A stretch of 64,000 bases of DNA from positions 915 through 64,914 of the forward strand of contig JBHWTK010000026.1 in assembly GCA_043427975.1 (NCBI GenBank). The letters run 5' to 3'. This stretch comes from Chloroflexia bacterium (GTDB lineage Bacteria; Chloroflexota; Chloroflexia; Thermomicrobiales; UBA6265). The notes beneath the pieces are model-generated. The model was given only the letters and a program-made list of their open reading frames with translations. It did no database searches and was not told the DNA's origin. This document shows, one piece after another, positions 1 to 64,000 of this stretch. The translations under genes and the position numbers were made by a program. Each line of letters begins with the position of its first letter. Within the stretch, counting starts at the first letter, position 1.

Positions 1-1
1 G

Positions 2-208
2 CACTACGCGCCGGGATATGACTTCGGGTATTTTCTCAGCCGCTTTCTGGATTTGGAGGACGATCTGGCCAGGATACTGGGGCGGCCAGCCCAGCTTGTG
101 ATGACAAGCGCCTTGAAGAAAGAGTCGTTTCGGAACAACGCCAGCAGGACAAGGACCATAATCTATGTCCGAGATGCGAGCGTCCTGCCAATATCCGTGA
201 AAACCTGA
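2..208 (+). CDS. 3' end of a gene truncated by the window edge (product not recognised)
   Basis: Frame 2 is open from the window edge to TGA 206-208 (...RTIIYVRDASVLPISVKT*). It is absent from the ORF track because its start lies outside the window. Confidence 0.35.
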   Translation, partial: HYAPGYDFGYFLSRFLDLEDDLARILGRPAQLVMTSALKKESFRNNASRTRTIIYVRDASVLPISVKT

Positions 209-230
209 AGTAGCACCGAAGACGAAACGC

Positions 231-268
231 CAAAGACAAATGAAGAGGGGGACCTTACGGTCCCCCTC
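231..268 (-). terminator. Intrinsic terminator of hsp20
   Basis: Hairpin GAGGGGGACC-TTAC-GGTCCCCCTC at 245-268. On the minus strand it starts 5 nt after the hsp20 stop and is followed by TTCATTTGTCTTT. Confidence 0.7.
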
Positions 269-273
269 GTGTG

Positions 274-831
274 CTACTCGCTCTTCCGCTGTTTGTTGGA
301 TGTACCCGATTCTTCCTTGCTGCCCTGGCCGCTTCCCACGGTAATTTCCGGGAACCGGCTTTCCATCACCTGCAGTGACACCTTGCGGGGCTTCGAGGCC
401 TCCAGCTTGGGGAGCACTACGCGGAGCATACCGTTGGAGAACTGGGCCTCCACTCCCTCCTCATCAATCGGGAACGGGAGTGTAATGCTGCGCTCGAACG
501 AGCCCCTCGGGACTTCGGCGAGGTACCAGGAAACCGGATCGCCCTTTTCGTCCTGCTGCTTGCGCTCGCCACTGACCTTACCGGTAATGGTGAGGGTGTC
601 CTTGTCGACCGAAACACTGGCGTCATCCGGATGAATGCCCGGCATGGCCGCAAGCACAACGGCATGATCGTTGGTCGCGTAGCAGTCCACCAGCATGCCC
701 ATTGTCAGGTCGCCGTTCGAGCTGGATGTCGAGCGGTTGGATTGAAGGGGCAGCCGGGTCGCCTGGTTGAAAGCGCTATTGAACGAATCAAGGATGGAAA
801 GAACGTCGTACAGTGGAGATTGACGAATCAT
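274..831 (-). CDS. Hsp20/alpha-crystallin family small heat-shock protein
   Basis: 185-aa ORF with an alpha-crystallin domain pattern (VDKDTLTITGKV...FERSITLPFPID...AQFSNGMLRVVLPK). AGGAGG RBS lies 8 nt upstream of the ATG. Confidence 0.93.
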   Translation of the reverse strand: MIRQSPLYDVLSILDSFNSAFNQATRLPLQSNRSTSSSNGDLTMGMLVDCYATNDHAVVLAAMPGIHPDDASVSVDKDTLTITGKVSGERKQQDEKGDPVSWYLAEVPRGSFERSITLPFPIDEEGVEAQFSNGMLRVVLPKLEASKPRKVSLQVMESRFPEITVGSGQGSKEESGTSNKQRKSE

Positions 832-906
832 GGTAAAAACCTCCTTTGCCCAATTCGAATTTCTCCGAACTAACCAGAGGTGGCCTTATGGCCGACCGTC
901 ACCTAC

Positions 907-935
907 AGTATAGGAATGCTTCCCGGTTTTGTCAA
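907..935 (-). promoter_or_regulatory. Near-consensus sigma-70 promoter of hsp20
   Basis: On the minus strand: TTGACA (935-930), 17-nt spacer, TATACT (912-907). It would give a ~70-nt leader before the hsp20 ATG at 831. Confidence 0.65.
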
Positions 936-990
936 CACTCCTTCATACTTCGACTCAACTATCTGATTTGTTGGCGGGAATACCTGGCGA

Positions 991-2316
991 TCAGTCGAGC
1001 CATGTCCAGGGCTCAGTCGGGTACTCCCCGTCCCGAAGCACATCCAGCAAATCAGCGAGTCCGATGGGATAAACCTGATCGTAACTGGCGCGAATATCAT
1101 CTGCAGAGAACCACCGCTGGGCGGTGTAATCCTGAAACTCGTAGGGGAGCATGTTCCCGATGTGAGGGAGTTGTCCGTTCAGACGGGCAACGAAATAGCG
1201 CTCCTGCGCAAGAGTCGGGATCCCGGCAATCATGCCAAGCGCCTCGCGCGTCGCCACCACAGGGCTAAGCCGCACATCGTCAATACCGCATTCCTCCCAC
1301 AGTTCGCGTCGGGCGGTATCCTCCCAGCTTTCCCCCTCCTCTACCCCGCCACCCGGCAGGATCCATCGCGGTCGAACCGGATCGTTGATCCGGAAAAGCC
1401 AAACCCTGGAATCCGCATCAAGCAGGATGATGCGCGAGCTCCGGCGCACCGGCGGGCCGGAGGCGAGCAAGTCGCGTTCCTCTACCAGCGCCTGGATGTT
1501 CTCGAGGTGCATTGCCGAGGCGAGTTCAGATGCCGCCCGGTGTTCATCCAGTTCGTGCAGCACACGGGCAGCGATTTCCTCGGCGCCCTCCCCTTCCCGG
1601 GCCTGGCAAACGGCAGGACCGAGCGCTTCCAGGTATCGGCGATCAGCATCAAGGCGGCGCTGTGCTTCGCCCTGGTTGGCGGGCGAGCCATGGCCGGGCA
1701 CGATCCACTCCACCCGGTCTATCACCGTCTGAAGTCGATCCAGCGTCTGCAGGTAGATGGCAACGCCGCGGCTACCACCGTCGACGCTGGGGATCTCGAT
1801 ATCGCTCAGGGTATCGGCAACAAAGGCCACCCCGTGCTCCGGCAGGAGAAGCGCTGCCTGGCCATCGGCATGGCCAGGCACGGGCATAAGTTCGCAGGCG
1901 ATGCTGGCAATACTCCCCCGCCCCCACGGCATTGGCTGCTCCGTGAACAGCAGCGAGTCATCCCACGAATCCGTCAGGCCAAACGCTCTTTCTGCATCTG
2001 CGAGGCTCTTCCGGATCCGGTTGGAATCGCTATTCAGCAACGCCACGGTTTCCGTGCTGGCGTACCGGGGTACATCAATACCGAAACCGGCCTGCCAGAG
2101 CACATGGTCCCAATGGGCATGGGTGGAGAATCCGGCAAAGACCTCGCTGGAAGCCGCAGCAATGGCATCCATCTCCTCCGGGTAAATACCGGGGTCAATG
2201 AGCAAGGTTCCCTGCGGCCCCTGCACGATGCCGGTATTGGTTTGCCACAAACGGGATTGATGAAGGGACACATGAGGCGTGAGCTTCTGCATGGGGCCAC
2301 CTCGATAGAAGCGCAT
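991..2316 (-). CDS. MBL-fold metallo-hydrolase fused to a C-terminal NUDIX hydrolase domain
   Basis: N-terminal HxHxDH motif (THAHWDH). C-terminal Nudix box GGGVEEGESWEDTARRELWEECG. Single uninterrupted 441-aa ORF; the start may be M9 (2292). Confidence 0.85.
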   Translation of the reverse strand: MRFYRGGPMQKLTPHVSLHQSRLWQTNTGIVQGPQGTLLIDPGIYPEEMDAIAAASSEVFAGFSTHAHWDHVLWQAGFGIDVPRYASTETVALLNSDSNRIRKSLADAERAFGLTDSWDDSLLFTEQPMPWGRGSIASIACELMPVPGHADGQAALLLPEHGVAFVADTLSDIEIPSVDGGSRGVAIYLQTLDRLQTVIDRVEWIVPGHGSPANQGEAQRRLDADRRYLEALGPAVCQAREGEGAEEIAARVLHELDEHRAASELASAMHLENIQALVEERDLLASGPPVRRSSRIILLDADSRVWLFRINDPVRPRWILPGGGVEEGESWEDTARRELWEECGIDDVRLSPVVATREALGMIAGIPTLAQERYFVARLNGQLPHIGNMLPYEFQDYTAQRWFSADDIRASYDQVYPIGLADLLDVLRDGEYPTEPWTWLD

Positions 2317-2360
2317 GGTATGACGGACACTGGGGTTAGTCGCGGGCTATCGGGAGGATT

Positions 2361-4142
2361 CTAGTTCCCGCCCTCGATCGGAGCCGGAGTGCTGACAGGT
2401 TCAGGTTCCTCATCCTGCTGCTCGCGGGTGTAATCTTCCAGGGTCCAGGCATCGCCGGCAGGATCCCAAGCATCATTTCCCAAGATTACGACGATATCGT
2501 AACCATAGTATCCACTCCCGATAGCAGATTCACGGGCCGGGTCTCCGAACGTGATCGTGTCCTGCCCAACGCTGATCAACTCGGACACCAGGGCACTGGT
2601 ACCGAGGTTGCCTTCGACATCGAGGATGGTAGAGCGATCGTAGTTGCCTACGTCTTCCGCGGTATCAACGGATATCTGCCAGAACCCGTTGTATTCCAGC
2701 ACGGTGCCGACACGGCCGGCAAGGCCACGGTTATTGGTGCCGTTAATAATGAGGATACGGGCGCCATAATCGGGGTTCATGTATGCCGCCCCAGGTGAAG
2801 ACACGCTGTAGCCGACGAAATCGCTCAACAGATCCTCCATCAGGAGCCAGTCGACACTGAGGTAGTAGATTCCGTTGTCTCCAATATCTTCGTATAGCGC
2901 CGGCATAACCGGTATTTGTGTGATCCGATCGCGCGGAATCTCGAGGCCAACCTGAGCCAGCTTGATTGCATCGGTAATTGAAATGTCGGTGCGAACAGTG
3001 TCGCCGAAATCGGTAATCAGCTTTGGCAACTGCGTAATGATGTCGGGATTCAGGTGCTGATCGCGCAGGGCCAGCAATACCTGTTGCTGCCTGGCAGCGC
3101 GGCTGGCGTCGCCATCCTGGTGACGGGTGCGCGCATAGATCAGCGCTTCCTCGCCATCGAGGTGCTGCCATCCGGCCGGGAAGTAGATGCGCTGGTAATT
3201 GAAGTTTTCCGCCGGGTAGGTGTTGTCCATAATCGGGTAGGGGACATCAACGTAAATGCCGCCCACGGTATCGATCATCTGGACGAAGCCGTTGAAATCG
3301 ATCTGCACGAAGCCATGGATCGGGATACCGAAATTGGCTTCAATGGTACGGATCATGAGTCCCGCACCCCCGCCCTGCACCTTGTTGTAATCCCCGAGCG
3401 CAAAGGCGGCATTGATTTTGTCGATACCGTACCCGGGGATCACCACCTTTACATCGCGCGGGATCGACATGATGCTGGCTGACTTGTTCCTGGGATCGAT
3501 GTTCACAAGCATGATCGTGTCAGTACGGCTCGAACCATCCGACGAGGAAAGATCGGCACCGAGGAGCAGGATCGTGATGCGATCTTCACCGTTCCAGTGG
3601 GAGATACCCTGGTCCGGCGTGCGCTCCACCAGTTCCGGGGTTCCCTCACGGTTGAGCTGGGCCACCAGCGACGATTCGTTGTGCTGGATATTGCCGACCT
3701 GTACATCCCGGTAGGCCCGGAACGATGAGAACAACACGGGTGTGAGGATAATGAGTGCCACCATCGCCAGGATGGACGGCACACCGATGACGGGCCAGAA
3801 CCACTTGCGGCGCGTAAGTCGTTTCCACCGGCTGGAGGTGCCGAGCGTGCGAGATTGCGCAGCCCGCGCCCGCAGGAGATCTTGCGCCAGCTGTGTATTC
3901 GGCAGGGCGGCTGCTACCGCCCGGGGTGCCCGGGATGGTGGTTGTTGCCGGTAACGGGTATCCGGCCCGGCCTGCGGCGATGCCGCCTGGCCTGAGGAGG
4001 CATGGAGGCGTGCATACCGTTCACTCCGCGATCGGGGCCGCTGCTCCTGTTGCGGTGCACGGGGCGGCTGAGGCCGCTGCCTACGCCGGCGCAGGTAGTC
4101 GTTCTGGTGCGGGGGCCGGTTGTAGGGTTCACGGTCGGGCAT
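2361..4142 (-). CDS. LytR-CpsA-Psr (LCP) family cell-envelope phosphotransferase
   Basis: Pro/Arg/Gln-rich cytoplasmic tail, one TM helix, then an LCP core (ILLLGAD...RTDTIMLVNIDP...SIPRD...INAAFALG) and a LytR_C-like C-terminus. Confidence 0.88.
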   Translation of the reverse strand: MPDREPYNRPPHQNDYLRRRRQRPQPPRAPQQEQRPRSRSERYARLHASSGQAASPQAGPDTRYRQQPPSRAPRAVAAALPNTQLAQDLLRARAAQSRTLGTSSRWKRLTRRKWFWPVIGVPSILAMVALIILTPVLFSSFRAYRDVQVGNIQHNESSLVAQLNREGTPELVERTPDQGISHWNGEDRITILLLGADLSSSDGSSRTDTIMLVNIDPRNKSASIMSIPRDVKVVIPGYGIDKINAAFALGDYNKVQGGGAGLMIRTIEANFGIPIHGFVQIDFNGFVQMIDTVGGIYVDVPYPIMDNTYPAENFNYQRIYFPAGWQHLDGEEALIYARTRHQDGDASRAARQQQVLLALRDQHLNPDIITQLPKLITDFGDTVRTDISITDAIKLAQVGLEIPRDRITQIPVMPALYEDIGDNGIYYLSVDWLLMEDLLSDFVGYSVSSPGAAYMNPDYGARILIINGTNNRGLAGRVGTVLEYNGFWQISVDTAEDVGNYDRSTILDVEGNLGTSALVSELISVGQDTITFGDPARESAIGSGYYGYDIVVILGNDAWDPAGDAWTLEDYTREQQDEEPEPVSTPAPIEGGN

Positions 4143-4272
4143 GGAAGGCAGGGCAGGGGATAGGCCGAACGGACGTTTGCACGCAGTCTACCATTATGAG
4201 GCTCGCGGTCGCGGCGCAGCGCCCGGATCGAGAGGGAGCCGAGTGGCATGGACGGTCGGCTGCTGGCCGCGA

Positions 4273-4281
4273 TGCTAGAAT
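4273..4281 (+). promoter_or_regulatory. Possible extended -10 promoter of ndk
   Basis: TGCTAGAAT (TGnTAnAAT) about 60 nt upstream of the ndk ATG. No clear -35. Confidence 0.4.
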
Positions 4282-4340
4282 GAACCCGACGAGCGTGCGG
4301 ACACCGGTGTTCGCAATACCCATGATGGAGTACCAACGCA

Positions 4341-4802
4341 ATGGCAAATATCGAGCGATCGCTGGTGATTGTGAAGCCCGACGCAGTACAGCGCGGCCTG
4401 ATCGGCGAGATCATCTCGCGCTACGAGAAGCGTGGCCTGAAGGTTGTGGCCATGAAGTTCGAGCAGGTTTCCGAGGAAACCGCCGGCAAGCACTATGGCG
4501 AGCACAAGGGCAAGCCGTTTTACGAGGGCCTGGTGAGCTACATCACCAGCTCGCCGAGCGTGTTGATGGTGATTGAGGGTCCGGATGCGGTCAGCATCGT
4601 GCGCACCACCAACGGTGCCACCAAGCCGGCCGAAGCCGCCCCGGGTACGATCCGCGCCGATTTCGGTGTGACCATCGGCCGGAACCTCGTGCATGCGTCT
4701 GATTCCGTCGAGAGCGCAGCTCGCGAGGTCGAGATCTTCTTCGGTGATGGCGGTATCGTGGAGTACACCCGCGCTATCGATGCCTGGATCGTCGAAGACT
4801 AA
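4341..4802 (+). CDS. ndk: Nucleoside diphosphate kinase
   Basis: 153-aa ORF. The N-terminus ERSLVIVKPDAVQRGLIGEIISRYEKRGLKVVAMKF and the active-site region NLVHASDS are typical of Ndk. Confidence 0.97.
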   Translation: MANIERSLVIVKPDAVQRGLIGEIISRYEKRGLKVVAMKFEQVSEETAGKHYGEHKGKPFYEGLVSYITSSPSVLMVIEGPDAVSIVRTTNGATKPAEAAPGTIRADFGVTIGRNLVHASDSVESAAREVEIFFGDGGIVEYTRAIDAWIVED

Positions 4803-4841
4803 TCAGTAACCGGGTAACCAGGACTGCCACCGGGCCGGGAT

Positions 4842-4861
4842 GTGTTTCATGTGAAACATCT
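4842..4861. promoter_or_regulatory. 20-nt palindrome-containing motif, copy 1 (candidate operator)
   Basis: GTGTTTCATGTGAAACATCT, containing the inverted repeat TGTTTCA-TG-TGAAACA. An identical copy lies 86 bp downstream. Confidence 0.4.
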
Positions 4862-4927
4862 CCTGGCCCGTTCGTTTGGGCCTGGCTCGGTTCCCGGTTC
4901 CCGATCGCAAGCACGAAATGGCCACTG

Positions 4928-4947
4928 GTGTTTCATGTGAAACATCT
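4928..4947. promoter_or_regulatory. 20-nt palindrome-containing motif, copy 2 (candidate operator)
   Basis: Exact repeat of 4842-4861, about 180 nt upstream of the dcd start. Confidence 0.4.
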
Positions 4948-5128
4948 AGCGCCAGTCCGTGAAGGCATGTGGCTCCCTCTGCCAACATCCCGAAAAAGGC
5001 CACCGCTGCACGACCAAACCTCCGCCCGCCCGGTAGGGGACAGACTGCGGTAAACTACCTTCCAGTACGCCGCATTATGCGGCAGTGTATCGACTATGCC
5101 GTGATTGCTGGAAGCGAGCCGATTGCAG

Positions 5129-5713
5129 ATGGTGTTATCAGACCGCGATATCCTTGTCGCCCTGGAGCAGGGCCGGATCAAGATCGACCCCGCACCGGAC
5201 CTCGAGAAGCAACTGGGGTCGGTATCCGTCGATTTCCGCCTCGGGAACACCTTTATGGTGTTCGAGCACAGCCGCTTCAGCTACATCGATCCCCGCCACC
5301 CGCAATCTATCGGCGATGCCATGCGCACGATCACCGTGGAGGATGACGAGGCATTCATCATGCAGCCGGGTGATTTCGCACTGGCCAGCACTAAGGAATC
5401 GCTCGAACTCTCCAACGACCTGCTTGGTCGCCTGGAAGGCCGCAGCAGCATTGCCCGCCTGGGCATTACGGTCCACAGCACCGCCGCGGTGTTCGAACCA
5501 GGCTGGATCGGGACAGCAACGATGGAGCTGAGTAACCTGGGCCGCATGCCGGTAGCCCTGTACCCGGGCATGCGCATCTGCGCATTCTCGTTCCAGGCGG
5601 TCTCAAGCCCGGTGATGACCCAGTATCGAGACAAGAAGGGCAACAAGTACGCTGGCCAGATCGACCCGCGTGCAAGCCAATTATCCGAAGAGAACAAGGC
5701 CGGTAATCCGTAA
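5129..5713 (+). CDS. dcd: dCTP deaminase
   Basis: MVLSDRDILVALEQGRIKIDP... N-terminus and a length of ~194 aa are typical of Dcd. ATG 5129 lies inside the longer TTG-initiated track ORF (5105). Confidence 0.92.
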   Translation: MVLSDRDILVALEQGRIKIDPAPDLEKQLGSVSVDFRLGNTFMVFEHSRFSYIDPRHPQSIGDAMRTITVEDDEAFIMQPGDFALASTKESLELSNDLLGRLEGRSSIARLGITVHSTAAVFEPGWIGTATMELSNLGRMPVALYPGMRICAFSFQAVSSPVMTQYRDKKGNKYAGQIDPRASQLSEENKAGNP

Positions 5714-5732
5714 ACCGGAGAAGGGGAGCAGT

Positions 5733-6113
5733 ATGGGCAACCTGGCAGAGATCCGCAATCGATTCGTCCCGATCCTGAGGGTGGTGGCGAATCAGTATCA
5801 GGGCCGCGTACCGGAAGGGTATCCACATATCGTCGACAACGTGGATTCCGGCATGGTTGGGCTCGAACTCGATCCTAACTACGCTGTGTATATCACGGAG
5901 GATAACGACGGCGTTTTCGCCGAACTCTACCGGCGGGAACCGCGTATCGATTCGCGGGCGACCGCCAGCCGGCAGAAGTATGGTGGTGCTCCCAATAGCG
6001 ACCGGCGCCGGGTGGTTGATACCCTTACCGACCAGGAACTGCGCAACCTCGTTGCAGAGCTCAAGAACTCCTTCAACACGCAGCCCGGCCTCATCTACAT
6101 CACCGACGACTGA
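5733..6113 (+). CDS. Hypothetical protein (126 aa)
   Basis: ATG 5733 is preceded by GGAGAAGGGGAG. It lies 20 nt after dcd and is followed by a hairpin at 6141-6164. No family recognised. Confidence 0.65.
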   Translation: MGNLAEIRNRFVPILRVVANQYQGRVPEGYPHIVDNVDSGMVGLELDPNYAVYITEDNDGVFAELYRREPRIDSRATASRQKYGGAPNSDRRRVVDTLTDQELRNLVAELKNSFNTQPGLIYITDD

Positions 6114-6140
6114 TCGATCCCTCATCCGCTAGTACAGACA

Positions 6141-6164
6141 ACAGCCCGCCTGTCGGCGGGCTGT
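6141..6164 (+). terminator. Hairpin downstream of the dcd-linked gene
   Basis: ACAGCCCGCC-TGTC-GGCGGGCTGT, 10-bp perfect stem. The T-tract (GGTTTTG) is displaced by 12 nt, so terminator strength is uncertain. Confidence 0.5.
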
Positions 6165-6291
6165 TGCGTATCCGGTTTTGTTGGACTGGCGTGATCCTGT
6201 CGTTGCCAGGGAACTCACGGAACCAGAAGTAGCGGACATCCAACGGGCTGAGCTGCCGGCCTCCATATCATGCGGTTCACGCTCCCAGGCC

Positions 6292-6672
6292 CTACTCGGA
6301 TGAGCCACCACCATCCGAACCACCGTCCGAACTGCTGGAATCGGAGCCGCTGTCGGACGTTCCTCCCACCGACGGCGTAGCCGCAGGTTCCGGGACATCG
6401 CTACCAGGAGCTGGCTCGTCTGTTTGCTCCCGAATATGCTGGGTTTCGTGGGATCCGGCAATGCCAGCCTCCTGCGAACGGGCCGCCTTGCGGGCGGCTA
6501 CCTCTTCAGGGCTGAGCGCCGCCTTCCTTTTGACGCCAATCTGCGCGTCTTTACGGTTTGCCCGTTTCCGCTTGTTCGCCTGGTCGATGGTCCATAATGT
6601 GACGACGACCGCGATGATCAGCGGCACCACAATCACAATAACGATTAGCAGGAACCATTCGAACGTGGTCAT
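6292..6672 (-). CDS. Small single-pass membrane protein with Ser/Gly/Asp-rich tail
   Basis: The ORF extends to GTG 6687. ATG 6672 has a GGAGA RBS 4 nt upstream. N-terminal TM helix FEWFLLIVIVIVVPLIIAVVVTLW. No family recognised. Confidence 0.6.
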   Translation of the reverse strand: MTTFEWFLLIVIVIVVPLIIAVVVTLWTIDQANKRKRANRKDAQIGVKRKAALSPEEVAARKAARSQEAGIAGSHETQHIREQTDEPAPGSDVPEPAATPSVGGTSDSGSDSSSSDGGSDGGGSSE

Positions 6673-6720
6673 ATCGTCTCCGGGCACGTAGGCTTTATTT
6701 ATGGCACTATAGTAAACAGC

Positions 6721-6748
6721 AATGCCGCCGGGCTAACCCGGCGGCATT
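6721..6748 (-). terminator. Terminator of the pdh operon
   Basis: AATGCCGCCGGG-CTAA-CCCGGCGGCATT, 12-bp stem, 12 nt after the E2 stop on the minus strand, followed by GCTGTTTACT. Confidence 0.65.
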
Positions 6749-6760
6749 GGCATTCTCTTC

Positions 6761-8095
6761 TTATCCGACCGCCAGCAGTACCGGGTTCTCCAGGTACGTC
6801 CGAACGGATTGCAGGAACGAGGCGACCTCCGCACCATCCAGCGCGCGATGATCGGCGCTCAGGGTGATGGTCATCTGGTTGCCAATGGTGATCTCGCCAT
6901 TCTTCACCACCGGAACTTCCGCTACCGAGCCAACCGCGAGGATAGCGACCTGCGGCGGGTTGATAACGGCGATGAACTCGCTGACATCGAACATGCCCAG
7001 GTTGCTGATGGTGAAGGTACCGCCCTGGTATTCCTCCAGCTTCAGGCCACCCTCGCGGGCGCGCTTGCCGAGGTCCTTGGCCATCTTGCTGATGGTGCCG
7101 AGGCTCTTCTCGTTGGCTGCCGGGATGAACGGGGCAATCAGGCCACCATCCATCGCGATCGCGATGTTGATATCGATGCTGTCCTGCTGGTACAGGTCGC
7201 CATCGACGAAGGTGCGATTCACGTTTGGATGCTCTACCAGGGCCATGGCCGCGGCCTTGATGATCAGGTCGTTCACGCTGATCTTCACGCCGCTGGCTTC
7301 CAGCTGGGCATTGGTGTTCTTGCGGAATTCCAGCGCAGCCGTCATATCGATGCTGGCACTCACGTAGTAATGGGGGATGAACGCCTTGCTCTCGCTCATG
7401 CGATCGCCGGTGACCCGCTTGATCTTCGGCATGTCCACCTTCGTGCCAGTAACGGCATACGAGGGGGCAGCCGCTCGAGCAGCCGGTGCAGCGGAGGTCG
7501 TCGCGGGCTCGGCAGTTTTCGCCTCACCGGCGGCGGTGGGCATGGGCTTGCTGCCATCCAGGTATGGCTGGATATCGCGCTTCACGATGCGGCCATCCGG
7601 GCCGGAGCCACTGACAAGGCCGAGATCGAGGCCAGCTTCTTCCGCCAGCCGCTTCACCAACGGACTGGCGCGGAATTTGTCATTACGCTGGACACTTTCA
7701 CCCTGGGCCTGGGGGGCTGGTGCTGGAGCCTCTTCGGACTGCTGCTCCCCACCCATTGCCTCGAGTTCTTCTCGCGTGCCTTCGTCAACGGAAGCTTCAC
7801 CAATTGCCTCGGCTTCCTCGGCGGATTTCGCGGCCGGCTTCTCGCCCTTGCCAACTTCATCCTGCGCGCCGATGGTGGCAACCACCTCGCCGATCGGGAC
7901 AACATCGCCTTCGTCGACAAACACATTGGTGAGGAAGCCGCTTTCCTGGGCTTCCATCTCCAGTGTGATCTTGTCGGTTTCGATTTCCGCGAGGGGATCA
8001 CCCTCGGAAACCTCATCACCCACGGCCTTCAGCCACTTGATGAGGGTTCCTTCCTCCATAGCGTCGCCCATTTTGGGCATGATTACTTCAGCCAT
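6761..8095 (-). CDS. pdhC: Dihydrolipoamide acyltransferase (E2) of a 2-oxoacid/pyruvate dehydrogenase complex
   Basis: Lipoyl motif EIETDKITLEMEA, E3/E1-binding domain ASPLVKRLAEEAGLDLGLVSGSGPDGRIVKRDI, and catalytic motif SADHRALDG. Confidence 0.95.
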   Translation of the reverse strand: MAEVIMPKMGDAMEEGTLIKWLKAVGDEVSEGDPLAEIETDKITLEMEAQESGFLTNVFVDEGDVVPIGEVVATIGAQDEVGKGEKPAAKSAEEAEAIGEASVDEGTREELEAMGGEQQSEEAPAPAPQAQGESVQRNDKFRASPLVKRLAEEAGLDLGLVSGSGPDGRIVKRDIQPYLDGSKPMPTAAGEAKTAEPATTSAAPAARAAAPSYAVTGTKVDMPKIKRVTGDRMSESKAFIPHYYVSASIDMTAALEFRKNTNAQLEASGVKISVNDLIIKAAAMALVEHPNVNRTFVDGDLYQQDSIDINIAIAMDGGLIAPFIPAANEKSLGTISKMAKDLGKRAREGGLKLEEYQGGTFTISNLGMFDVSEFIAVINPPQVAILAVGSVAEVPVVKNGEITIGNQMTITLSADHRALDGAEVASFLQSVRTYLENPVLLAVG

Positions 8096-8098
8096 GGG

Positions 8099-9082
8099 TT
8101 ACTTCTCCAGATACAGAACGCGCCGGACAGCGCTTATCACATGATCCATGGTGGGGAATCCGGCCACTTCCAGGTTGCGAGCGTAGGGGGCCGGCACTTC
8201 GGCACCGGATACGCGCTCAACCGGCGCATCCAGGTAATCGAACGCCTCGTGCTGCAGCACAGCACACACCTCGGAAGCGACGCTGAAGTAGCGCCACTGT
8301 TCCTGCACCACTACCGCGCGGTTGGTCTTCTTCACCGAGTTGACGAAAGTTTCCTTATCCAGCGGGCGGATTGAGCGCAGGTCAATCACCTCGGCGCTGA
8401 TCTCCTGCTCGGCCAGCTTGTCGGCTACCTTCAGCAGCAGCGGCACCTGGCGTCCGTAGGCGATAAGGGTCACATCGGTGCCCTCGCGCGCGACACGGGC
8501 CTTGCCAAACTCGACGGTTTCGTCACCTTCGGGTACTTCGCCCTTGGTGCCGTACAGGGCACCGGCCTCGAGGAAGATCACCGGGTTGGGGTCGCGGATC
8601 GCCTCGAGCATCATGCCCTTCACATCGGCGGGCGTGGCCGGGCTCACAACCTTCAGGCCGGGGAAGTGGCCGTAAAAGCCCTCCAGGCTGTGGGTATGCT
8701 GGGCGCTCAGTTGTACACCACCACCGTTGGGGCCGCGCACCACCAGGGGCACGTTCACCTGGCCGCCACTGAAGTAGTGGAGCTTGGCGGCGGTCTGGAT
8801 GATCTGGTCGGCAGCAAGGAAGCTGAAGTTCCAGGTCATCATCTCGACGATGGGCTTCAGGCCGGCCATGGCCATACCGATGGCTGCCCCGGTGAATCCA
8901 CCCTCGGCGATAGGGGTATCGATAACGCGTTTCGGGCCGAACTGGTCGATGAGGCCGTTGGTGACGAGGTGGGTACCGCCATAGAGACCGATATCCTCAC
9001 CCAGCAGCACGATGGATTCATCGCGCTCCATTTCTTCAGCCATCGCACTGCGCAGCGCATCGCGATAGGTCATGACGGGCAT
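8099..9082 (-). CDS. pdhB: Pyruvate/2-oxoacid dehydrogenase E1 beta subunit
   Basis: 327 aa with a transketolase-like pyrimidine-binding pattern (VIDTPIAEGGFTGAAIGMAMAG...). Lies 3 nt upstream of E2. Confidence 0.96.
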   Translation of the reverse strand: MPVMTYRDALRSAMAEEMERDESIVLLGEDIGLYGGTHLVTNGLIDQFGPKRVIDTPIAEGGFTGAAIGMAMAGLKPIVEMMTWNFSFLAADQIIQTAAKLHYFSGGQVNVPLVVRGPNGGGVQLSAQHTHSLEGFYGHFPGLKVVSPATPADVKGMMLEAIRDPNPVIFLEAGALYGTKGEVPEGDETVEFGKARVAREGTDVTLIAYGRQVPLLLKVADKLAEQEISAEVIDLRSIRPLDKETFVNSVKKTNRAVVVQEQWRYFSVASEVCAVLQHEAFDYLDAPVERVSGAEVPAPYARNLEVAGFPTMDHVISAVRRVLYLEK

Positions 9083-9133
9083 GAGCTGAAATCCTTTCCA
9101 AGAGGGAGCAGAAGCTCCGTGAATGCCAGGTGA

Positions 9134-10444
9134 TTAGCCCGCCGGTTCGATATAGGTATCGTCGGCGTACACATCGGTCAACAGTTCGGAGAGATCCGGT
9201 TCCGGGCTTTCCTCGGCAAACTTCACGGCCTCGTCGGCCTTGGCCTTGGCTTCGGCGCGGATGGTTTCCAGGCGGTCTTCCTCGATGCCCATCTCAATCA
9301 GCTGCTGGTGGAGCAGGGGAATGGGATCCTTCTCGCGCCACTTGGCCACTTCTTCCTTGGAGCGGTACTGCTCCAGGAAGTCGGCGGCACCGTGCGGCAC
9401 AATCCGGTAGCTGAACGCCTCAATCGCGTAGGGCTTGCCGGTTTCGCGCACGCGCTCCTGCGCCTTTTCGGCCACAGCGAGCACGGCCTGGAGATCCATG
9501 CCGTCGACGCGCTCCCACTCGATGCCATAGCTCTCGAACTTGCGGCCGAGGTCAGTCATGGCCGTTGCGCGCTCGACGCTGGTACCCATGCCGTACTGGT
9601 TGTTCTCAAGGATGAAGAGGCAGGGGCACATGCCCGTTTTGCCCCACAGGCCGGCAAGGTTGGCAGCTTCATGGAAGGCACCGTTGTGGATGGCACCATC
9701 ACCGAGATAGAGCTGCACCACTTCATCGCCACCCTGGTAGCGCTTGCCATAGGCCATGCCCGGGCCGAGGGGAATGTGGCCACCCACAATACCGTAGCCA
9801 CCATACATGCCGCCTTCCGTATGGAAGAGGTGCATGGAGCCACCCTTGCCCTTCACGATACCGGTGCCCTTGCCGTAGAGCTCGGCCATCACGCGCTTCG
9901 GATCGGCACCCTGCAGGATCGCATGGGCGTGATCGCGATAGGCGGTGATGGTGATATCGCCCTCTTTCATGGCATTGATGAAACCGGTTGCTACGGCTTC
10001 CTGGCCGCTGTAGACGTGGAGGTAGCCACCGATTTTGCCCTGCCGGAACGCCCTGGTAGAGGCATCCTCGAACAGACGGATTTCCACCATCTTCTGGTAG
10101 AACCCGACAAGGGCTTCTGCGTCGTACGCCACTTGCGCCTGTCCTTCCGTATACGTATCGGCGGGGAATGTTGCCGGCGCCGTCGCCGGATCCAGCCGAT
10201 CCACACTGCTCGAAACTGGTTGCGCGCTTACTCCGGCCGTTTGCGCAGGATATGTACCTTCGCTACCAGGCCCGAGGTAGGCGCGTTGCGCCGGGGTGGC
10301 GCCTGCGTGATGTGCGTATCGCTCCCGCACAGCGGTTCTGGTGGTGATTGTACCGTATGATGCAACCTTAACTCTCATAGCCCTTCGGCCAGCTATCATG
10401 AGAATAATGAATACAATAGGGATTAACAGGCGCTGATACTGCAT
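9134..10444 (-). CDS. pdhA: Pyruvate/2-oxoacid dehydrogenase E1 alpha subunit (start uncertain)
   Basis: TPP motif YLGDGAIHNGAFHEAANLA. The 436-aa maximal ORF has a ~90-aa N-terminal extension; an alternative ATG at 10378 (MRVKV) has GAAGGG upstream. Confidence 0.9.
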   Translation of the reverse strand: MQYQRLLIPIVFIILMIAGRRAMRVKVASYGTITTRTAVRERYAHHAGATPAQRAYLGPGSEGTYPAQTAGVSAQPVSSSVDRLDPATAPATFPADTYTEGQAQVAYDAEALVGFYQKMVEIRLFEDASTRAFRQGKIGGYLHVYSGQEAVATGFINAMKEGDITITAYRDHAHAILQGADPKRVMAELYGKGTGIVKGKGGSMHLFHTEGGMYGGYGIVGGHIPLGPGMAYGKRYQGGDEVVQLYLGDGAIHNGAFHEAANLAGLWGKTGMCPCLFILENNQYGMGTSVERATAMTDLGRKFESYGIEWERVDGMDLQAVLAVAEKAQERVRETGKPYAIEAFSYRIVPHGAADFLEQYRSKEEVAKWREKDPIPLLHQQLIEMGIEEDRLETIRAEAKAKADEAVKFAEESPEPDLSELLTDVYADDTYIEPAG

Positions 10445-10678
10445 GTGGAAACGCCTTCTTTAGTTATTTAGCCCAAGTGGCAGTAGACGTGGCGAAAACG
10501 TGCATGTTACAGAAACATGACGAACTGCAAAAGGGGCATTTTCCCGACATAAATCCGCATAAGTGTTCCGTATGATACCAACAGGGACTACTAGAACAGA
10601 GCGCCTGCCTGACCACCCAACCGGGAGGTTGATCCAGGTACGGGCGCATTTCGATTACAGAGATCCCGGAGGTGGGTC

Positions 10679-11641
10679 ATGGAAGTATCGCGTCGTAGCT
10701 TCGTTAGGTCTGGATTGATCACCGTTGGGATTCTCGCTTCTCCCGCTCATGGTTTTGGTCGGGCGCAAACACCCCTGACACCTCCCGCAAACGGTGTTCT
10801 TGCAAACCCTCTTGATGCCCTGGACGGAGAGAAAATCCGGGCAGTCATTAACGGTGAACGCGTCGTCGTACGGCTCATTGGCTGCGATGCCCCGGAGCCA
10901 GAGGTGGAGGAGAACACCACAGAATGCGGCTTTGCTGAATCTCGATGGGCCCTGGCCAATGCAGTCGCTGGTCGCACGCTTCTCCTGGAAGCGGACAAAG
11001 AAGATAAGGACAGCAAGGGTCGTCTGTGGCGCCATGTTTGGCTCGTGAATGCTGATGGGACTGACGGTGGACTACTGAACCAACAACTCCTGCAGCAAGG
11101 ATGGGTAACAACTCAAGAAGAAGAACTCAACGTCAAGTACGCCGATGTTTATGCTTCGGCAGCCAAAGAGGCGAAAACAGGTAAAGCCGGCGTATTGGCG
11201 ACGTGCTCGGGGTTCCACCAGGAAACGAACCGCCGCGGCGGCCACGATGATCCGGCTTTGGTTGGTGAGGTAGTCCAGGTGAAGGGTGTTCAAGCAATAC
11301 TGAACAGTTACTACTTCTCCTGGGCCGATGCTCTGGGCCTTGCTCCGACCGGAGGATACAAGTTCCTCATGTTGAACTTCACATTCACCAATGTGAGGGA
11401 AACAGGAAAATTCGATTACTACTGGGAGAAAATCGCAGGTAAGGATCTAGATACCGGGGCTGACTATGACAATCCCGATCTGATCTTTCTCAATACTGGA
11501 ACGGAAGCAGCAGAGCTAAGTCCAGGCGAATATGCAATCGTGGAAACGGCAGTAGAGGTGCAGGAAACGGCAACAAATATTCGCGTGAAGTACACCGTAG
11601 AAGGCGATTATGCCCTCTACTGGCTTACCCCGGTCTACTAG
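10679..11641 (+). CDS. Secreted thermonuclease (SNase-like) fused to a DUF4352-like Ig domain
   Basis: Tat-type signal SRRSFVRSGLITVGILASPAHG. SNase-like core (VRLIGCDAPE...GRLWRHVW...NQQLLQQGW). C-terminal YKFLMLNFTFTNV... resembles DUF4352. GGAGGTGGG RBS. Confidence 0.8.
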   Translation: MEVSRRSFVRSGLITVGILASPAHGFGRAQTPLTPPANGVLANPLDALDGEKIRAVINGERVVVRLIGCDAPEPEVEENTTECGFAESRWALANAVAGRTLLLEADKEDKDSKGRLWRHVWLVNADGTDGGLLNQQLLQQGWVTTQEEELNVKYADVYASAAKEAKTGKAGVLATCSGFHQETNRRGGHDDPALVGEVVQVKGVQAILNSYYFSWADALGLAPTGGYKFLMLNFTFTNVRETGKFDYYWEKIAGKDLDTGADYDNPDLIFLNTGTEAAELSPGEYAIVETAVEVQETATNIRVKYTVEGDYALYWLTPVY

Positions 11642-11683
11642 TTTGTTCCTGCGAAACGACCGTGTGGGCTTAACAGAGAGGAT

Positions 11684-12136
11684 ATGATCATGGCTACCGA
11701 GGCAACACTTCCGCATAACGTCTACATCTCTACGCAAAGTCACAATCACTCGCTGGTCACGCGGGCCTTCTGGTTCCTGTTCGTAGGATGGTGGCTCTCG
11801 GCGCTATTCATGTTCATGGGCCTTGTCGGTATCGCATCAATTTTCCTTGCACCGGTAGGATTCTGGTTTATCAACCGGGTGCCGAAGGTGCAGACGTTGA
11901 GAAGCCGAAGTACTCATTGGGAGTACACGGAGCAGGAGGGAACAACCTACATCAGTGAACGCCGCGCCCGGCAGCATCCCTGGTACCTGCGCCTGCTGTA
12001 CTTGCCGATCGGTTTTACCCTCGGGCTTGTCTGGCTTTCGATCGCGTGGCTGGTGAGCTTGCCAATCATTACGTTGCCCCTCTCTGTCTGGATGGTCGAT
12101 CGCGCGCCGGCCATTATTACGCTCGAGAAGAACTAG
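11684..12136 (+). CDS. YccF-like (DUF307 repeat) inner membrane protein
   Basis: Two hydrophobic repeats (FWFLFVGWWLSALFMFMGLVGIASIFLAPVGFWF and LPIGFTLGLVWLSIAWLVSLPIITLPLSVW). The start may be ATG 11690 (RBS AGAGAGGA). Confidence 0.72.
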   Translation: MIMATEATLPHNVYISTQSHNHSLVTRAFWFLFVGWWLSALFMFMGLVGIASIFLAPVGFWFINRVPKVQTLRSRSTHWEYTEQEGTTYISERRARQHPWYLRLLYLPIGFTLGLVWLSIAWLVSLPIITLPLSVWMVDRAPAIITLEKN

Positions 12137-12158
12137 CTCGATCATCCAAATAATTGGC

Positions 12159-12196
12159 GAAGGCGGCAGGCATCCATGTGCCTGCCGCCTTCTTTT
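12159..12196. terminator. Bidirectional terminator between convergent genes
   Basis: GAAGGCGGCAGGCA-TCCATG-TGCCTGCCGCCTTC, 14-bp stem, followed by TTTT. Confidence 0.7.
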
Positions 12197-12216
12197 CCTG
12201 CCTCACCCGGCCCGGG

Positions 12217-12762
12217 TTAGTTGACCGGCTCTACCGCCACATAGATGGTGCAAATGCTGTCGTCGGCGTCGGGGCCGAATGTGTACAACTCCACATCGCC
12301 GGTAAAGGTGCGCTGCCAGGGGATGGTGCCATCCGCAAACTGGTTCAGCAGCCAGGTCCACGCCGCCGGAATGGTGCTATGGAACGGACCCGATACCTCC
12401 AGCGCCAGGAAGGTGCCGGGCGGCACTTCCACCATGCCGACATCCTCGGGCAGGTCTTCGCCACCGGTTACGCGCATGCCCATGGTGTACCTGTACAGCG
12501 GATCGTGCGTGTGCAGGTTGGTGAAATGGGTATAGGCGCTGGCCATTTGCCCGGCCGGGTGAGCGTGCAGCATGCCCACGTTCAGGGGCTGTTCCATCAT
12601 CTTGTGGATCACGCGGCTGATCGGGCTGGTGCCCGGCTCGGCCCGGAGCTCGATGCTGTTGCTCGTGTCTGCCTGGTACCCGGCGACAAGGATGGGCATG
12701 CCGATGGTAACGAGCTTGAGTTGCTGCGATGAAAACGTGGGGCCCGATCCATTGGTGTGCAT
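12217..12762 (-). CDS. GyrI-like small-molecule-binding domain protein
   Basis: 181 aa with the pattern of an AraC-effector/GyrI-like fold (...PPGTFLALEVSGPFHSTIPAAWTWLLNQF...GDVELY...). Recognition by eye only. Confidence 0.7.
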   Translation of the reverse strand: MHTNGSGPTFSSQQLKLVTIGMPILVAGYQADTSNSIELRAEPGTSPISRVIHKMMEQPLNVGMLHAHPAGQMASAYTHFTNLHTHDPLYRYTMGMRVTGGEDLPEDVGMVEVPPGTFLALEVSGPFHSTIPAAWTWLLNQFADGTIPWQRTFTGDVELYTFGPDADDSICTIYVAVEPVN

Positions 12763-12920
12763 CTCAACCTCCCGGCATAGGTGCGACCCGCCATGGCCAC
12801 AACCCGCGGATATGGGCTAGGCCCGGCGCGAATGCGATCACATGTTCTATTCCTGAATTGTAGCACTCGCAACGCCGGTTTGGTGACACCCTCCCCACGT
12901 GCATCCCCGGCTACAACTGT

Positions 12921-12963
12921 GCCGAAAACAGAACCGGCCCGACCGGCGGATACCGGTCGGGCC
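12921..12963 (-). terminator. Terminator of the 12976-13428 gene
   Basis: GGCCCGACCGG-CGGATA-CCGGTCGGGCC (12936-12963), followed on the minus strand by GGTTCTGTTTTCGGC. Confidence 0.65.
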
Positions 12964-12975
12964 AGGGCGGCGACA

Positions 12976-13428
12976 CTACTCGCCGGATTTCTCGAATGAT
13001 GCGGCGTGCTCGGCCTCGGCGGCGAGGGCGTTCAACTGCTCGCTCAGGCGAGAACCGCTGGCGTGCAGCGCGTAACCAACCTGCGGACGGGCGGGCTTGC
13101 GCCTCCAGGGCGTGGCCTTGCGCTGCTCTTCATAGCTCGGTGGAGCCACATGGAACTGCTCGAAGCGCTCGGGATCAAGCACGTCCTTGCCGGTGGCATC
13201 GAACACATCCAGAATCTCCTGCGCCGTGCGGTACTGGGTGGAGGGACGCCGTGGACCTTCCTCCGGGATCGGTACCGGCAGGACTCCTCGCTCCGGCACG
13301 GTGGATACATCGGGCAACTGGCCCGGTTGTTGCGGGCTCCGCACGGCCCCAGGTGCCACGGGCGCAAAAGGTCGATCGGTATTCACCTGGTTGCCGATGT
13401 TTGCGTATTTGCGAAGGACAAATGCCAT
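12976..13428 (-). CDS. Hypothetical Pro-rich protein
   Basis: The maximal ORF runs to 13527. ATG 13428 (MAFVLRKYANIG) was chosen to avoid the divergent promoter region. No family recognised and the RBS is weak. Confidence 0.45.
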   Translation of the reverse strand: MAFVLRKYANIGNQVNTDRPFAPVAPGAVRSPQQPGQLPDVSTVPERGVLPVPIPEEGPRRPSTQYRTAQEILDVFDATGKDVLDPERFEQFHVAPPSYEEQRKATPWRRKPARPQVGYALHASGSRLSEQLNALAAEAEHAASFEKSGE

Positions 13429-13535
13429 GATGCCGAAAACTCCCTGAATACACGGCCTCTCGTACGGGCATTGTAGCATTGTCGAATACCAGTCCAGGCT
13501 CCAGCGCCGTCCAACACGATGCATCAAGGAGGACC

Positions 13536-14867
13536 ATGAAGCGATACTTGCCGTTCTCGGTGTACGACCTTAAAGACAGCCTCTGGTACCGCCCCGGGTT
13601 GATGACGGCGGCTGCGCTGATCCTTTCCTTTCTTACCCTGCAGTTGGATAACTGGCTCTTCGGCACGCAGCGTGTGGAACTACCATGGCTTTTCGGGGGA
13701 GGCAGCGAAGGGGCCCGTGGGGTACTCACCGCAATTGCCAGCACCATGATCACAGTTGCCACCACCGCATTCTCCGTGACGCTGGTGGCCCTGCAGCTCG
13801 GATCGAGCCAGTTTTCTCCACGTATCCTGCGAAGTTTCACCGGCGATGTCGGCAACCAGATGGTGCTGGGCATCTTCATTGCCACCTTTGCGTACTCGCT
13901 ATCGGTGCTTCGCTCGGTTCGGTCCCAACGGGAAGATTTCGAAGCGTTCGTCCCGACTGTCAGCGTCTCGGTGGCGGTGCTTCTGGCCTTTGTATCAGTA
14001 GGCTCCCTCATCTACTTTTTTCATCACGCCACCCGTACCATCCAGGCATCGGTGGTAATTGATCGCACCCTAAGCGATACCAGTGGGCTGATAGAGCAAC
14101 AGGCCACCTGGCTTGGAGAACCCGGCAGGCGCCTGTTGCAGGAACCACTGGCCCTGCCAGCATCGTTCCGGATGCTGGGCACGGTTGCATCTACTCGCGC
14201 CGGTTACCTGCAAAACGTTAATCACCAGGCACTGTCGCAGGTGGCGACAGCCCATTCGGTGATCATTCGGTTGCAGCCGCGTATCGGCGATTACCTGAAC
14301 ACTGGCACACCGCTCGCCACTATCTGGCAGGAGGCCGGGGCCGAACCGGCAGAAGGCGAGCAGGATACGCCGCTCTCCGAGGCAATACAGGACTGTTTCA
14401 CGATCGGCATGGAGCGCACGCTGGAGCGCGATGCGCTGTTTGGCATGCAGCAGCTTACCGATATCGCCCTGCTCGCACTATCACCCGGAACAAACGATCC
14501 CACCACTGCGGTTGGCGTGATCGACGGTATAGGCACGGCGCTTATCAGGTCGACATGTGTTACCGGCGCGGAAGTCGTCTGCACCGATGACGGTGCGATC
14601 CGGCTTATCTACCCGGTACCGGGCTTCGGCGATTACCTGCGCATTCCGTTCGACCAGATTCGGTACTACGGCTCCAACGATCCATATGTCGTCATGCATG
14701 TGTTGCGCACCCTGGAGGTGGTGGCCCGTGAAGTGGGGCCAGATTACGCGCCGGAGCTGAAGCGCGTCGCGCTGGATTACGAGGAATCGGCCGCGAGGCA
14801 AAACTGGATTCCGGCCGATACTGCCCGCGTGTGCCAGGCTGCTGCCTGGGCACAGTCACCCGGCTAA
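13536..14867 (+). CDS. DUF2254 family membrane protein
   Basis: ATG 13536 has a strong AAGGAGGA RBS. The N-terminus MKRYLPFSVYDLKDSLWYRPGLM plus TM helices match the DUF2254 pattern. Confidence 0.8.
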   Translation: MKRYLPFSVYDLKDSLWYRPGLMTAAALILSFLTLQLDNWLFGTQRVELPWLFGGGSEGARGVLTAIASTMITVATTAFSVTLVALQLGSSQFSPRILRSFTGDVGNQMVLGIFIATFAYSLSVLRSVRSQREDFEAFVPTVSVSVAVLLAFVSVGSLIYFFHHATRTIQASVVIDRTLSDTSGLIEQQATWLGEPGRRLLQEPLALPASFRMLGTVASTRAGYLQNVNHQALSQVATAHSVIIRLQPRIGDYLNTGTPLATIWQEAGAEPAEGEQDTPLSEAIQDCFTIGMERTLERDALFGMQQLTDIALLALSPGTNDPTTAVGVIDGIGTALIRSTCVTGAEVVCTDDGAIRLIYPVPGFGDYLRIPFDQIRYYGSNDPYVVMHVLRTLEVVAREVGPDYAPELKRVALDYEESAARQNWIPADTARVCQAAAWAQSPG

Positions 14868-14975
14868 TTGATCCCTCGTCCTCCCGTGTTCTCAGCCCGG
14901 AATACGGACACGCGCTGTCCCTGGTCTGGGTGACACGATGCCTCGACACGTTCGCGATTCCACCAGGGTACCCGC

Positions 14976-16229
14976 GTGAGTTCAGGAACCGATACATCCA
15001 CCACGACCGCCCCAACACCTGCCCGTCAGGGTGGGTTCGCGGCGCTGCGCGACCGCTTTTTCGCCAATTACATCGCCGCCTACGCGCTTTCCATGACCGG
15101 CATGATAGTACGCGTGACTGCCATGGGGTACCTGGTGTACGACCTCACCGGCGATCCATTCCTGCTGGGCGTGATGAGTTTCGCGCAGGTGGCGCCAGAG
15201 ATCATCTTCGGGCCGGTGGCTGCCGCCGTGCTGGACCGGCTGGACCGGCGTCGGCTGCTGATCATCATCCAGGTGGTGTATGTGATCGGCATGCTCACCC
15301 TCATGGCCCTGATTGGGCTGGAAGTGGTGGAGTTCTGGCACCTGGTGGTGATCGGCTTCATTCTCGGCACCGGCGCATCGTTCGATTGGCCGGCACGCAT
15401 GGCGCTGGTGCCGACATTGGTTGATCGACCCCTGCTTTCCAGCGCGGTCGCGATCAATGCGGCAACGTTCAATGGCGCCCGGGTGATTGGTCCCTCGCTG
15501 GGCGGCTGGCTGATTGGGCTCGTTGGGGTGATGTGGTGTTTTGGCGTGTATGCGCTGGCATTGCTGCCCTTTATCGCCATGCTGGTGGTGATGCCGAAGA
15601 ATCGACGCCCGGTGGCGCGACGAACAGGCGGATCCCCCTGGAGCGAACTTCGCGACGGGTACCGCTATATATGGGAGCACAAGCCGATTCGCGCCATGCT
15701 CACGGTGGATATCGTGCCGATCATGCTGGGCATGAGCTATATCACCATGGCCCCGGCCTTCGCACGTGATGTGCTGGATATGGGCAGCGAGGGGCTGGGG
15801 TACCTGCTGAGTGGCAGCGGGTTTGGATCGTTGCTGGGCACGCTGCTGGTGGCGCGCATGAGCGGCATGGGTGGCCGCGGCATGGTGGTAACCGTTGGGG
15901 TCGGGCTGTTCGGCGTGGCGCTGATCGCGTTCGGGCTCTCGTCCACGCTGGTGGCTGCGATGGCCATGATCGTGGTGGTCGGGCTGGTGTACGGCATCTA
16001 CAGCACCATGAACGACACGCTGATTCAATCAACAGTGGATGACGATTACCGTGGCCGTGTTTCGGCAACCTATTCGATGATCTGGGGGCTGTCGCCAGTA
16101 GGCGGGCTGATCGCCGGCTCGCTGGCAAACTACGTCGGCGTGCAGTGGGCCATTGCCATTTGCGGCATGCTGGTGATCGCCTACCTGCCGTACCTGTGGT
16201 TCTTCACCCCGTTGCGCCGCGTGGAGTAG
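14976..16229 (+). CDS. MFS transporter (EntS/MFS_3-like)
   Basis: GTG start, 417 aa, about 12 TM segments. N-terminus LRDRFFANYIAAYALSMTGMIVRVTAMGYLVYDLTGDPFLLG. Confidence 0.9.
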   Translation: MSSGTDTSTTTAPTPARQGGFAALRDRFFANYIAAYALSMTGMIVRVTAMGYLVYDLTGDPFLLGVMSFAQVAPEIIFGPVAAAVLDRLDRRRLLIIIQVVYVIGMLTLMALIGLEVVEFWHLVVIGFILGTGASFDWPARMALVPTLVDRPLLSSAVAINAATFNGARVIGPSLGGWLIGLVGVMWCFGVYALALLPFIAMLVVMPKNRRPVARRTGGSPWSELRDGYRYIWEHKPIRAMLTVDIVPIMLGMSYITMAPAFARDVLDMGSEGLGYLLSGSGFGSLLGTLLVARMSGMGGRGMVVTVGVGLFGVALIAFGLSSTLVAAMAMIVVVGLVYGIYSTMNDTLIQSTVDDDYRGRVSATYSMIWGLSPVGGLIAGSLANYVGVQWAIAICGMLVIAYLPYLWFFTPLRRVE

Positions 16230-16324
16230 CAGGCCCATTGCAGGCACCGGCCTGTGAAAGTACCATGCCCACACCGACCCGTGCAGCGCCGCACATCTCC
16301 TCTTGCCCCTTGCCCGGATCGCGT

Positions 16325-17623
16325 ATGACCACTGCACCGCCTGTCCACCGTATTCCCTTCCTCAAGCACCGCCACTACGCCTGGATCATGTTCGGGGTGG
16401 TGTTTGTCATCCTGCTCGGGGCGTCCGGGTTCCGGTCGGCACCCGGTGTGCTCATGGTGCCGCTGCAGGAGGCGTTCGGCTGGGATCGGGGTACGATCTC
16501 GTTCGCGGTCAGCATCAACCTGGTGCTTTACGGTTTTATGGGTCCGTTCGCCGCTGCGCTGATGGAGCGGTTCCCAATGCGCATGGTGGTCTCTGTCGCA
16601 CTTCTCACCATCTCCAGCGGCGCGTTACTCACCCTTGCCATGACGGAACCCCTGCACCTCTACCTCACATGGGGCGTGATGGTGGGGTTGGGATCGGGCT
16701 CGATGGCGACGGTGCTGGCCGCGACGGTGGTGAGCCGCTGGTTTGTGGCGAAGCGTGGTTTGGCCATGGGGGCACTCACCGCGGCCAGCGCTACCGGTCA
16801 ACTTGTGTTCCTGCCGATCATCGCCAAACAGGCGAGTATCTTCGGTTGGCAGGCGGTATCGATCACCATCGCCGCAATGGCCTGGGCAGTGGTGCCGCTC
16901 GCGTTCATCTTCCTGCGGGATCGACCCGCCGACCTCGGCCTGGCCCGCTATGGCGCACCGACTGGCGATACGGTGGTGCGGGCACCAGGCAACCCGATTC
17001 GTCTGGCATGGAGCACCCTTGCCCAGGCGAGTCGATCGATAGATTTCTGGATCCTCAGCATCACGTTTTTCGTGTGCGGGGCAACCACGAACGGGCTTAT
17101 CGGAACGCACCTGATTCCGGCCGGCCACGACCACGGCATGAGCGAGGTGGCCGCGGCCAACCTGCTGGCGCTTATCGGCATTTTCGATGTGGTGGGCACC
17201 ATCGTCTCCGGCTGGCTGACCGACCGTATCGACCCGCGCAAACTCCTGTTTGCCTACTATGCGTTACGCGGCCTGAGCCTGTTGGCGCTCACGCATGTGC
17301 TGGGGAGCGTGAATTTCGGCTTGATTGCGTTCGTCGTGTTCTATGGGCTGGACTGGGTAGCCACCGTGCCACCCACGGTGGCGTTGTGCCAACAGATCTT
17401 CGGGCCGGGGAAGGGTTCAGTGGTCTACGGCTGGGTATTTAGCGCCCATCAGATTGGGGCCGCGCTGATTGCCTGGCTGGCCGGCTACACCCGCACCATC
17501 ACCGGTGATTACGTGATGGCGTTCTACACCGCCGGGGCGATGGCGATGATCGCGGCCATGATGATCTTGCTTATCCGGCTACCGGGACCGACACCAATTG
17601 TGACGGTGGGTGCCGGCGACTAG
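16325..17623 (+). CDS. MFS transporter (OFA/monocarboxylate-like)
   Basis: ATG 16325 (MTTAPPVHRIPFLKHRHYAWIMFGVVF) lies within the longer track ORF that would overlap the upstream MFS gene. About 12 TM segments. Confidence 0.88.
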   Translation: MTTAPPVHRIPFLKHRHYAWIMFGVVFVILLGASGFRSAPGVLMVPLQEAFGWDRGTISFAVSINLVLYGFMGPFAAALMERFPMRMVVSVALLTISSGALLTLAMTEPLHLYLTWGVMVGLGSGSMATVLAATVVSRWFVAKRGLAMGALTAASATGQLVFLPIIAKQASIFGWQAVSITIAAMAWAVVPLAFIFLRDRPADLGLARYGAPTGDTVVRAPGNPIRLAWSTLAQASRSIDFWILSITFFVCGATTNGLIGTHLIPAGHDHGMSEVAAANLLALIGIFDVVGTIVSGWLTDRIDPRKLLFAYYALRGLSLLALTHVLGSVNFGLIAFVVFYGLDWVATVPPTVALCQQIFGPGKGSVVYGWVFSAHQIGAALIAWLAGYTRTITGDYVMAFYTAGAMAMIAAMMILLIRLPGPTPIVTVGAGD

Positions 17624-17666
17624 CGACGTTACGAGATAACCGGTAACAACCCAACATCGGGCAGCC

Positions 17667-18107
17667 TTACGAATCGAAGTCGATTTGTGGTGCAGCACAC
17701 ACGGGGTTACCGGTTCCATAGAGGGTGAGATCGTATTTCAGTGTTTCGTCCGGATCGATCTCCAGGATCAGCTGGCTGTTGCTCACATTGCCGCCATCGA
17801 CACACTGCACCAGCAACCACGCGTTGGTAATGCGCTCGTCGCCGGCGTTTGTCACGGCCACGTTGACATCGATCTCCTTCTTGCCATCGACATCACGCGA
17901 TGCCAGCACGCTGAAGCCGCTGGCTTGCAACATTTGCCCCGATACGGCCTGGTTTGGAGCAGGATCGTCGCCGGGCACGTCGACCACGCCAAAGGCAATC
18001 AGGCCCATGGCGAGGGAAAACAGCAGTAACAAAACGGAAAACGCCGCCAGCACGACGATATAGCCGGGTAACGAGTTCCTGGGATCGGACGGTGGGTGGG
18101 CAGACAT
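17667..18107 (-). CDS. Membrane-anchored hypothetical protein
   Basis: ATG 18107 has GGAG 6 nt upstream. N-terminal TM helix YIVVLAAFSVLLLLFSLAMGLIAFGVV, then a ~100-aa beta-rich ectodomain with a Cys pair. Confidence 0.6.
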   Translation of the reverse strand: MSAHPPSDPRNSLPGYIVVLAAFSVLLLLFSLAMGLIAFGVVDVPGDDPAPNQAVSGQMLQASGFSVLASRDVDGKKEIDVNVAVTNAGDERITNAWLLVQCVDGGNVSNSQLILEIDPDETLKYDLTLYGTGNPVCAAPQIDFDS

Positions 18108-18245
18108 GAACAGCTCCGCAACGAATCGGTTGTCGCCACGTATTGTAGCCGCCTGCCGGGCACCCACAGCGGTATGGGCCATAGTAGGGTAAGAGAGCAT
18201 GGTAGGGTAGGGATATACCACTATTCCTCACCCGGAAGGAGACCC

Positions 18246-18665
18246 ATGGAATCCTGGATTGTAGCCGTGGCCCTCCTCGTGCTTGCACTGGTGATTGCCT
18301 ATGCCAACTTCCAGAACGCCAGGCCGTTTCGCATTGAAGCGCGCACGACGCTCCCACCATCGGAGGCACTGGACACAATGCAGGCCCGGCTGGCGCGCGA
18401 CGGCTGGAGCCTCGGTTACCGGGACACCACCCAGTTGACCATGAGTGCCGATCGCAACGCCGACCTCGGTTCCACCGCGGCGATCGGCTGTATTTCCGTC
18501 TGGTTCGGATTGCTATATGCGCTCTCATCCCGCCGAACGATTACGGTGAATGTGGAGGCCGTGAGACTGGCAGAAAGTACCACGATGATTGTCAACGGTA
18601 GCCGAAGCGGCAACGGCCTGCTGCGCTATATTGCCGAGCGGCTGCGGGAGCTACCAAAACCCTAA
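18246..18665 (+). CDS. Hypothetical membrane protein
   Basis: ATG 18246 is preceded by GGAAGGAGA. N-terminal TM helix (WIVAVALLVLALVIAY) and a second hydrophobic segment. Confidence 0.6.
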   Translation: MESWIVAVALLVLALVIAYANFQNARPFRIEARTTLPPSEALDTMQARLARDGWSLGYRDTTQLTMSADRNADLGSTAAIGCISVWFGLLYALSSRRTITVNVEAVRLAESTTMIVNGSRSGNGLLRYIAERLRELPKP

Positions 18666-18675
18666 AAAGGAAGGA

Positions 18676-19872
18676 CTACGGTTTCCCCGTATCGCTCTCC
18701 CGGAGGATCTTGTGCAGCGCCGCGAGGTCGGCGCGATGCTCTGCCAGGCGTGCCTCACGCACCTTGGCGGGAATGGCGATCAGCGCCTCCAGGTCGGATA
18801 TCGCCGCCTCACCCACGCCTAACGCCTGCCCGGACGAGATGACTCCCGCCTGCCAGGCTGCGGCCGCGGCCGCGATGTACGAGTTGAAGAACGCAATGCC
18901 CGGCTCGTGGTGCGCATCCGGCTGATTCAGCGCCGTCTCCTTCACATCATGGATAAACACCGCCCGTACAGCATCGCCCAATTCCTGCAGCATTTCCCTG
19001 CCGACCTGGACATCGCCCTGACCGCTATCGCCCACAAATACGATGCCGTATTCGGGGAAGAGTTGATGGTACCGCCGGATATTCTGCATTTTGCGCCGCG
19101 CCATGTAGTGGTGCGATCGTAACGCCAGCAGGCTCCCCAGCAGGATCGTGTGCTGTCGAATACCCGCCTTGCGCAGGGATCGGCGAGTAAACCGGGAAAC
19201 GATCCCGGCGATCAAGCCCGGACGTGCGCTGACGAAGGTAAGGTCACCGGATTCGCCGGAACCATCCGGGGCATGATCGAGCGCGTTGAAGAAGGCCAGC
19301 ACGCCGGGGTAGCGCGTTTTGCCGGGATACCGTTTATCGTGCAGCCGGGCGAACACGGTATCGTCGATGTCTGACAGCACCTTGATCTCATCCGTGGGAA
19401 CCTGGTGGGCGGCGATATGATCGATAATCTCCGCCCGGATGGCGGGGTCGTCGATGTCGGTGAACACCAGCCGTGGAAGGTCCCGGTAGGTGCCGGAGAG
19501 ATTAAGGACGTTACGAAGGCGCCGTAACTCTTCTCCTGTTGACCCGAGGATGATGTTCCGGATCGCCATCTCCAGCGGCCTGTGGGTACGACCTTTCTGG
19601 AGCGCCCACACGATATCTGCCCGGGTTTGGAGCGAGAGGTCATGCAGGCGATCGACAGTAAGCAACTTAAGCAGCTGATCGAGGTGGTCTGGCCCATTTA
19701 CCCTGTTATGGAAATTCCGTACCAGGATGTCGACGTCCAGCTCACGCAGGATGACATCCAGCGAGGCGTCCGGAGCTGCTTCCAGCAGGTCGAGGATACG
19801 CGCCTCGTCCTTACGGCCGGTCCAGCCCCGTTTGAGCGCCCTGATTTCCTTCACGATCTCCTGCAGGTTCAT
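18676..19872 (-). CDS. App1-like (DUF2183) DxDxT phosphatase with N-terminal helical domain
   Basis: DxDxT motif VLSDIDDTVF and the second HAD-like motif VFVGDSGQGD match bacterial DUF2183/App1 phosphatidate-phosphatase-like proteins. Confidence 0.65.
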   Translation of the reverse strand: MNLQEIVKEIRALKRGWTGRKDEARILDLLEAAPDASLDVILRELDVDILVRNFHNRVNGPDHLDQLLKLLTVDRLHDLSLQTRADIVWALQKGRTHRPLEMAIRNIILGSTGEELRRLRNVLNLSGTYRDLPRLVFTDIDDPAIRAEIIDHIAAHQVPTDEIKVLSDIDDTVFARLHDKRYPGKTRYPGVLAFFNALDHAPDGSGESGDLTFVSARPGLIAGIVSRFTRRSLRKAGIRQHTILLGSLLALRSHHYMARRKMQNIRRYHQLFPEYGIVFVGDSGQGDVQVGREMLQELGDAVRAVFIHDVKETALNQPDAHHEPGIAFFNSYIAAAAAAWQAGVISSGQALGVGEAAISDLEALIAIPAKVREARLAEHRADLAALHKILRESDTGKP

Positions 19873-20800
19873 AGGCTACAGCGGCCTTTCCACGAATAAT
19901 GAGTGCAGCGGGGTCTGCCGAAATCTCGACGCGGTGGACATCATGCCACACATCGCCGTCTACCTGGACCGCCGCCGGTGCTTCCGGAATAATCGTGACC
20001 TGCTCCACCAGATGATCGCCCACGCCCCGGACGGGCCGGGATGTGCCACGCACGCCTCGCCAGGCCAGGGGCAGCCACCCGACAACAGAACGTGGGGCAA
20101 CATGCAGCAGGTTCAGCTTGCCATCGTGCAGGCTGGCACCGGGTAAAACGGTGAGTCCACCGGGCACAACGGCACAGTTCCCAACCAGCACACTCCAGGC
20201 GGCGGTATGGGGCAGCGGTTCGCCGTCGATAACCACCTGCATGGGCAACGGTCGCCGCAGTAATTGCGGCAGTCCCGCGGCGAAATAGGCTGCCGCACCA
20301 ATGGTTCGCTTGAGCCGGGGCGAAACACCATGCAGGCTGAGGGCATCACGACCGACACCCACAACGACGAGGAACCGGCCCTCAACTGCGTCGCCCCTGG
20401 CATCGTGCAGGTGGACGATACCCGTATCAACCGGCGTATCCGTGCCCATGAGCGCAGTGCGAACCGCCTGGTCGAGCCGCTTGTCCCTGCCGATTGCGTT
20501 GAGGTGGAAGATGTTGGCCGTCCCGATGGGAATAATGCCCATCGCTACACCGGAGTGCGCCATCACGTTGGTAACCTGCCCAACCGTACCGTCCCCGCCT
20601 GCCACAATTACCAGGTCGGCACCGGCATCCAGTGCCTGCCGTGCCTGCGGCCCTCCGGGCGCTTCGATGGTGGTATGGAGCAGCGTTGGCGGGGGAGTAC
20701 CAAGGGCAGCGCAGTGCTGTTGCACCAGTTGCCACACACGCTCATGACGGGCGCGCGCCGGGTTGGCGATGCAATAGACCCGCCGGTTCCGCATTTCCAT
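19811..20800 (-). CDS. Diacylglycerol/lipid kinase family protein (YegS/DagK-like)
   Basis: Catalytic-domain motif LVIVAGGDGTVGQV. 329 aa. The 3' end overlaps the next gene by 62 nt. Confidence 0.87.
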   Translation of the reverse strand: MEMRNRRVYCIANPARARHERVWQLVQQHCAALGTPPPTLLHTTIEAPGGPQARQALDAGADLVIVAGGDGTVGQVTNVMAHSGVAMGIIPIGTANIFHLNAIGRDKRLDQAVRTALMGTDTPVDTGIVHLHDARGDAVEGRFLVVVGVGRDALSLHGVSPRLKRTIGAAAYFAAGLPQLLRRPLPMQVVIDGEPLPHTAAWSVLVGNCAVVPGGLTVLPGASLHDGKLNLLHVAPRSVVGWLPLAWRGVRGTSRPVRGVGDHLVEQVTIIPEAPAAVQVDGDVWHDVHRVEISADPAALIIRGKAAVAYEPAGDREGNQGAQTGLDRP

Positions 20801-20803
20801 GTC

Positions 20804-21403
20804 CTACCACTTTTCCCGGTGGAGCACGGTTTCGAGCGGACGTCGCCCGCGCTTCAGCGATCCACTTTTCTTGTCCGGCGCGGGATGGCCAATAAACACC
20901 ACCCCGATCGGCATGTGCTCGGCCGGAATGTGGAGCGCCTGCTGGAGTTCGGCAGGATCCTGCACGCCCACAAAGGCTGTGCCAAGCCCCTCGTCCACTG
21001 CAGCCAGCAAGACCAGCATCATCGCGGCACCGGCGTCGGTATGCCAGTAGGGGACAGGCCAGCCGATTTCCTCCTGGCCTTTCGCTTTTTTGTCCGGCTC
21101 GTTATAGCGCTGGTGGTAGATCTCCTCGCTGGTGGTGATGACGATATGCACTGGCGCACGGCTCATGAACGGTTCATGGCCCTGCCGTACATACCAGTGC
21201 TCGCCAGCGATCTCCGCAATGCGGCCGCGCATGTCGTCATCGGTCACTGCGACAAAGGCGACCCCCTGGCTATACCCGGCACTCGGGCCACGCCGGCCGG
21301 CATCGACAATGCGCTCGATTACCTCCCAGGATACCGGTTCCTCCGTAAAGTTCCGGATCATGCGGCGTTTCCGTACCAGTTCGTGGAATGGTGACTGGCT
21401 CAT
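20804..21403 (-). CDS. Nitroreductase family protein
   Basis: 199 aa. N-terminus RRMIRNFTEEPVSWEVIERIVDAGRRGPSAGYSQG is typical of the FMN nitroreductase fold. 4-nt overlap with the upstream VOC gene. Confidence 0.87.
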   Translation of the reverse strand: MSQSPFHELVRKRRMIRNFTEEPVSWEVIERIVDAGRRGPSAGYSQGVAFVAVTDDDMRGRIAEIAGEHWYVRQGHEPFMSRAPVHIVITTSEEIYHQRYNEPDKKAKGQEEIGWPVPYWHTDAGAAMMLVLLAAVDEGLGTAFVGVQDPAELQQALHIPAEHMPIGVVFIGHPAPDKKSGSLKRGRRPLETVLHREKW

Positions 21404-21759
21404 TGCCCCTGCTCGTTTACCTGCACCCGCACACCGTTGGGATCGACCACCGTGAAGAACCGGCCCATGCGTTCGAGTGTCTGGATTTCAGACGGGCCGT
21501 ATTCCGCCATATCGCGGTGCATCTCCTCAAACCGGGCGCCACCGGCCAGCAAGTGCAGCTCAGGGTTTGATGTGGCCGGCAGGGCCTCATCCCGGTTCCA
21601 ATGGAGTGCCAGCGATGCATCGCCCACGGAGAACTCGTTCCACCACCGGTTCACCTCGCCGTCCTCGCGCCGGTGCAGGCCCAGCTTCTCGTAAAACGCC
21701 ACCGACTCTTCCATATGATTGGTATAGAGGATGTTTTGCAAACGCAGCGATGTACTCAT
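21400..21759 (-). CDS. VOC/glyoxalase family protein
   Basis: ATG 21759 (MSTSLRLQNILYTNHMEESVAFYEKLG) was preferred over the TTG at 21789. Glyoxalase-like beta-alpha-beta pattern. Confidence 0.82.
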   Translation of the reverse strand: MSTSLRLQNILYTNHMEESVAFYEKLGLHRREDGEVNRWWNEFSVGDASLALHWNRDEALPATSNPELHLLAGGARFEEMHRDMAEYGPSEIQTLERMGRFFTVVDPNGVRVQVNEQGQ

Positions 21760-21797
21760 GGGTAGTCCTTTACGTATCGTTGGCCTCAAGCACCTGA

Positions 21798-22346
21798 TTA
21801 TACGGGCTGCAGTGGCACGTGCTCCCCGTCGGGAAGCTCGACGCGCACAGCATCGCCGGGACGAACCACGCCACCGGTTTGGACCACGCTCATGACGCCG
21901 GCCTTCCGCACAACCGAGCCGTCCGGCAGTTTCTCCACCATATGATTCAACAGGCCTGGCTGAAATTTATCGATCTGCGAACACGGGTTACGCAGGCCGG
22001 TGATGCGTAATACCACCTCGGAGCCGATATAGAGAAGCGCGCCTTCGGGGAGGCCGAGCAGGTCTATTCCCAGGGTGGTGATGTTTTCGCCCATTTCCCC
22101 TGGCGCTACGGTATACCCATAACCGGCGACCTCATCGAGCAGTTCCTGGTGGATGAGGTGTACCTGACGCAAGTTGGGCGTCGTCGGATCGCGCCTCACC
22201 CGCGAACGGTGCTTTACTGTGGTACCGGCGTGGGCATCGCCATCAACCCCAACGCCAGCGACAAGGGTGATCTCATCCGCCGTCTGTTTACTGAAGCGGT
22301 GGCGCGGATCCTTCGCGACCGCGACTACAGTTCCTGTGGGGTTCAT
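21798..22346 (-). CDS. MOSC domain-containing protein
   Basis: 182 aa. GENITTLGIDLLGLPEGALLYIG...LRITGLRNPCSQIDKF matches the MOSC beta-barrel with its conserved Cys. Confidence 0.85.
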   Translation of the reverse strand: MNPTGTVVAVAKDPRHRFSKQTADEITLVAGVGVDGDAHAGTTVKHRSRVRRDPTTPNLRQVHLIHQELLDEVAGYGYTVAPGEMGENITTLGIDLLGLPEGALLYIGSEVVLRITGLRNPCSQIDKFQPGLLNHMVEKLPDGSVVRKAGVMSVVQTGGVVRPGDAVRVELPDGEHVPLQPV

Positions 22347-22355
22347 CGGTACTCC

Positions 22356-23366
22356 CTAATAGAAGATCGTCTCGGTGAGATGATACGGTGTCCGCTGCCC
22401 GGACAGTGACTGCGAACGCGACCACAGCAGCCAGTCCAGCTCGGTAGCGCTGATCCTGTGGTCCATGGCGGCAAGGGCCGCGACAAGGCGATCGCAGGCC
22501 ACAATGGTCGCCGCCCGGATCTCGATTTCCATGCGGGTTCCTGCCGGGATGCGCGTGCGCGTATCGACCGTGGCAGCAAGGGCGTCATCGTATACCAGTA
22601 CGCCGAACCAGCGCAGGATCTGCGGCACCTTGTAATCCGCAAAGGCGGTGAGGTGATCCATATCGGCGAATATGGCCAGCGCCGAGCCGGCAAGCCCGCC
22701 AGCGAGGTCACCGACCAGGATCTGCGCCCGCTTGTACAACCGGACTTCATTGCCTGGAAGCCATGTTTCCGCATATGGCCACGTCGTAACATCGTTGAAC
22801 GACGGGATCTCCTCGACAACCCTCTGCACCATCGTGATCGCGTTCCCTTGGGCCGACTGGATAAACGCGGTCGCCGGGGTTGGGCCATACGGAATGAGGG
22901 CGTTGCCCAGTTCGCGCAGGTTGGCAACGCGCGCGGAAAAGAGCGGTATTTCCGTATGACCCCGTGCAGGGGCGAGGATTGCGGCCACATCCCGCTCGGA
23001 TACGTTCGCGAGCCATTCGGCGTTGTGTATCGGGTAACCGGCCTCGACCGCCGTAGTCAGGGCAGCGACAAGGGCGACGTAGCCATCCACCAGTTCACCG
23101 CGCCATGTCACCCGCCAGCGGTGATTGGGATCATCCGACCAGAAACAAAAGTTGAGTGTATCCAGCACCAGCAGCCACATGGCCGTGCGTTCATTGGCAT
23201 CGTCGCCGGTAGCGCGGTAATGCAGGCTGGCATCCCATTCGGGTGCAGCGGTGGTGCCCTTCAGTTCGTGGGCCAGTCGTGTCACTGCCTCGTCGTTGAT
23301 ACGCACGTGCCGGCTACTGCGAACGACAGCTTCGCAACTGGTACGCACACCAAGGCGATCAGCCAT
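22356..23366 (-). CDS. Queuosine salvage protein family (DUF2419/QNG1-like)
   Basis: LLVLDTLNFCFWSDD motif and ~335 aa length. ATG 23366 overlaps the DinB stop in ATGGCTGA, an 8-nt overlap. Confidence 0.78.
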   Translation of the reverse strand: MADRLGVRTSCEAVVRSSRHVRINDEAVTRLAHELKGTTAAPEWDASLHYRATGDDANERTAMWLLVLDTLNFCFWSDDPNHRWRVTWRGELVDGYVALVAALTTAVEAGYPIHNAEWLANVSERDVAAILAPARGHTEIPLFSARVANLRELGNALIPYGPTPATAFIQSAQGNAITMVQRVVEEIPSFNDVTTWPYAETWLPGNEVRLYKRAQILVGDLAGGLAGSALAIFADMDHLTAFADYKVPQILRWFGVLVYDDALAATVDTRTRIPAGTRMEIEIRAATIVACDRLVAALAAMDHRISATELDWLLWSRSQSLSGQRTPYHLTETIFY

Positions 23367-23853
23367 CAGCGCGGGCCCGTTCAGCCAGCCAGAGCTGCCG
23401 CGTGATCTGCGCATGCCCGAGGTGCAGGGCGGTGTGTTCTATCAGGCTCACCAGGTACCGCAGTTTGGTCCAATCCGGCGAGGATTCGCGGATGGTGGGT
23501 GGCATGGCGTTGAGGTCGACATCCGGCTGTTCCTCTATCAACGCGGAGAACCGGCGCAGCATGGTATCGAACATGGCATCGATTTCGGCCCTGGTTGCCG
23601 TAGCGGTGAACTCTGCATCGCGGTCGCGCGGGAAATCGTGTTCGAATGCCTGGTGCACGATCCGCCATGCTCCTGCCTGCACCACGTGGACGCTCATGGC
23701 CGCCAGCGTGTTCATGGCTCCGCCACCGTTGTGTTCGGCAGCGGGCTTCCAGGTATTCAGGTCGTCATCCGGAATGCCATCCAGCGCCTCGAGAAACTCT
23801 CGGACGATCTTCTCAAGCGATGCGTAGGTAGCGATGAGGACGTCGTGAGACAT
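23359..23853 (-). CDS. DinB family protein
   Basis: 164 aa four-helix-bundle pattern with His residues (SVHVVQAGAW...LIEHTALHLGHAQI). Confidence 0.83.
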   Translation of the reverse strand: MSHDVLIATYASLEKIVREFLEALDGIPDDDLNTWKPAAEHNGGGAMNTLAAMSVHVVQAGAWRIVHQAFEHDFPRDRDAEFTATATRAEIDAMFDTMLRRFSALIEEQPDVDLNAMPPTIRESSPDWTKLRYLVSLIEHTALHLGHAQITRQLWLAERARADG

Positions 23854-23880
23854 GGTATTGCCCCTTGTATGTAGTGCTGC

Positions 23881-24507
23881 TTATGGCAGGGTGGCGATCC
23901 AGTGGCTTTCACGGCCAATGGTGGTTTCATCGCCATGCCCGGGCAACACCCGGGTTTCTGCCGGCAGGTCCAGAAAGCGTTTGAGGGTTCGGTTCATCAC
24001 CTGCTGATCGCTGCCGGGCAGGTCGGTGCGGCCGTGGCCATTCGGGAAGAGGACATCGCCACCCAGGATGACGCCATCTCGTTCGCTGTAGAGGATAATG
24101 TGGGCCACATCGTGCCCGGGCATGTGCATCACCTGGAAGGTGTGCGCGCCCACGGTCAGCTCGTCACCCTCGTCCACTTCGCGGTCCAGCGATACCGCCA
24201 CCATCGGTACGGGCGCATGGGCAGAAAGGGAGGGATCCTCCAGGCGGTTGCGGACGTCCTTATGTCCAATAACTGGAACGTCCCATTGCCCTTTCACCTC
24301 GGCTGCCCCAATGATGTGATCCCAGTGGCCATGAGTTATAACAATCATCATCACATTGGCGCCGGCCTCTTCGGCGGCATGCCGGGCGAGAGGCGCCACG
24401 TCGGGCGGCGTATCAACCAACATGGCGTCGCCGGAAACGGTGTCGACAACGAGGTAGGCATTGGTAGCAATGGGACCAGCCGGAAGTTGATAGATGCGAA
24501 GCGTCAT
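23881..24507 (-). CDS. MBL-fold metallo-hydrolase (glyoxalase II-like)
   Basis: HxHxDH motif ITHGHWDH, with downstream HMPGH and PGHG motifs. 208 aa. Confidence 0.88.
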   Translation of the reverse strand: MTLRIYQLPAGPIATNAYLVVDTVSGDAMLVDTPPDVAPLARHAAEEAGANVMMIVITHGHWDHIIGAAEVKGQWDVPVIGHKDVRNRLEDPSLSAHAPVPMVAVSLDREVDEGDELTVGAHTFQVMHMPGHDVAHIILYSERDGVILGGDVLFPNGHGRTDLPGSDQQVMNRTLKRFLDLPAETRVLPGHGDETTIGRESHWIATLP

Positions 24508-24672
24508 TGGATACCTCCTGTTACATGCAGGTTTTCACGGTATCGTATCGCGCTGGTATGGTTTCTGCGATATTCATCACTGGAAATAACGAGTAGGTGA
24601 GGGATCTTGAAACCTGAACACACTGGTACACCATTCAAAGATCCCAAATCTCTTAACCGGGTAGATGACGAC

Positions 24673-25008
24673 ATGCCAGAAGTATTGCTGGTGGATGACG
24701 ATCCGCAGATCGGCGAGGTGCTGGAACAACTGCTTCGTGAAGAAGGATTCCGTGTAGCTCGTGAACTTGATGGCCTCAGCGCGTTACAGCGCATTGAGAT
24801 GGCCAAGCCGAAGGTGGTGCTTGCTGATATCTGCATGCCCAAACTCGACGGCGTGACCCTGTGCAAGGAAATCAGCAAGCGCTGGGATGATGTAGAGGTG
24901 ATCCTGATGAGCGCAGCGGAAACGCCGCGCGGGCTACCTGTACCCTTCCTGCGAAAGCCATTTGATTTGAACGCCTTGCTCACCACGCTCGAAAGCCGCC
25001 TCCGCTAA
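24673..25008 (+). CDS. Stand-alone response-regulator receiver domain
   Basis: MPEVLLVDDD..., phospho-acceptor VVLADICMPKLDG, and conserved LRKPF. No output domain and no adjacent histidine kinase. Confidence 0.87.
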   Translation: MPEVLLVDDDPQIGEVLEQLLREEGFRVARELDGLSALQRIEMAKPKVVLADICMPKLDGVTLCKEISKRWDDVEVILMSAAETPRGLPVPFLRKPFDLNALLTTLESRLR

Positions 25009-26597
25009 CGTTCTGTAAACTCCCTGAAATAGACAGAATCCCCTGGTGAGAGCTGCCCGAGGCGATCCCAATTTTGGGAAACAACGGTGGCTATTTTGGT
25101 GTACCCGCCAATTGTGGCGTGCCCCGGTAGCATCACGATCGCCTGCCCCTCTCCGGTGACCTGGATGGAACCCGTCGCAATCCCTTCACTGAGGATGTCA
25201 GCACCATCCTCCGGGGCCAGAGAGGGCCCCAGCAGCCGCAAGCCAACCCGATTGGCATCCTGGCTGACGGTGAACCGTTCCGTGAGCAGTCGCTGCCAGG
25301 CGGCATCGCCAAAGCGGTTCCGCTGAACCCCGGGCAGGATTCGGAACGGCGTATCGAGGGCGAGGGACGATGATCCTGTATCCATTCCGGGCGCGAAGGG
25401 TGCAGGCTGGATATGCTGCTGCCCAACCGGCAGGCGGTCGCCCCGCATCAAGGCGCGACCCTGCCAGCCGCCGATACCCGCCAGCAGGCTGGTACTGGCA
25501 CTCCCCATGACCAGTGGCACATCGAACCCTCCCCGCACTGCGAGGTAGGCGTAGGCACCCACCGACGAGGGAGAGCGATGGAAAGTGAGTGCATCACCAG
25601 GCATGGTTTCGAACAGGCGATTCACCGGAAGCGGCCGTTCGTTCAGCCGGGCCCCAAGGTCTGCACCACTTAGTACCAGTTGTAACCGGCGATGGAACCG
25701 CAGCGCTGGCCCCTGATGGGCAATCTCCAGCGCTGCTGTCGCATCCGGGTTCCCTACCAGCCGGTTTGCACGCACCAGGCTGGCGCGGTCCATGGCACCG
25801 TCAGTGGCAAATCCGTATCGCGCCATGCCATAGCGCCCGAGGTCCTGCAAGGTGGCCTGGAACCCCGACGCGAGCACCTCGATCTGGCCATCCCCACAGG
25901 GTATCCCTGGAGCCGATTCAAGGTGTGAAAAATCGGCATGCGGAACCGGCTGGAAGCGAACCCGGTCACCCAGCTGCAACCGCACTGGTGGATCGGCCGA
26001 CGGGTCGAACAGGAGATCCGGCGAGCGGCCAATCAGGTTCCAGCCACCGGCCGAGGGAAGCGCGTAGACGCCCGTTTGTGCCCCGCCAATCCCTACGCTC
26101 CCGGCTGGAACAGCCAGGCGAGGACTTGCGCGGCGGGGTGTAAAGAGGGCTGGAGGCAATCCGATGAGATACGTAAATCCCGGCACGAATCCCACGGCGC
26201 CAACAGTGTACGTACTACTGGCGTGAAGTGTTATCACATCCTCAACGTTTATCCCGGAATGTTCCGATACGTTCGTTAAGTCTTCCCCGTATTCATCCCC
26301 ATAAACGACACTAATAGTGACGATGCTATCACCTGCCCGAACCGGTTTCTCGAACGTATGTTCCCATGCCATCCGGAGCAGAATGACAATTTCGTCCGTA
26401 CACTTTACGTTTTCATCATATACCGCCAGAATGGAGCCATATGAGGGGATGATTTCCCGGATCCCGGACTGGTTTCGGGCGTCCAAATAGCGCACTGTGG
26501 CAGCGATACGCGAGGTTGTGATTTCGCTCATGGTATCGGACACGGCAAACAACAGTACGCCGGGGATAATGTCGAAACTGTGGGGAAAATCGGTCAT
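25005..26597 (-). CDS. 5-oxoprolinase subunits PxpB and PxpC fused (KipI/KipA, allophanate-hydrolase-subunit-like)
   Basis: 530-aa single ORF. The N-terminal half is KipI/PxpB-like and the C-terminal half KipA/PxpC-like (cyclophilin-like folds). 4-nt overlap with pxpA. Confidence 0.85.
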   Translation of the reverse strand: MTDFPHSFDIIPGVLLFAVSDTMSEITTSRIAATVRYLDARNQSGIREIIPSYGSILAVYDENVKCTDEIVILLRMAWEHTFEKPVRAGDSIVTISVVYGDEYGEDLTNVSEHSGINVEDVITLHASSTYTVGAVGFVPGFTYLIGLPPALFTPRRASPRLAVPAGSVGIGGAQTGVYALPSAGGWNLIGRSPDLLFDPSADPPVRLQLGDRVRFQPVPHADFSHLESAPGIPCGDGQIEVLASGFQATLQDLGRYGMARYGFATDGAMDRASLVRANRLVGNPDATAALEIAHQGPALRFHRRLQLVLSGADLGARLNERPLPVNRLFETMPGDALTFHRSPSSVGAYAYLAVRGGFDVPLVMGSASTSLLAGIGGWQGRALMRGDRLPVGQQHIQPAPFAPGMDTGSSSLALDTPFRILPGVQRNRFGDAAWQRLLTERFTVSQDANRVGLRLLGPSLAPEDGADILSEGIATGSIQVTGEGQAIVMLPGHATIGGYTKIATVVSQNWDRLGQLSPGDSVYFREFTER

Positions 26598-27346
26598 GGC
26601 GGGGAAATCGTGAAACCCGCTTCAGGGAGCGATGTACGGAGGGCCTGCGCGATGCGAACAGACTCAGGGGTATCGCCATGGACGCAGATGGTGTCGGCCT
26701 GGAGCCGGATCAGTTCACCGGTGACGGCCACGAACGGTTCACCACGAATCATCCCCACGGCGCGCTGGACAATCTCATCCACATCGTGAAGGACTGCGTT
26801 CGGCATCGAACGCGGGGCAAGCTGTCCATCGGCCAGGTAGGCACGGTCGGCAAAGACCTCGTGGGCAACCGAAACGCCTGCCTTCCGGGCCACGTCGGCA
26901 GTCACACTTCCCGGCTGGGCGTAGATCAGCGGCGTATCCATGGTGACCGCAATCGCTTCCACGATTGCGGTCGACATCCCCTCGTCCGTTGCTGCCATGG
27001 TGTACATGGCACCATGCGGCTTCACATGGTGCAGGGGCACCCCAACCGCCTTGCAGATCGCCTGCAATGCCCCGATTTGCACCATCACATCGGTGTATAG
27101 CTCCCGGTGGGAAAGGGTCATTGCCCGGCGGCCGAAGCCGACGAGGTCGGGAAAGCCCGGATGTGCCCCCACCGCCACCCCGGCCGCGGCGCAGGCCTCA
27201 ACCGTCACCAGCATGGTGCGGGGATCGCCGGCGTGGAACCCACAGGCGATATTGGCGCTGCTGATGCTGCCGATAAGCGCAGCGTCATCGGCCATGGTCC
27301 AGGCACCAAAGCTCTCGCCGAGATCACTGTTGATATCGATTCGCAT
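26594..27346 (-). CDS. pxpA: 5-oxoprolinase subunit PxpA (LamB/YcsF family)
   Basis: ATG 27346 gives MRIDINSDLGESFGAW, the canonical LamB/YcsF N-terminus. 250 aa. Confidence 0.9.
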   Translation of the reverse strand: MRIDINSDLGESFGAWTMADDAALIGSISSANIACGFHAGDPRTMLVTVEACAAAGVAVGAHPGFPDLVGFGRRAMTLSHRELYTDVMVQIGALQAICKAVGVPLHHVKPHGAMYTMAATDEGMSTAIVEAIAVTMDTPLIYAQPGSVTADVARKAGVSVAHEVFADRAYLADGQLAPRSMPNAVLHDVDEIVQRAVGMIRGEPFVAVTGELIRLQADTICVHGDTPESVRIAQALRTSLPEAGFTISPP

Positions 27347-27433
27347 GGGCGGTCTCCGGGTAAATGGTGTGGCAATGGTAAAATAGGGGAGTCGTACCGT
27401 CGACACCTTCCCCGCATTCATCCCGAGAACCAT

Positions 27434-28561
27434 ATGTCCGAACGTATCATGCCCCAACCTGTACCCGTTAACCCCATCTCCCGTCGCAAGCGCCTCACCG
27501 GTTTTTACGATTTATCCGTTGAAGAACTCGGCGAGAAACTGAACGACCTCGGCGCGCCCGCGTTCCGGGCCAAGCAGCTCTACAACTGGGGATATGAGCA
27601 TTTCGTAACTGGCTACAACGAGATGAAGAATATCCCGGCCAGCCTGCAACACCAGCTTGAGGAAGCGCTTCCGTTCGCCACGATGAAGCTAGTGGACCAG
27701 AAGGTCACCGATAACGGCGATACTTACAAGCTGCTCTACGAGACCTTCGATGGCCAGGTGGTCGAGACGGTGCTGATGCTCTATCCCGACCGCGCCACCG
27801 TTTGTGTGAGTTGCCAGGTTGGATGCGCCGTGGGCTGCGCCTTCTGCGCTACCGGCCTCGGCGGACTCACCCGCAGCCTCAGCGCCGGCGAAATCGTGCA
27901 GCAAACCGTGGATGCCGCCCGCATATCGCGCACGCTCGGCCGCAACCTCACCAACCTGGTGATGATGGGCATGGGCGAGCCGCTGCAGAACTATGCCGAG
28001 ACAATGAAGTTCGTGAGGATCATCCACGATCCCCGCGGGCTTAACTTTGGCGCCCGCCGCATCACCATCAGCACCTCTGGCATCGTGCCACGTATCGATG
28101 CCTTGGCGGAGGAACCGCTGCAGGTGAACCTCGCTGTGAGCCTTCACGCGCCCAATAACGAGCTGCGCAGCCGCCTGGTACCGATCAACGGTCGCTGGCC
28201 CGTAGAGGTGCTGCTGGAGGCCTGCGACCGCTATATCCAGAAGACCGGGCGGCGCATCAGTTTCGAATACGCGCTGATGAACGGCATCAACAACAGCGAT
28301 GAGACTGCCCATGAGCTTGGCGCGCTGCTCCGTGGTCGCCTGTGCCACGTGAACATCATCCCGTTCAATCCGGTGGAAGTACTGGATTTCGAGCGGCCGA
28401 CGGTGGAGATGATCGACCGGTTCGCCGGCATTGTTGCCAGCCATGGCGTGCCGACCACCGTGCGCTACAGCCGCGGGGTCGAAATCGACGCTGCCTGCGG
28501 CCAGCTTCGTGCCCGGTACGAAGCGACTCGTGGCAAGGCCGGAGTTGCTCCGCTCGCCTGA
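27434..28561 (+). CDS. rlmN: 23S rRNA/tRNA adenine-C2 methyltransferase RlmN (radical SAM)
   Basis: Radical-SAM cluster CQVGCAVGCAFCATG, plus MGMGEPL and a C-terminal CGQL motif. ATG 27434 lies within the longer track ORF. Confidence 0.93.
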   Translation: MSERIMPQPVPVNPISRRKRLTGFYDLSVEELGEKLNDLGAPAFRAKQLYNWGYEHFVTGYNEMKNIPASLQHQLEEALPFATMKLVDQKVTDNGDTYKLLYETFDGQVVETVLMLYPDRATVCVSCQVGCAVGCAFCATGLGGLTRSLSAGEIVQQTVDAARISRTLGRNLTNLVMMGMGEPLQNYAETMKFVRIIHDPRGLNFGARRITISTSGIVPRIDALAEEPLQVNLAVSLHAPNNELRSRLVPINGRWPVEVLLEACDRYIQKTGRRISFEYALMNGINNSDETAHELGALLRGRLCHVNIIPFNPVEVLDFERPTVEMIDRFAGIVASHGVPTTVRYSRGVEIDAACGQLRARYEATRGKAGVAPLA

Positions 28562-28605
28562 GCGATGCCCTGTGACCAGGTGTGACCGTGTGCCTTGGGT
28601 TCTCG

Positions 28606-28893
28606 CTTAATCAATTCATTTGGTATGTGGATATAGTCGTTAATTGTAGTGTCTGTGGATAGTGTGGATAACCGGCAAACAGCCCGCAACCATACGGAAA
28701 TTTCGATGTGGATAATCCGCAGGACTATCCCGCCCTTCCACTGGCATGCGTATCGACAGGTGTGACAATCCCCGCGGGCAGCACCGGAAACCTTGATAGC
28801 TTTTCAGCACTTCTTCAGGGGATCTTCACATATACGCTGCTGTTATCCCCAAATGGACCTGGTTATCCACATTTCTGCACAGAGTTATCCACA
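28606..28893. other. Candidate oriC: DnaA-box cluster with AT-rich element
   Basis: Perfect boxes: TGTGGATAA at 28663-71 and 28707-15; TTATCCACA at 28863-71 and 28885-93. One-mismatch boxes at 28626-34, 28654-62 and 28843-51. AT-rich 28606-28652. The gap is non-coding. Confidence 0.75.
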
Positions 28894-28988
28894 GCCCGTA
28901 GGATGATGGTGACAAGCGGTCACCGAGCCGACAGTCATCTGTCAAAGGAACCGGCCCGGGACCGGCGAGCAGATGCGCCCTGCCAGGA

Positions 28989-30191
28989 ATGCCGGGTATA
29001 GGAAAGGGAGTAGTTTTGCGTATCGTTCACGCCGGGGCAATCCGGCCGGTTTCATCGTTTGCCGATGTACAGGCATGGGTGCGCGAATCACTGGCGCCAG
29101 TTAATGTAGCCATCGGCAACGAGGAATCGGTTGGCGTCAGCGTGCGATTGTCCCAGGCGGCACTGGCGGATCCGATGCTTACCGCAGCCAACCTCAAGGC
29201 GGTCCTGGGCGAGTACGGCCTCTACCTGGCGGGGATCAGCGGTGTCGGTATCAGTGGCGGCGCGAAAGAACAGATCCACCATCCCGACTGGCGCACCGAG
29301 GATCGACTCTCGTTCATGTTTGCCGCCACCAACCTGCTGGCAGATGGGGCCGATCCTGACGGCCCCGAATTAGGGATAACTACCAACGCGTTCAGCCACC
29401 GCAACTGGTTGGATGTCGATTTCCCCGGTAACTGGGCAGCGCTCACGTTGAACCTGATGCGGGTGGTGCAACACCTGGCCACGATCCGCGAGCGTACCGG
29501 TATCACCATGCATATCGATCTTGAGGCCGAGCCCGGCAGCGTGCTGCGGGATACGGACGATATCATCCGCTTCTGGAACACGTGGTTGCTCGGGCGGGGC
29601 TCGGCGATGCTGAGCGACCGCATGCAGGTTACCGACGGCACCGCCGCCGATGTAGTGCAGCGCCATGTGCGCCTCGCGCTGGATACTGCCCATGCCGCTG
29701 TTGTGCGGGACGATGCTGCCACCAGCCTGGACCGATTTGCGGACGCCGGCGTTGGCATTGGCCGGTTGCAGGTCTCATCGGCGCTGGAGATCGACATTCC
29801 GGCGGATGATACCGGTCGGGTTGATGTCCGCGCCCAGCTTGCCCGGCTCCAAAGCGATCGGCTGTTGCAGCAGGTGGTTGCCACCCGCGATGGTGTGATT
29901 ACGGCGCGCCATGAGGATCTGCCGGACGCGCTCGCGGCGATCGATGGTGCTGTCGGCGAGACATGGCGGATTCACACCCACGCACCGGTCCTTGCCGACC
30001 GGTATGGTGTGTGGCGGAGCACGCGGGACGATGCCGCAGCCTGGCTGCGCGAAACCGCCGTCCGCGGCATGGATGTCGGGATGGTCGAGTTGCGCTCGGC
30101 CAATTGGGACGTGGTCCCCGCCGATGATCGAGCCTCGGTGGAAGAGATGGTCGCCCGCGAGGCCGAGTGGGTGCGGGGACCCATCTCATAA
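28989..30191 (+). CDS. TIM-barrel protein resembling EboE / xylose-isomerase-like family
   Basis: Pattern ...GVSVRLSQAA...LKAVLGEYGLYL...AKEQIHHPDWRTEDRL...ITTNAFSHRNW resembles EboE. An alternative TTG start at 29016 has a strong GGAAAGGGAG RBS. Confidence 0.5.
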   Translation: MPGIGKGVVLRIVHAGAIRPVSSFADVQAWVRESLAPVNVAIGNEESVGVSVRLSQAALADPMLTAANLKAVLGEYGLYLAGISGVGISGGAKEQIHHPDWRTEDRLSFMFAATNLLADGADPDGPELGITTNAFSHRNWLDVDFPGNWAALTLNLMRVVQHLATIRERTGITMHIDLEAEPGSVLRDTDDIIRFWNTWLLGRGSAMLSDRMQVTDGTAADVVQRHVRLALDTAHAAVVRDDAATSLDRFADAGVGIGRLQVSSALEIDIPADDTGRVDVRAQLARLQSDRLLQQVVATRDGVITARHEDLPDALAAIDGAVGETWRIHTHAPVLADRYGVWRSTRDDAAAWLRETAVRGMDVGMVELRSANWDVVPADDRASVEEMVAREAEWVRGPIS

Positions 30192-30207
30192 ACATGGCGG
30201 GCCAATC

Positions 30208-30350
30208 GTAGGCTCGGGCTTCATGCCCGAGCTCGATCCCGAAGGGATCGCTTTGATGGCAGGCCGGATATGAAATCCAGGTGGGTCGGGCCGGACGCCG
30301 TTCGAGGCAATGGCTAGTGGATCAAGCCTGGGTATGAAACCCAGGCCTAC
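30208..30350. repeat. REPIN-like inverted doublet (GTAGGC-hairpin family)
   Basis: Left end GTAGGCTCGGGCTTCATGCCCGAGC. Right end GCCTGGGTATGAAACCCAGGCCTAC, the reverse complement of GTAGGCCTGGGTTTCATACCCAGGC. Bounded by GTAG...CTAC. Confidence 0.7.
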
Positions 30351-30362
30351 GTTGCCCACACA

Positions 30363-30392
30363 TTGACGTTGCCGCGCTGTCACCCCTATAAT
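30363..30392 (+). promoter_or_regulatory. Strong sigma-70-like promoter upstream of rpmH
   Basis: TTGACG (30363-68), 18-nt spacer, TATAAT (30387-92). Leaves a ~165-nt leader before the rpmH GTG. Confidence 0.55.
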
Positions 30393-30562
30393 CACCATTC
30401 GTATGCGCCGGGCCCTGATACCCGGTGTTGGGGCGTGTGTGCCAAAAATACGGCACCTTTCGATGACATGGATCCGCCCCGTTGCAGCGGCCGCCAGGCG
30501 GCCCACCCGAAACTGTGACCCTTTATGACGGGATGTCATTGATTTCTTAGAGGAGAGCTCTC

Positions 30563-30733
30563 GTGTCCACCAAGCGTACATACCAGCCAAAGCGCATCAA
30601 GCGCATCCGCAAGTTCGGCTTCCTCGCCCGCATGTCCACCAAGGGTGGCCGGAACGTGCTGGCGGCTCGTCGTCGCAAGGGCCGACACGCCCTGACGGTG
30701 GCCGAGGAGAACAAGTTCACCCAGAACCGCTAG
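30563..30733 (+). CDS. rpmH: 50S ribosomal protein L34
   Basis: GTG start after [55 protein letters not shown]... Only 56 aa, so below the ORF-track size cutoff. Confidence 0.93.
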
Positions 30734-30789
30734 GCGGTTGCTGGGTGAATGCCGCGCCCTGTGCGTGCGGGTTCACCTTTTCGGATAAA

Positions 30790-30820
30790 CGCCGGGCCAG
30801 CTGCCCGGCGTTTGCTGTTT
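30790..30820 (+). terminator. Terminator/attenuator between rpmH and rnpA
   Basis: CGCCGGGC-CAGCT-GCCCGGCG followed by TTTGCTGTTT. Confidence 0.6.
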
Positions 30821-31280
30821 GTGGCAAGCGGAGCGGAATGTGGTAGATCGCCGGTATCGCCTCCGGGAAGAACACGATGTGAAACGAGTCCGGTCTCGTG
30901 GCCGGTCCGTGGCGCATGGTGCCCTGGTATTGCGATTTATGCCGAACAATACTGAGCCGCCGCAGAACCGCTACACCGTTATCGCGGGCAAGAAGTGCGG
31001 CAATGCTGTGCACCGGAACCGGTTGAAGCGCCTGGTACGTGAGGCATTGCGGGCATGGCACCCGATACTGCATCCGGGTCACGATGTGGCCATTGTCTGC
31101 CGCGGCGGTATTGAGGAAATGCCAGACCTTGCCACCGCGCAAACCACCTTGCAGCACATTTTGGAGCGCACGAACCTGGTGCAACAGGGCAGCACCCCGC
31201 CAACCATCGGCGCACCGGTTCGCACGAGCTGGAAGCAGAAACCGGCAGAAGCAACCGACGAGAATGAGGAAAACGGGTAA
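30819..31280 (+). CDS. rnpA: Ribonuclease P protein component
   Basis: [30 protein letters not shown]...[10 protein letters not shown] is the RnpA pattern. Start is TTG 30819 or GTG 30840. The stop overlaps the yidD ATG. Confidence 0.87.
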
Positions 31281-31489
31281 TGAAGCGGCCGGTGCTGGCG
31301 ATGATTCGCTTTTACAAGAAACGCATTTCCCCGGCGCTTCCGCCCTCGTGCCGCTACCAGCCAACGTGTTCGGAATACGCCTACGAGGCGGTTGAGAAGT
31401 ACGGTATCTTTAAGGGCGGTCGGCTGGCGGTGTGGCGCATCCTGCGCTGCAACCCGTTTGGCGGTACCGGATGGGATCCTGTTCCATAG
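31280..31489 (+). CDS. yidD: Membrane protein insertion efficiency factor YidD
   Basis: 69 aa. [32 protein letters not shown]...RILRCNPF is the canonical YidD sequence. Confidence 0.93.
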
Positions 31490-31611
31490 GGTTCCTGTTC
31501 CGCAAATCATCCCCAACTGTCGCGGCCACCACTCGTTGGCCAAACGCAGGCGAGCGACATCGCTGCGCGAATCGTCCGTAAGGGTTGCAGTAGTACCGGC
31601 GCACCAGCGCC

Positions 31612-32715
31612 ATGTTTTCGCCGCACTGCGGCAGGAGGGCACGTTACGTGCTGGATATCACCTCGGGCGTGAACACGATTGTTCCCGGAATTATCATCTG
31701 GGATCAGTACGTCGATTTCCTCAAATGGTTCCTGAACCTGCTGGCCGATACCTTCCGCAATGGTGGTATCGCGATCATCGTTTTCACCATCATCATCAAG
31801 ACCCTCATGCTGCCGCTCACCATCAAGTCCATTCGCTCGTCCAAGGCGATGCAGGAGCTGGCGCCCAAGATCAAGGAACTGCAGAAAAAGCATGGCAAGG
31901 ATCGCCAGGCGGCCTCGGCGGCGCAGATGCAGCTTTACCAGCAGTACGGCGTCAACCCGATGGCCGGCTGTTTGCCGATGCTGATCCAGCTGCCGATCTT
32001 CTTTGGCGTGTACCGGGCCATCCTGCCGCTCAGCGAGAGCGGTGAAGGACACTGGGCCGATGGTTTCCTCTGGCTCTCCGACCTTGGCCAGCCAGACAAG
32101 TTCTTCATCATGCCGGTACTGGCCGGTCTCTTCCAGTTCGTGCAGGCGCGCATGATGCGGCCGGCGAACCAGAAGGTGACTGATCCGCAGCAGAAGATGA
32201 TGAACACCATGATGAACTTCATGCCGCTCACCGTCATCCTCTTCGGCGCCAACTTCGCCTCGGGCGCGGTGCTGTACTGGGTGGCGCAGGCGATCTACTC
32301 GGTGGTGCAGCAGTGGCTCATCACCGGCTGGGGCGCCATGGCCGAGTGGTTCCCGTGGCTGCCGGAAATGCCCGAGCATCGTCGGCTGGGCTACGTCGCC
32401 CCCAAGACCGCCGAGGAACTGGCCGTACAGAGTGGCCAGCCGGTAAAGAAGGGCCGCTTTGCCGAGTTCATGGAGAAGCAGGCCGAGCTTGCCCGCGAAA
32501 AGCAGGAGCAGGCCCAGCGCCAGCGTGAGGAAGCTGCCGCTGCCATGAAATCCACCAGCCCCCAGGCCGCAGCGAAACCCACCAGGCGTAGCGATTACCA
32601 GAGCCGTGTGGATGCCGCATCCCGCTATCGGAAGGACGCAACCGACGCCGTTGTGGTGCAGTCCGGGCCTGCCGGGCAGGGTACGCCCCGCCGCAAGCGG
32701 AAGAAAAAGGCGTAA
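31612..32715 (+). CDS. yidC: Membrane protein insertase YidC (short, monoderm type)
   Basis: GIAIIVFTIIIKTLMLPLTIKSIRSSKAMQELAPKIKELQKK...GVNPMAGCLPMLIQLPIFFGVY core, with a Lys/Arg-rich C-terminal tail. Confidence 0.92.
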   Translation: MFSPHCGRRARYVLDITSGVNTIVPGIIIWDQYVDFLKWFLNLLADTFRNGGIAIIVFTIIIKTLMLPLTIKSIRSSKAMQELAPKIKELQKKHGKDRQAASAAQMQLYQQYGVNPMAGCLPMLIQLPIFFGVYRAILPLSESGEGHWADGFLWLSDLGQPDKFFIMPVLAGLFQFVQARMMRPANQKVTDPQQKMMNTMMNFMPLTVILFGANFASGAVLYWVAQAIYSVVQQWLITGWGAMAEWFPWLPEMPEHRRLGYVAPKTAEELAVQSGQPVKKGRFAEFMEKQAELAREKQEQAQRQREEAAAAMKSTSPQAAAKPTRRSDYQSRVDAASRYRKDATDAVVVQSGPAGQGTPRRKRKKKA

Positions 32716-32753
32716 ACTATCCGCATCTATACAACCGTTAAGGTGGGGTAAAC

Positions 32754-33593
32754 ATGAGCAAACGAACCAGCGTTGAGATACAGGCTGTCTCGGTTGAGGA
32801 TGCTGTACGCCTCGCACTGGAACAACTGGAACTCACCGAAGCCGATGTGGATATCGAAATCCTCTCCGAGGAAGGCCCCGGTGAGGATGCCGAGGCCCTA
32901 GTGCGTGTGACCGCCAAGGGCATGGCCAGCCAGCCAATTCCATCCCAGAAACCCGCCGATGCCGGAGACCGGGGCAGCCGGAACCGGCGCCGGGGCCGGG
33001 GCGGCCGTGGCGAGAACGGGAATCGCGATTGGCTTGGTGGCCGCACACCGGGGGATCGTCCCAGCCGCCGTGGCAAGCCACCGGTACGCGAGGGCCAGCC
33101 GCGTGATCGCGCGGATGCCGCCCACGAGGCCATTGCCAAGGAAATCCTCACGGACCTGCTCGAGCGCATGGGCGTGGAAGCCGACGTTATGGCGGTTGAT
33201 AACCCCAGCAGCGTGCCGCTGAGCACCGAAGACCCGCCGACCATTTTCCTCGATATCATGGGGCGCGACCTGGGCATGCTCATCGGCCGCCGTGGCGATC
33301 ACCTGGGCCAGCTGCAGTTCCTTATGAATACGCTGGTGAATCGCAAGCTCGAGGAATGGACCCGGGTGATCGTGGATGTGGAGGGCTACCGTGCCCGTCG
33401 CGAGGAATCGCTGGTAGGCCTGGCCGAGCGGGTTGCCCGCCAGGTGGAGCGCAGCGGTCGTCCCATTGTGCTGGAGCCGATGCCGGCCAACGAACGCCGC
33501 ATTATCCACCTCACCCTCAAGCAGTACCCCGGTGTCGCTACCCACAGTGAAGGTGAAGGCAATACCCGCCGGATTACGGTGGAGCCGGTATGA
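32754..33593 (+). CDS. jag: Jag/KhpB RNA-binding protein (Jag_N, KH, R3H)
   Basis: Jag_N N-terminus (VEDAVRLALEQLELTEADVDIEIL), Arg/Gly-rich linker, KH (GMLIGRRGDHLGQLQFL) and R3H (MPANERRIIHLTLK). Conserved position after yidC. Confidence 0.9.
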   Translation: MSKRTSVEIQAVSVEDAVRLALEQLELTEADVDIEILSEEGPGEDAEALVRVTAKGMASQPIPSQKPADAGDRGSRNRRRGRGGRGENGNRDWLGGRTPGDRPSRRGKPPVREGQPRDRADAAHEAIAKEILTDLLERMGVEADVMAVDNPSSVPLSTEDPPTIFLDIMGRDLGMLIGRRGDHLGQLQFLMNTLVNRKLEEWTRVIVDVEGYRARREESLVGLAERVARQVERSGRPIVLEPMPANERRIIHLTLKQYPGVATHSEGEGNTRRITVEPV

Positions 33594-34594
33594 CGGATGC
33601 AGGCAAACCGGGCCGCAAGCACGGCACGCGCGCGCCATTCCGTGGCCAGCAACTCCGATCTCCATTGCAGGGCATGCGCACGCCCGATTACCTGATTGTC
33701 GGCCATATTACTGCCGATTTGCTGGACGATGGCAGCGTGACCTTGGGCGGTACCGCGCTTTATAGCGGGCTGGCCGCAGCACATCTTGGCGCGAATGTCG
33801 CCATCCTCACACGCGGTCGTTTTGGCGAGAAGATCGCCGGAATGGATGTGCCAGGACTTGGCGAATACGCCGACCGCCTGCAGGTGATCGTGCAGGATGC
33901 CGATGTGCCGACGACGTTCACCAATCATTACCTTGGCACCAGCCGCACCCAGCAGATCAAACACTGGGCGGGTCCGATCGACCTGCGTGGCCTGCCGCCG
34001 CACTGGGGCAACGCCAAGATCGTGCACCTCGGCCCGGTGGCCGATGAGCTGGATCCGCGCCGGATTTCCGGCTTTACCACCGGGTTCCTTGGCGTTACGC
34101 CGCAAGGCTGGATGCGCGAATGGCCAAAGGATCGCGGTGGCCGCGTGAATCTTGTGCCGCTCCGCCTGCCGGTGGACCTGGTGAACCGGATCGATTCTGC
34201 GATTGTTTCCGATGAAGAGATCTTCAATGCCCGCGAGTTTATCGAGCGGGTGGGCGAGCGGCGCATGAGCGTGGTGACGCGCGGCCCCGAGGGCGCGAGT
34301 ATCTATCACAGCCTCCCGCGTGATGTGCAGGTGCAGCCGGGCCGGAAGGCCTTCCGTACAGTGGAAATTCCCGGTGTGCCTGTCAAGGTGAAGAGCCTCA
34401 CTGGCGCGGGCGATGTGTTTGCTGCTGCCTTCTTCATGAAGGCCTCCGAGCGCAACAGCAGCGCGCTGGAGGCTGGCCGCTATGCCAACGCCGTGGCCGC
34501 GCTCAGCCTGCGTGAGTTGGGCGCCGGTGTAGTGCCCGACAAACGCGAGGTTGATGAACTGCTGGCCCAGCTGAGGGCCGCAGACCAGCGCTAA
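33590..34594 (+). CDS. PfkB-family carbohydrate/nucleoside kinase
   Basis: C-terminal GAGDVFAAAF motif and an N-terminal GG dipeptide region. ATGA overlap with jag; the start may instead be M29 (33674). Confidence 0.83.
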   Translation: MTDAGKPGRKHGTRAPFRGQQLRSPLQGMRTPDYLIVGHITADLLDDGSVTLGGTALYSGLAAAHLGANVAILTRGRFGEKIAGMDVPGLGEYADRLQVIVQDADVPTTFTNHYLGTSRTQQIKHWAGPIDLRGLPPHWGNAKIVHLGPVADELDPRRISGFTTGFLGVTPQGWMREWPKDRGGRVNLVPLRLPVDLVNRIDSAIVSDEEIFNAREFIERVGERRMSVVTRGPEGASIYHSLPRDVQVQPGRKAFRTVEIPGVPVKVKSLTGAGDVFAAAFFMKASERNSSALEAGRYANAVAALSLRELGAGVVPDKREVDELLAQLRAADQR

Positions 34595-35001
34595 CCTGGC
34601 AGGATCGCCGTCACCCGTATTTCTACCTTCATCGCTGGCTCTCCCAACGCTTCTACCCCCAGCAGGGTCCAGATGGGGGCGTGATGGGGCATATAGTGCC
34701 GGAACATGGCGGTCATGGTTGCGTTGACTTCCGCCTGATGGCCCTCAAGGCCCACGTGCCACGAGTTCACCTCAATCACGTGGTTCCAGTTGGCCCCGGC
34801 GGTCGCGAGGGTACGTCCCACGTTGGCGAATGCCAGCCGGATTTGCTCGTCCACCGTTTCCGGGAATTCCATTGCGTCATTCCACCCGCCCTGGCCGGAG
34901 ATATCGACACGATTGCCAACCCTGACCGCCTGGGAGTAATGGTGCCGTTCCAGTTGAACGTCGCCGTATCCCGGCGTCACGAAATACTCTGGCTCGCTCA
35001 T
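34591..35001 (-). CDS. RidA/YjgF family protein
   Basis: ATG 35001 (MSEPEYFVTPGY...) gives 136 aa. SQAVRVGNRVDISGQGGW and a C-terminal EIRVTA pattern. Confidence 0.85.
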   Translation of the reverse strand: MSEPEYFVTPGYGDVQLERHHYSQAVRVGNRVDISGQGGWNDAMEFPETVDEQIRLAFANVGRTLATAGANWNHVIEVNSWHVGLEGHQAEVNATMTAMFRHYMPHHAPIWTLLGVEALGEPAMKVEIRVTAILPG

Positions 35002-35082
35002 ATGTCCTCCTGTTTTCGACTTTCCGACAGGGACATTGTATCGAGCGGGCACAATGCCAGGCCCCTCCATCGAAAAGCGGGT

Positions 35083-35118
35083 ATGGAAAACGGCTGGCGC
35101 GTGCCAGCCGTTTTCCAT
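35083..35118. promoter_or_regulatory. Perfect 16-bp inverted repeat in a divergent promoter region
   Basis: ATGGAAAACGGCTGGC-GCGT-GCCAGCCGTTTTCCAT, between the ridA start (35001) and the STAND-LuxR gene. No flanking T-tract typical of a terminator. Confidence 0.4.
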
Positions 35119-35300
35119 CTCTCCTGCTCGAGGCGTCCGTTGTGTCTGGGGGCCACCGGGATAACGTCCTCTGGCATCAAGCAATATTGGGTTGGCCATT
35201 CGTTGCCATGGCCGCAGGCATCGGTGCCAGCACACCGGTGCCCGTCTGTTTGATACACGCGAGGTCTATCAACCTCTTTCAAACTATCCACCAGGCGGGT

Positions 35301-37598
35301 ATGGTTGCCTATGGCCCCATGGGATCAATTAGCGGTCCGGAATCGGGTACAGTGGCCCTATGCCTGTATGTCGTGGAGTGCTCACTGGTGAACAATCCGT
35401 CCCGATATGCCCCATATCACCAGCCACTTGTTGGCCGCACGATCGAGCGGGATACCCTGCTTGCCTGGTTGCGGGAAGAAGGTCCTGTAGTGGCCAGCAT
35501 TGTTGGCCCCGGCGGTGTCGGTAAAACGCACCTGGCACATGTGGTGGCGCGCCACCTCGCCACAGAACTCGATGCCGACCTGACGGTGCTGCGGCTGGAT
35601 AACCAGACCCCGGAATCATTGCCGGGATACCTCGCCATGCGGCTGGGTGCTCCGCTGGCCAGCGACGAACCGGATGATATCCCTCAGGAGTTGGTGGAAC
35701 GGCGGCTGGTGCTGCTGGTGGATAACTGTGAAACCGTGCTGCCGGATATCTCGCTGACCGTCTCGCGCCTTGCCATGCTCCCTGGTGTGCGCATCATCGC
35801 CACCAGCCAGGTACCCCTGAACACCTCTACCGAGCGCGTGTTGTGGCTGCAACCACTCGGGGTGGAGTCAGATCTCGAAAGCGACGCCGTGCGCCTGTTT
35901 CTCCATCATGCCCGTATCGCCCGGCCCGATTTTGCGATTGATGAAGAGAACGCCGGGCTGCTGAACGCGATTCTCCATGAGTTGGATGGCTTGCCGCTGG
36001 CGATTGTGCTGGCCGCAGCGCATGTTCGGCACTTGCCGCTTGACGCCCTGCTGGAACAACTGCGCGAGGATATTACCCTGCTTAATGGCGGCCCGGGCGA
36101 TATCCCGGCCCGGCACCGGTCGTTGCGATCCGCTTTCGCCACCAGCCTCAATGGCCTGTCGCACCACCAACACGATCTGCTGCTGATGCTCTCGTGGTAC
36201 CGGTCGGGGTTTGGCGCAGGCGATGTGCAGGAACTGCTGCCGGATACCAGCCGCGCTGCCGCATGGACGTTGCTGGAGCAGTTGGCGGATCGCAGCCTGA
36301 TCCGCCATGTAGCAGGTAACCGGTTTGGCATGCTGCACATTATCCAGGCGATGGCGCACCAACGCGTCATCACCCGCCCGGAACTGGCGGAACACGCGCG
36401 TTCGGTTCATCGCACCATGCTGGCGCGCGTGGCCGCAGAGGCCAAAACGCACATGCACGGCCCGGCAGAGCTGGCCTGGCGGCGCAGGCTTCACGACCTG
36501 CTGCCCGATGTGATGGCTACCTGGGACGATCCTGATCCCGCCATTGCGTTACGCCTGATAGCGGATATGCAGTGGTTCTGGTACACCGGCGCGATGTATG
36601 CCCCGGTATTGCCACGTATGGAAGAGGTGGTTACGCGTGGACAGGGACACGACGCTGCGGCCGGAGCGCACGTCACGCTTGGCTGGATGTGGCACCGGCT
36701 GGGTGAAATAGATACCGCGCAACGGCACTTTGAAGAGGCCATACAGCTTCGTTCGCCCGACGATCCGGTAAGGCAACTCGCAACTGTCGGCCTGGCATAT
36801 TGCCTTACATTCGCCGGCGAGAACATCGAGCGTGGCATCGGGATGTTCGACGACGTCATCGCGGCGGCGTCCCGGCAGGATGGCGTGAGCCATGAACTGG
36901 TAGCGGCGTGGTTCGGCAAGGGCGTGATCCTGGTCTTCCACGGAGATATGGAACTTGCCCAGCCCTGTTTCCTCCGGGCGCTGGAACTTGCTGGCCAGGT
37001 CGACGATTTCCATGCCCTGGGCATGTGCCTGATGCACCTCGCCATGATCAATCTTGCGGAAGGTGATGGTGAATCGGCCCTGTGGAAGCTGCAGGAAGCG
37101 ATCCCACAAATCCTTTCCGGCGGCGACCTCGCCACAGTCGCGCTGGCGCTGGATATCCTGGCCTCGACGCTGGCGGCAATACACCAGCCCGAGCGCGCCG
37201 CGCTGGCACTGGCGCACGGTGAGCGGTTGCGCAATCGCCTGGGCGTGGTGCGCTCGCCGGTAGAGCGGCAGGCGATCGATGAGTTGCGCGCCACCCTGCC
37301 GCCCTTGCCGCAGCTTGCCGCCAATACCGCCACCGGGCAGATTTTGGAGTTGCTGGATACGCGTTCAGGAAAAGAGGCTGAGGCCCCGGCAGCAGCCATG
37401 CTCTCGTCCCGCGAGATGGATGTGCTGCAACTCACGGCCCAGGGATACCGGGGTGCGGAAATCGCCGAACGGCTGTTCATTAGCCCCAATACGGTGAAGC
37501 GGCACATGGCCAATATCCGCAGCAAGCTGGGGGTGAAATCGCAGGCAGCTGCCATCGCCACCATCCGGGAGATGTCTGGCAGTGAAATCCGCAGGTAA
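35301..37598 (+). CDS. STAND-type (AAA/NB-ARC + TPR-like) LuxR-family transcriptional regulator
   Basis: Walker A GPGGVGKTHLA, long helical-repeat middle, C-terminal LuxR HTH LSSREMDVLQLTAQGYRGAEIAERLFISPNTVKRHMANIRSKLG. The maximal ORF starts at 35142; the start is uncertain. Confidence 0.85.
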   Translation: MVAYGPMGSISGPESGTVALCLYVVECSLVNNPSRYAPYHQPLVGRTIERDTLLAWLREEGPVVASIVGPGGVGKTHLAHVVARHLATELDADLTVLRLDNQTPESLPGYLAMRLGAPLASDEPDDIPQELVERRLVLLVDNCETVLPDISLTVSRLAMLPGVRIIATSQVPLNTSTERVLWLQPLGVESDLESDAVRLFLHHARIARPDFAIDEENAGLLNAILHELDGLPLAIVLAAAHVRHLPLDALLEQLREDITLLNGGPGDIPARHRSLRSAFATSLNGLSHHQHDLLLMLSWYRSGFGAGDVQELLPDTSRAAAWTLLEQLADRSLIRHVAGNRFGMLHIIQAMAHQRVITRPELAEHARSVHRTMLARVAAEAKTHMHGPAELAWRRRLHDLLPDVMATWDDPDPAIALRLIADMQWFWYTGAMYAPVLPRMEEVVTRGQGHDAAAGAHVTLGWMWHRLGEIDTAQRHFEEAIQLRSPDDPVRQLATVGLAYCLTFAGENIERGIGMFDDVIAAASRQDGVSHELVAAWFGKGVILVFHGDMELAQPCFLRALELAGQVDDFHALGMCLMHLAMINLAEGDGESALWKLQEAIPQILSGGDLATVALALDILASTLAAIHQPERAALALAHGERLRNRLGVVRSPVERQAIDELRATLPPLPQLAANTATGQILELLDTRSGKEAEAPAAAMLSSREMDVLQLTAQGYRGAEIAERLFISPNTVKRHMANIRSKLGVKSQAAAIATIREMSGSEIRR

Positions 37599-38505
37599 TA
37601 CCCCGTTTGGGGCCGACGAAACGATCCGCGAGCTTATTGCCTGGGGCCGAGACCAGCCCGATATCCGGGCCATGCTGCTCACCAGCACCCGCGCCACCGG
37701 TGCGCCTACGGATACATGGTCCGATTACGACGTGATCCTCATCTGCACCGATGTCACGGTGCGATACGAGGATCGAACGTGGCTGGGCGCCTTTGGCGAG
37801 GTTGTCATCGACTGGTGGGACCCGCTGCAGCCCGATGCTGATACCGGCCTGCCTTCCACCGGCAACGTCGTGTATTACACCGGCACCCGCAAGATCGATT
37901 TCACCCTCTGGCCCACCGGCGTCGCCCCGGTACTGACGGCGGGTCTTACCAATGAACTCGATGCCGGCTATGCCGTACTGCTGGATAAAGACGACCTCAC
38001 CGTCGGCTGGTCCGCCCCAACTGGACAGGCGTATGTTATCGCGTTGCCCGATTGCAAGCGCTACCGCGAGGCCGTGAACGATTTCTTTATCGGCGTGCCG
38101 TATGTGGCAACGGCGATGATCCGCGGCGAGATCCTGCCCGGCAAATGGGTGCTGGATTATGACATGCGCTACGAGTACCTGCTGCCCCTGCTGAAGTGGT
38201 ATGCCGTGGTGTTGCACGGCGATGTGCGCATCGGCGAAACGGGCAAGGGGTTGTCGGCGCTGTTGCCGCGCGCAGTGTGGGATCGGCTGGAGCCTACCTA
38301 CGCTGGCATGGATGTAGCGGCCAACATCGCGGCTATGGACGCGATGATCGTGCTCTTTCGCGGCATCGCGCAGGTGGTGGGTCTGGGAATCGGCTGTGGG
38401 TATCCGCACGACCTCCACGACCGTGTGGTGGGGCACACCAATACACTGCTGGCAGGTGCGGGGTTGCCTCAGCTGTCCAGGAGTGCCAGTTCCTCATCTA
38501 CATAG
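37582..38505 (+). CDS. Aminoglycoside 6-adenylyltransferase (ANT(6)/AadK) family protein
   Basis: IRAMLLTSTRA...SDYDVILI...KIDFTLWP...VLLDKD...FFIGVPYVATAMIRGEILPGKW parallels the AadK layout. 17-nt overlap with the LuxR gene. Confidence 0.78.
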   Translation: MKSAGNTPFGADETIRELIAWGRDQPDIRAMLLTSTRATGAPTDTWSDYDVILICTDVTVRYEDRTWLGAFGEVVIDWWDPLQPDADTGLPSTGNVVYYTGTRKIDFTLWPTGVAPVLTAGLTNELDAGYAVLLDKDDLTVGWSAPTGQAYVIALPDCKRYREAVNDFFIGVPYVATAMIRGEILPGKWVLDYDMRYEYLLPLLKWYAVVLHGDVRIGETGKGLSALLPRAVWDRLEPTYAGMDVAANIAAMDAMIVLFRGIAQVVGLGIGCGYPHDLHDRVVGHTNTLLAGAGLPQLSRSASSSST

Positions 38506-39170
38506 ATGTCCGGCTCGTCGTTCTCCTTGAGCTGGAGCAGGATCTCCCGGGCCGCTTCCGGCCGGCCGGTTCGCCGCAGGATATGGGCAACGCTCCATTG
38601 CGCAATATGGATCTGCTCGGCGGTACCGTGCTCGATAAACCACTCCTCGGCGGCCAGGAACTCTGCCAGTGCTTCTTCGGGCAGGTAGTTTTCCACCAGT
38701 GTCCACGCCCAGTTGTTGCGCAGGCTCCCCTCCCACCGTTGCACGCGGGGATCGGGCGATCCCTGTGCCAGGCGCATGCCCCAGTTGTACCAGTAGCGGG
38801 CGTTGCTCGGGTTCACGATGGCCAGCATGTGCAGGGCATCAACCGTGAGGTAGGGATCGGCATCGAGCTGGACTGCCTCCTGGAAGTAGGGGCGCGCCCG
38901 GAAGGCATCACCAGCGGAGTTGTACAGGCGGCCCCGTTCGAGCGCAATGCGTTGCTGCACGATCGGGTCGTTGTTGGCGATGGTGTTCAGGAGCGCGTGG
39001 CCCTGCTGGAATCGCCCCTGCATGCCGGCGGCACGCGCAATTTGGGTGGTGAGTTCGTCGGCAGCGTGGCCTTCGGCCGCCGCCTCGGCCTCTCGCAACC
39101 GCGGTTCGGCGGCTTCGGCGTCGAAATCGCCCCAGAGTTGATCCAGCAGGTTGCCGTCGAGGTGGGTCAT
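38469..39170 (-). CDS. TPR-like helical repeat protein
   Basis: ATG 39170 (MTHLDGNLLDQLWGDF...). Repeated A/L/Y-rich helical hairpins. Convergent 37-nt overlap with the ANT(6) gene. Confidence 0.6.
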   Translation of the reverse strand: MTHLDGNLLDQLWGDFDAEAAEPRLREAEAAAEGHAADELTTQIARAAGMQGRFQQGHALLNTIANNDPIVQQRIALERGRLYNSAGDAFRARPYFQEAVQLDADPYLTVDALHMLAIVNPSNARYWYNWGMRLAQGSPDPRVQRWEGSLRNNWAWTLVENYLPEEALAEFLAAEEWFIEHGTAEQIHIAQWSVAHILRRTGRPEAAREILLQLKENDEPDIYVDEELALLDS

Positions 39171-39291
39171 GGTTGTTGCCTTTGGGTACCGGCGTGCAAC
39201 CCTGGGCGCGCGCGGTGAATTACTATCAGGACATGATGTACTGCCCGAATGATAGCGAACACCGGAATACCCCCTGTTATGGCGTGCCCGC

Positions 39292-40302
39292 ATGATTAAG
39301 TACCTGGGATCCAAGCGCAAGCTGGTGCCGCATATCCTGGAGCGGATTCAGGGGTTGCCGGTGCAGCGTGTATGCGACCTGTTCACCGGTACCACCCGGG
39401 TGGCCCAGGCTTGCAAGCGGGCCGGAATGTATGTGGTGGCAAACGACCTCGCCAGCTACAGCCATGTGTTTGCGACCGCCTATATCGCGGCGGATGCCAC
39501 CCGGCTGGACATGGACCGGCTGCAGGGCTGGATTAATCACCTGAACGCGCTGCCGCCCGCGCCGGGGTACATCACCCGCACGTTTTGCGAGGATGCGCGC
39601 TATTTCCAACCAAAGAACGGTGCCCGTATCGATGCCATGCGGGCCGGAATCGATGCGTTGCCAGCCTCGGAGCACGAACGCGCGGTGCTGCTGGCCGCGC
39701 TGCTGCTGGCGGCCGACCGGGTGGATTCCACCACGGGGTTGCAGATGGCCTACCTGAAACAGTGGTCGCCGCGATCCCACAACGATATCGAACTGCGCTT
39801 GCCGCACCTGCTGGACGGTCCCGGAGAGGCGCACCAGCAGGATGCCCTGATGTTCGCCCGGGCTGGTGGCACGCGGGATGTGGACCTGACCTACATCGAT
39901 CCGCCCTACAACCAGCACAGCTACGCTGGTAACTACCACGTGTGGGAAACCCTGGTGCGCAACGACGCCCCGGAGGCATACGGAGTCGCGCGCAAGCGCC
40001 TGGATGTGCGCGGTCAGCGCAATCCGTGGAACAGCAAACCGCGGTTCCGCGAGACCCTGGGCAATACACTGGCCGCGATTGAGAGCCGCTACATGCTGGT
40101 GAGTTTCAGTAATGAGGGGTTTCTCTCCAGTACCGACCTGGAAGCGCTGTTACAGGAATTCGGCCGCGTCGAGCGCACGGATATCGATTTCCGGCGCTAC
40201 ATCGGCGCCCAGATCGGCGTGCACAATCCCGCCGGGGAGAAGGTTGGAACGGTGTCGCACACGAAGAACGTGGAGCACCTGTTCCTCGTGGACCGGGGGT
40301 AG
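39292..40302 (+). CDS. N6-adenine DNA methyltransferase (D12/Dam-like class)
   Basis: MIKYLGSKRKL N-terminus, SAM motif DLFTGTTRV, catalytic YIDPPYN. No restriction endonuclease recognisable next to it. Confidence 0.87.
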   Translation: MIKYLGSKRKLVPHILERIQGLPVQRVCDLFTGTTRVAQACKRAGMYVVANDLASYSHVFATAYIAADATRLDMDRLQGWINHLNALPPAPGYITRTFCEDARYFQPKNGARIDAMRAGIDALPASEHERAVLLAALLLAADRVDSTTGLQMAYLKQWSPRSHNDIELRLPHLLDGPGEAHQQDALMFARAGGTRDVDLTYIDPPYNQHSYAGNYHVWETLVRNDAPEAYGVARKRLDVRGQRNPWNSKPRFRETLGNTLAAIESRYMLVSFSNEGFLSSTDLEALLQEFGRVERTDIDFRRYIGAQIGVHNPAGEKVGTVSHTKNVEHLFLVDRG

Positions 40303-40317
40303 GTTTCACAGGGGAAT

Positions 40318-40435
40318 GTAGGCCCGTCCTTCGCACCCTGAGCACAGCGAAGGGAAGAATGGGGCGGGCCCGGCAGGCATGGCCACCCGGTTCGATGGAC
40401 CCGCCCCATGGCCGTTCCGGCCAGGTCGGGTCTAC
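40318..40435. repeat. REPIN-like doublet, copy 1
   Basis: Forward REP GTAGGCCCGTCCTTCGCACCCTGAGCACAGCGAAGGGAAGAATGGGGCGGGC, plus inverted REP GGACCCGCCCCATGGCCGTTCCGGCCAGGTCGGGTCTAC. Confidence 0.85.
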
Positions 40436-40459
40436 ATTTGGGATTATTCCACGCGGGAA

Positions 40460-40582
40460 GTAGGCCCGTCCTTCGCACCCTGAGCGCAGCGAAGGGGAGA
40501 ATGGGGCGGGCCCGGAAGGCCGGGCAATCCCTGTGCCAGCCATGGATCCACCCAATGGCCGTTTCGGCCCGGACGGATCTAC
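40460..40582. repeat. REPIN-like doublet, copy 2
   Basis: The forward REP is nearly identical to copy 1. The inverted partner is degenerate (GGATCCACCCAATGGCCGTTTCGGCCCGGACGGATCTAC). Confidence 0.8.
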
Positions 40583-40607
40583 AGTTGGGCGTTATCCCAC
40601 ACGGCAA

Positions 40608-40659
40608 GGAGACCCGTCCTTCGCACCTTGAGCGCAGCGAAGGGGAGAATGGGGCGGGC
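40608..40659. repeat. Solo REP, degenerate head (GGAG instead of GTAG)
   Basis: GGAGACCCGTCCTTCGCACCTTGAGCGCAGCGAAGGGGAGAATGGGGCGGGC, ending 10 nt before the transposase start region. Confidence 0.75.
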
Positions 40660-40668
40660 ACAGGGAGA

Positions 40669-41208
40669 ATGTTGATGCCATTTCCGGATCGCACGTCCAT
40701 ACGCCCCGGCACCACCCGGCGGGTGCGTCTGAAGGATTTCGATTACTCTACCCCGGGCTACTACTTCATCACTATTTGCACGCATAACCGGCATCACTAC
40801 TTCGGATCAATAGCAGGCGAAGTCCTCAGCCTCACTCCCGCCGGAAACATGGTTGCAGATGCAATTCGCGAATCCGAATCGGTGTTTCCATCAACGGCTG
40901 TCGACTCATTTATCGTTATGCCCAACCACATTCACGTATTGTTTGGCCAATCGGTGCGTTTAGAGGATGAGCCGGGAACCACTGACCTGATTGACGTGGT
41001 GCAATGGCTTAAGAGCACAACCCATCAGCGGTTCCGCAAGGGTGTCTTGAAACACCGATGGACTCCATACGACCGGTTGGTTTGGCAAGAGGGGTATCAC
41101 GATCACATCGTTCGGAATGAACGTGAGTTGGATGCGCTTCGTGCGTATGTGATGAAAAACGTTGCCACATGGGAGAAGGACCGGTTCTACGACGGGATTG
41201 TGGGTTGA
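40669..41208 (+). CDS. REP-associated tyrosine transposase (RAYT; IS200/IS605-like Y1 HUH transposase)
   Basis: HUH motif MPNHIHVLF. Catalytic-Tyr region WQEGYHDHIVRNERELDALRAYV. ATG 40669 or 40675 after GGGAGA. The upstream part of track ORF 40408 is just REP sequence. Confidence 0.87.
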   Translation: MLMPFPDRTSIRPGTTRRVRLKDFDYSTPGYYFITICTHNRHHYFGSIAGEVLSLTPAGNMVADAIRESESVFPSTAVDSFIVMPNHIHVLFGQSVRLEDEPGTTDLIDVVQWLKSTTHQRFRKGVLKHRWTPYDRLVWQEGYHDHIVRNERELDALRAYVMKNVATWEKDRFYDGIVG

Positions 41209-41231
41209 TATAGAGAAATCGCCTGGAACAC

Positions 41232-41334
41232 GTAGGCCCATCCTTCGTATCCTCAGCGTAGTGAAGAGGAGAATGGGGCAGCCGTGGCCAGCCATGGACC
41301 CGCCCCATGGCCGTTCCGGCCAGGACGGGTCTAC
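41232..41334. repeat. REPIN-like doublet, copy 4 (downstream of RAYT)
   Basis: GTAGGCCCATCCTTCGTATCCTCAGCGTAGTGAAGAGGAGAATGGGGCAGCC ... GGACCCGCCCCATGGCCGTTCCGGCCAGGACGGGTCTAC. Confidence 0.8.
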
Positions 41335-41371
41335 AAACGCGGCGTTGGGCCGAGATCCGGGCGGGGCGGGC

Positions 41372-41848
41372 CTATGCCTCCCCGCCATCCCATTGCATCT
41401 GGCGCTCTTCGACCTCTTCGTCGGTGAGGTCCTCATGCGCAAGGACCAGCATGGCGGTGGCCATTTCCTTCTTGCGGAAGAACATGCGGATTTCGCTCCA
41501 CAGGTTCGGGTTGGTGCGGCCCAGTTCCAGCAGGGCATCGCTGAACACCACATCGCCACGGGCACGCTGTTCGGTCATGAACTCGGTGCTTAGCAGCTCC
41601 GCCATGTAGATCGGGCCGATATCGGCAAACTTCTCGCGGTAATACGCGATCAGCTTGCTAATGTGCCCGATATCCACCGGCTGGCCGTCATCCGTACCAA
41701 ACGCGCTGCGCCAATCCACACAGGCCAGCAGCTCATCGATCAACCGAATCTTCTCGCCGTGGCGTACCCGTTCCAGCAAGGCATCGACCTTTGCGCGGTC
41801 GTAGGGCAAATCGTGGGGTGTCTCGGGCAGGCGGGTTCCGTCGGTCAT
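41372..41848 (-). CDS. Hypothetical acidic protein (158 aa)
   Basis: ATG 41848 (MTDGTRLPETPHDLPYDRAKVDALL...). The upstream part of the track ORF has no coding look. No family recognised. Confidence 0.55.
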   Translation of the reverse strand: MTDGTRLPETPHDLPYDRAKVDALLERVRHGEKIRLIDELLACVDWRSAFGTDDGQPVDIGHISKLIAYYREKFADIGPIYMAELLSTEFMTEQRARGDVVFSDALLELGRTNPNLWSEIRMFFRKKEMATAMLVLAHEDLTDEEVEERQMQWDGGEA

Positions 41849-41990
41849 GCATCTATCCTCGTACATACAGGGGAGTATTCGCCCGCGCGGGTATGCAGGC
41901 AGTACCATTATGAAGCGATTGTACAATCGTCGCTGGTCACCACCTGCCCTGTTCACCATCCACCTGCCAGCGCACCTACGGAGATACCTC

Positions 41991-44471
41991 ATGGCCCAGG
42001 GCCGCATCGGTCGCAGCGTCGGTCGATACCCTTCCACCCAATACCGGCGCAACGCGTTCGCCAGCAGCCGCTACGGCAAGCGTGGACGTGGCCTGCCACC
42101 CCACCTGATGCCGGGCGTGCGCAACCACAAGCGCAAATCCAACCCAGTGATGAACCGCCGCACCTTTGTGATCGGGATGTTCACGCTGGGGATTACGCTG
42201 TTGCTCTCGTTCCTGGCGATCACCGTTACATCGGCGGTGACAGGTGCCTGGGCAATTGTGCGCGAGTACCGCAAGGTGAACGCGAGCCTGCCGGCCGCGG
42301 GGCCACTGTTTGTGAACACCTTCCAGACTACGCGCATCTTTGACCGCAAGGGCAAGCTGCTGCAGGAAATCGAGAACCCGGACTACGGCTGGCGCACGTT
42401 CATTTCCATGGACCAGATGTCGCAGGATTTCATCAACGCCACCGTTGCCGCCGAGGATGCCACGTTCTGGACTAACCAGGGCATTGAGCCGGTGGCATTC
42501 CTGCGTGCCGGTATGATCATGGTCACCGGGGCGGGGAGTTCCGGTGCATCCACCATCACCCAGCAGTTGGTGCGCGCCACGTATCCCGACGAGATCAGCG
42601 CGCAGGATATCAGCATCAACCGCAAGTTCCGCGAGGCGCTGGCGGCCGTGGCGATGGCGCAGGAGTATTCCAAGGAAGATATCTTCACGATGTACGTGAA
42701 CCAAATCTTCTATGGCAATCGCAGCTACGGCATTGAAGCGGCAGCGAACAGCTATTTCAACAAGCACGCCAGCGAGCTTACCCTGGCCGAGTCCGCCTTC
42801 CTGGCCGGTATCCCGCAGCAGCCCAGCAATTTCACTCCCACCACAGAAGAGGGCTACAACGCCGCCAAGAACCGGCAGGGGTACGTGCTGGATCAAATGC
42901 GCAAGCTCGGCTATATCACCCGCGAGCAGCGCAAGGCCGCCTGGGAAGAGCCGCTGAACGTAATTCGGGAACCGCGCGTGGGCACCATGAAGGCGGCACC
43001 GCACTTCACCCTGTACATGCACGATTACATCCGCGAGAAGTTCGGTGACGAGGCCATTTACGGCGGCCTGAACTTCTACACCAGTATCGACCTGGACTTG
43101 CAGGCCGAGGCGGAGGCGATTATTCGTCAGGGTGTGGAGCGCGAGCGGCAATACAACCGGAACAACGCCGCAACGGTGATCATGTGTCCCTGGAACGGGG
43201 AGATCCTGGCGATGGTCGGTTCGGCCGATTTCAACGACCAGTCGATTGCTGGCCAGGTGAACTTCACCACCTCGGGCATCCAGCCGGGATCTAGCATGAA
43301 GCCGATCGCCTACGCAGCCGCCTTCGAGCAGGGGTGGCACCCGGGTTACGTGGTGATGGATGTTCCCACCACCTGGGAAGTGCCGGGCCAGGAAGATTAC
43401 AAGCCAAACAACTACAGCAAGCTGTTCTATGGAGCGGTCAATATCCGTCGGGCACTGGCAAGCTCACTAAATATCAGCGCCGTAAAGGCGACGGAATATG
43501 CTGGCGTGGCCGGCGTGATGGATGTCGCCAAGCGCATGGGTATGATCACCAGCCTGGGCGAGGATCCGAGCTGGTACGGTGTGGCGTTAGGCCTGGGGTC
43601 CGGTGAGGTGAAGCTGCTGGAACACACCAATGTGTTTGCCACATTCGCCAACAATGGCCGCTATGTGCCGGTTACCCCCATCCAGCGTGTGGAGGATACG
43701 CAGGGCAACATCCTGTACGAAACCACGCAGGAAAGTACCGACCAGGTGGCCAGCCAGGCGATTGCCCCCGGTATTGCCTACCAGATCACCAGCATCCTGA
43801 GCGATAACGAAGCCCGCGCGCCGATGTTTGGCGACGATAACGCCCTCAGCAACGCCCAGCGCGGCGTCGGCCGGCCGACGGCGGCGAAATCGGGTACCAC
43901 CGAGAACTGGCGCGACCTGTGGACCATGGGCTATACCAGCGCCCTCGCGGTCGGCGTATGGGTCGGCCGATCCGGTGACGGTGGCGGCGAATTGCTGGAA
44001 CGCGACGGTACGCCGGCGGCGGGTCCGATTTTCGGTGACCTGATTCGCATGGTGCACGGAACCCCGGAATTCGCCGAACTGTTGCACGGCCCGGATGGCC
44101 AGCCGCTGCCGGAGGAGTTCCCGGTACCCGACGATGTCTCCCGCCAGCGGGTCGACCGGGTGACGGGGCATCGGCCAGGGTCGGGTAACACCGTTGAGGA
44201 GTGGATTGTGGACGGCCTGGAGCCGCAGCTGGCCTACAACGAGACCAGTGAGTGGGAGCGTGAGCAGCTCGAAAACGCACTGCGCCAGGTGGATCGGGGC
44301 GCGCAATGGAGCGGCGATGCGGAACGGAGCATTCTGCGGTATGCCAACCAGGTTGGCGCGCGCAACGCCCCGATTGATGATGATGAGGATTCCGATTCCG
44401 GTTCGAACGACAGCGGCGGCGGCAACGACAGTGAAGAAGTGCCCATCGAGCCAATCGAACCGAACGATTGA
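41991..44471 (+). CDS. Class A penicillin-binding protein (transglycosylase/transpeptidase, PBP1A-like)
   Basis: GT51 motifs EDATFWTNQGIEP and RKFREA. Transpeptidase SSMK (SxxK), SLN (SxN) and KSGTT (KTG). ATG 41991 has GGAGA 7 nt upstream. Confidence 0.92.
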   Translation: MAQGRIGRSVGRYPSTQYRRNAFASSRYGKRGRGLPPHLMPGVRNHKRKSNPVMNRRTFVIGMFTLGITLLLSFLAITVTSAVTGAWAIVREYRKVNASLPAAGPLFVNTFQTTRIFDRKGKLLQEIENPDYGWRTFISMDQMSQDFINATVAAEDATFWTNQGIEPVAFLRAGMIMVTGAGSSGASTITQQLVRATYPDEISAQDISINRKFREALAAVAMAQEYSKEDIFTMYVNQIFYGNRSYGIEAAANSYFNKHASELTLAESAFLAGIPQQPSNFTPTTEEGYNAAKNRQGYVLDQMRKLGYITREQRKAAWEEPLNVIREPRVGTMKAAPHFTLYMHDYIREKFGDEAIYGGLNFYTSIDLDLQAEAEAIIRQGVERERQYNRNNAATVIMCPWNGEILAMVGSADFNDQSIAGQVNFTTSGIQPGSSMKPIAYAAAFEQGWHPGYVVMDVPTTWEVPGQEDYKPNNYSKLFYGAVNIRRALASSLNISAVKATEYAGVAGVMDVAKRMGMITSLGEDPSWYGVALGLGSGEVKLLEHTNVFATFANNGRYVPVTPIQRVEDTQGNILYETTQESTDQVASQAIAPGIAYQITSILSDNEARAPMFGDDNALSNAQRGVGRPTAAKSGTTENWRDLWTMGYTSALAVGVWVGRSGDGGGELLERDGTPAAGPIFGDLIRMVHGTPEFAELLHGPDGQPLPEEFPVPDDVSRQRVDRVTGHRPGSGNTVEEWIVDGLEPQLAYNETSEWEREQLENALRQVDRGAQWSGDAERSILRYANQVGARNAPIDDDEDSDSGSNDSGGGNDSEEVPIEPIEPND

Positions 44472-44497
44472 TTTGCACATCGCAGAAAACGGCGGAG

Positions 44498-44528
44498 GCC
44501 CGGACTTTATGTCCGGGCATTTGTTTGT
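44498..44528 (+). terminator. Terminator of the PBP gene
   Basis: GCCCGGAC-TTTAT-GTCCGGGC followed by ATTTGTTTGT. Confidence 0.7.
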
Positions 44529-44610
44529 GCCGATGACCAGACGATCCCGTCGTCCCGGACTGTGTGGGCGGGCGTCGGGGCCGATGGCAGGACGGGAAGT
44601 TCCCCACCAT

Positions 44611-44653
44611 GCCCGCCCATGCAGGATCGTGCCGATCCTTGGGACGGGCCTAC
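44611..44653. repeat. Solo REP (reverse orientation) of the GTAGGCCCGTCC family
   Basis: The reverse complement reads GTAGGCCCGTCCCAAGGATCGGCACGATCCTGCATGGGCGGGC. Lies 14 nt beyond the terminase-like gene stop. Confidence 0.7.
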
Positions 44654-44666
44654 GCATGTATGGCAA

Positions 44667-46109
44667 TCATGTCCCCACCGCAATCCGGGGCCGGGGATCG
44701 AGATCGTCCAGCGCGGCAACGAGGGCAGCACTGAGCACCAGGTCATCATGACCAACATGGGCAGGCACGCCCCATTGCATGGTGTTACCTGGTCCGCGGC
44801 GCACCTCGTACTCCGTGGCAGCCAGCTGGGCATAGAACTCGTTCGTCAGCGCGTCCCCATCATCCGCATAGTCACGGAACCGCCCGGTTTCGATGAGCCC
44901 GATGAAATCCCATCCAAGGCGGCTCTTGCTGGCAGCCGAAAACACAAACGGCACCACGCGAATGCCGGTGCGGCGCAAGCTGGCCTCAAGGAAACTGGCC
45001 AGGCCCGCCCCAATGCCGGTGGAATCCACCACGATCCAGTTCGACCGCCATACATGCCGGGCCAGTTCCACGATATGCGCATGCAGGTCGGCGTGGCGGA
45101 TGCCGGTCCATGCCCGGCGATCGATAACGCGGTACACGGGCCGGGTGTCGGCGCGGCTGCGGGTATCCACCTCCACCACCGTGAGCGCCGTGCTATCGCG
45201 GCGACTGGTGCTGAAACTGTCAATACCGCCGCCGTGTTCTTCCTCGCCGGCAACATCCAGCAGCAGGGCGTAGCGCTTGCCGGGTTCGGCGCGGTACCGG
45301 CGTGGATGGTCGCCGCGCATCATCGCCAGGCGATGCGGCGGGAACAGGCTTTGCTGGCCATCCAGTTCTTCCAGGAAATACTCGGTGCGCACAAATGGAT
45401 GCTGCTCACCCAATTGGGCGATACGGCTCTGCACCCGCATGCCATAGGCGGGAACATCCTGCGCCACACGTTGCCATGGCACCACGAACACCCGTTGTAA
45501 TCCGTCGGCATGCTGCTTTTCGCGCAGGTAGCGCATCTGGCGGGCGAGCAATGTTTCGCGCGTCCAGACCGTGCCGAGGAAGAGAGTGGTTGCGTTGGTG
45601 GATGCCGCCATTGGATCGAACACTGCATCCCACACTGCCGGGCGGATATCCTGCGATTCGTTGGCGATAAGGCCGAGATCGGCAGTGAGGCCGCGCGCAT
45701 TGGCAGTACGGGCTGCCGAAACGAACACCGCCTGCGCGTTCCCGACACTGATGCTGCGGTCGCGCACGCGTACCAGTGGCGCGGTGATGGGGTTGGCCAG
45801 CAGCCGGTCGCACAGGCGGTCACGGCTAATCAGCGCCTGCGGCCGGAGGGTAGGGGCGGCCACCACAATGGTGCCGCCACGGGTTGCGTTACGCAGCAGC
45901 ACCCAGGCAATGATCTGGGCCAGTGTTTCATCCTTGCCGGCCTGGCGGCTGAACACCAGCGCAAATTGTTCGCCACTGCGGGCCAGCAGGTGCCGCGCCA
46001 GGGGACGTGCCGCCTCCAGCTGGTACCCGCGCATGGCGAACTGCGGCAGCCCGACCCGGCTAAAGCTGCCGATATCGCGCAGGGCAGCATGGAGCGGGCT
46101 TACACCCAT
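44667..46109 (-). CDS. Phage terminase large subunit-like protein (ATPase + RNaseH-like nuclease)
   Basis: Walker A-like FSRQAGKDE, Walker B-like LGLIANES, nuclease-domain Asp motifs LLLDVAG, WIVVDSTGIG and HDDLVLS. 480 aa with no frameshifts. Confidence 0.8.
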   Translation of the reverse strand: MGVSPLHAALRDIGSFSRVGLPQFAMRGYQLEAARPLARHLLARSGEQFALVFSRQAGKDETLAQIIAWVLLRNATRGGTIVVAAPTLRPQALISRDRLCDRLLANPITAPLVRVRDRSISVGNAQAVFVSAARTANARGLTADLGLIANESQDIRPAVWDAVFDPMAASTNATTLFLGTVWTRETLLARQMRYLREKQHADGLQRVFVVPWQRVAQDVPAYGMRVQSRIAQLGEQHPFVRTEYFLEELDGQQSLFPPHRLAMMRGDHPRRYRAEPGKRYALLLDVAGEEEHGGGIDSFSTSRRDSTALTVVEVDTRSRADTRPVYRVIDRRAWTGIRHADLHAHIVELARHVWRSNWIVVDSTGIGAGLASFLEASLRRTGIRVVPFVFSAASKSRLGWDFIGLIETGRFRDYADDGDALTNEFYAQLAATEYEVRRGPGNTMQWGVPAHVGHDDLVLSAALVAALDDLDPRPRIAVGT

Positions 46110-46291
46110 TGCAACAGCACATCCAGCAGCACGCTGGTGATTACAAGATAGAAAATGGCGTTGGTGCGGCTGCGCACCTCATCCAGGCTGGCGGCGAGTT
46201 GCTCCACCTTCTCGCGGGTAACCACCTCGTATGTGGAACGTGGTTGGAGATCAATGGCCGGGGCGGTGATGCGGGTGGGAATGGTTACCAT
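46100..46291 (-). CDS. Small tail-anchored membrane protein (63 aa)
   Basis: ATG 46291 has GAGGAGG 8 nt upstream. C-terminal TM helix AIFYLVITSVLLDVLLQWV. 10-nt overlap with the terminase-like gene. Confidence 0.55.
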   Translation of the reverse strand: MVTIPTRITAPAIDLQPRSTYEVVTREKVEQLAASLDEVRSRTNAIFYLVITSVLLDVLLQWV

Positions 46292-46629
46292 GGTGTTGCC
46301 TCCTCGTGTTCGACGTCGGTGAGCAGCTTGCGGATTTTGTCCGCCAGTTCGGGCTCCTGCGCGCTGTCCAGCGCGGCCTGGATACGGGCTGTGGTGGTGG
46401 CCACGCTCACGATGCGGGGAATGTGCTTGCATAGGGTCTCCAGGTCGTCTACCTCGGTCGTTACCCGCATCAGCAGGCGCCGCATCGCATTCCGCTCTGC
46501 GGCGAGGGTTTTTTCAGGTACGGCATCGGGCGTTGGGGAAAAGGGTCTTTCAGGCACGGCATCGGGCTCTGGGGCACAGGGCCTTTCAGGAACGGCATCC
46601 GGCTTTGATGCGTAGGGATGTTGGGGCAT
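46285..46629 (-). CDS. Small acidic protein with 3 x 12-aa N-terminal repeats (114 aa)
   Basis: ATG 46629 has GGAGGA 7 nt upstream. Repeats of PDAVPE(R/K)P-type 12-mers. 7-nt overlap with the next ORF. Confidence 0.55.
   Translation of the reverse strand: MPQHPYASKPDAVPERPCAPEPDAVPERPFSPTPDAVPEKTLAAERNAMRRLLMRVTTEVDDLETLCKHIPRIVSVATTTARIQAALDSAQEPELADKIRKLLTDVEHEEATPW
46513..46620. repeat. 36-bp tandem repeat x3 (within the 114-aa ORF)
   Basis: Units start at 46513, 46549 and 46585 (TTCAGGnACGGCATCGGGC...). The period is a multiple of 3. Confidence 0.8.
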
Positions 46630-46796
46630 GGGAATTCCTCCGGGTGGGATCGGTGTCGCCTACTTCCTATACGCATCGGAGGGGAACCAGCCAGCAGCGG
46701 GTGGCGTTGGATGTAACAGAGACGGTGGATACACTGTCGAAGGATTACCTGGGCGAAGGCTGATTTAATCGCCCATATCTATAGGGAGGACACAGG

Positions 46797-47798
46797 ATGC
46801 GACGACTGTTAACCGTACTCATTGCTGCAGGCATGCTCATGTCGGGCATGTTGGCAGCATCCGCACAGGAAGCCGGTAGCGCTGTTGCGACCGGAACAGG
46901 CTCACCCGTGACGTGGATCGATGAGCGTGGCAACGAAATCGCCACCATGCAGGTCACGGATGTTGAGAACGACTGGCAGGGATACGGAGAGTATTACGAA
47001 CCGGAGCGTGGATACATCTATGTCGCGGTAACCTTCGAGGTTTCCAACATCTCCGGGTCGTCGCTGGTTGTGGGCGCGTACGATTTCAGCATGATGGATG
47101 CGGAAGGCCGCAATAACGGTCGTTCATTCGTCTCCGTTGATGAAGGTTCCGATGAGCAGTTGTTCGAGGAAGATGCCGCAGTAGCCGACGGTGAGACCGT
47201 TGAGCTGAAGCAGGTCTTCGAGGTACCCAATGCGGTGCCGGCCGCCGCCTTTGTCTGGCAGCCGGATAGTGGCGTGCTGTTGATTGTTGATATCAGCGAA
47301 GGTGCCCTGGAGAACAGCGCCCTTGCCAATGGCCTGAACACCCCCGCCACCTGGACCGATGAGCGTGGCAACCCGGTAGCCACCATTGAGGTAACCGGCA
47401 TCAACCCCGATTGGCAGGATTACGGCGAGTACTACGAGCCAGAGCGCGGCATGGTGTACGTGGCCATCGATTTCAAGGTGACCAACGTATCTTCATCCAA
47501 CTTCGTCCTCGAGAACTACGATTTCAGCCTGCTGGATAACACCGGCATGAACAACCCCCGCACCTGGGCCGAGCCCGCAGAGGATGCGGATCCGATCTTC
47601 AGCGAAGATGTGGCGATTGCCGCCGGCGAAACCTACGAGGGAACCATCGTGTTCGCCGTCTACGATGATCTCGAGCCGTCGGTGCTTGTGTGGCAGCCGG
47701 AATCGGGCGTGCTTCACTTCGTGATGCTCGGTGAGGGCAGCCAGGGTGCCCCGGGCAGTGTCCCGGCGGGTACACCGGCCGCAACCCCGGCGGGTTAA
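46797..47798 (+). CDS. Secreted protein with two tandem DUF4352-like domains (paralog 1)
   Basis: Signal peptide MRRLLTVLIAAGMLMSGMLAASAQE. Two ~140-aa repeats (W.DERGN..AT..VT...DWQ.YGEYYEPERG..YVA..F.V.N.S...). GGGAGGA RBS. Confidence 0.8.
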   Translation: MRRLLTVLIAAGMLMSGMLAASAQEAGSAVATGTGSPVTWIDERGNEIATMQVTDVENDWQGYGEYYEPERGYIYVAVTFEVSNISGSSLVVGAYDFSMMDAEGRNNGRSFVSVDEGSDEQLFEEDAAVADGETVELKQVFEVPNAVPAAAFVWQPDSGVLLIVDISEGALENSALANGLNTPATWTDERGNPVATIEVTGINPDWQDYGEYYEPERGMVYVAIDFKVTNVSSSNFVLENYDFSLLDNTGMNNPRTWAEPAEDADPIFSEDVAIAAGETYEGTIVFAVYDDLEPSVLVWQPESGVLHFVMLGEGSQGAPGSVPAGTPAATPAG

Positions 47799-47827
47799 TC
47801 GCTTACGGGCGCGATCTGAATGACCAT

Positions 47828-47863
47828 ATAACTGCCGGCGTGAACTTGCACGCCGGCAGTTAT
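47828..47863 (+). terminator. Terminator of paralog 1
   Basis: ATAACTGCCGGCGTG-AACTTG-CACGCCGGCAGTTAT, 15-bp perfect stem. Weak T-tail. Confidence 0.6.
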
Positions 47864-47895
47864 CGTTCCTGAACCCAGCACACAAAGCCCACCCG

Positions 47896-47909
47896 TATGC
47901 TAGTGTGGA
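47896..47909 (+). promoter_or_regulatory. Conserved 14-mer upstream of paralog 2
   Basis: TATGCTAGTGTGGA, 55 nt before ATG 47964. An identical 14-mer occurs before paralog 3. Confidence 0.45.
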
Positions 47910-47963
47910 TTCACACCATGAGGAGTTATCTAACATTCCGTTCGGGCGGAAGGAGGAGCCGTT

Positions 47964-48950
47964 ATGAGCCGCATCCTGTGTCTTGCGATGCTGTTTGCGC
48001 TGATGTCCGCGCTGCTGCCGGTTTCCGCGCAGGAGACGGGAACCGCTGTCGGTGCCGGGCTGAATACGCCCGTAACGTGGGTCGACCAGCGCGGGAACGC
48101 GGTCGCCACCATGCAGGTCACGGATGTGGAGAACGACTGGCAGGGATACAGGGAGGCTTACGAACCAGAACGTGGATACATCTATGTCGCAGTGACGTTC
48201 GAGGTGACCAACCTCTCCGGCGCGCCCCTTCATATCAACGTGTTCGGTTTCAGCGTGATGGATGTCGAGGGTCGCACCGACCAACGCGCGTTTGTGGCGG
48301 TGCCGGATGATTCCGACGAGCAATTATTTGAAGAGGATATTGAGCTTGCCGATGGCGAGACGGCTGAACTCAAGCAGGTATTCAGGGTTCCGGCCAACGT
48401 TCCAGTGGCGGCGTTTGTGTGGCAGCCGGAGAACGGCGTGCTGTTGCTGGTGGATATCCGCGAAGGTGCCACGGAGAACAGTGCCCTTGCCGTTGGCCTG
48501 AACACCCCGGCCACCCTCACGGATGATCGGGGCAACCCGATCGCCACCATTGAGGTGACGGGCATCAACCCCGATTGGCAGGATTACGCCGAGGTCTACG
48601 CGCCCGATAGGGGCAAGGTTCACGTAGCCCTCGATGTCAGCGTCACGAATGTCTCGTCTACGGAGTTCACCCTGGAACCGTTCTACTTCAGCCTGGTAGA
48701 TTCGACCGGCATGAATAACGGCCGGAGCGGGGCGATGGCGGATGAAGGCAAGGATCCTGTTTTCAGCGAACCTGTCCCGATCGCGCCCGGCGACACCTAC
48801 CAGGGCACCATGGTGTTCACCATCTACGCCGACCTGCAGCCTGCCGTTTTGGCCTGGCAGCCGGATTCCGGCCTGATGCACTTTATCGTTCTCACCACGG
48901 CCGACCAGGCGCTTCCGGCCGGTACACCTGCTGCAACGCCGCAAGGTTAG
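47964..48950 (+). CDS. Secreted protein with two tandem DUF4352-like domains (paralog 2)
   Basis: Signal peptide MSRILCLAMLFALMSALLPVSAQE. Same two-repeat layout as 46797-47798. GGAAGGAGGAG RBS. Confidence 0.8.
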   Translation: MSRILCLAMLFALMSALLPVSAQETGTAVGAGLNTPVTWVDQRGNAVATMQVTDVENDWQGYREAYEPERGYIYVAVTFEVTNLSGAPLHINVFGFSVMDVEGRTDQRAFVAVPDDSDEQLFEEDIELADGETAELKQVFRVPANVPVAAFVWQPENGVLLLVDIREGATENSALAVGLNTPATLTDDRGNPIATIEVTGINPDWQDYAEVYAPDRGKVHVALDVSVTNVSSTEFTLEPFYFSLVDSTGMNNGRSGAMADEGKDPVFSEPVPIAPGDTYQGTMVFTIYADLQPAVLAWQPDSGLMHFIVLTTADQALPAGTPAATPQG

Positions 48951-48985
48951 GCGTGTTGCCTGGCATCACGGTGGAATCACCGCGG

Positions 48986-49028
48986 CAACTACCGGGGTGC
49001 ATACGCATCCCGGTGGTTGTGATTAATA
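48986..49028 (+). terminator. Terminator of paralog 2
   Basis: CAACTACCGGG-(12-nt loop)-CCCGGTGGTTG, 11-bp stem with one G-U, followed by TGATTAAT. Confidence 0.5.
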
Positions 49029-49067
49029 GCCCGCCAGCCTGCGATAGATCCCAATTTCACCGGTCGT

Positions 49068-49081
49068 TATGCTAGTGTGGA
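49068..49081 (+). promoter_or_regulatory. Conserved 14-mer upstream of paralog 3
   Basis: TATGCTAGTGTGGA, 57 nt before ATG 49138. Confidence 0.45.
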
Positions 49082-49137
49082 AGTACATCACGTACACCCG
49101 CTTCCGTATACATATGTGTGTTGAAGGAGTGATCGCC

Positions 49138-49650
49138 ATGAAAGGTATGGTTCGTTTGCTGATCATGCTTGCGCTGCTCGTTTCTCCGGCACTGGTTGCC
49201 TCTGCCCAAACGCCAGTCGTTACCTCGGGTGAACCTCAGGCGTTCGCTTCCGGGGTTGGCCAGCCCGCCACGTTTTTCGATGATCGCGGTAACCCGATCC
49301 TTGAGGTGGTAGTCACCGGGATGGAAATGGACTGGCAGGACTACGACGAGATGTATCCGCCGGACCGTGGCATGGTGTACGTGAAGATCGATTTCACCTT
49401 CACCAACCTCACCGACAGCGCCGAGACGATCATGCCCTATAGCATCATGCTGATCGATTCCACAGGCCTCATGCTGAACCAGGCCTATATGCCAGACAAT
49501 CCGGACATCATGATCGAGGACATCCCGCTGGATGCCGGGGGCACCGTGGAAGGCAGCCTGATCTTCTCGGCCTACCAGGAGTTCGAGCCGATAATGGTGA
49601 TGTGGCAACCGGAGTACACCCAGTACGTGTTTATCCATCTCGGCGAGTAA
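49138..49650 (+). CDS. Secreted single-domain DUF4352-like protein (paralog 3)
   Basis: ATG 49138 after GAAGGAG. Signal peptide MKGMVRLLIMLALLVSPALVASAQ. One repeat unit homologous to paralogs 1 and 2. Confidence 0.75.
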   Translation: MKGMVRLLIMLALLVSPALVASAQTPVVTSGEPQAFASGVGQPATFFDDRGNPILEVVVTGMEMDWQDYDEMYPPDRGMVYVKIDFTFTNLTDSAETIMPYSIMLIDSTGLMLNQAYMPDNPDIMIEDIPLDAGGTVEGSLIFSAYQEFEPIMVMWQPEYTQYVFIHLGE

Positions 49651-49674
49651 CTGCCGCCAACAGCCAGCATGCAA

Positions 49675-49710
49675 ACAGGGGTCCCCATGGGAAATGGGGA
49701 CCCCTGTTCT
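49675..49710. terminator. Bidirectional terminator between convergent genes
   Basis: ACAGGGGTCCCCA-TGGGAAA-TGGGGACCCCTGT, 13-bp perfect stem, followed by TCTGGTTGG. Confidence 0.7.
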
Positions 49711-49734
49711 GGTTGGTACGCGTCCTGGTAATGC

Positions 49735-51252
49735 CTAGTCCTCGGAGCGGCGCACCACGAAGGCGGACATCATGATGGTCACGATACATCCGGCAGCAAT
49801 GAGCACGGTCATGGGCATCGCACTGGTACCGCCGGCACCGGTGCTCGGCAGCGCTGATACGGTGGGCTCTGCCGCGACCGTAGACGTCGCAGTTGATTGT
49901 GTGCCCTGGGTGGGGGCGGCCGTAGCGGGTACGACCGTGCCGGTTGCAGGTGCGACGGGAGGAGCGGGAACCTGCAATACCATCTCGCGAGTGGTGCCAT
50001 CGACCGTCAGCAGGAACTCAATTGGGGTCCTGCCCTCGGGGCGAATCACCAACTGGTAGGTCCCGTACGGGATGTCGGCCAGCTGGATCGTGTTGTTTGC
50101 ACCCACAATGCCCGAACGATATGGCTGCACCGCCGCCTGCGAAGCGACTGGCGCGTAGAGATCCCACGGCACCCCTGAGATGTTCTCGCCGTTTGGCATG
50201 GCGATACGGAGGGTCATCGTCGGCAGGTTTGGCGTAACCGTCGGCGTCTCAACGGTGGTGCTGGTGGGCGTTACACCCGGTTCGCTGGTGGACGTCGGCA
50301 CGACCGTTTCTGTGGCTGTCGGCTCGATGGTGGGCGATGGGGTCACACCAGGTTCCGACGTAGCAGCGGACGTTGGAGACGGTTCTATTGTGGCTGTTGG
50401 CGATGGTTCAGCCGTGGCCGTTGGCGATGGTTCAGTTGTCGCTGTTGGCGATGGTTCAGTTGTCGCTGTTGGTTCCGGTGTATTGGTTGGTGTTGGCTCC
50501 GGCGTATTCGTCGGAGTCGGCTCCGGTGTATTGGTTGGGGTCGGCTCCGGTGTATTGGTCGGAGTTGGCTCCGGCGTGTTGGTTGGAGTTGGCTCCGGCG
50601 TGTTGGTTGGCGTGGGTTCCGGTGTATTGGTTGGGGTCGGCTCCGGCGTGTTGGTTGGAGTGGGCACTGGTGTATTGGTCGGGGTCGGCTCTGGCGTGTT
50701 GGTTGGCGTGGGTTCCGGTGTATTGGTAGGTTCTGGTGTGGGTACTGGCAGGGAAGCAACCACGCAGCGAACCTCGCGGAAGGAGACGCCCGATACCGCG
50801 CCGCCCGTCATGCTGTCGATCACCGAGCCGCTGATGTAATACCGCACCGTCGTACCCGGAGCCGGGCTGCCGTAGCCAAAGCCCGTTCCGGCACTATAGC
50901 TGAGCGTGACCGTGCCATCGAAGGTCGATTGGACGTACGGGTTGGCGGTGGTGAAGTAAAACGTGCCGTTTACCGAGATAGGCGTGAGCATGGCGTTGTA
51001 TCGTGGGTCACCCGTCGGCTGAACGGTCGTCTTCAGGTAGAAATCCTGGTGGTACACACCGTTTTCCCAGCGACCGGGGCCACAGGAAAACGCATCGACA
51101 GTTGCCTGGCCGCTACCGTTCCATTGGGCACTGGCTGACAATGGCAACATTACGAGCAGCATAATGACTGCCGCCGCGGCACGCAGGCCGGACGCTCGTT
51201 CTCTGGTCACTCTTCTCTTCCCCCAGCTTGTCCGTAGGTACGAGATCCCCAT
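49735..51252 (-). CDS. LPXTG-anchored surface protein with Pro/Thr-rich repeat stalk
   Basis: Signal peptide; ~125-aa N-terminal domain; 11 x PTPTNTPE repeats plus 4 x SPTATxEP; Ig/CarboxypepD_reg-like domain. C-terminal LPSTG + hydrophobic helix + RRSED sorting signal. Confidence 0.85.
   Translation of the reverse strand: MGISYLRTSWGKRRVTRERASGLRAAAAVIMLLVMLPLSASAQWNGSGQATVDAFSCGPGRWENGVYHQDFYLKTTVQPTGDPRYNAMLTPISVNGTFYFTTANPYVQSTFDGTVTLSYSAGTGFGYGSPAPGTTVRYYISGSVIDSMTGGAVSGVSFREVRCVVASLPVPTPEPTNTPEPTPTNTPEPTPTNTPVPTPTNTPEPTPTNTPEPTPTNTPEPTPTNTPEPTPTNTPEPTPTNTPEPTPTNTPEPTPTNTPEPTATTEPSPTATTEPSPTATAEPSPTATIEPSPTSAATSEPGVTPSPTIEPTATETVVPTSTSEPGVTPTSTTVETPTVTPNLPTMTLRIAMPNGENISGVPWDLYAPVASQAAVQPYRSGIVGANNTIQLADIPYGTYQLVIRPEGRTPIEFLLTVDGTTREMVLQVPAPPVAPATGTVVPATAAPTQGTQSTATSTVAAEPTVSALPSTGAGGTSAMPMTVLIAAGCIVTIMMSAFVVRRSED
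50471..50734. repeat. 24-bp tandem repeat x11 (coding, PT stalk)
   Basis: Units GG(C/T)TCCGG(T/C)GT(A/G)TTGGT(T/C)GG(N)GT(N) begin at 50471 and recur every 24 nt to 50734. A second 24-bp repeat type precedes it (~50376-50470). Confidence 0.9.
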
Positions 51253-51472
51253 GGAGTGGTCGCGTGCCTACGGGCCAACTTTACAAAAAGCCCAATACAA
51301 TTAGTGTATCCGTGGGATAGTACCACGGTATTAACAGATTGATAGGGTCTTTTCCCGCATTTTTCGCATGAAGGGTATCCGTTCAGAACTGGACACCCCG
51401 ATGCGAGTACACTTGGGGCAGATAGATGTAATGCCGGGTGGATAAAGATGTTCCCGCGCGGCAGGCGGTAAT

Positions 51473-52453
51473 GTGATGGCCGCCAATGTGATTGACCATT
51501 ATGAGGGACATTCTGTGACAGATATGACGCCAGGGTTGGCATTCCCGGGTGATGCCAGTGAGCTTGCAGTTTTCGTTGACTTCGAGAATATTCGCTATTC
51601 CACCATCAACTCGTTTGGCCGGGAACCGGATCCGCTGTTGTGGCGCGATATGGCCATGAAGCACGGCCTGATGGGTGTATCCCGCGCCTATGCCGATTTC
51701 GACCAGCACCCGGAGGCGGTACGCACCCGCCTGGATGTGGCCGGTTTTGAGGCGTTCCACTATCCGGCCAAGCGCGTAACCGATGCAACCGGCCGCGAGC
51801 GCTACACCAGCCGCAGCGACCTGAATATGGCGGTGGATATCATCAACACCGCGCTGGCACGTCCCGATATCAACACGTTCATGATCTTCAGTGGCGACAA
51901 GGATTTCATCCGCCTCGTCACCACGCTGCGTAACCGGCTTGGCAAGCGCGTGATCATCGCCGGGGTCCCGGGGTCGGTGAGCCCTGAACTGGTGGCGGCG
52001 GCTGGAGAGAGCGACCTGATCGAGATGGAGCCGAGCGCCGATGTCGATGCAGCGGTAATCGAGGCCATCGATACCTACATCCGCCAGCTCCACGATGGCT
52101 TCGTGCCCACCCAAAGCCACATGAGCCGCACGCTGTGGCGCTTCCTCGATCGTTCCCTGTTGCCCAGCGAGCATATCGAGGCCAAGGTGATGGAGTTCCT
52201 GCGCAAGGGCGTGCTTACCAAGCGCCAGACCATTAACGGCCAGGGGCAGGAACTAGTCACCACCGAGCTGAACCCTGAACACCCGCTGGTGGTGCAAGTG
52301 CTGGGTGAACGCCCGGCGGCGCAGAACGATACCACCATGCGCGATATCGAGCCGCAACCGCAGCCCGCGCACCATGCGGCCCAGGAGCCTGCACCTGAAC
52401 GGGCCTACCAGCGCCGGTTTGCTCCTACTACTCGCGGGCTGAACCGGCGGTAA
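51473..52453 (+). CDS. NYN (LabA-like) domain protein with C-terminal helical domain
   Basis: LAVFVDFENIRYS...SRAYADF...DLNMAVDIINTA...TFMIFSGDKDFIRLVTTLRNRLGKRVIIAG is the NYN/LabA nuclease-fold pattern. GTG/ATG start at 51473/51476. Confidence 0.83.
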   Translation: MMAANVIDHYEGHSVTDMTPGLAFPGDASELAVFVDFENIRYSTINSFGREPDPLLWRDMAMKHGLMGVSRAYADFDQHPEAVRTRLDVAGFEAFHYPAKRVTDATGRERYTSRSDLNMAVDIINTALARPDINTFMIFSGDKDFIRLVTTLRNRLGKRVIIAGVPGSVSPELVAAAGESDLIEMEPSADVDAAVIEAIDTYIRQLHDGFVPTQSHMSRTLWRFLDRSLLPSEHIEAKVMEFLRKGVLTKRQTINGQGQELVTTELNPEHPLVVQVLGERPAAQNDTTMRDIEPQPQPAHHAAQEPAPERAYQRRFAPTTRGLNRR

Positions 52454-52515
52454 CCAGTTTCCAGAATCCCGGCCTGTGTACACGCTGTAGCTGCAGGCGT
52501 GGCATTCTGCTTGCC

Positions 52516-52543
52516 TTGCACGATTTAAGGCCTGCGGTACACT
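52516..52543 (+). promoter_or_regulatory. Possible promoter of the ABC exporter operon
   Basis: TTGCAC (52516-21), 16-nt spacer, TACACT (52538-43), 45 nt before GTG 52588. Confidence 0.35.
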
Positions 52544-52587
52544 CAAAATCCGGGTAGTCCTGCCCGTGTTCCCCTGGAGATCCCTTC

Positions 52588-54393
52588 GTGAAAATCCTGC
52601 TACGTATTCTCACCTACCTCATGCCATACAAATGGCGGCTGGTGGTGGTGTACCTGGCGCTCTTTATTGGCATGGGTTTCCAGTTGCTCATTCCGATCAT
52701 GCTCCAGCGCGCCATTGACGACGGCATCCTTGACCGTGACCTGGGGTACCTTACCCGCGCCACCCTGCTGATTGTGCTCTTCGCCATCCTGCAGGGCATC
52801 TTCATGTATATCCGTACCTATGGCACCAACGCCCTGGCCGAACAGGTGGGAAACGACCTGCGTAACGAACTGTACGATTCGTTCCAGAGCCAGCCCTTTG
52901 CCTTTTACGACAAGGCCCAAAGCGGCCAGCTGATGAGCCGGGCCACCGAGGATATCAACAACATCCGCGGCATGCTCATGTTCGCGCTGCGTGCCATCGT
53001 GCAAACGATCGGTATCGTGTTCTTCGTCACCATTATCCTGGTCCGGTTCGACTGGCTGCTGGCGCTGGTGGCCCTGAGTACCGTGCCGCTAATGCTGCTG
53101 TGGAGCGCCAGTTTCTCCATGACCATCCGGCCAATGTTCCTGCGTGTGCAGCAACAGTTCGGTGTTATGACCAGCGCATTGCAGGAGAACGTGGCCGGTG
53201 GCCGCGTGGTGCGCTCTTTCGCCCAGGAAAAGGCCGAGAGCGATCGCTTTGAAGAAGAACTGGACGAGCTGTTTGTGCGCAATATGAAGGCGGCCAAACG
53301 CTTCAGCTTCAGTTTCCCGATGACCATTGCCGCCAATGGCCTGTCGATAGCCGGTGTGATCTGGGTGGGCGCCTGGATGGTGATGAACGGGCGTATCTCG
53401 CTCGGCACGCTGGTGGCGTTCGAACGCTATACCTCCATGCTGCAGGATCCCGTGCGCTGGCTCGGGTTTGTGGTGAACCGTATCGCCCGGGCCATTGCCA
53501 GCGGTGAGCGCATCTTTGAGATCCTCGATACCAGGCCATCGATCCGCAATGCGACCGGCGCAACCCCCATGGAACTGCGTGGCGAGGTGGAGTTCCACAA
53601 TGTGAGCTTCCGTTACCAGAAGCGTGGTGCCGAGGCGCTGAGCGACGTCAGCTTTGTCGCCAAACCAGACCAGATCACCGCGCTGGTTGGCCACACCGGA
53701 TCCGGCAAGAGCAGCGTGATCGGCCTGATCCCGCGGTTCTACGATGCCACCAGCGGCTCGGTGACCATTGATGGCCACGATGTGCGCGAGATCGAGCTCG
53801 ATTCGCTGCGGCGGCAGGTAGGGATCGTTATGCAGGACAGCTTCCTGTTCAGCATGACCATTCGCGAGAACATCGCCTATGGCCGGCCGAATGCAACGTT
53901 CGAGCAGGTGCAGGCGGCGGCCGTGGCCGCGCAGGCGCACGATTTCATCCTGAACCAGGAGAATGGCTACGATACCGTCATCGGCGAGCGTGGTGTCACC
54001 CTGAGCGGTGGCCAGAAACAGCGACTCTCCATCGCCCGCGCGCTCCTGATCGATCCCCGCATCCTCATCCTCGATGATGCCACGGCGAGTGTGGACAGCG
54101 AAACCGAACACGATATCCAGCAGGCACTGCGCACGCTCATGGCCGGGCGCACCAGCATCGTGATCGCCCAGCGACTCAGCACCGTGAAGGATGCCGACCA
54201 GATCCTGGTGTTCGAGAACGGCCGTATCACCCAGCGTGGCACCCACGAAAGCCTTGTTGCCGAGGCCGGTGGTTTCTATGCCGAGCTCTGGCAGTTGCAG
54301 CAACAGGATGCCGCCGATTTGGTGATAGATGTAGAACCGGACGATGACGATGCGCCGATTGAAACGGCATCTGTGGCAGCGGAGGGCGAATAA
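52588..54393 (+). CDS. ABC transporter permease/ATP-binding protein (type I exporter half-transporter)
   Basis: GTG start. 6-TM domain, Walker A GHTGSGKSS, signature LSGGQKQR, Walker B ILILDDATS. Confidence 0.93.
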   Translation: MKILLRILTYLMPYKWRLVVVYLALFIGMGFQLLIPIMLQRAIDDGILDRDLGYLTRATLLIVLFAILQGIFMYIRTYGTNALAEQVGNDLRNELYDSFQSQPFAFYDKAQSGQLMSRATEDINNIRGMLMFALRAIVQTIGIVFFVTIILVRFDWLLALVALSTVPLMLLWSASFSMTIRPMFLRVQQQFGVMTSALQENVAGGRVVRSFAQEKAESDRFEEELDELFVRNMKAAKRFSFSFPMTIAANGLSIAGVIWVGAWMVMNGRISLGTLVAFERYTSMLQDPVRWLGFVVNRIARAIASGERIFEILDTRPSIRNATGATPMELRGEVEFHNVSFRYQKRGAEALSDVSFVAKPDQITALVGHTGSGKSSVIGLIPRFYDATSGSVTIDGHDVREIELDSLRRQVGIVMQDSFLFSMTIRENIAYGRPNATFEQVQAAAVAAQAHDFILNQENGYDTVIGERGVTLSGGQKQRLSIARALLIDPRILILDDATASVDSETEHDIQQALRTLMAGRTSIVIAQRLSTVKDADQILVFENGRITQRGTHESLVAEAGGFYAELWQLQQQDAADLVIDVEPDDDDAPIETASVAAEGE

Positions 54394-56174
54394 TGGGCCA
54401 GATTCGTGTGGCACAAGACGATGAACTCCTCGGCAAGGCGTACGATGCCCGCATCGCGCGGCGGCTGGTCGGCTTCCTGCTGCCCTACCGGCGGACCCTG
54501 ATCGCCACCACCGCGCTGGTCATCGTCGGTACGCTGGCCGATCTGCTGCTGCCGTGGCTGTTCGCCCGCGCCATCGATGCGCTGGAACGCGACGAGGGCA
54601 TGCGCGTGATTAACATCATCGGTGCCACATTTGTGGTAACGGTGATTATCCGCTTCCTCAGTAACTGGGGGCAGTTCTATACCGCCCAATGGCTCGGTAA
54701 CCGGGTGGTGTTCGATATGCGGAACCGCATGTTCCGCCACCTGCAGAACCTGAGTATCAGCTACATCGACAAGCGCGGCGTCGGCGCGGTGATGACCCGC
54801 ATCCAGAACGACGTCGCCGTGATCCAGGAGCTATTCGGCGATACGGTGATCGGCATTATTAGCAACGTGCTGGTGCTGCTGGGCATTATCGTGATCATGC
54901 TCATCTCCAACTGGAAGATGGCGTTGCTCAGCTTTGCCGTGTTGCCGATCATGATCATCGTGATGCGCGTATGGCAGGGGTACGCCAAGGATGCGTACCG
55001 CAAAACCCGCCGCACCATCGGTATCGTGAACGCCAACCTCGCCGAGAGTATTGCCGGCATGCGCGTGGTGCAGAGCTTTGTGCGCGAGAAGGAGAACCGC
55101 CGCTACTTCCGTATCCTGAACGGCGATAACCTCGATGCCAGCCTGGAAGCCGCGCGCTACAGCAGCATGCTGTTCCCGACGGTGAACTTCCTCAGCGCCA
55201 CCGCCACCGCAGCGATTACCTATGTGGGCGGGCGGATGATCTTTGGCGAATCGCTCTCACTGGGCCAGCTGGTGCTGTTTATCGCCATGATCGACCGCTT
55301 CTTTGCCCCTATCCGCGAACTCAGCCAGCAGTACAGCACGCTCCAGAGCGCCATGGCCGCCGGCGAGCGCATCTTCGAGGTGCTGGACGTGGAGCCGGAA
55401 GTCAAGGATGCCCCCAACGCCAGCATCCTGCCGCCGGTGGTGGGCAAGGTGGATTACACGAATGTGCAGTTCGGGTACGGCAACAAGCAGATCCTGCACG
55501 ATATCAACCTGCATGTGAATCCGGGCGAGACGGTAGCGTTCGTGGGCGAGACCGGTGCAGGCAAGAGCAGCATGGTGAACCTGCTGATGCGCTTTGCCGA
55601 TGTGTGGGATGGCAGTATCACGATTGATGACATCGATGTCCGCAGCGTGACGCAGCAGAGTTTGCGCAGCCAGTTGGGGATTGTGCTGCAGGATACGTTC
55701 CTGTTCGGCAGCACCATTCGCGATAACATCGCCTACGCGCGGCCACATGCCACCCTGAAAGAGATCCAGCAGGCAGCGAAGGACGTTGGTGCGCACGAGT
55801 TCATCATGGCCCTGCCCGATGGCTACGATACCGAGGTACAGGAACGCGGCGTGAGCCTGAGCGTGGGGCAGCGGCAGCTGATCTCGTTTGCACGGGCGCT
55901 GTTGGCCGATCCGCGCATCCTGATCCTGGACGAGGCGACCAGCTCTATTGATACGCAAACCGAGAAGATGATCCAGGATGCCCTGAAGCGGCTGCTGGAA
56001 GGGCGCACGAGCTTTGTGATTGCGCACCGCCTGAGCACCATTCGCGAGGCCGACCGCGTGGTGGTGATGGACCAGGGCCGCATCATCGAAATGGGCACCC
56101 ACGAGGAACTCATGGCCGCCCGCGGCGCGTATTACAACCTCACCACCATGCAATCCACCGGCACTGCTGCGTAG
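54393..56174 (+). CDS. ABC transporter permease/ATP-binding protein (heterodimer partner)
   Basis: ATG overlaps the upstream stop (TAATG). Walker A GETGAGKSS, signature LSVGQRQL, Walker B ILILDEATS. Confidence 0.93.
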   Translation: MGQIRVAQDDELLGKAYDARIARRLVGFLLPYRRTLIATTALVIVGTLADLLLPWLFARAIDALERDEGMRVINIIGATFVVTVIIRFLSNWGQFYTAQWLGNRVVFDMRNRMFRHLQNLSISYIDKRGVGAVMTRIQNDVAVIQELFGDTVIGIISNVLVLLGIIVIMLISNWKMALLSFAVLPIMIIVMRVWQGYAKDAYRKTRRTIGIVNANLAESIAGMRVVQSFVREKENRRYFRILNGDNLDASLEAARYSSMLFPTVNFLSATATAAITYVGGRMIFGESLSLGQLVLFIAMIDRFFAPIRELSQQYSTLQSAMAAGERIFEVLDVEPEVKDAPNASILPPVVGKVDYTNVQFGYGNKQILHDINLHVNPGETVAFVGETGAGKSSMVNLLMRFADVWDGSITIDDIDVRSVTQQSLRSQLGIVLQDTFLFGSTIRDNIAYARPHATLKEIQQAAKDVGAHEFIMALPDGYDTEVQERGVSLSVGQRQLISFARALLADPRILILDEATSSIDTQTEKMIQDALKRLLEGRTSFVIAHRLSTIREADRVVVMDQGRIIEMGTHEELMAARGAYYNLTTMQSTGTAA

Positions 56175-56199
56175 CGACATTTACCGAACGCGGGTCGTA

Positions 56200-56222
56200 C
56201 GCCCGGGGTTAATCCCCGGGCG
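56200..56222. repeat. GC hairpin repeat (CGCCCGGGG family), copy 1
   Basis: CGCCCGGGG-TTAAT-CCCCGGGCG, preceded by GTA. A related copy lies at 56458-56483. Confidence 0.6.
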
Positions 56223-56268
56223 CTGCGCAAAAAAAGCGTGTTCGTGCCTGGCCGGATTCGCTTCGACT

Positions 56269-56430
56269 GTAGACCCGTCCTGACCGCGAAGCGGTCATGG
56301 GGCGGGTTTCCCTCCGCAAGACGCGTATTTGGCCACCATCCCGCCTGGTGCCCGCCCGATTCGCCGGGGCTCGCTCCGCTACTCGTGCTTCGCACTCGGC
56401 CGCCTTCGGCGCGGCGAAGGACGGGCCTAC
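56269..56430. repeat. REPIN-like doublet (GTAGACCCGTCC head ... GGACGGGCCTAC tail)
   Basis: Begins with GTAGACCCGTCCTGACCGCGAAGCGGTCATGGGGCGGGT, a nested 8+7-bp hairpin. Ends with the inverted GTAGGCCCGTCCTTCGC-type REP. Confidence 0.8.
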
Positions 56431-56457
56431 ATTTTCACGGCGATCGGAATGATTCGT

Positions 56458-56501
56458 GCGCCCGGGGGATGAACCCCGGGCGCATCCCCAGGAATCCCTA
56501 C
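56458..56501. repeat. REP (reverse orientation), GTAGGGATTCC...GCGCCCGGGG hairpin
   Basis: The reverse complement reads GTAGGGATTCCTGGGGATGCGCCCGGGGTTCATCCCCCGGGCGC. Confidence 0.6.
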
Positions 56502-56556
56502 GCAGGGGCTGCCAAGCAGCGCTTCGCGCGGGGATTCCGGACTGATAGACGCGCAT

Positions 56557-56650
56557 GTAGACCCGTCCTGACCGCGAAGCGGTCATGGGGCGGGTTTCCC
56601 TCAACCAGGCACGCATCCCGCCATCACGCCGGATGGTGCCCGCCCGATTC
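56557..56650. repeat. 94-bp direct repeat of 56269-56362
   Basis: The first 46 nt (56557-56602) are identical to 56269-56314, and the last 16 nt GGTGCCCGCCCGATTC are identical. The middle 32 nt have diverged. Confidence 0.85.
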
Positions 56651-56704
56651 CTCTGCGGCGGCATAGGGCCCGAATACCCTGATTTCGAACCAGAACAACA
56701 ATTC

Positions 56705-56718
56705 CGAACGAATGTTTG
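56705..56718. promoter_or_regulatory. LexA (Cheo/SOS) box, one mismatch
   Basis: CGAACGAATGTTTG versus the consensus CGAAC-N4-GTTCG. Confidence 0.45.
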
Positions 56719-56737
56719 GAATTGTGCCCGTACACCC

Positions 56738-56766
56738 TTGACAACGTGTCACCGGCATGCGAACAT
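56738..56766 (+). promoter_or_regulatory. Promoter overlapped by the perfect LexA box
   Basis: TTGACA (56738-43), 17-nt spacer, GAACAT (56761-66), about 100 nt upstream of ATG 56867. Confidence 0.5.
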
Positions 56767-56773
56767 GTGTTCG
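56760..56773. promoter_or_regulatory. LexA (Cheo/SOS) box, perfect match
   Basis: CGAACATGTGTTCG equals CGAAC-N4-GTTCG and covers the putative -10 element. Confidence 0.6.
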
Positions 56774-56866
56774 TACACCCCGATGGGACTGATCCGGAAC
56801 ATCCCGAACAGGGGCCCTCACCTGACGTATGAACGAGCCGGCGATCCGGCAGAAGGACGTATTGAT

Positions 56867-57106
56867 ATGACAACCCTGCTGCTGAACACCTTCCTGGTGC
56901 TGATCACGATCCTCTTTGCCGCCATGGCGCTCTACCCGCTCTTCCTGGGCGGCCCGGATACCGACCTCCAGGCCGAACCGTTCGGCGAGGATCACGTTAT
57001 CAGCGTGGTGCCGGTAGGCCTGGATTCGCGGCGACCGACCCCGATTGGCCCGGCGCCTGCAGGCGAATCGCGCGATGAGCATCCGGGGCACCAGCCGGCT
57101 GCATAA
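56867..57106 (+). CDS. Small single-pass membrane protein (79 aa)
   Basis: ATG 56867 after GAAGGA. N-terminal TM helix LLLNTFLVLITILFAAMALYPLFL, then an acidic/Pro-rich tail. First ORF downstream of the LexA-box promoter. Confidence 0.45.
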   Translation: MTTLLLNTFLVLITILFAAMALYPLFLGGPDTDLQAEPFGEDHVISVVPVGLDSRRPTPIGPAPAGESRDEHPGHQPAA

Positions 57107-57114
57107 CCAGCACG

Positions 57115-57140
57115 GGCCTCTCCAGTTTGGAGGGGCCTTT
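57115..57140 (+). terminator. Hairpin between the small ORF and mmcQ-like gene (terminator or RBS-sequestering)
   Basis: GGCCTCTCC-AGTTT-GGAGGGGCC followed by TTTGC. The 3' arm contains the GGAGG RBS of the next gene (ATG 57143). Confidence 0.5.
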
Positions 57141-57142
57141 GC

Positions 57143-57535
57143 ATGTCATGGAGGAATGATATGGACTACAGCTGGGTCGACGACGTGGTTAAAGCCATGC
57201 CGGGAACAACTGTTACCCCTAAACCCGAGTGGGACTCCATGCTCTACCACTTGCAGGGGAAATCGATGGGTATGCGCGGCGGGTACAAGGATGGCCGCCC
57301 GATCCTGACGATCAAGCTGCCACCCGACCAGGGCGAGATGCTGCGGGAAACGCACGACTCCATCATCCCCGGGTACTACAGCAACAAAACGCACTACAAC
57401 TCGGTTTTCCTCGATGCCGGGTTACCGCGCGAGTTCATCATGGAACTGCTGGAAGATGCATGGAATTGCGTGTTCGCGTCCCTGCCGAAGAAGGTGCAGG
57501 CGACATTGAGGGCCGAAACGCCGGATCGATCGTGA
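57143..57535 (+). CDS. MmcQ/YjbR family DNA-binding protein
   Basis: 130 aa. ...MLYHLQGKSMGMRGGYKDGRPILTIKLPPDQGEMLRE...IIPGYYSNKTHYNSV... matches the YjbR/CyaY-like fold family. Confidence 0.78.
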   Translation: MSWRNDMDYSWVDDVVKAMPGTTVTPKPEWDSMLYHLQGKSMGMRGGYKDGRPILTIKLPPDQGEMLRETHDSIIPGYYSNKTHYNSVFLDAGLPREFIMELLEDAWNCVFASLPKKVQATLRAETPDRS

Positions 57536-57560
57536 TCTGGACGATGGTGTTCTCCCGATC

Positions 57561-57585
57561 GTAGCCCCGGGCCCTGTGCCCGGGA
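57561..57585. repeat. Solo REP (GTAGCC-hairpin family)
   Basis: GTAGCCCCGGGCCCTGTGCCCGGGA: GTAG followed by a 7-bp GC hairpin. Related to the ends of the 30208-30350 element. Confidence 0.6.
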
Positions 57586-57641
57586 TGGAGAAGGGATCCA
57601 GTCGTGCCGGATGCGGCCGTACCGTGGTCACCTAGCGGCGC

Positions 57642-57833
57642 ACCTGTATGTGTGCCCCGGGTCCGTTTGAGGCGGACACATAGGTCCGCCACTACAGACC
57701 AGCTCCGGAGCCTACCTGTGTGCGCCCTGATCCTGCACCTGGCGGACACGTAGGTCCGCCACTACGGACCAGCTCCGGAGCCCACCTGTGTGCCTCGAAC
57801 CGGCACCCGGCGGACACATAGGTCCGCCACTAC
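57642..57833. repeat. ~69-bp tandem repeat x2.8, each unit carrying a GTAG-hairpin REP on the minus strand
   Basis: GGCGGACAC(A/G)TAGGTCCGCCACTAC at 57671-95, 57741-65 and 57809-33. The reverse complement is GTAGTGGCGGACCTATGTGTCCGCC. The flanking ACCTGTGTGC also repeats. Confidence 0.85.
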
Positions 57834-57857
57834 GGGTCCACCCAACCTTGCCCCAAA

Positions 57858-57893
57858 TGACACGAGGCGGACCCATCGGTCCGCCTCGTGTCA
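57858..57893 (-). terminator. Terminator of the LLM oxidoreductase gene
   Basis: TGACACGAGGCGGACC-CATC-GGTCCGCCTCGTGTCA, 16-bp perfect stem, followed on the minus strand by TTTGGGG. It shares the GGCGGACC core with the adjacent tandem repeat. Confidence 0.7.
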
Positions 57894-57915
57894 TGTGTTG
57901 CACCGGTTCCGGGTG

Positions 57916-58884
57916 TTATCCCATCTTCGCGATGACTTCTTCCTCGTACCGCTTCATCGGCTCCATATCGTATGCAAGGCCAGGGATGTAATTGATGACG
58001 TAATCAATACCATCCGCCTGCATCTTCTGGATCTTCTCGATGATCTGGTCCGGCTCCATTGGCTGGCCAAAGTACTTGAAGTCTTCCAGGCTGATATCGC
58101 CGTAGTGCTTGCGCACGGTCTCCGTGGCCTGCATCGGATCGGCGCCCGGGGCGATGGGGTAGACCGTGAGCGAACTGGACTTGGTGATCTCGTCGTAGTT
58201 CCGACCCACCTTGTCGCAATGGCCCTTCAGGATCTCCAGCTTCTCGGCGGCCACATCGGCCCCCACGTTGCAGGCATCTCCGTACTGCGCCACCAGCTTC
58301 AGGGTCACCTGCGGGCCACCGCCACCGATCCACAGCGGAATCTTGTAGCCGGGCTTGTGGCTCTTTGGCTCATTGATGGGCGAGTCGATGGTGTAGTACT
58401 TGCCCTCGAAGGTCGGCTTGTCCTCAGTCCACATCTTGTGGATGATCTCGGTCGCCTCGCGGAACATGGCCATGCGTTCCTTGGTTTCCGGGAACCCGTA
58501 GCCGTAGGCGCGCCACTCATGCTCGTACCAGCCGGCACCGAACCCGGCATAGAGGCGGCCCTTGGAGGCCACATCCACGGTGCTGGCGATCTTGGCGAAC
58601 AGGCTCGGCTGGCGATAGCCGTTGCAGTTCACCATCTGGCCAACGTTCACGCGCTGGGTATCGCGTACCAGGGTGGCGCTGATGGTCCAGCTCTCAAAGG
58701 TCGTGTTCATCGTCGGCTCGGGCACGGTGTGGAAGTGGTCGTAGACCCAGATTGAGTCCCACGGACCCTTGTCCGCTTCCTTCGCGACGTTGGTCATTGC
58801 CTCGAACTGTTCAACGGGATCCTGGATATCCGTAAGGTCCATCCGCCATCCCTGGGGGACAAACACACCATATTCCATGGCCAT
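57916..58884 (-). CDS. LLM-class (luciferase-like) F420-dependent oxidoreductase, Rv1855c-like
   Basis: ATG 58884 after GAGAGG gives MAMEYGVFVPQGWRMDL..., the typical N-terminus of this family. 322 aa TIM barrel. Confidence 0.88.
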   Translation of the reverse strand: MAMEYGVFVPQGWRMDLTDIQDPVEQFEAMTNVAKEADKGPWDSIWVYDHFHTVPEPTMNTTFESWTISATLVRDTQRVNVGQMVNCNGYRQPSLFAKIASTVDVASKGRLYAGFGAGWYEHEWRAYGYGFPETKERMAMFREATEIIHKMWTEDKPTFEGKYYTIDSPINEPKSHKPGYKIPLWIGGGGPQVTLKLVAQYGDACNVGADVAAEKLEILKGHCDKVGRNYDEITKSSSLTVYPIAPGADPMQATETVRKHYGDISLEDFKYFGQPMEPDQIIEKIQKMQADGIDYVINYIPGLAYDMEPMKRYEEEVIAKMG

Positions 58885-59145
58885 CTGAATATATCCTCTC
58901 TCGCAGCCTGGACCTGATGTCCTTCGGCCACATCTCTTCCAACAGGTCCGTATGTACCTGCCACTGCTAATTCTATGGCGCAATTTGTGTACCGGGAATA
59001 TGAATCCGCTCCGAGATAGTGCACGTTCGTACAGGTAACATCTGCTGTAGTGCTTCCGCTATAATTGCGAACAACCTCCGGGAGATCGGCAATCCCCGTA
59101 CGTTGGTTCTCTTCTTCCCAATTTGTTGCCCAACCAACAGGACGT

Positions 59146-61092
59146 ATGACCCGCACGCCTCGAAACGCCACACCGCCCCGAACACATAATTCGGAACCCG
59201 TTGTGCCCGAACAGGAGCATGACCGTTTGGCGTACCTTGAGGAAGGCCCGATCTACACCCCGCCGAAACCAAAGCGGTTCACCCGCACTGCGAGCCGTCG
59301 TAGCCTGGTAACTGCGGCCGTGGGCCTGATTGGAGCTACCGCCTGGTTCGGCGTACCCCTGAACACCGAGGGCGCGTTCTTCCCGGGCACGCACGTACAC
59401 GACCTGAATATTGCCGAGCTGAACCGCCCCCAGGCGCTGGCGCTGATGAAGCAGCATTTCGCTGATTTCGAGAACACGGCGGTGGATTTCACGTTTGAGC
59501 AGCAGGTGTGGAACGCCAGCCTCGCTCAGCTTGGGTTCGCTATCGATTACGAAACCACCCTGAATAACGCCTGGATGCACGGGCGCGACAGCAGCCAGTT
59601 GGAGCAGTTCGCCAGTGTGATGATCTCGCCCGACGAGCAATCGTTTCCGGTGATTTTTACCAGCAACGAGGAGCAACTCCACGCCTACCTGGAGGATATC
59701 GGTAGCCAGATCGTCGGCGCTGCCCGCGATGCCGTGCTGTACCTGGATGGCGATATGGTGCGGATCCAGCCGAACGAGGATGGCCGCGCACTTGATGTCG
59801 TAGCGGCGGCCGAGGCCACCCGCAAGGTAGTGGTCACCGCAACCCGCAGCCGGGTGATGCTCACCGCGAAGCCGGTGATCAGCCAGATCACCGCCGAAAC
59901 ACTGGAGCCGAAGCGGGCTCTCGCCCAAACCATGATCAGCGGGCCGATCCGCATTGGAACCGGCGATGATACATGGACCATTTCGCAATCCACGCTGCGC
60001 CAGGCGCTGGTGTTGCCAGAGCTGGGTGTTCTGGCCGACCCGGGCCTGAACGAGACCGTGATCAGCCATGCACTGGCCGAGATGGCGGTGGCGGTGAAGA
60101 CATCCCCTTCCGATGCGGTTCTCGGCTGGGACCAGCAACTGGTCGTGGTAACCCCGGATGTGAAGGGGCGGGAACTGGACATCGAGGGCACCGTGCAGGC
60201 GATTGTCGCTGCCGCGAAAACCCTCGACCAGCGCACGATCAACGCGGTGTTCACGGAGGTGTTGGCCGAGGTGCGCGCCGATAACCTCGATTCGCTGGGA
60301 ATCACCCACCTGCTGGCCACCGGGGATTCCAACTTCGATGGTTCGTCGTGGGAGCGTGCCGAGAACGTGCGCGTATCGGCTGAGCACCTGAACCACACGC
60401 TGGTGAAACCGGGCGAAACGTACAGCTTCAACAAGTCGATTGGCCCGATTACCGTGGAAAACGGGTTTGTTCAGGGCAAGATTATTCGTGGCAGCCGTAT
60501 TGTGGAAGATATCGGCGGTGGTGCCTGCCAGGCCAGCACCACGGTGTTCCGGGCGGCGCTGAAGGCCGGCTTCCCGATCGACCACGAGTACCACACCTAT
60601 CGCCTCGCCATGTACGAGCACGATGGCTGGCCGCCGGGAATCGACGCGGCCATTTTCCAGCCGGACGACCCAAATGACTGGGAACTGGACCTGTTCTTCA
60701 CCAATACAACCGAGAACTGGATCCTGGTGGAGTTCTACACCGAGGGTGTGCACGCTTACTGCAACATCTATGGCACCCCGCAGAACTGGGACGTCAGCGT
60801 GAGCGTGCCCTACATCAGCGAGCCGAAGAAGCCTGAGCCGCCGATCGAGACCGAGGACCCCAAGCTGGCCAAGGATGAACGCGTGCAGGTCGGCTGGGCT
60901 ACCGATGGCTACGATGTGCAGGCCGTGCGCACCATTACCCGCAATGGCGAAGTGGTGCAGTTCGACGATATGCCGAATCCGTGGGAGTTCTGGAGCTTCT
61001 TCAAGCCCCAGCGCGATGAGTTCCTCATCGGTCCCGGCACCAAACGCCAGTTCGGCACGAACACCACCCCAACCCCGTCCCCGGAAGGGTAG
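59146..61092 (+). CDS. VanW family protein with N-terminal TM anchor and PG-binding-like repeats
   Basis: VanW core YSFNKSIGPITVENGFVQGKII...GGGACQASTTVFRAALKAGFPI. ATG 59146 (MTRTPRN) lies within the longer track ORF. Confidence 0.87.
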   Translation: MTRTPRNATPPRTHNSEPVVPEQEHDRLAYLEEGPIYTPPKPKRFTRTASRRSLVTAAVGLIGATAWFGVPLNTEGAFFPGTHVHDLNIAELNRPQALALMKQHFADFENTAVDFTFEQQVWNASLAQLGFAIDYETTLNNAWMHGRDSSQLEQFASVMISPDEQSFPVIFTSNEEQLHAYLEDIGSQIVGAARDAVLYLDGDMVRIQPNEDGRALDVVAAAEATRKVVVTATRSRVMLTAKPVISQITAETLEPKRALAQTMISGPIRIGTGDDTWTISQSTLRQALVLPELGVLADPGLNETVISHALAEMAVAVKTSPSDAVLGWDQQLVVVTPDVKGRELDIEGTVQAIVAAAKTLDQRTINAVFTEVLAEVRADNLDSLGITHLLATGDSNFDGSSWERAENVRVSAEHLNHTLVKPGETYSFNKSIGPITVENGFVQGKIIRGSRIVEDIGGGACQASTTVFRAALKAGFPIDHEYHTYRLAMYEHDGWPPGIDAAIFQPDDPNDWELDLFFTNTTENWILVEFYTEGVHAYCNIYGTPQNWDVSVSVPYISEPKKPEPPIETEDPKLAKDERVQVGWATDGYDVQAVRTITRNGEVVQFDDMPNPWEFWSFFKPQRDEFLIGPGTKRQFGTNTTPTPSPEG

Positions 61093-61104
61093 CGGAGAAA
61101 TATC

Positions 61105-61211
61105 GTAGGGGCGGATCCGGTTCGCAAACCGATATCCGCCCTTTTCAACCCGCCGGAATTTCGTGGTGGGATCATACGGGCGGATACCGGCGTTGCCGGA
61201 TCCGCCCCTAC
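61105..61211. repeat. REPIN-like element with perfect 16-nt terminal inverted repeats
   Basis: GTAGGGGCGGATCCGG (61105-20) and CCGGATCCGCCCCTAC (61196-211). Each half forms a GGGCGGAT...ATCCGCCC hairpin. Confidence 0.85.
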
Positions 61212-61259
61212 AAAAATCGTCTCCGGCCGGTAATCGGCCATTGGTCGGCTAATACGGTT

Positions 61260-61802
61260 CTATTCGTATGTCTCGTACCGCACCAACTCTTCCAGCGGCA
61301 GGCGGCCGGGTTTGGGGCCGGTGGGGCGGGGATCCTTGCTGGTCACGAACGGGCCGATAGCCACCAGGCTCCGCAGTGTTTTGCCCTCCGGCACGTTCAG
61401 CAGCGCCTTCGCCTTCGCCTCGCGTTCCGGCTCGCCGAACCAGGCGGTGCCGGCACCAAGACCCAGCATGCTGGCCGCAATCATCAACCGCTCGGTGACG
61501 CGACCTTCATCGTACGCCTCGTGCTGCAGGTTCTGGCCCGGGCTCACCAGCCCGATTGCCAGGGCGGCATCGGCCACCCAGGTGATGTTCTCCCGCAGAT
61601 CGGCCAACTGCTTCAGCATGTCTTTATCCCGCACCACCACGAAGCGCCAGGGCTGCGTGTTGCGGCTGGAACCGGTCCAGCGGGCGATCTCCAGCAATTG
61701 GTCCAGGTGCTCATCGGTCACCTCGCCGGGCACGTACTGGCGTACCTGCCGAACCTTGCGCACGGTTTCCAGGGCATCGTTCGTGGAGTTGATATCGGTC
61801 AT
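61260..61802 (-). CDS. Nitroreductase family protein
   Basis: 180 aa. VRQVRQYVPGEVTDEHLDQLLEIARWTGSSRNTQPWRFVVV is the nitroreductase signature. Confidence 0.87.
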   Translation of the reverse strand: MTDINSTNDALETVRKVRQVRQYVPGEVTDEHLDQLLEIARWTGSSRNTQPWRFVVVRDKDMLKQLADLRENITWVADAALAIGLVSPGQNLQHEAYDEGRVTERLMIAASMLGLGAGTAWFGEPEREAKAKALLNVPEGKTLRSLVAIGPFVTSKDPRPTGPKPGRLPLEELVRYETYE

Positions 61803-61817
61803 GGCTGTTGGTCCCTC

Positions 61818-62639
61818 TCAATCGTCGTACGGGATTTGCTCGTTACAGTAGCTCCCATGATACGGGCAATAGCGGCAATACCAACCAGGTGTGGCTTTCC
61901 ACTCGGTTTCACTGGCCATGGCTTCCATTTGGGCGACGATTCCGGGCCAGGCGTGGTTGCAGTGCTCCACGGACACATCCACGTCGTCCGCATAGCCATA
62001 ATCCAGCCAGAACCAGCTAAATTGCACCTGCGCCTCGCTGGCATTGCCGGTCCATTCTTGCAACTTCTGGCGGGTTACATAGCGGTGAATCACCGGGACA
62101 TCCGGCTCGGGACGCACACTGCCGGTTTTCCAGTCGACGATATGAATCACTGGTTTGCCATCATCCATACGGCGACGGAGGATCAAATCCGGTTTGGCGG
62201 TGAGCCGGTAGGGTGCCCTGGCGGGGAACAGCGAAACCTCGCGGTATTCCTGGGACTCGATCAGCAGCCAGCCTTCCACATCATCCAGGCGCTCGAGGTA
62301 GCGCTGGCCCCGCCGAACCCACTGCAACACCAACTCGATATCGGCCTGGCGGGCAGCCTCGCTGGGGTATTCGGGAATGGGAAGCTTCATGCGGGCGCGG
62401 AACCGGATTTCGTCGTCGGTCATAAGCGGGGCACCAACCTTCATCTGGTTGGCGATGGTTCTGAGGGCATCGTGGGTGGAATTGCCCATGGCAAAGGCGC
62501 GAATCCACGTGTCCGGCGGGTCGATGTTATCCAGGTAGCGGAGCCTGTTGCGGTACGGGCACTGCCCAAACGTCTTGAGCGAACTCGGCGACATCACAAT
62601 ACTGTTCGGCCATCGCCTGAGGCGTTCGCTTTCGATCAC
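61818..62639 (-). CDS. PD-(D/E)xK nuclease with Cas4/AddB-like 4-Cys (Fe-S) arrangement
   Basis: N-terminal Cys (FGQCPYRNRLRY); core D...HIVDWKTG (D/ExK); C-terminal CRYCPYHGSYC. 273 aa. Confidence 0.78.
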   Translation of the reverse strand: MIESERLRRWPNSIVMSPSSLKTFGQCPYRNRLRYLDNIDPPDTWIRAFAMGNSTHDALRTIANQMKVGAPLMTDDEIRFRARMKLPIPEYPSEAARQADIELVLQWVRRGQRYLERLDDVEGWLLIESQEYREVSLFPARAPYRLTAKPDLILRRRMDDGKPVIHIVDWKTGSVRPEPDVPVIHRYVTRQKLQEWTGNASEAQVQFSWFWLDYGYADDVDVSVEHCNHAWPGIVAQMEAMASETEWKATPGWYCRYCPYHGSYCNEQIPYDD

Positions 62640-63076
62640 TGCAACATCTCCTGCCAGCTTGCCGGGATCGGGTCAGCCCATCCCAGCCAACAGACCGCAA
62701 ATCCGCCCACCAGGGCGATAACGATGGCCGCAGGGGGTAGCGACCTCCGCGGTACACGCGGCCAAAACGTGAGCGCCAGCGCCGCCAGCATCAGCGGCCA
62801 CAAGGGCATGGAGCCTACAGATTCCAGCCCGAATACCGCCAGCCCGGCGCTCCAGCCTACTGCGTTCCACAGCAGGATCAGCCCGGCGGTATCCAGCACC
62901 GGTACCAGCGCGCCAATCGCCGAAATCATCAACAGCCAGCCGGCAACCACATAGAGCGGGCGCTGCGGGGCGTACTCGATCGTATCCACACGTGTAATCA
63001 GTACCATGCTACCACCTGCAGCCAGCGCGAACAGCGCAGCAATGGCTCCCTGGCGCAGGCGTTGCAGGTCAGGCAT
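62636..63076 (-). CDS. Polytopic membrane protein (about 4-5 TM, 146 aa)
   Basis: Hydrophobic throughout. ATGA-type 4-nt overlap with the nuclease gene and 8-nt overlap with the upstream small ORF. Confidence 0.6.
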   Translation of the reverse strand: MPDLQRLRQGAIAALFALAAGGSMVLITRVDTIEYAPQRPLYVVAGWLLMISAIGALVPVLDTAGLILLWNAVGWSAGLAVFGLESVGSMPLWPLMLAALALTFWPRVPRRSLPPAAIVIALVGGFAVCWLGWADPIPASWQEMLQ

Positions 63077-63287
63077 CGGGGGCTTTCCGAATCTCCATCA
63101 CGGTACGCATCAACATGGTGATGCGGATGCGATCGCCCACCTGCACATCGGTATCAAAGGCATCAGATGGTAGCTGGCACTGGATGATGTTCTCCGGATC
63201 GCCTTCTACTGTGAAGAAGAGCCGGGCATACAGTTGCCCGTGAATGGTGTAATCCTGCCGGCCTTCCAGCGTGCCAAATGAATCCAT
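63069..63287 (-). CDS. Small soluble protein (72 aa)
   Basis: ATG 63287 (MDSFGTLEGRQDYTIHGQLYARLFFTVEG...) is the first ORF of the coupled cassette. No family recognised. Confidence 0.45.
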   Translation of the reverse strand: MDSFGTLEGRQDYTIHGQLYARLFFTVEGDPENIIQCQLPSDAFDTDVQVGDRIRITMLMRTVMEIRKAPDA

Positions 63288-63374
63288 AGCTGCTCCCCAC
63301 TGGAACGTTAAGTTCCCGAAAACGTTGTACCTCTTATCATAGTCGTGATACCGAAAGGCATGGCCGCGGGGTGC

Positions 63375-64000
63375 ATGCCGATACGGGGAGTAGTGAGCGT
63401 GCAACAAACGTGCGGAAACTGCGGAAAACCGGTGAGCGGCAGCGATATCACCTGCCCGCATTGCGATGCACTGCTGGCGGCGTACGCCTCGCCGGCCGGA
63501 TCGGTGTCGAATGGTGCATGGGAATCGTCCGCGCCCATCACCGAAGCAACCCCACCGGCAGGGATGGACGAACCTGCACCGGCAACCCCTATCGAGATCC
63601 CTACCGAGGTTGAAGCGGGATCATCCGCACCGCGGCCACTGTTCGATACCAATGTGACCATCGAGGAACTTCGGGAAGCCGCCGACGGCGAGCAGGATGA
63701 CACCCTGCTGGTGATGGCAGAAGAGCAGGTCGATCCGAAACCAGTAACGTTCGATGGACCGGACTACGCCAAACCGCCGTCGACAGCAGAACCTGTCCCG
63801 GTGATGGAGAATGTCAGCGAGGAGATGATTGCTCGCCCGGCCGAGCCGGCGAAGGCAGCGGCAGCGCCGGATGCAACCAGCGAGAACCCGCCGAGCCTAG
63901 CCAAAGAAGATGTGGCTCCCGCCCGGCCCGTTCGCAAGCAGCCGCCGACTCCTGAAGAGCGACGGGCGCAGGCCGAGCGCGGCCAAACCGAGGAGTACCT
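63375..64000 (+). CDS. Zinc-ribbon protein with long Pro/Ala/Glu-rich region (5' part; runs off the window)
   Basis: Open frame from ATG 63375 (alternatives GTG 63393 or 63399) to the window end. CGNCGKPVSGSDITCPHCDA zinc ribbon. Not in the track because there is no in-window stop. Confidence 0.55.
   Translation, partial: MPIRGVVSVQQTCGNCGKPVSGSDITCPHCDALLAAYASPAGSVSNGAWESSAPITEATPPAGMDEPAPATPIEIPTEVEAGSSAPRPLFDTNVTIEELREAADGEQDDTLLVMAEEQVDPKPVTFDGPDYAKPPSTAEPVPVMENVSEEMIARPAEPAKAAAAPDATSENPPSLAKEDVAPARPVRKQPPTPEERRAQAERGQTEEY

Follow-up and report, generated by a model that had tools for sequence, protein, structure and literature searches.

Within the 64,000-nucleotide stretch of DNA analyzed here (the window), a gene for a 79-aa membrane protein stands behind a promoter that is overlapped by a LexA-type palindrome, and this combination of promoter and palindrome is conserved among orthologous loci. 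We read the locus, with somewhat more confidence than doubt, as a Thermomicrobiales-specific DNA-damage-inducible unit, in which LexA would repress a small membrane effector that carries a C-terminal degron and most resembles SosA, YneA, and SidA. The regulatory part of this reading, which a first-pass annotation of the same DNA had raised as a possible SOS-induced effector, is strongly supported: the box lies over the promoter in 17 of 18 distinct loci, the gene is under purifying selection, and the gene for an SOS-response-associated peptidase (SRAP) comes next in many lineages. LexA-type damage control of the small gene is very likely, and LexA is the presumed binding protein, as judged from the sequence of the box. 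The gene is restricted to Thermomicrobiales and probably encodes an undescribed damage-induced effector, whose function is put forward as a candidate only. Neither an SOS regulon nor a damage checkpoint of Thermomicrobiales was described in the papers that a literature search brought up.

The promoter-operator module and its conservation

The first-pass annotation described an exact CGAAC-N4-GTTCG match over the -10 element of a promoter made of TTGACA, a 17-nt spacer, and GAACAT, together with a second box carrying one mismatch. The exact match is CGAACATGTGTTCG (O1) and the second box is CGAACGAATGTTTG (O2), both where they had been placed; the promoter elements, of the sigma-70 type, are also as described, and an extended -10 TG can be added to them (Table 1). 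O1 overlaps this extended -10, a position where binding would be expected to repress, at a site that draws no call from a generic promoter scan. The scan missed the TTGACA-N17-GAACAT site because GAACAT agrees with TATAAT at only three of six positions. Upstream, a weak third box (O3) abuts O2, and the pattern [A/C]GAAC-N4-ATTCC directly 5' of O2 is also present in related loci of the short-leader clade (L006, L007, L009, L010, L034, and L048). The LexA box of Firmicutes and Actinobacteria has the sequence GAAC-N4-GTTC, and the purified LexA of Dehalococcoides (Chloroflexota) reportedly binds it. The same sequence has been described as the LexA box of Gram-positive bacteria (PMC3323433).

TABLE 1 Features of the small-gene locus and of elements near it (positions refer to the window unless another locus is named)
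Feature	Position	Strand	Remarks
Trio/phage-like element	44667-46670; L010 3812-5670; L034 7922-9860 and 125-5260; L048 16384-18255	- (window)	
ABC exporter pair	52588-56174; L007 1-3364; L011 1-3424; L016 2-2574; L023 482-2329; L024 1-1860; P0080 contig	+ (window)	Same strand as the small gene in the window
Upstream repeat array	56195-56650		Two ~290-nt composite units
O3, weak third box, AGAACAACAATTCC	56692-56705	+	Core GAAC-N4-ATTC; abuts O2
O2, upstream LexA-type box, CGAACGAATGTTTG	56705-56718	+	One mismatch
Conserved block, TGTGCCCGTACACCC	56723-56737	+	Just 5' of the -35; direct repeat of the 3' part of O1 plus flank
-35 hexamer, TTGACA	56738-56743	+	Invariant in 16 of 16 aligned promoters
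Conserved GTCAC in the spacer	56748-56752	+	Gives TGAC-N5-GTCA together with the -35
Extended -10: TG (56758-56759), one base, GAACAT (56761-56766)	56758-56766	+	TG and GAACAT conserved
O1, perfect LexA-type box, CGAACATGTGTTCG	56760-56773	+	CGAAC-N4-GTTCG; covers the -10 and the likely transcription start
Predicted 5' leader	56773-56866	+	Start placed from the -10 position, near 56773-56775 and the conserved GTACAC
Leader hairpin, GCCGG-CGAT-CCGGC	56837-56850	+	Stem kept, loop varies among relatives; weak covariation
Shine-Dalgarno, GAAGGA	56852-56857	+	Conserved
Gene for 79-aa single-pass membrane protein	56867-57106	+	Predicted helix 2-26; disordered tail with EDHVISVVP; C-terminal Ala-Ala
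GC-rich hairpin (9 pairs), then TTTG only	57115-57137	+	Candidate terminator ahead of yjbR, weak or leaky
YjbR/MmcQ-family gene, 124 aa	57161-57535	+	Pfam PF04237, E = 8e-16; NCBIfam MmcQ/YjbR
Downstream repeat array	57669-57902		Four GGCGGAC-N6-GTCCGCC palindromes (57671-57885), 57-70 nt spacing

By itself, O1 barely exceeds chance and is only suggestive, being weak evidence without conservation. The perfect CGAAC-N4-GTTCG pattern is found once in the 64 kb against 0.07 expected, and 7 of 100 shuffled windows contain at least one such box. The LexA-type box is convincing because O1 is conserved among orthologues, not because of the count in a single window.

Upstream DNA was compared for 18 distinct family members ranging from 100% to ~30% protein identity. 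The pattern TTGACA-N16-[A/C]GAACATG[T/C]GTTCG recurs at identical spacing in 17 of these 18 orthologous loci, and we offer it as a putative LexA operator consensus for Thermomicrobiales. Two or more perfect-core boxes are present in 10 of the 18, the upstream box with its perfect GAAC-N4-GTTC core lying 45 to 57 bp from O1 as measured between centers (most often 55). The distance from the promoter to the start codon varies from ~100 to ~390 nt, and the flanks outside the module cannot be aligned; because flanks and leader length diverge to this extent, the conservation of the module is selective. The promoter of L037 sits farther upstream and has three boxes. The sole exception among the 18 loci is L009, which has lost O1 and shows TAGTAT in place of GAACAT, with one-mismatch boxes retained upstream and near the ribosome-binding site. 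TAGTAT is a better -10 sequence at the very position of GAACAT, and the -10 assignment is therefore supported.

Three conserved promoter elements lie outside the LexA palindromes: CCGTACAC 5' of the -35 (56728-56735), GTCAC in the spacer, and GTACAC 3' of O1 (56773-56778). The consensus ..CCg.aca..c preceding TTGACA holds over 16 loci. Since conservation extends asymmetrically past the palindrome at these three elements, the aligned sequences point to a constraint on the promoter that comes from something besides LexA as well. A second regulator, contacts with RNA polymerase, and the 5' end of the transcript are possibilities for what the elements represent.

The core GAAC-N4-GTTC occurs three times in the window against 0.55 expected. 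The copies at 26352 and 37467, the latter corresponding to the ERLF codons of a LuxR helix-turn-helix, are both intragenic and were treated as chance occurrences rather than operators. The first-pass annotation had further held that no other box exists in the intergenic regions of the window, which is correct for the perfect box, O1 being unique in the 64 kb, and incorrect for boxes with one mismatch. One of these, CGAACGGACGTTTG (4166-4179), falls in the intergenic region between ndk and a divergent LytR_cpsA_psr (cell-envelope) gene on the - strand (2361-4142), whose start it precedes by 24 nt; with 2.45 one-mismatch sites expected per window, it may be a chance site.

Within ~250 kb of related DNA, hardly any perfect-core site lies elsewhere than at the promoter of the small gene. 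Locus L034 also has a perfect AGAACATATGTTCT, placed in the promoter region of a portal/MuF operon of phage-like character; because of this site, the motif is not private to the small gene and looks like the binding site for a regulator with several targets, of kinds that are typical for LexA. A scan of IMG/VR for GAACATGYGTTCGTACA gave eight matches that were rejected, all on unrelated contigs (seven of the eight being phage contigs of low GC content), none of them followed by a small ORF and several lying inside coding sequence. The first 200 kb of the megaplasmid of T. roseum (NC_011961), a replicon with few housekeeping genes according to the genome paper, hold two core sites, both intragenic, and no SOS gene, and the megaplasmid has no close homologue of SRAP or of the small protein. 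No recA, lexA, or uvr gene is found in the window or in the collected loci, and tblastn with LexA and RecA against these gave no match. When PLSDB was searched by tblastn with B. subtilis LexA and E. coli RecA, other taxa dominated and no Thermomicrobium record was among the matches listed.

The small protein family and its genomic setting

Comparison with its relatives shows that the 79-aa ORF is a real gene under purifying selection. Eight relatives of about the same length came out of an exhaustive phmmer search against 1.84 billion representatives, and ~90 clusters, all of 71 to 86 aa, out of a profile search against 5.8 billion clusters; wherever a member is named, it is a hypothetical protein annotated in a Thermomicrobiales MAG. 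The one match obtained from a genome-collection search is likewise a Thermomicrobiales MAG, and GCA_023957015 and GCA_046128665 are examples of Thermomicrobiales genomes that carry the gene. Values of dN/dS lie between 0.20 and 0.47 across 10 pairs, and the ribosome-binding site GAAAGGA/GAAGGA is kept among relatives. The protein has no match in Pfam, NCBIfam, PHROGs, or the PDB.

The earlier description of the product as a single-pass membrane protein was borne out for what is a conserved gene. Residues 9 to 27 are strongly hydrophobic (mean Kyte-Doolittle 2.53) and form the sole segment of this kind, and AlphaFold2, run with 68 sequences, predicts a helix over residues 2 to 26 (pLDDT >90) and an unstructured tail (pLDDT 56 to 69). 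In the family alignment, the N-terminal hydrophobic segment is followed ~15 residues later by EDRV[LI][SH][IV]xP and then by a variable proline-rich tail; a hydrophilic tail of ~50 aa is conserved. All 90 of 90 members end in Ala-Ala, and the residue before this dipeptide is P, D, E, R, or T. Family-wide, the 15 residues after the helix comprise 119 K/R versus 406 D/E and the N-flank is uncharged, a charge distribution from which the predicted membrane topology is ambiguous. For a candidate effector family of ~90 clusters, EDRV[LI][SH][IV]xP and the C-terminal Ala-Ala are two easily mutated features.

A regulatory RNA in the leader was considered and rejected, given no Rfam match, a whole-leader fold no better than that of shuffled sequences (z = 0.27), and weak covariation. 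Members with long leaders (190 to 390 nt; L011 3800-4000, L013 780-950, L018, and L024) have in common a short CCCCGCAG soon after the boxes, and possible small upstream ORFs occur in the same members. Downstream of the small gene, the GC-rich hairpin of the window was not called by a terminator scan, and yjbR is possibly co-transcribed with the small gene. In L009 and L034, a strong terminator is found at the corresponding place and the small gene stands alone.

The genes next to the small gene recur in a few combinations. YjbR is found downstream in the window, L001, L003, L006, and L048-L050, as well as in L010 by reading of the sequence. In L013, L016, L017, L019, L024, L030-L033, and the P0080 contig, the small gene is instead followed on its own strand by SRAP (PF02586). 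Both partners are linked to DNA damage, and their recurrence behind the small gene hints at a small damage operon. In about half of the lineages, the small gene directly adjoins a heterodimeric ABC exporter pair, made up of two ABC_membrane+ABC_tran genes; in L007, L011, L016 with L030-L033 (one lineage), L023, L024, and P0080, the pair is divergent, and the box-containing intergenic region is common to both transcription units.

Elsewhere in the window, a trio of genes for an 80- to 114-aa protein, a ~60-aa protein, and a terminase-large-subunit-like protein (480 aa; Terminase_6C, PHROG terminase) lies beside a class A penicillin-binding protein gene, as it does in other loci (Table 1). The motif CTATACGCATCGG precedes the trio (window 46658-46670; TATAG(A) on the - strand). 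The promoter regions of the trio and of the separate portal/MuF operon in L034 both contain a GAAC-N4-GTTC box; the trio of the window has none. The O2 of the small gene in L034 lies just upstream of a promoter-like motif of the divergent 80-aa/64-aa/terminase operon. The trio may be a domesticated phage-derived element that is under LexA control in some lineages.

Proposed mechanism, known counterparts, and rival explanations

In the mechanism that we propose, a LexA dimer on O1 would occlude the -10 and the start point and thereby block RNA polymerase, and O2 and O3, about five helical turns upstream, would add cooperative repression. DNA damage would trigger RecA-stimulated self-cleavage of LexA and free the promoter. 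The protein would then insert in the membrane, where the tail motif EDRV[LI][SH][IV]xP might contact a membrane partner, and the most likely outcome would be that cell division is paused, as it is by SosA, YneA, ChiZ, and SidA. The role as a division inhibitor is assigned by analogy with these proteins and is tentative, the balance leaning somewhat against it. The invariant Ala-Ala would serve as a degradation signal that clears the protein when LexA repression returns; for this degron, likewise proposed by analogy, we see the chances as evenly divided. A cytoplasmic tail would make ClpXP or FtsH the candidate protease, and a tail on the outside would point to a C-terminal protease of the Ctp/Prc type. 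Read jointly, these elements would describe the first DNA-damage checkpoint effector of Chloroflexota, induced by LexA cleavage, halting division or another envelope process through its tail motif, and ending its own action through an ssrA-like degron, a combination that, taken as a whole, we regard as less likely than not. SOS-induced membrane inhibitors have had many independent origins, and if the joint reading is true, an independent SOS membrane inhibitor with a built-in degron would bear on how such checkpoints assemble and switch off.

SosA of Staphylococcus aureus is an SOS-induced division inhibitor of 77 aa with an N-terminal membrane segment, removed by CtpA via its extreme C terminus (PMC6851548). 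The small protein, with 79 aa, is similar to it in length, in the single N-terminal membrane segment, and in the conservation of both a membrane-proximal stretch and the extreme C terminus. Both are confined to a single lineage, and SosA is under SOS/LexA-type control, as the small gene appears to be from its operator. Sequence similarity between the two is undetectable, the phmmer and profile searches having returned only ~80-aa relatives of which the named ones are all Thermomicrobiales. The tail of SosA is outside, whereas the side of the small protein's tail is ambiguous; this tail is predicted to be disordered and always ends in Ala-Ala. Unlike yneA and sosA, which adjoin lexA, the small gene has lexA beside it in none of the contexts seen.

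YneA of Bacillus subtilis is cleared by proteases via its outer C-terminal part (PMC6051672, PMC13396833). Like the small protein, YneA and ChiZ of Mycobacterium tuberculosis are single-pass membrane proteins under LexA boxes, and they delay division, but both have a LysM domain, whereas the small family has no Pfam or NCBIfam domain at all. The Caulobacter crescentus proteins SidA and DidA are small and induced by damage; they reside in the inner membrane and target late components of the divisome, and SidA is controlled by LexA. They differ from the small family in the alpha-proteobacterial direct-repeat LexA motif, in having no sequence similarity to it, and in the lack of a conserved C-terminal dipeptide. 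TisB and DinQ of Escherichia coli are also small membrane peptides with LexA control and long leaders, but they have <30 aa, are purely hydrophobic, and have an antisense RNA partner, whereas the small family is longer, has a hydrophilic tail, and gives no sign of an antisense RNA. Recognition of ssrA-type degrons (…LAA), and of small apolar C termini by Tsp/Prc/CtpA, depends above all on a terminal Ala-Ala whose carboxylate is free. The AA ending of 90 out of 90 family members is a likeness to such degrons, but Leu is replaced at the preceding position by P, D, E, R, or T, and the tag is genomically encoded. By analogy, the small gene would act in the manner of the small membrane effectors that are under SOS control in other phyla. 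That concept is already established; the family itself belongs neither to YneA/ChiZ, having no LysM domain, nor to SosA, with which it shares no homology.

A different regulator, such as a local or phage-derived repressor, might bind the palindromes and respond to a signal other than DNA damage. Such a regulator would fit the asymmetric conservation past the box (GTACAC, GTCAC, and CCGTACAC), the divergent arrangement of the unit and a phage-like terminase cluster in L010 and L034, the further box at the portal operon, and the fact that the motif was seen at no canonical SOS gene among the loci collected from Thermomicrobiales. The core and the spacing, however, are exactly those of the Gram-positive/Chloroflexi LexA box, with a typical A/T-rich center, and SRAP is the partner gene in many lineages. 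Phage-like operons are moreover classic LexA targets, so the phage-side sites fit LexA equally well, and we consider a regulator other than LexA improbable. The view that the palindrome arose by chance and that the ORF is no real gene would be compatible with the perfect boxes in 7 of 100 window shuffles; this view is refuted by the comparative data, with promoter and box kept in 17 of 18 loci, ~90 homologous clusters, and dN/dS well below 1, and its probability is negligible.

Two other explanations accept the regulation and concern the function of the protein. It is unlikely that the gene encodes an SOS-induced toxin of the TisB/DinQ type, which would lower the membrane potential and lead to dormancy without the division machinery as its target: type I toxins mostly have <60 aa and are almost wholly hydrophobic, and the family members, which have 71 to 86 aa, a conserved motif in a hydrophilic tail, and a C terminus that does not vary, do not, by their sequences, fit them in size or composition. 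A small hydrophobic protein under LexA-type control, long leaders of up to ~390 nt in many lineages, and a conserved hairpin adjoining the Shine-Dalgarno sequence are what such a toxin would share with the locus, but the leader folds no better than its shuffles, Rfam has no match, and no antisense promoter or sRNA was found. The protein could also be an accessory or regulatory subunit of the neighboring heterodimeric ABC exporter, helping for instance to export genotoxins after damage, or it could tether SRAP or YjbR to the membrane. The ABC pair does adjoin the small gene in the window, L007, L011, L016/L030-L033, L023, L024, and the P0080 contig, but the pair of the window lies upstream on the same strand, has a stop of its own, and is separated from the small gene by 700 nt of repeats, and in L009, L010, L034, and L048 it is not the immediate neighbor. 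The downstream partner also varies (SRAP, YjbR, or none), so no fixed protein partner is encoded nearby, and a subunit or tether role is unlikely. The damage-inducible membrane effector under LexA remains the reading that we prefer.

Flanking repeats

The first-pass annotation had noted that the locus is sandwiched between two repeat arrays, and the two arrays are indeed present (Table 1). The downstream palindrome and the 43-nt core of the upstream unit were searched for in the window and occur nowhere else in it. Relatives lack the arrays at the corresponding positions, and the arrays are therefore strain-specific insertions; they are irrelevant to the promoter-gene module. An IS200-like Y1 transposase gene (40408-41208), which is possibly REP-associated, adjoins a Dam-type methyltransferase gene (39292-40302) in the window.
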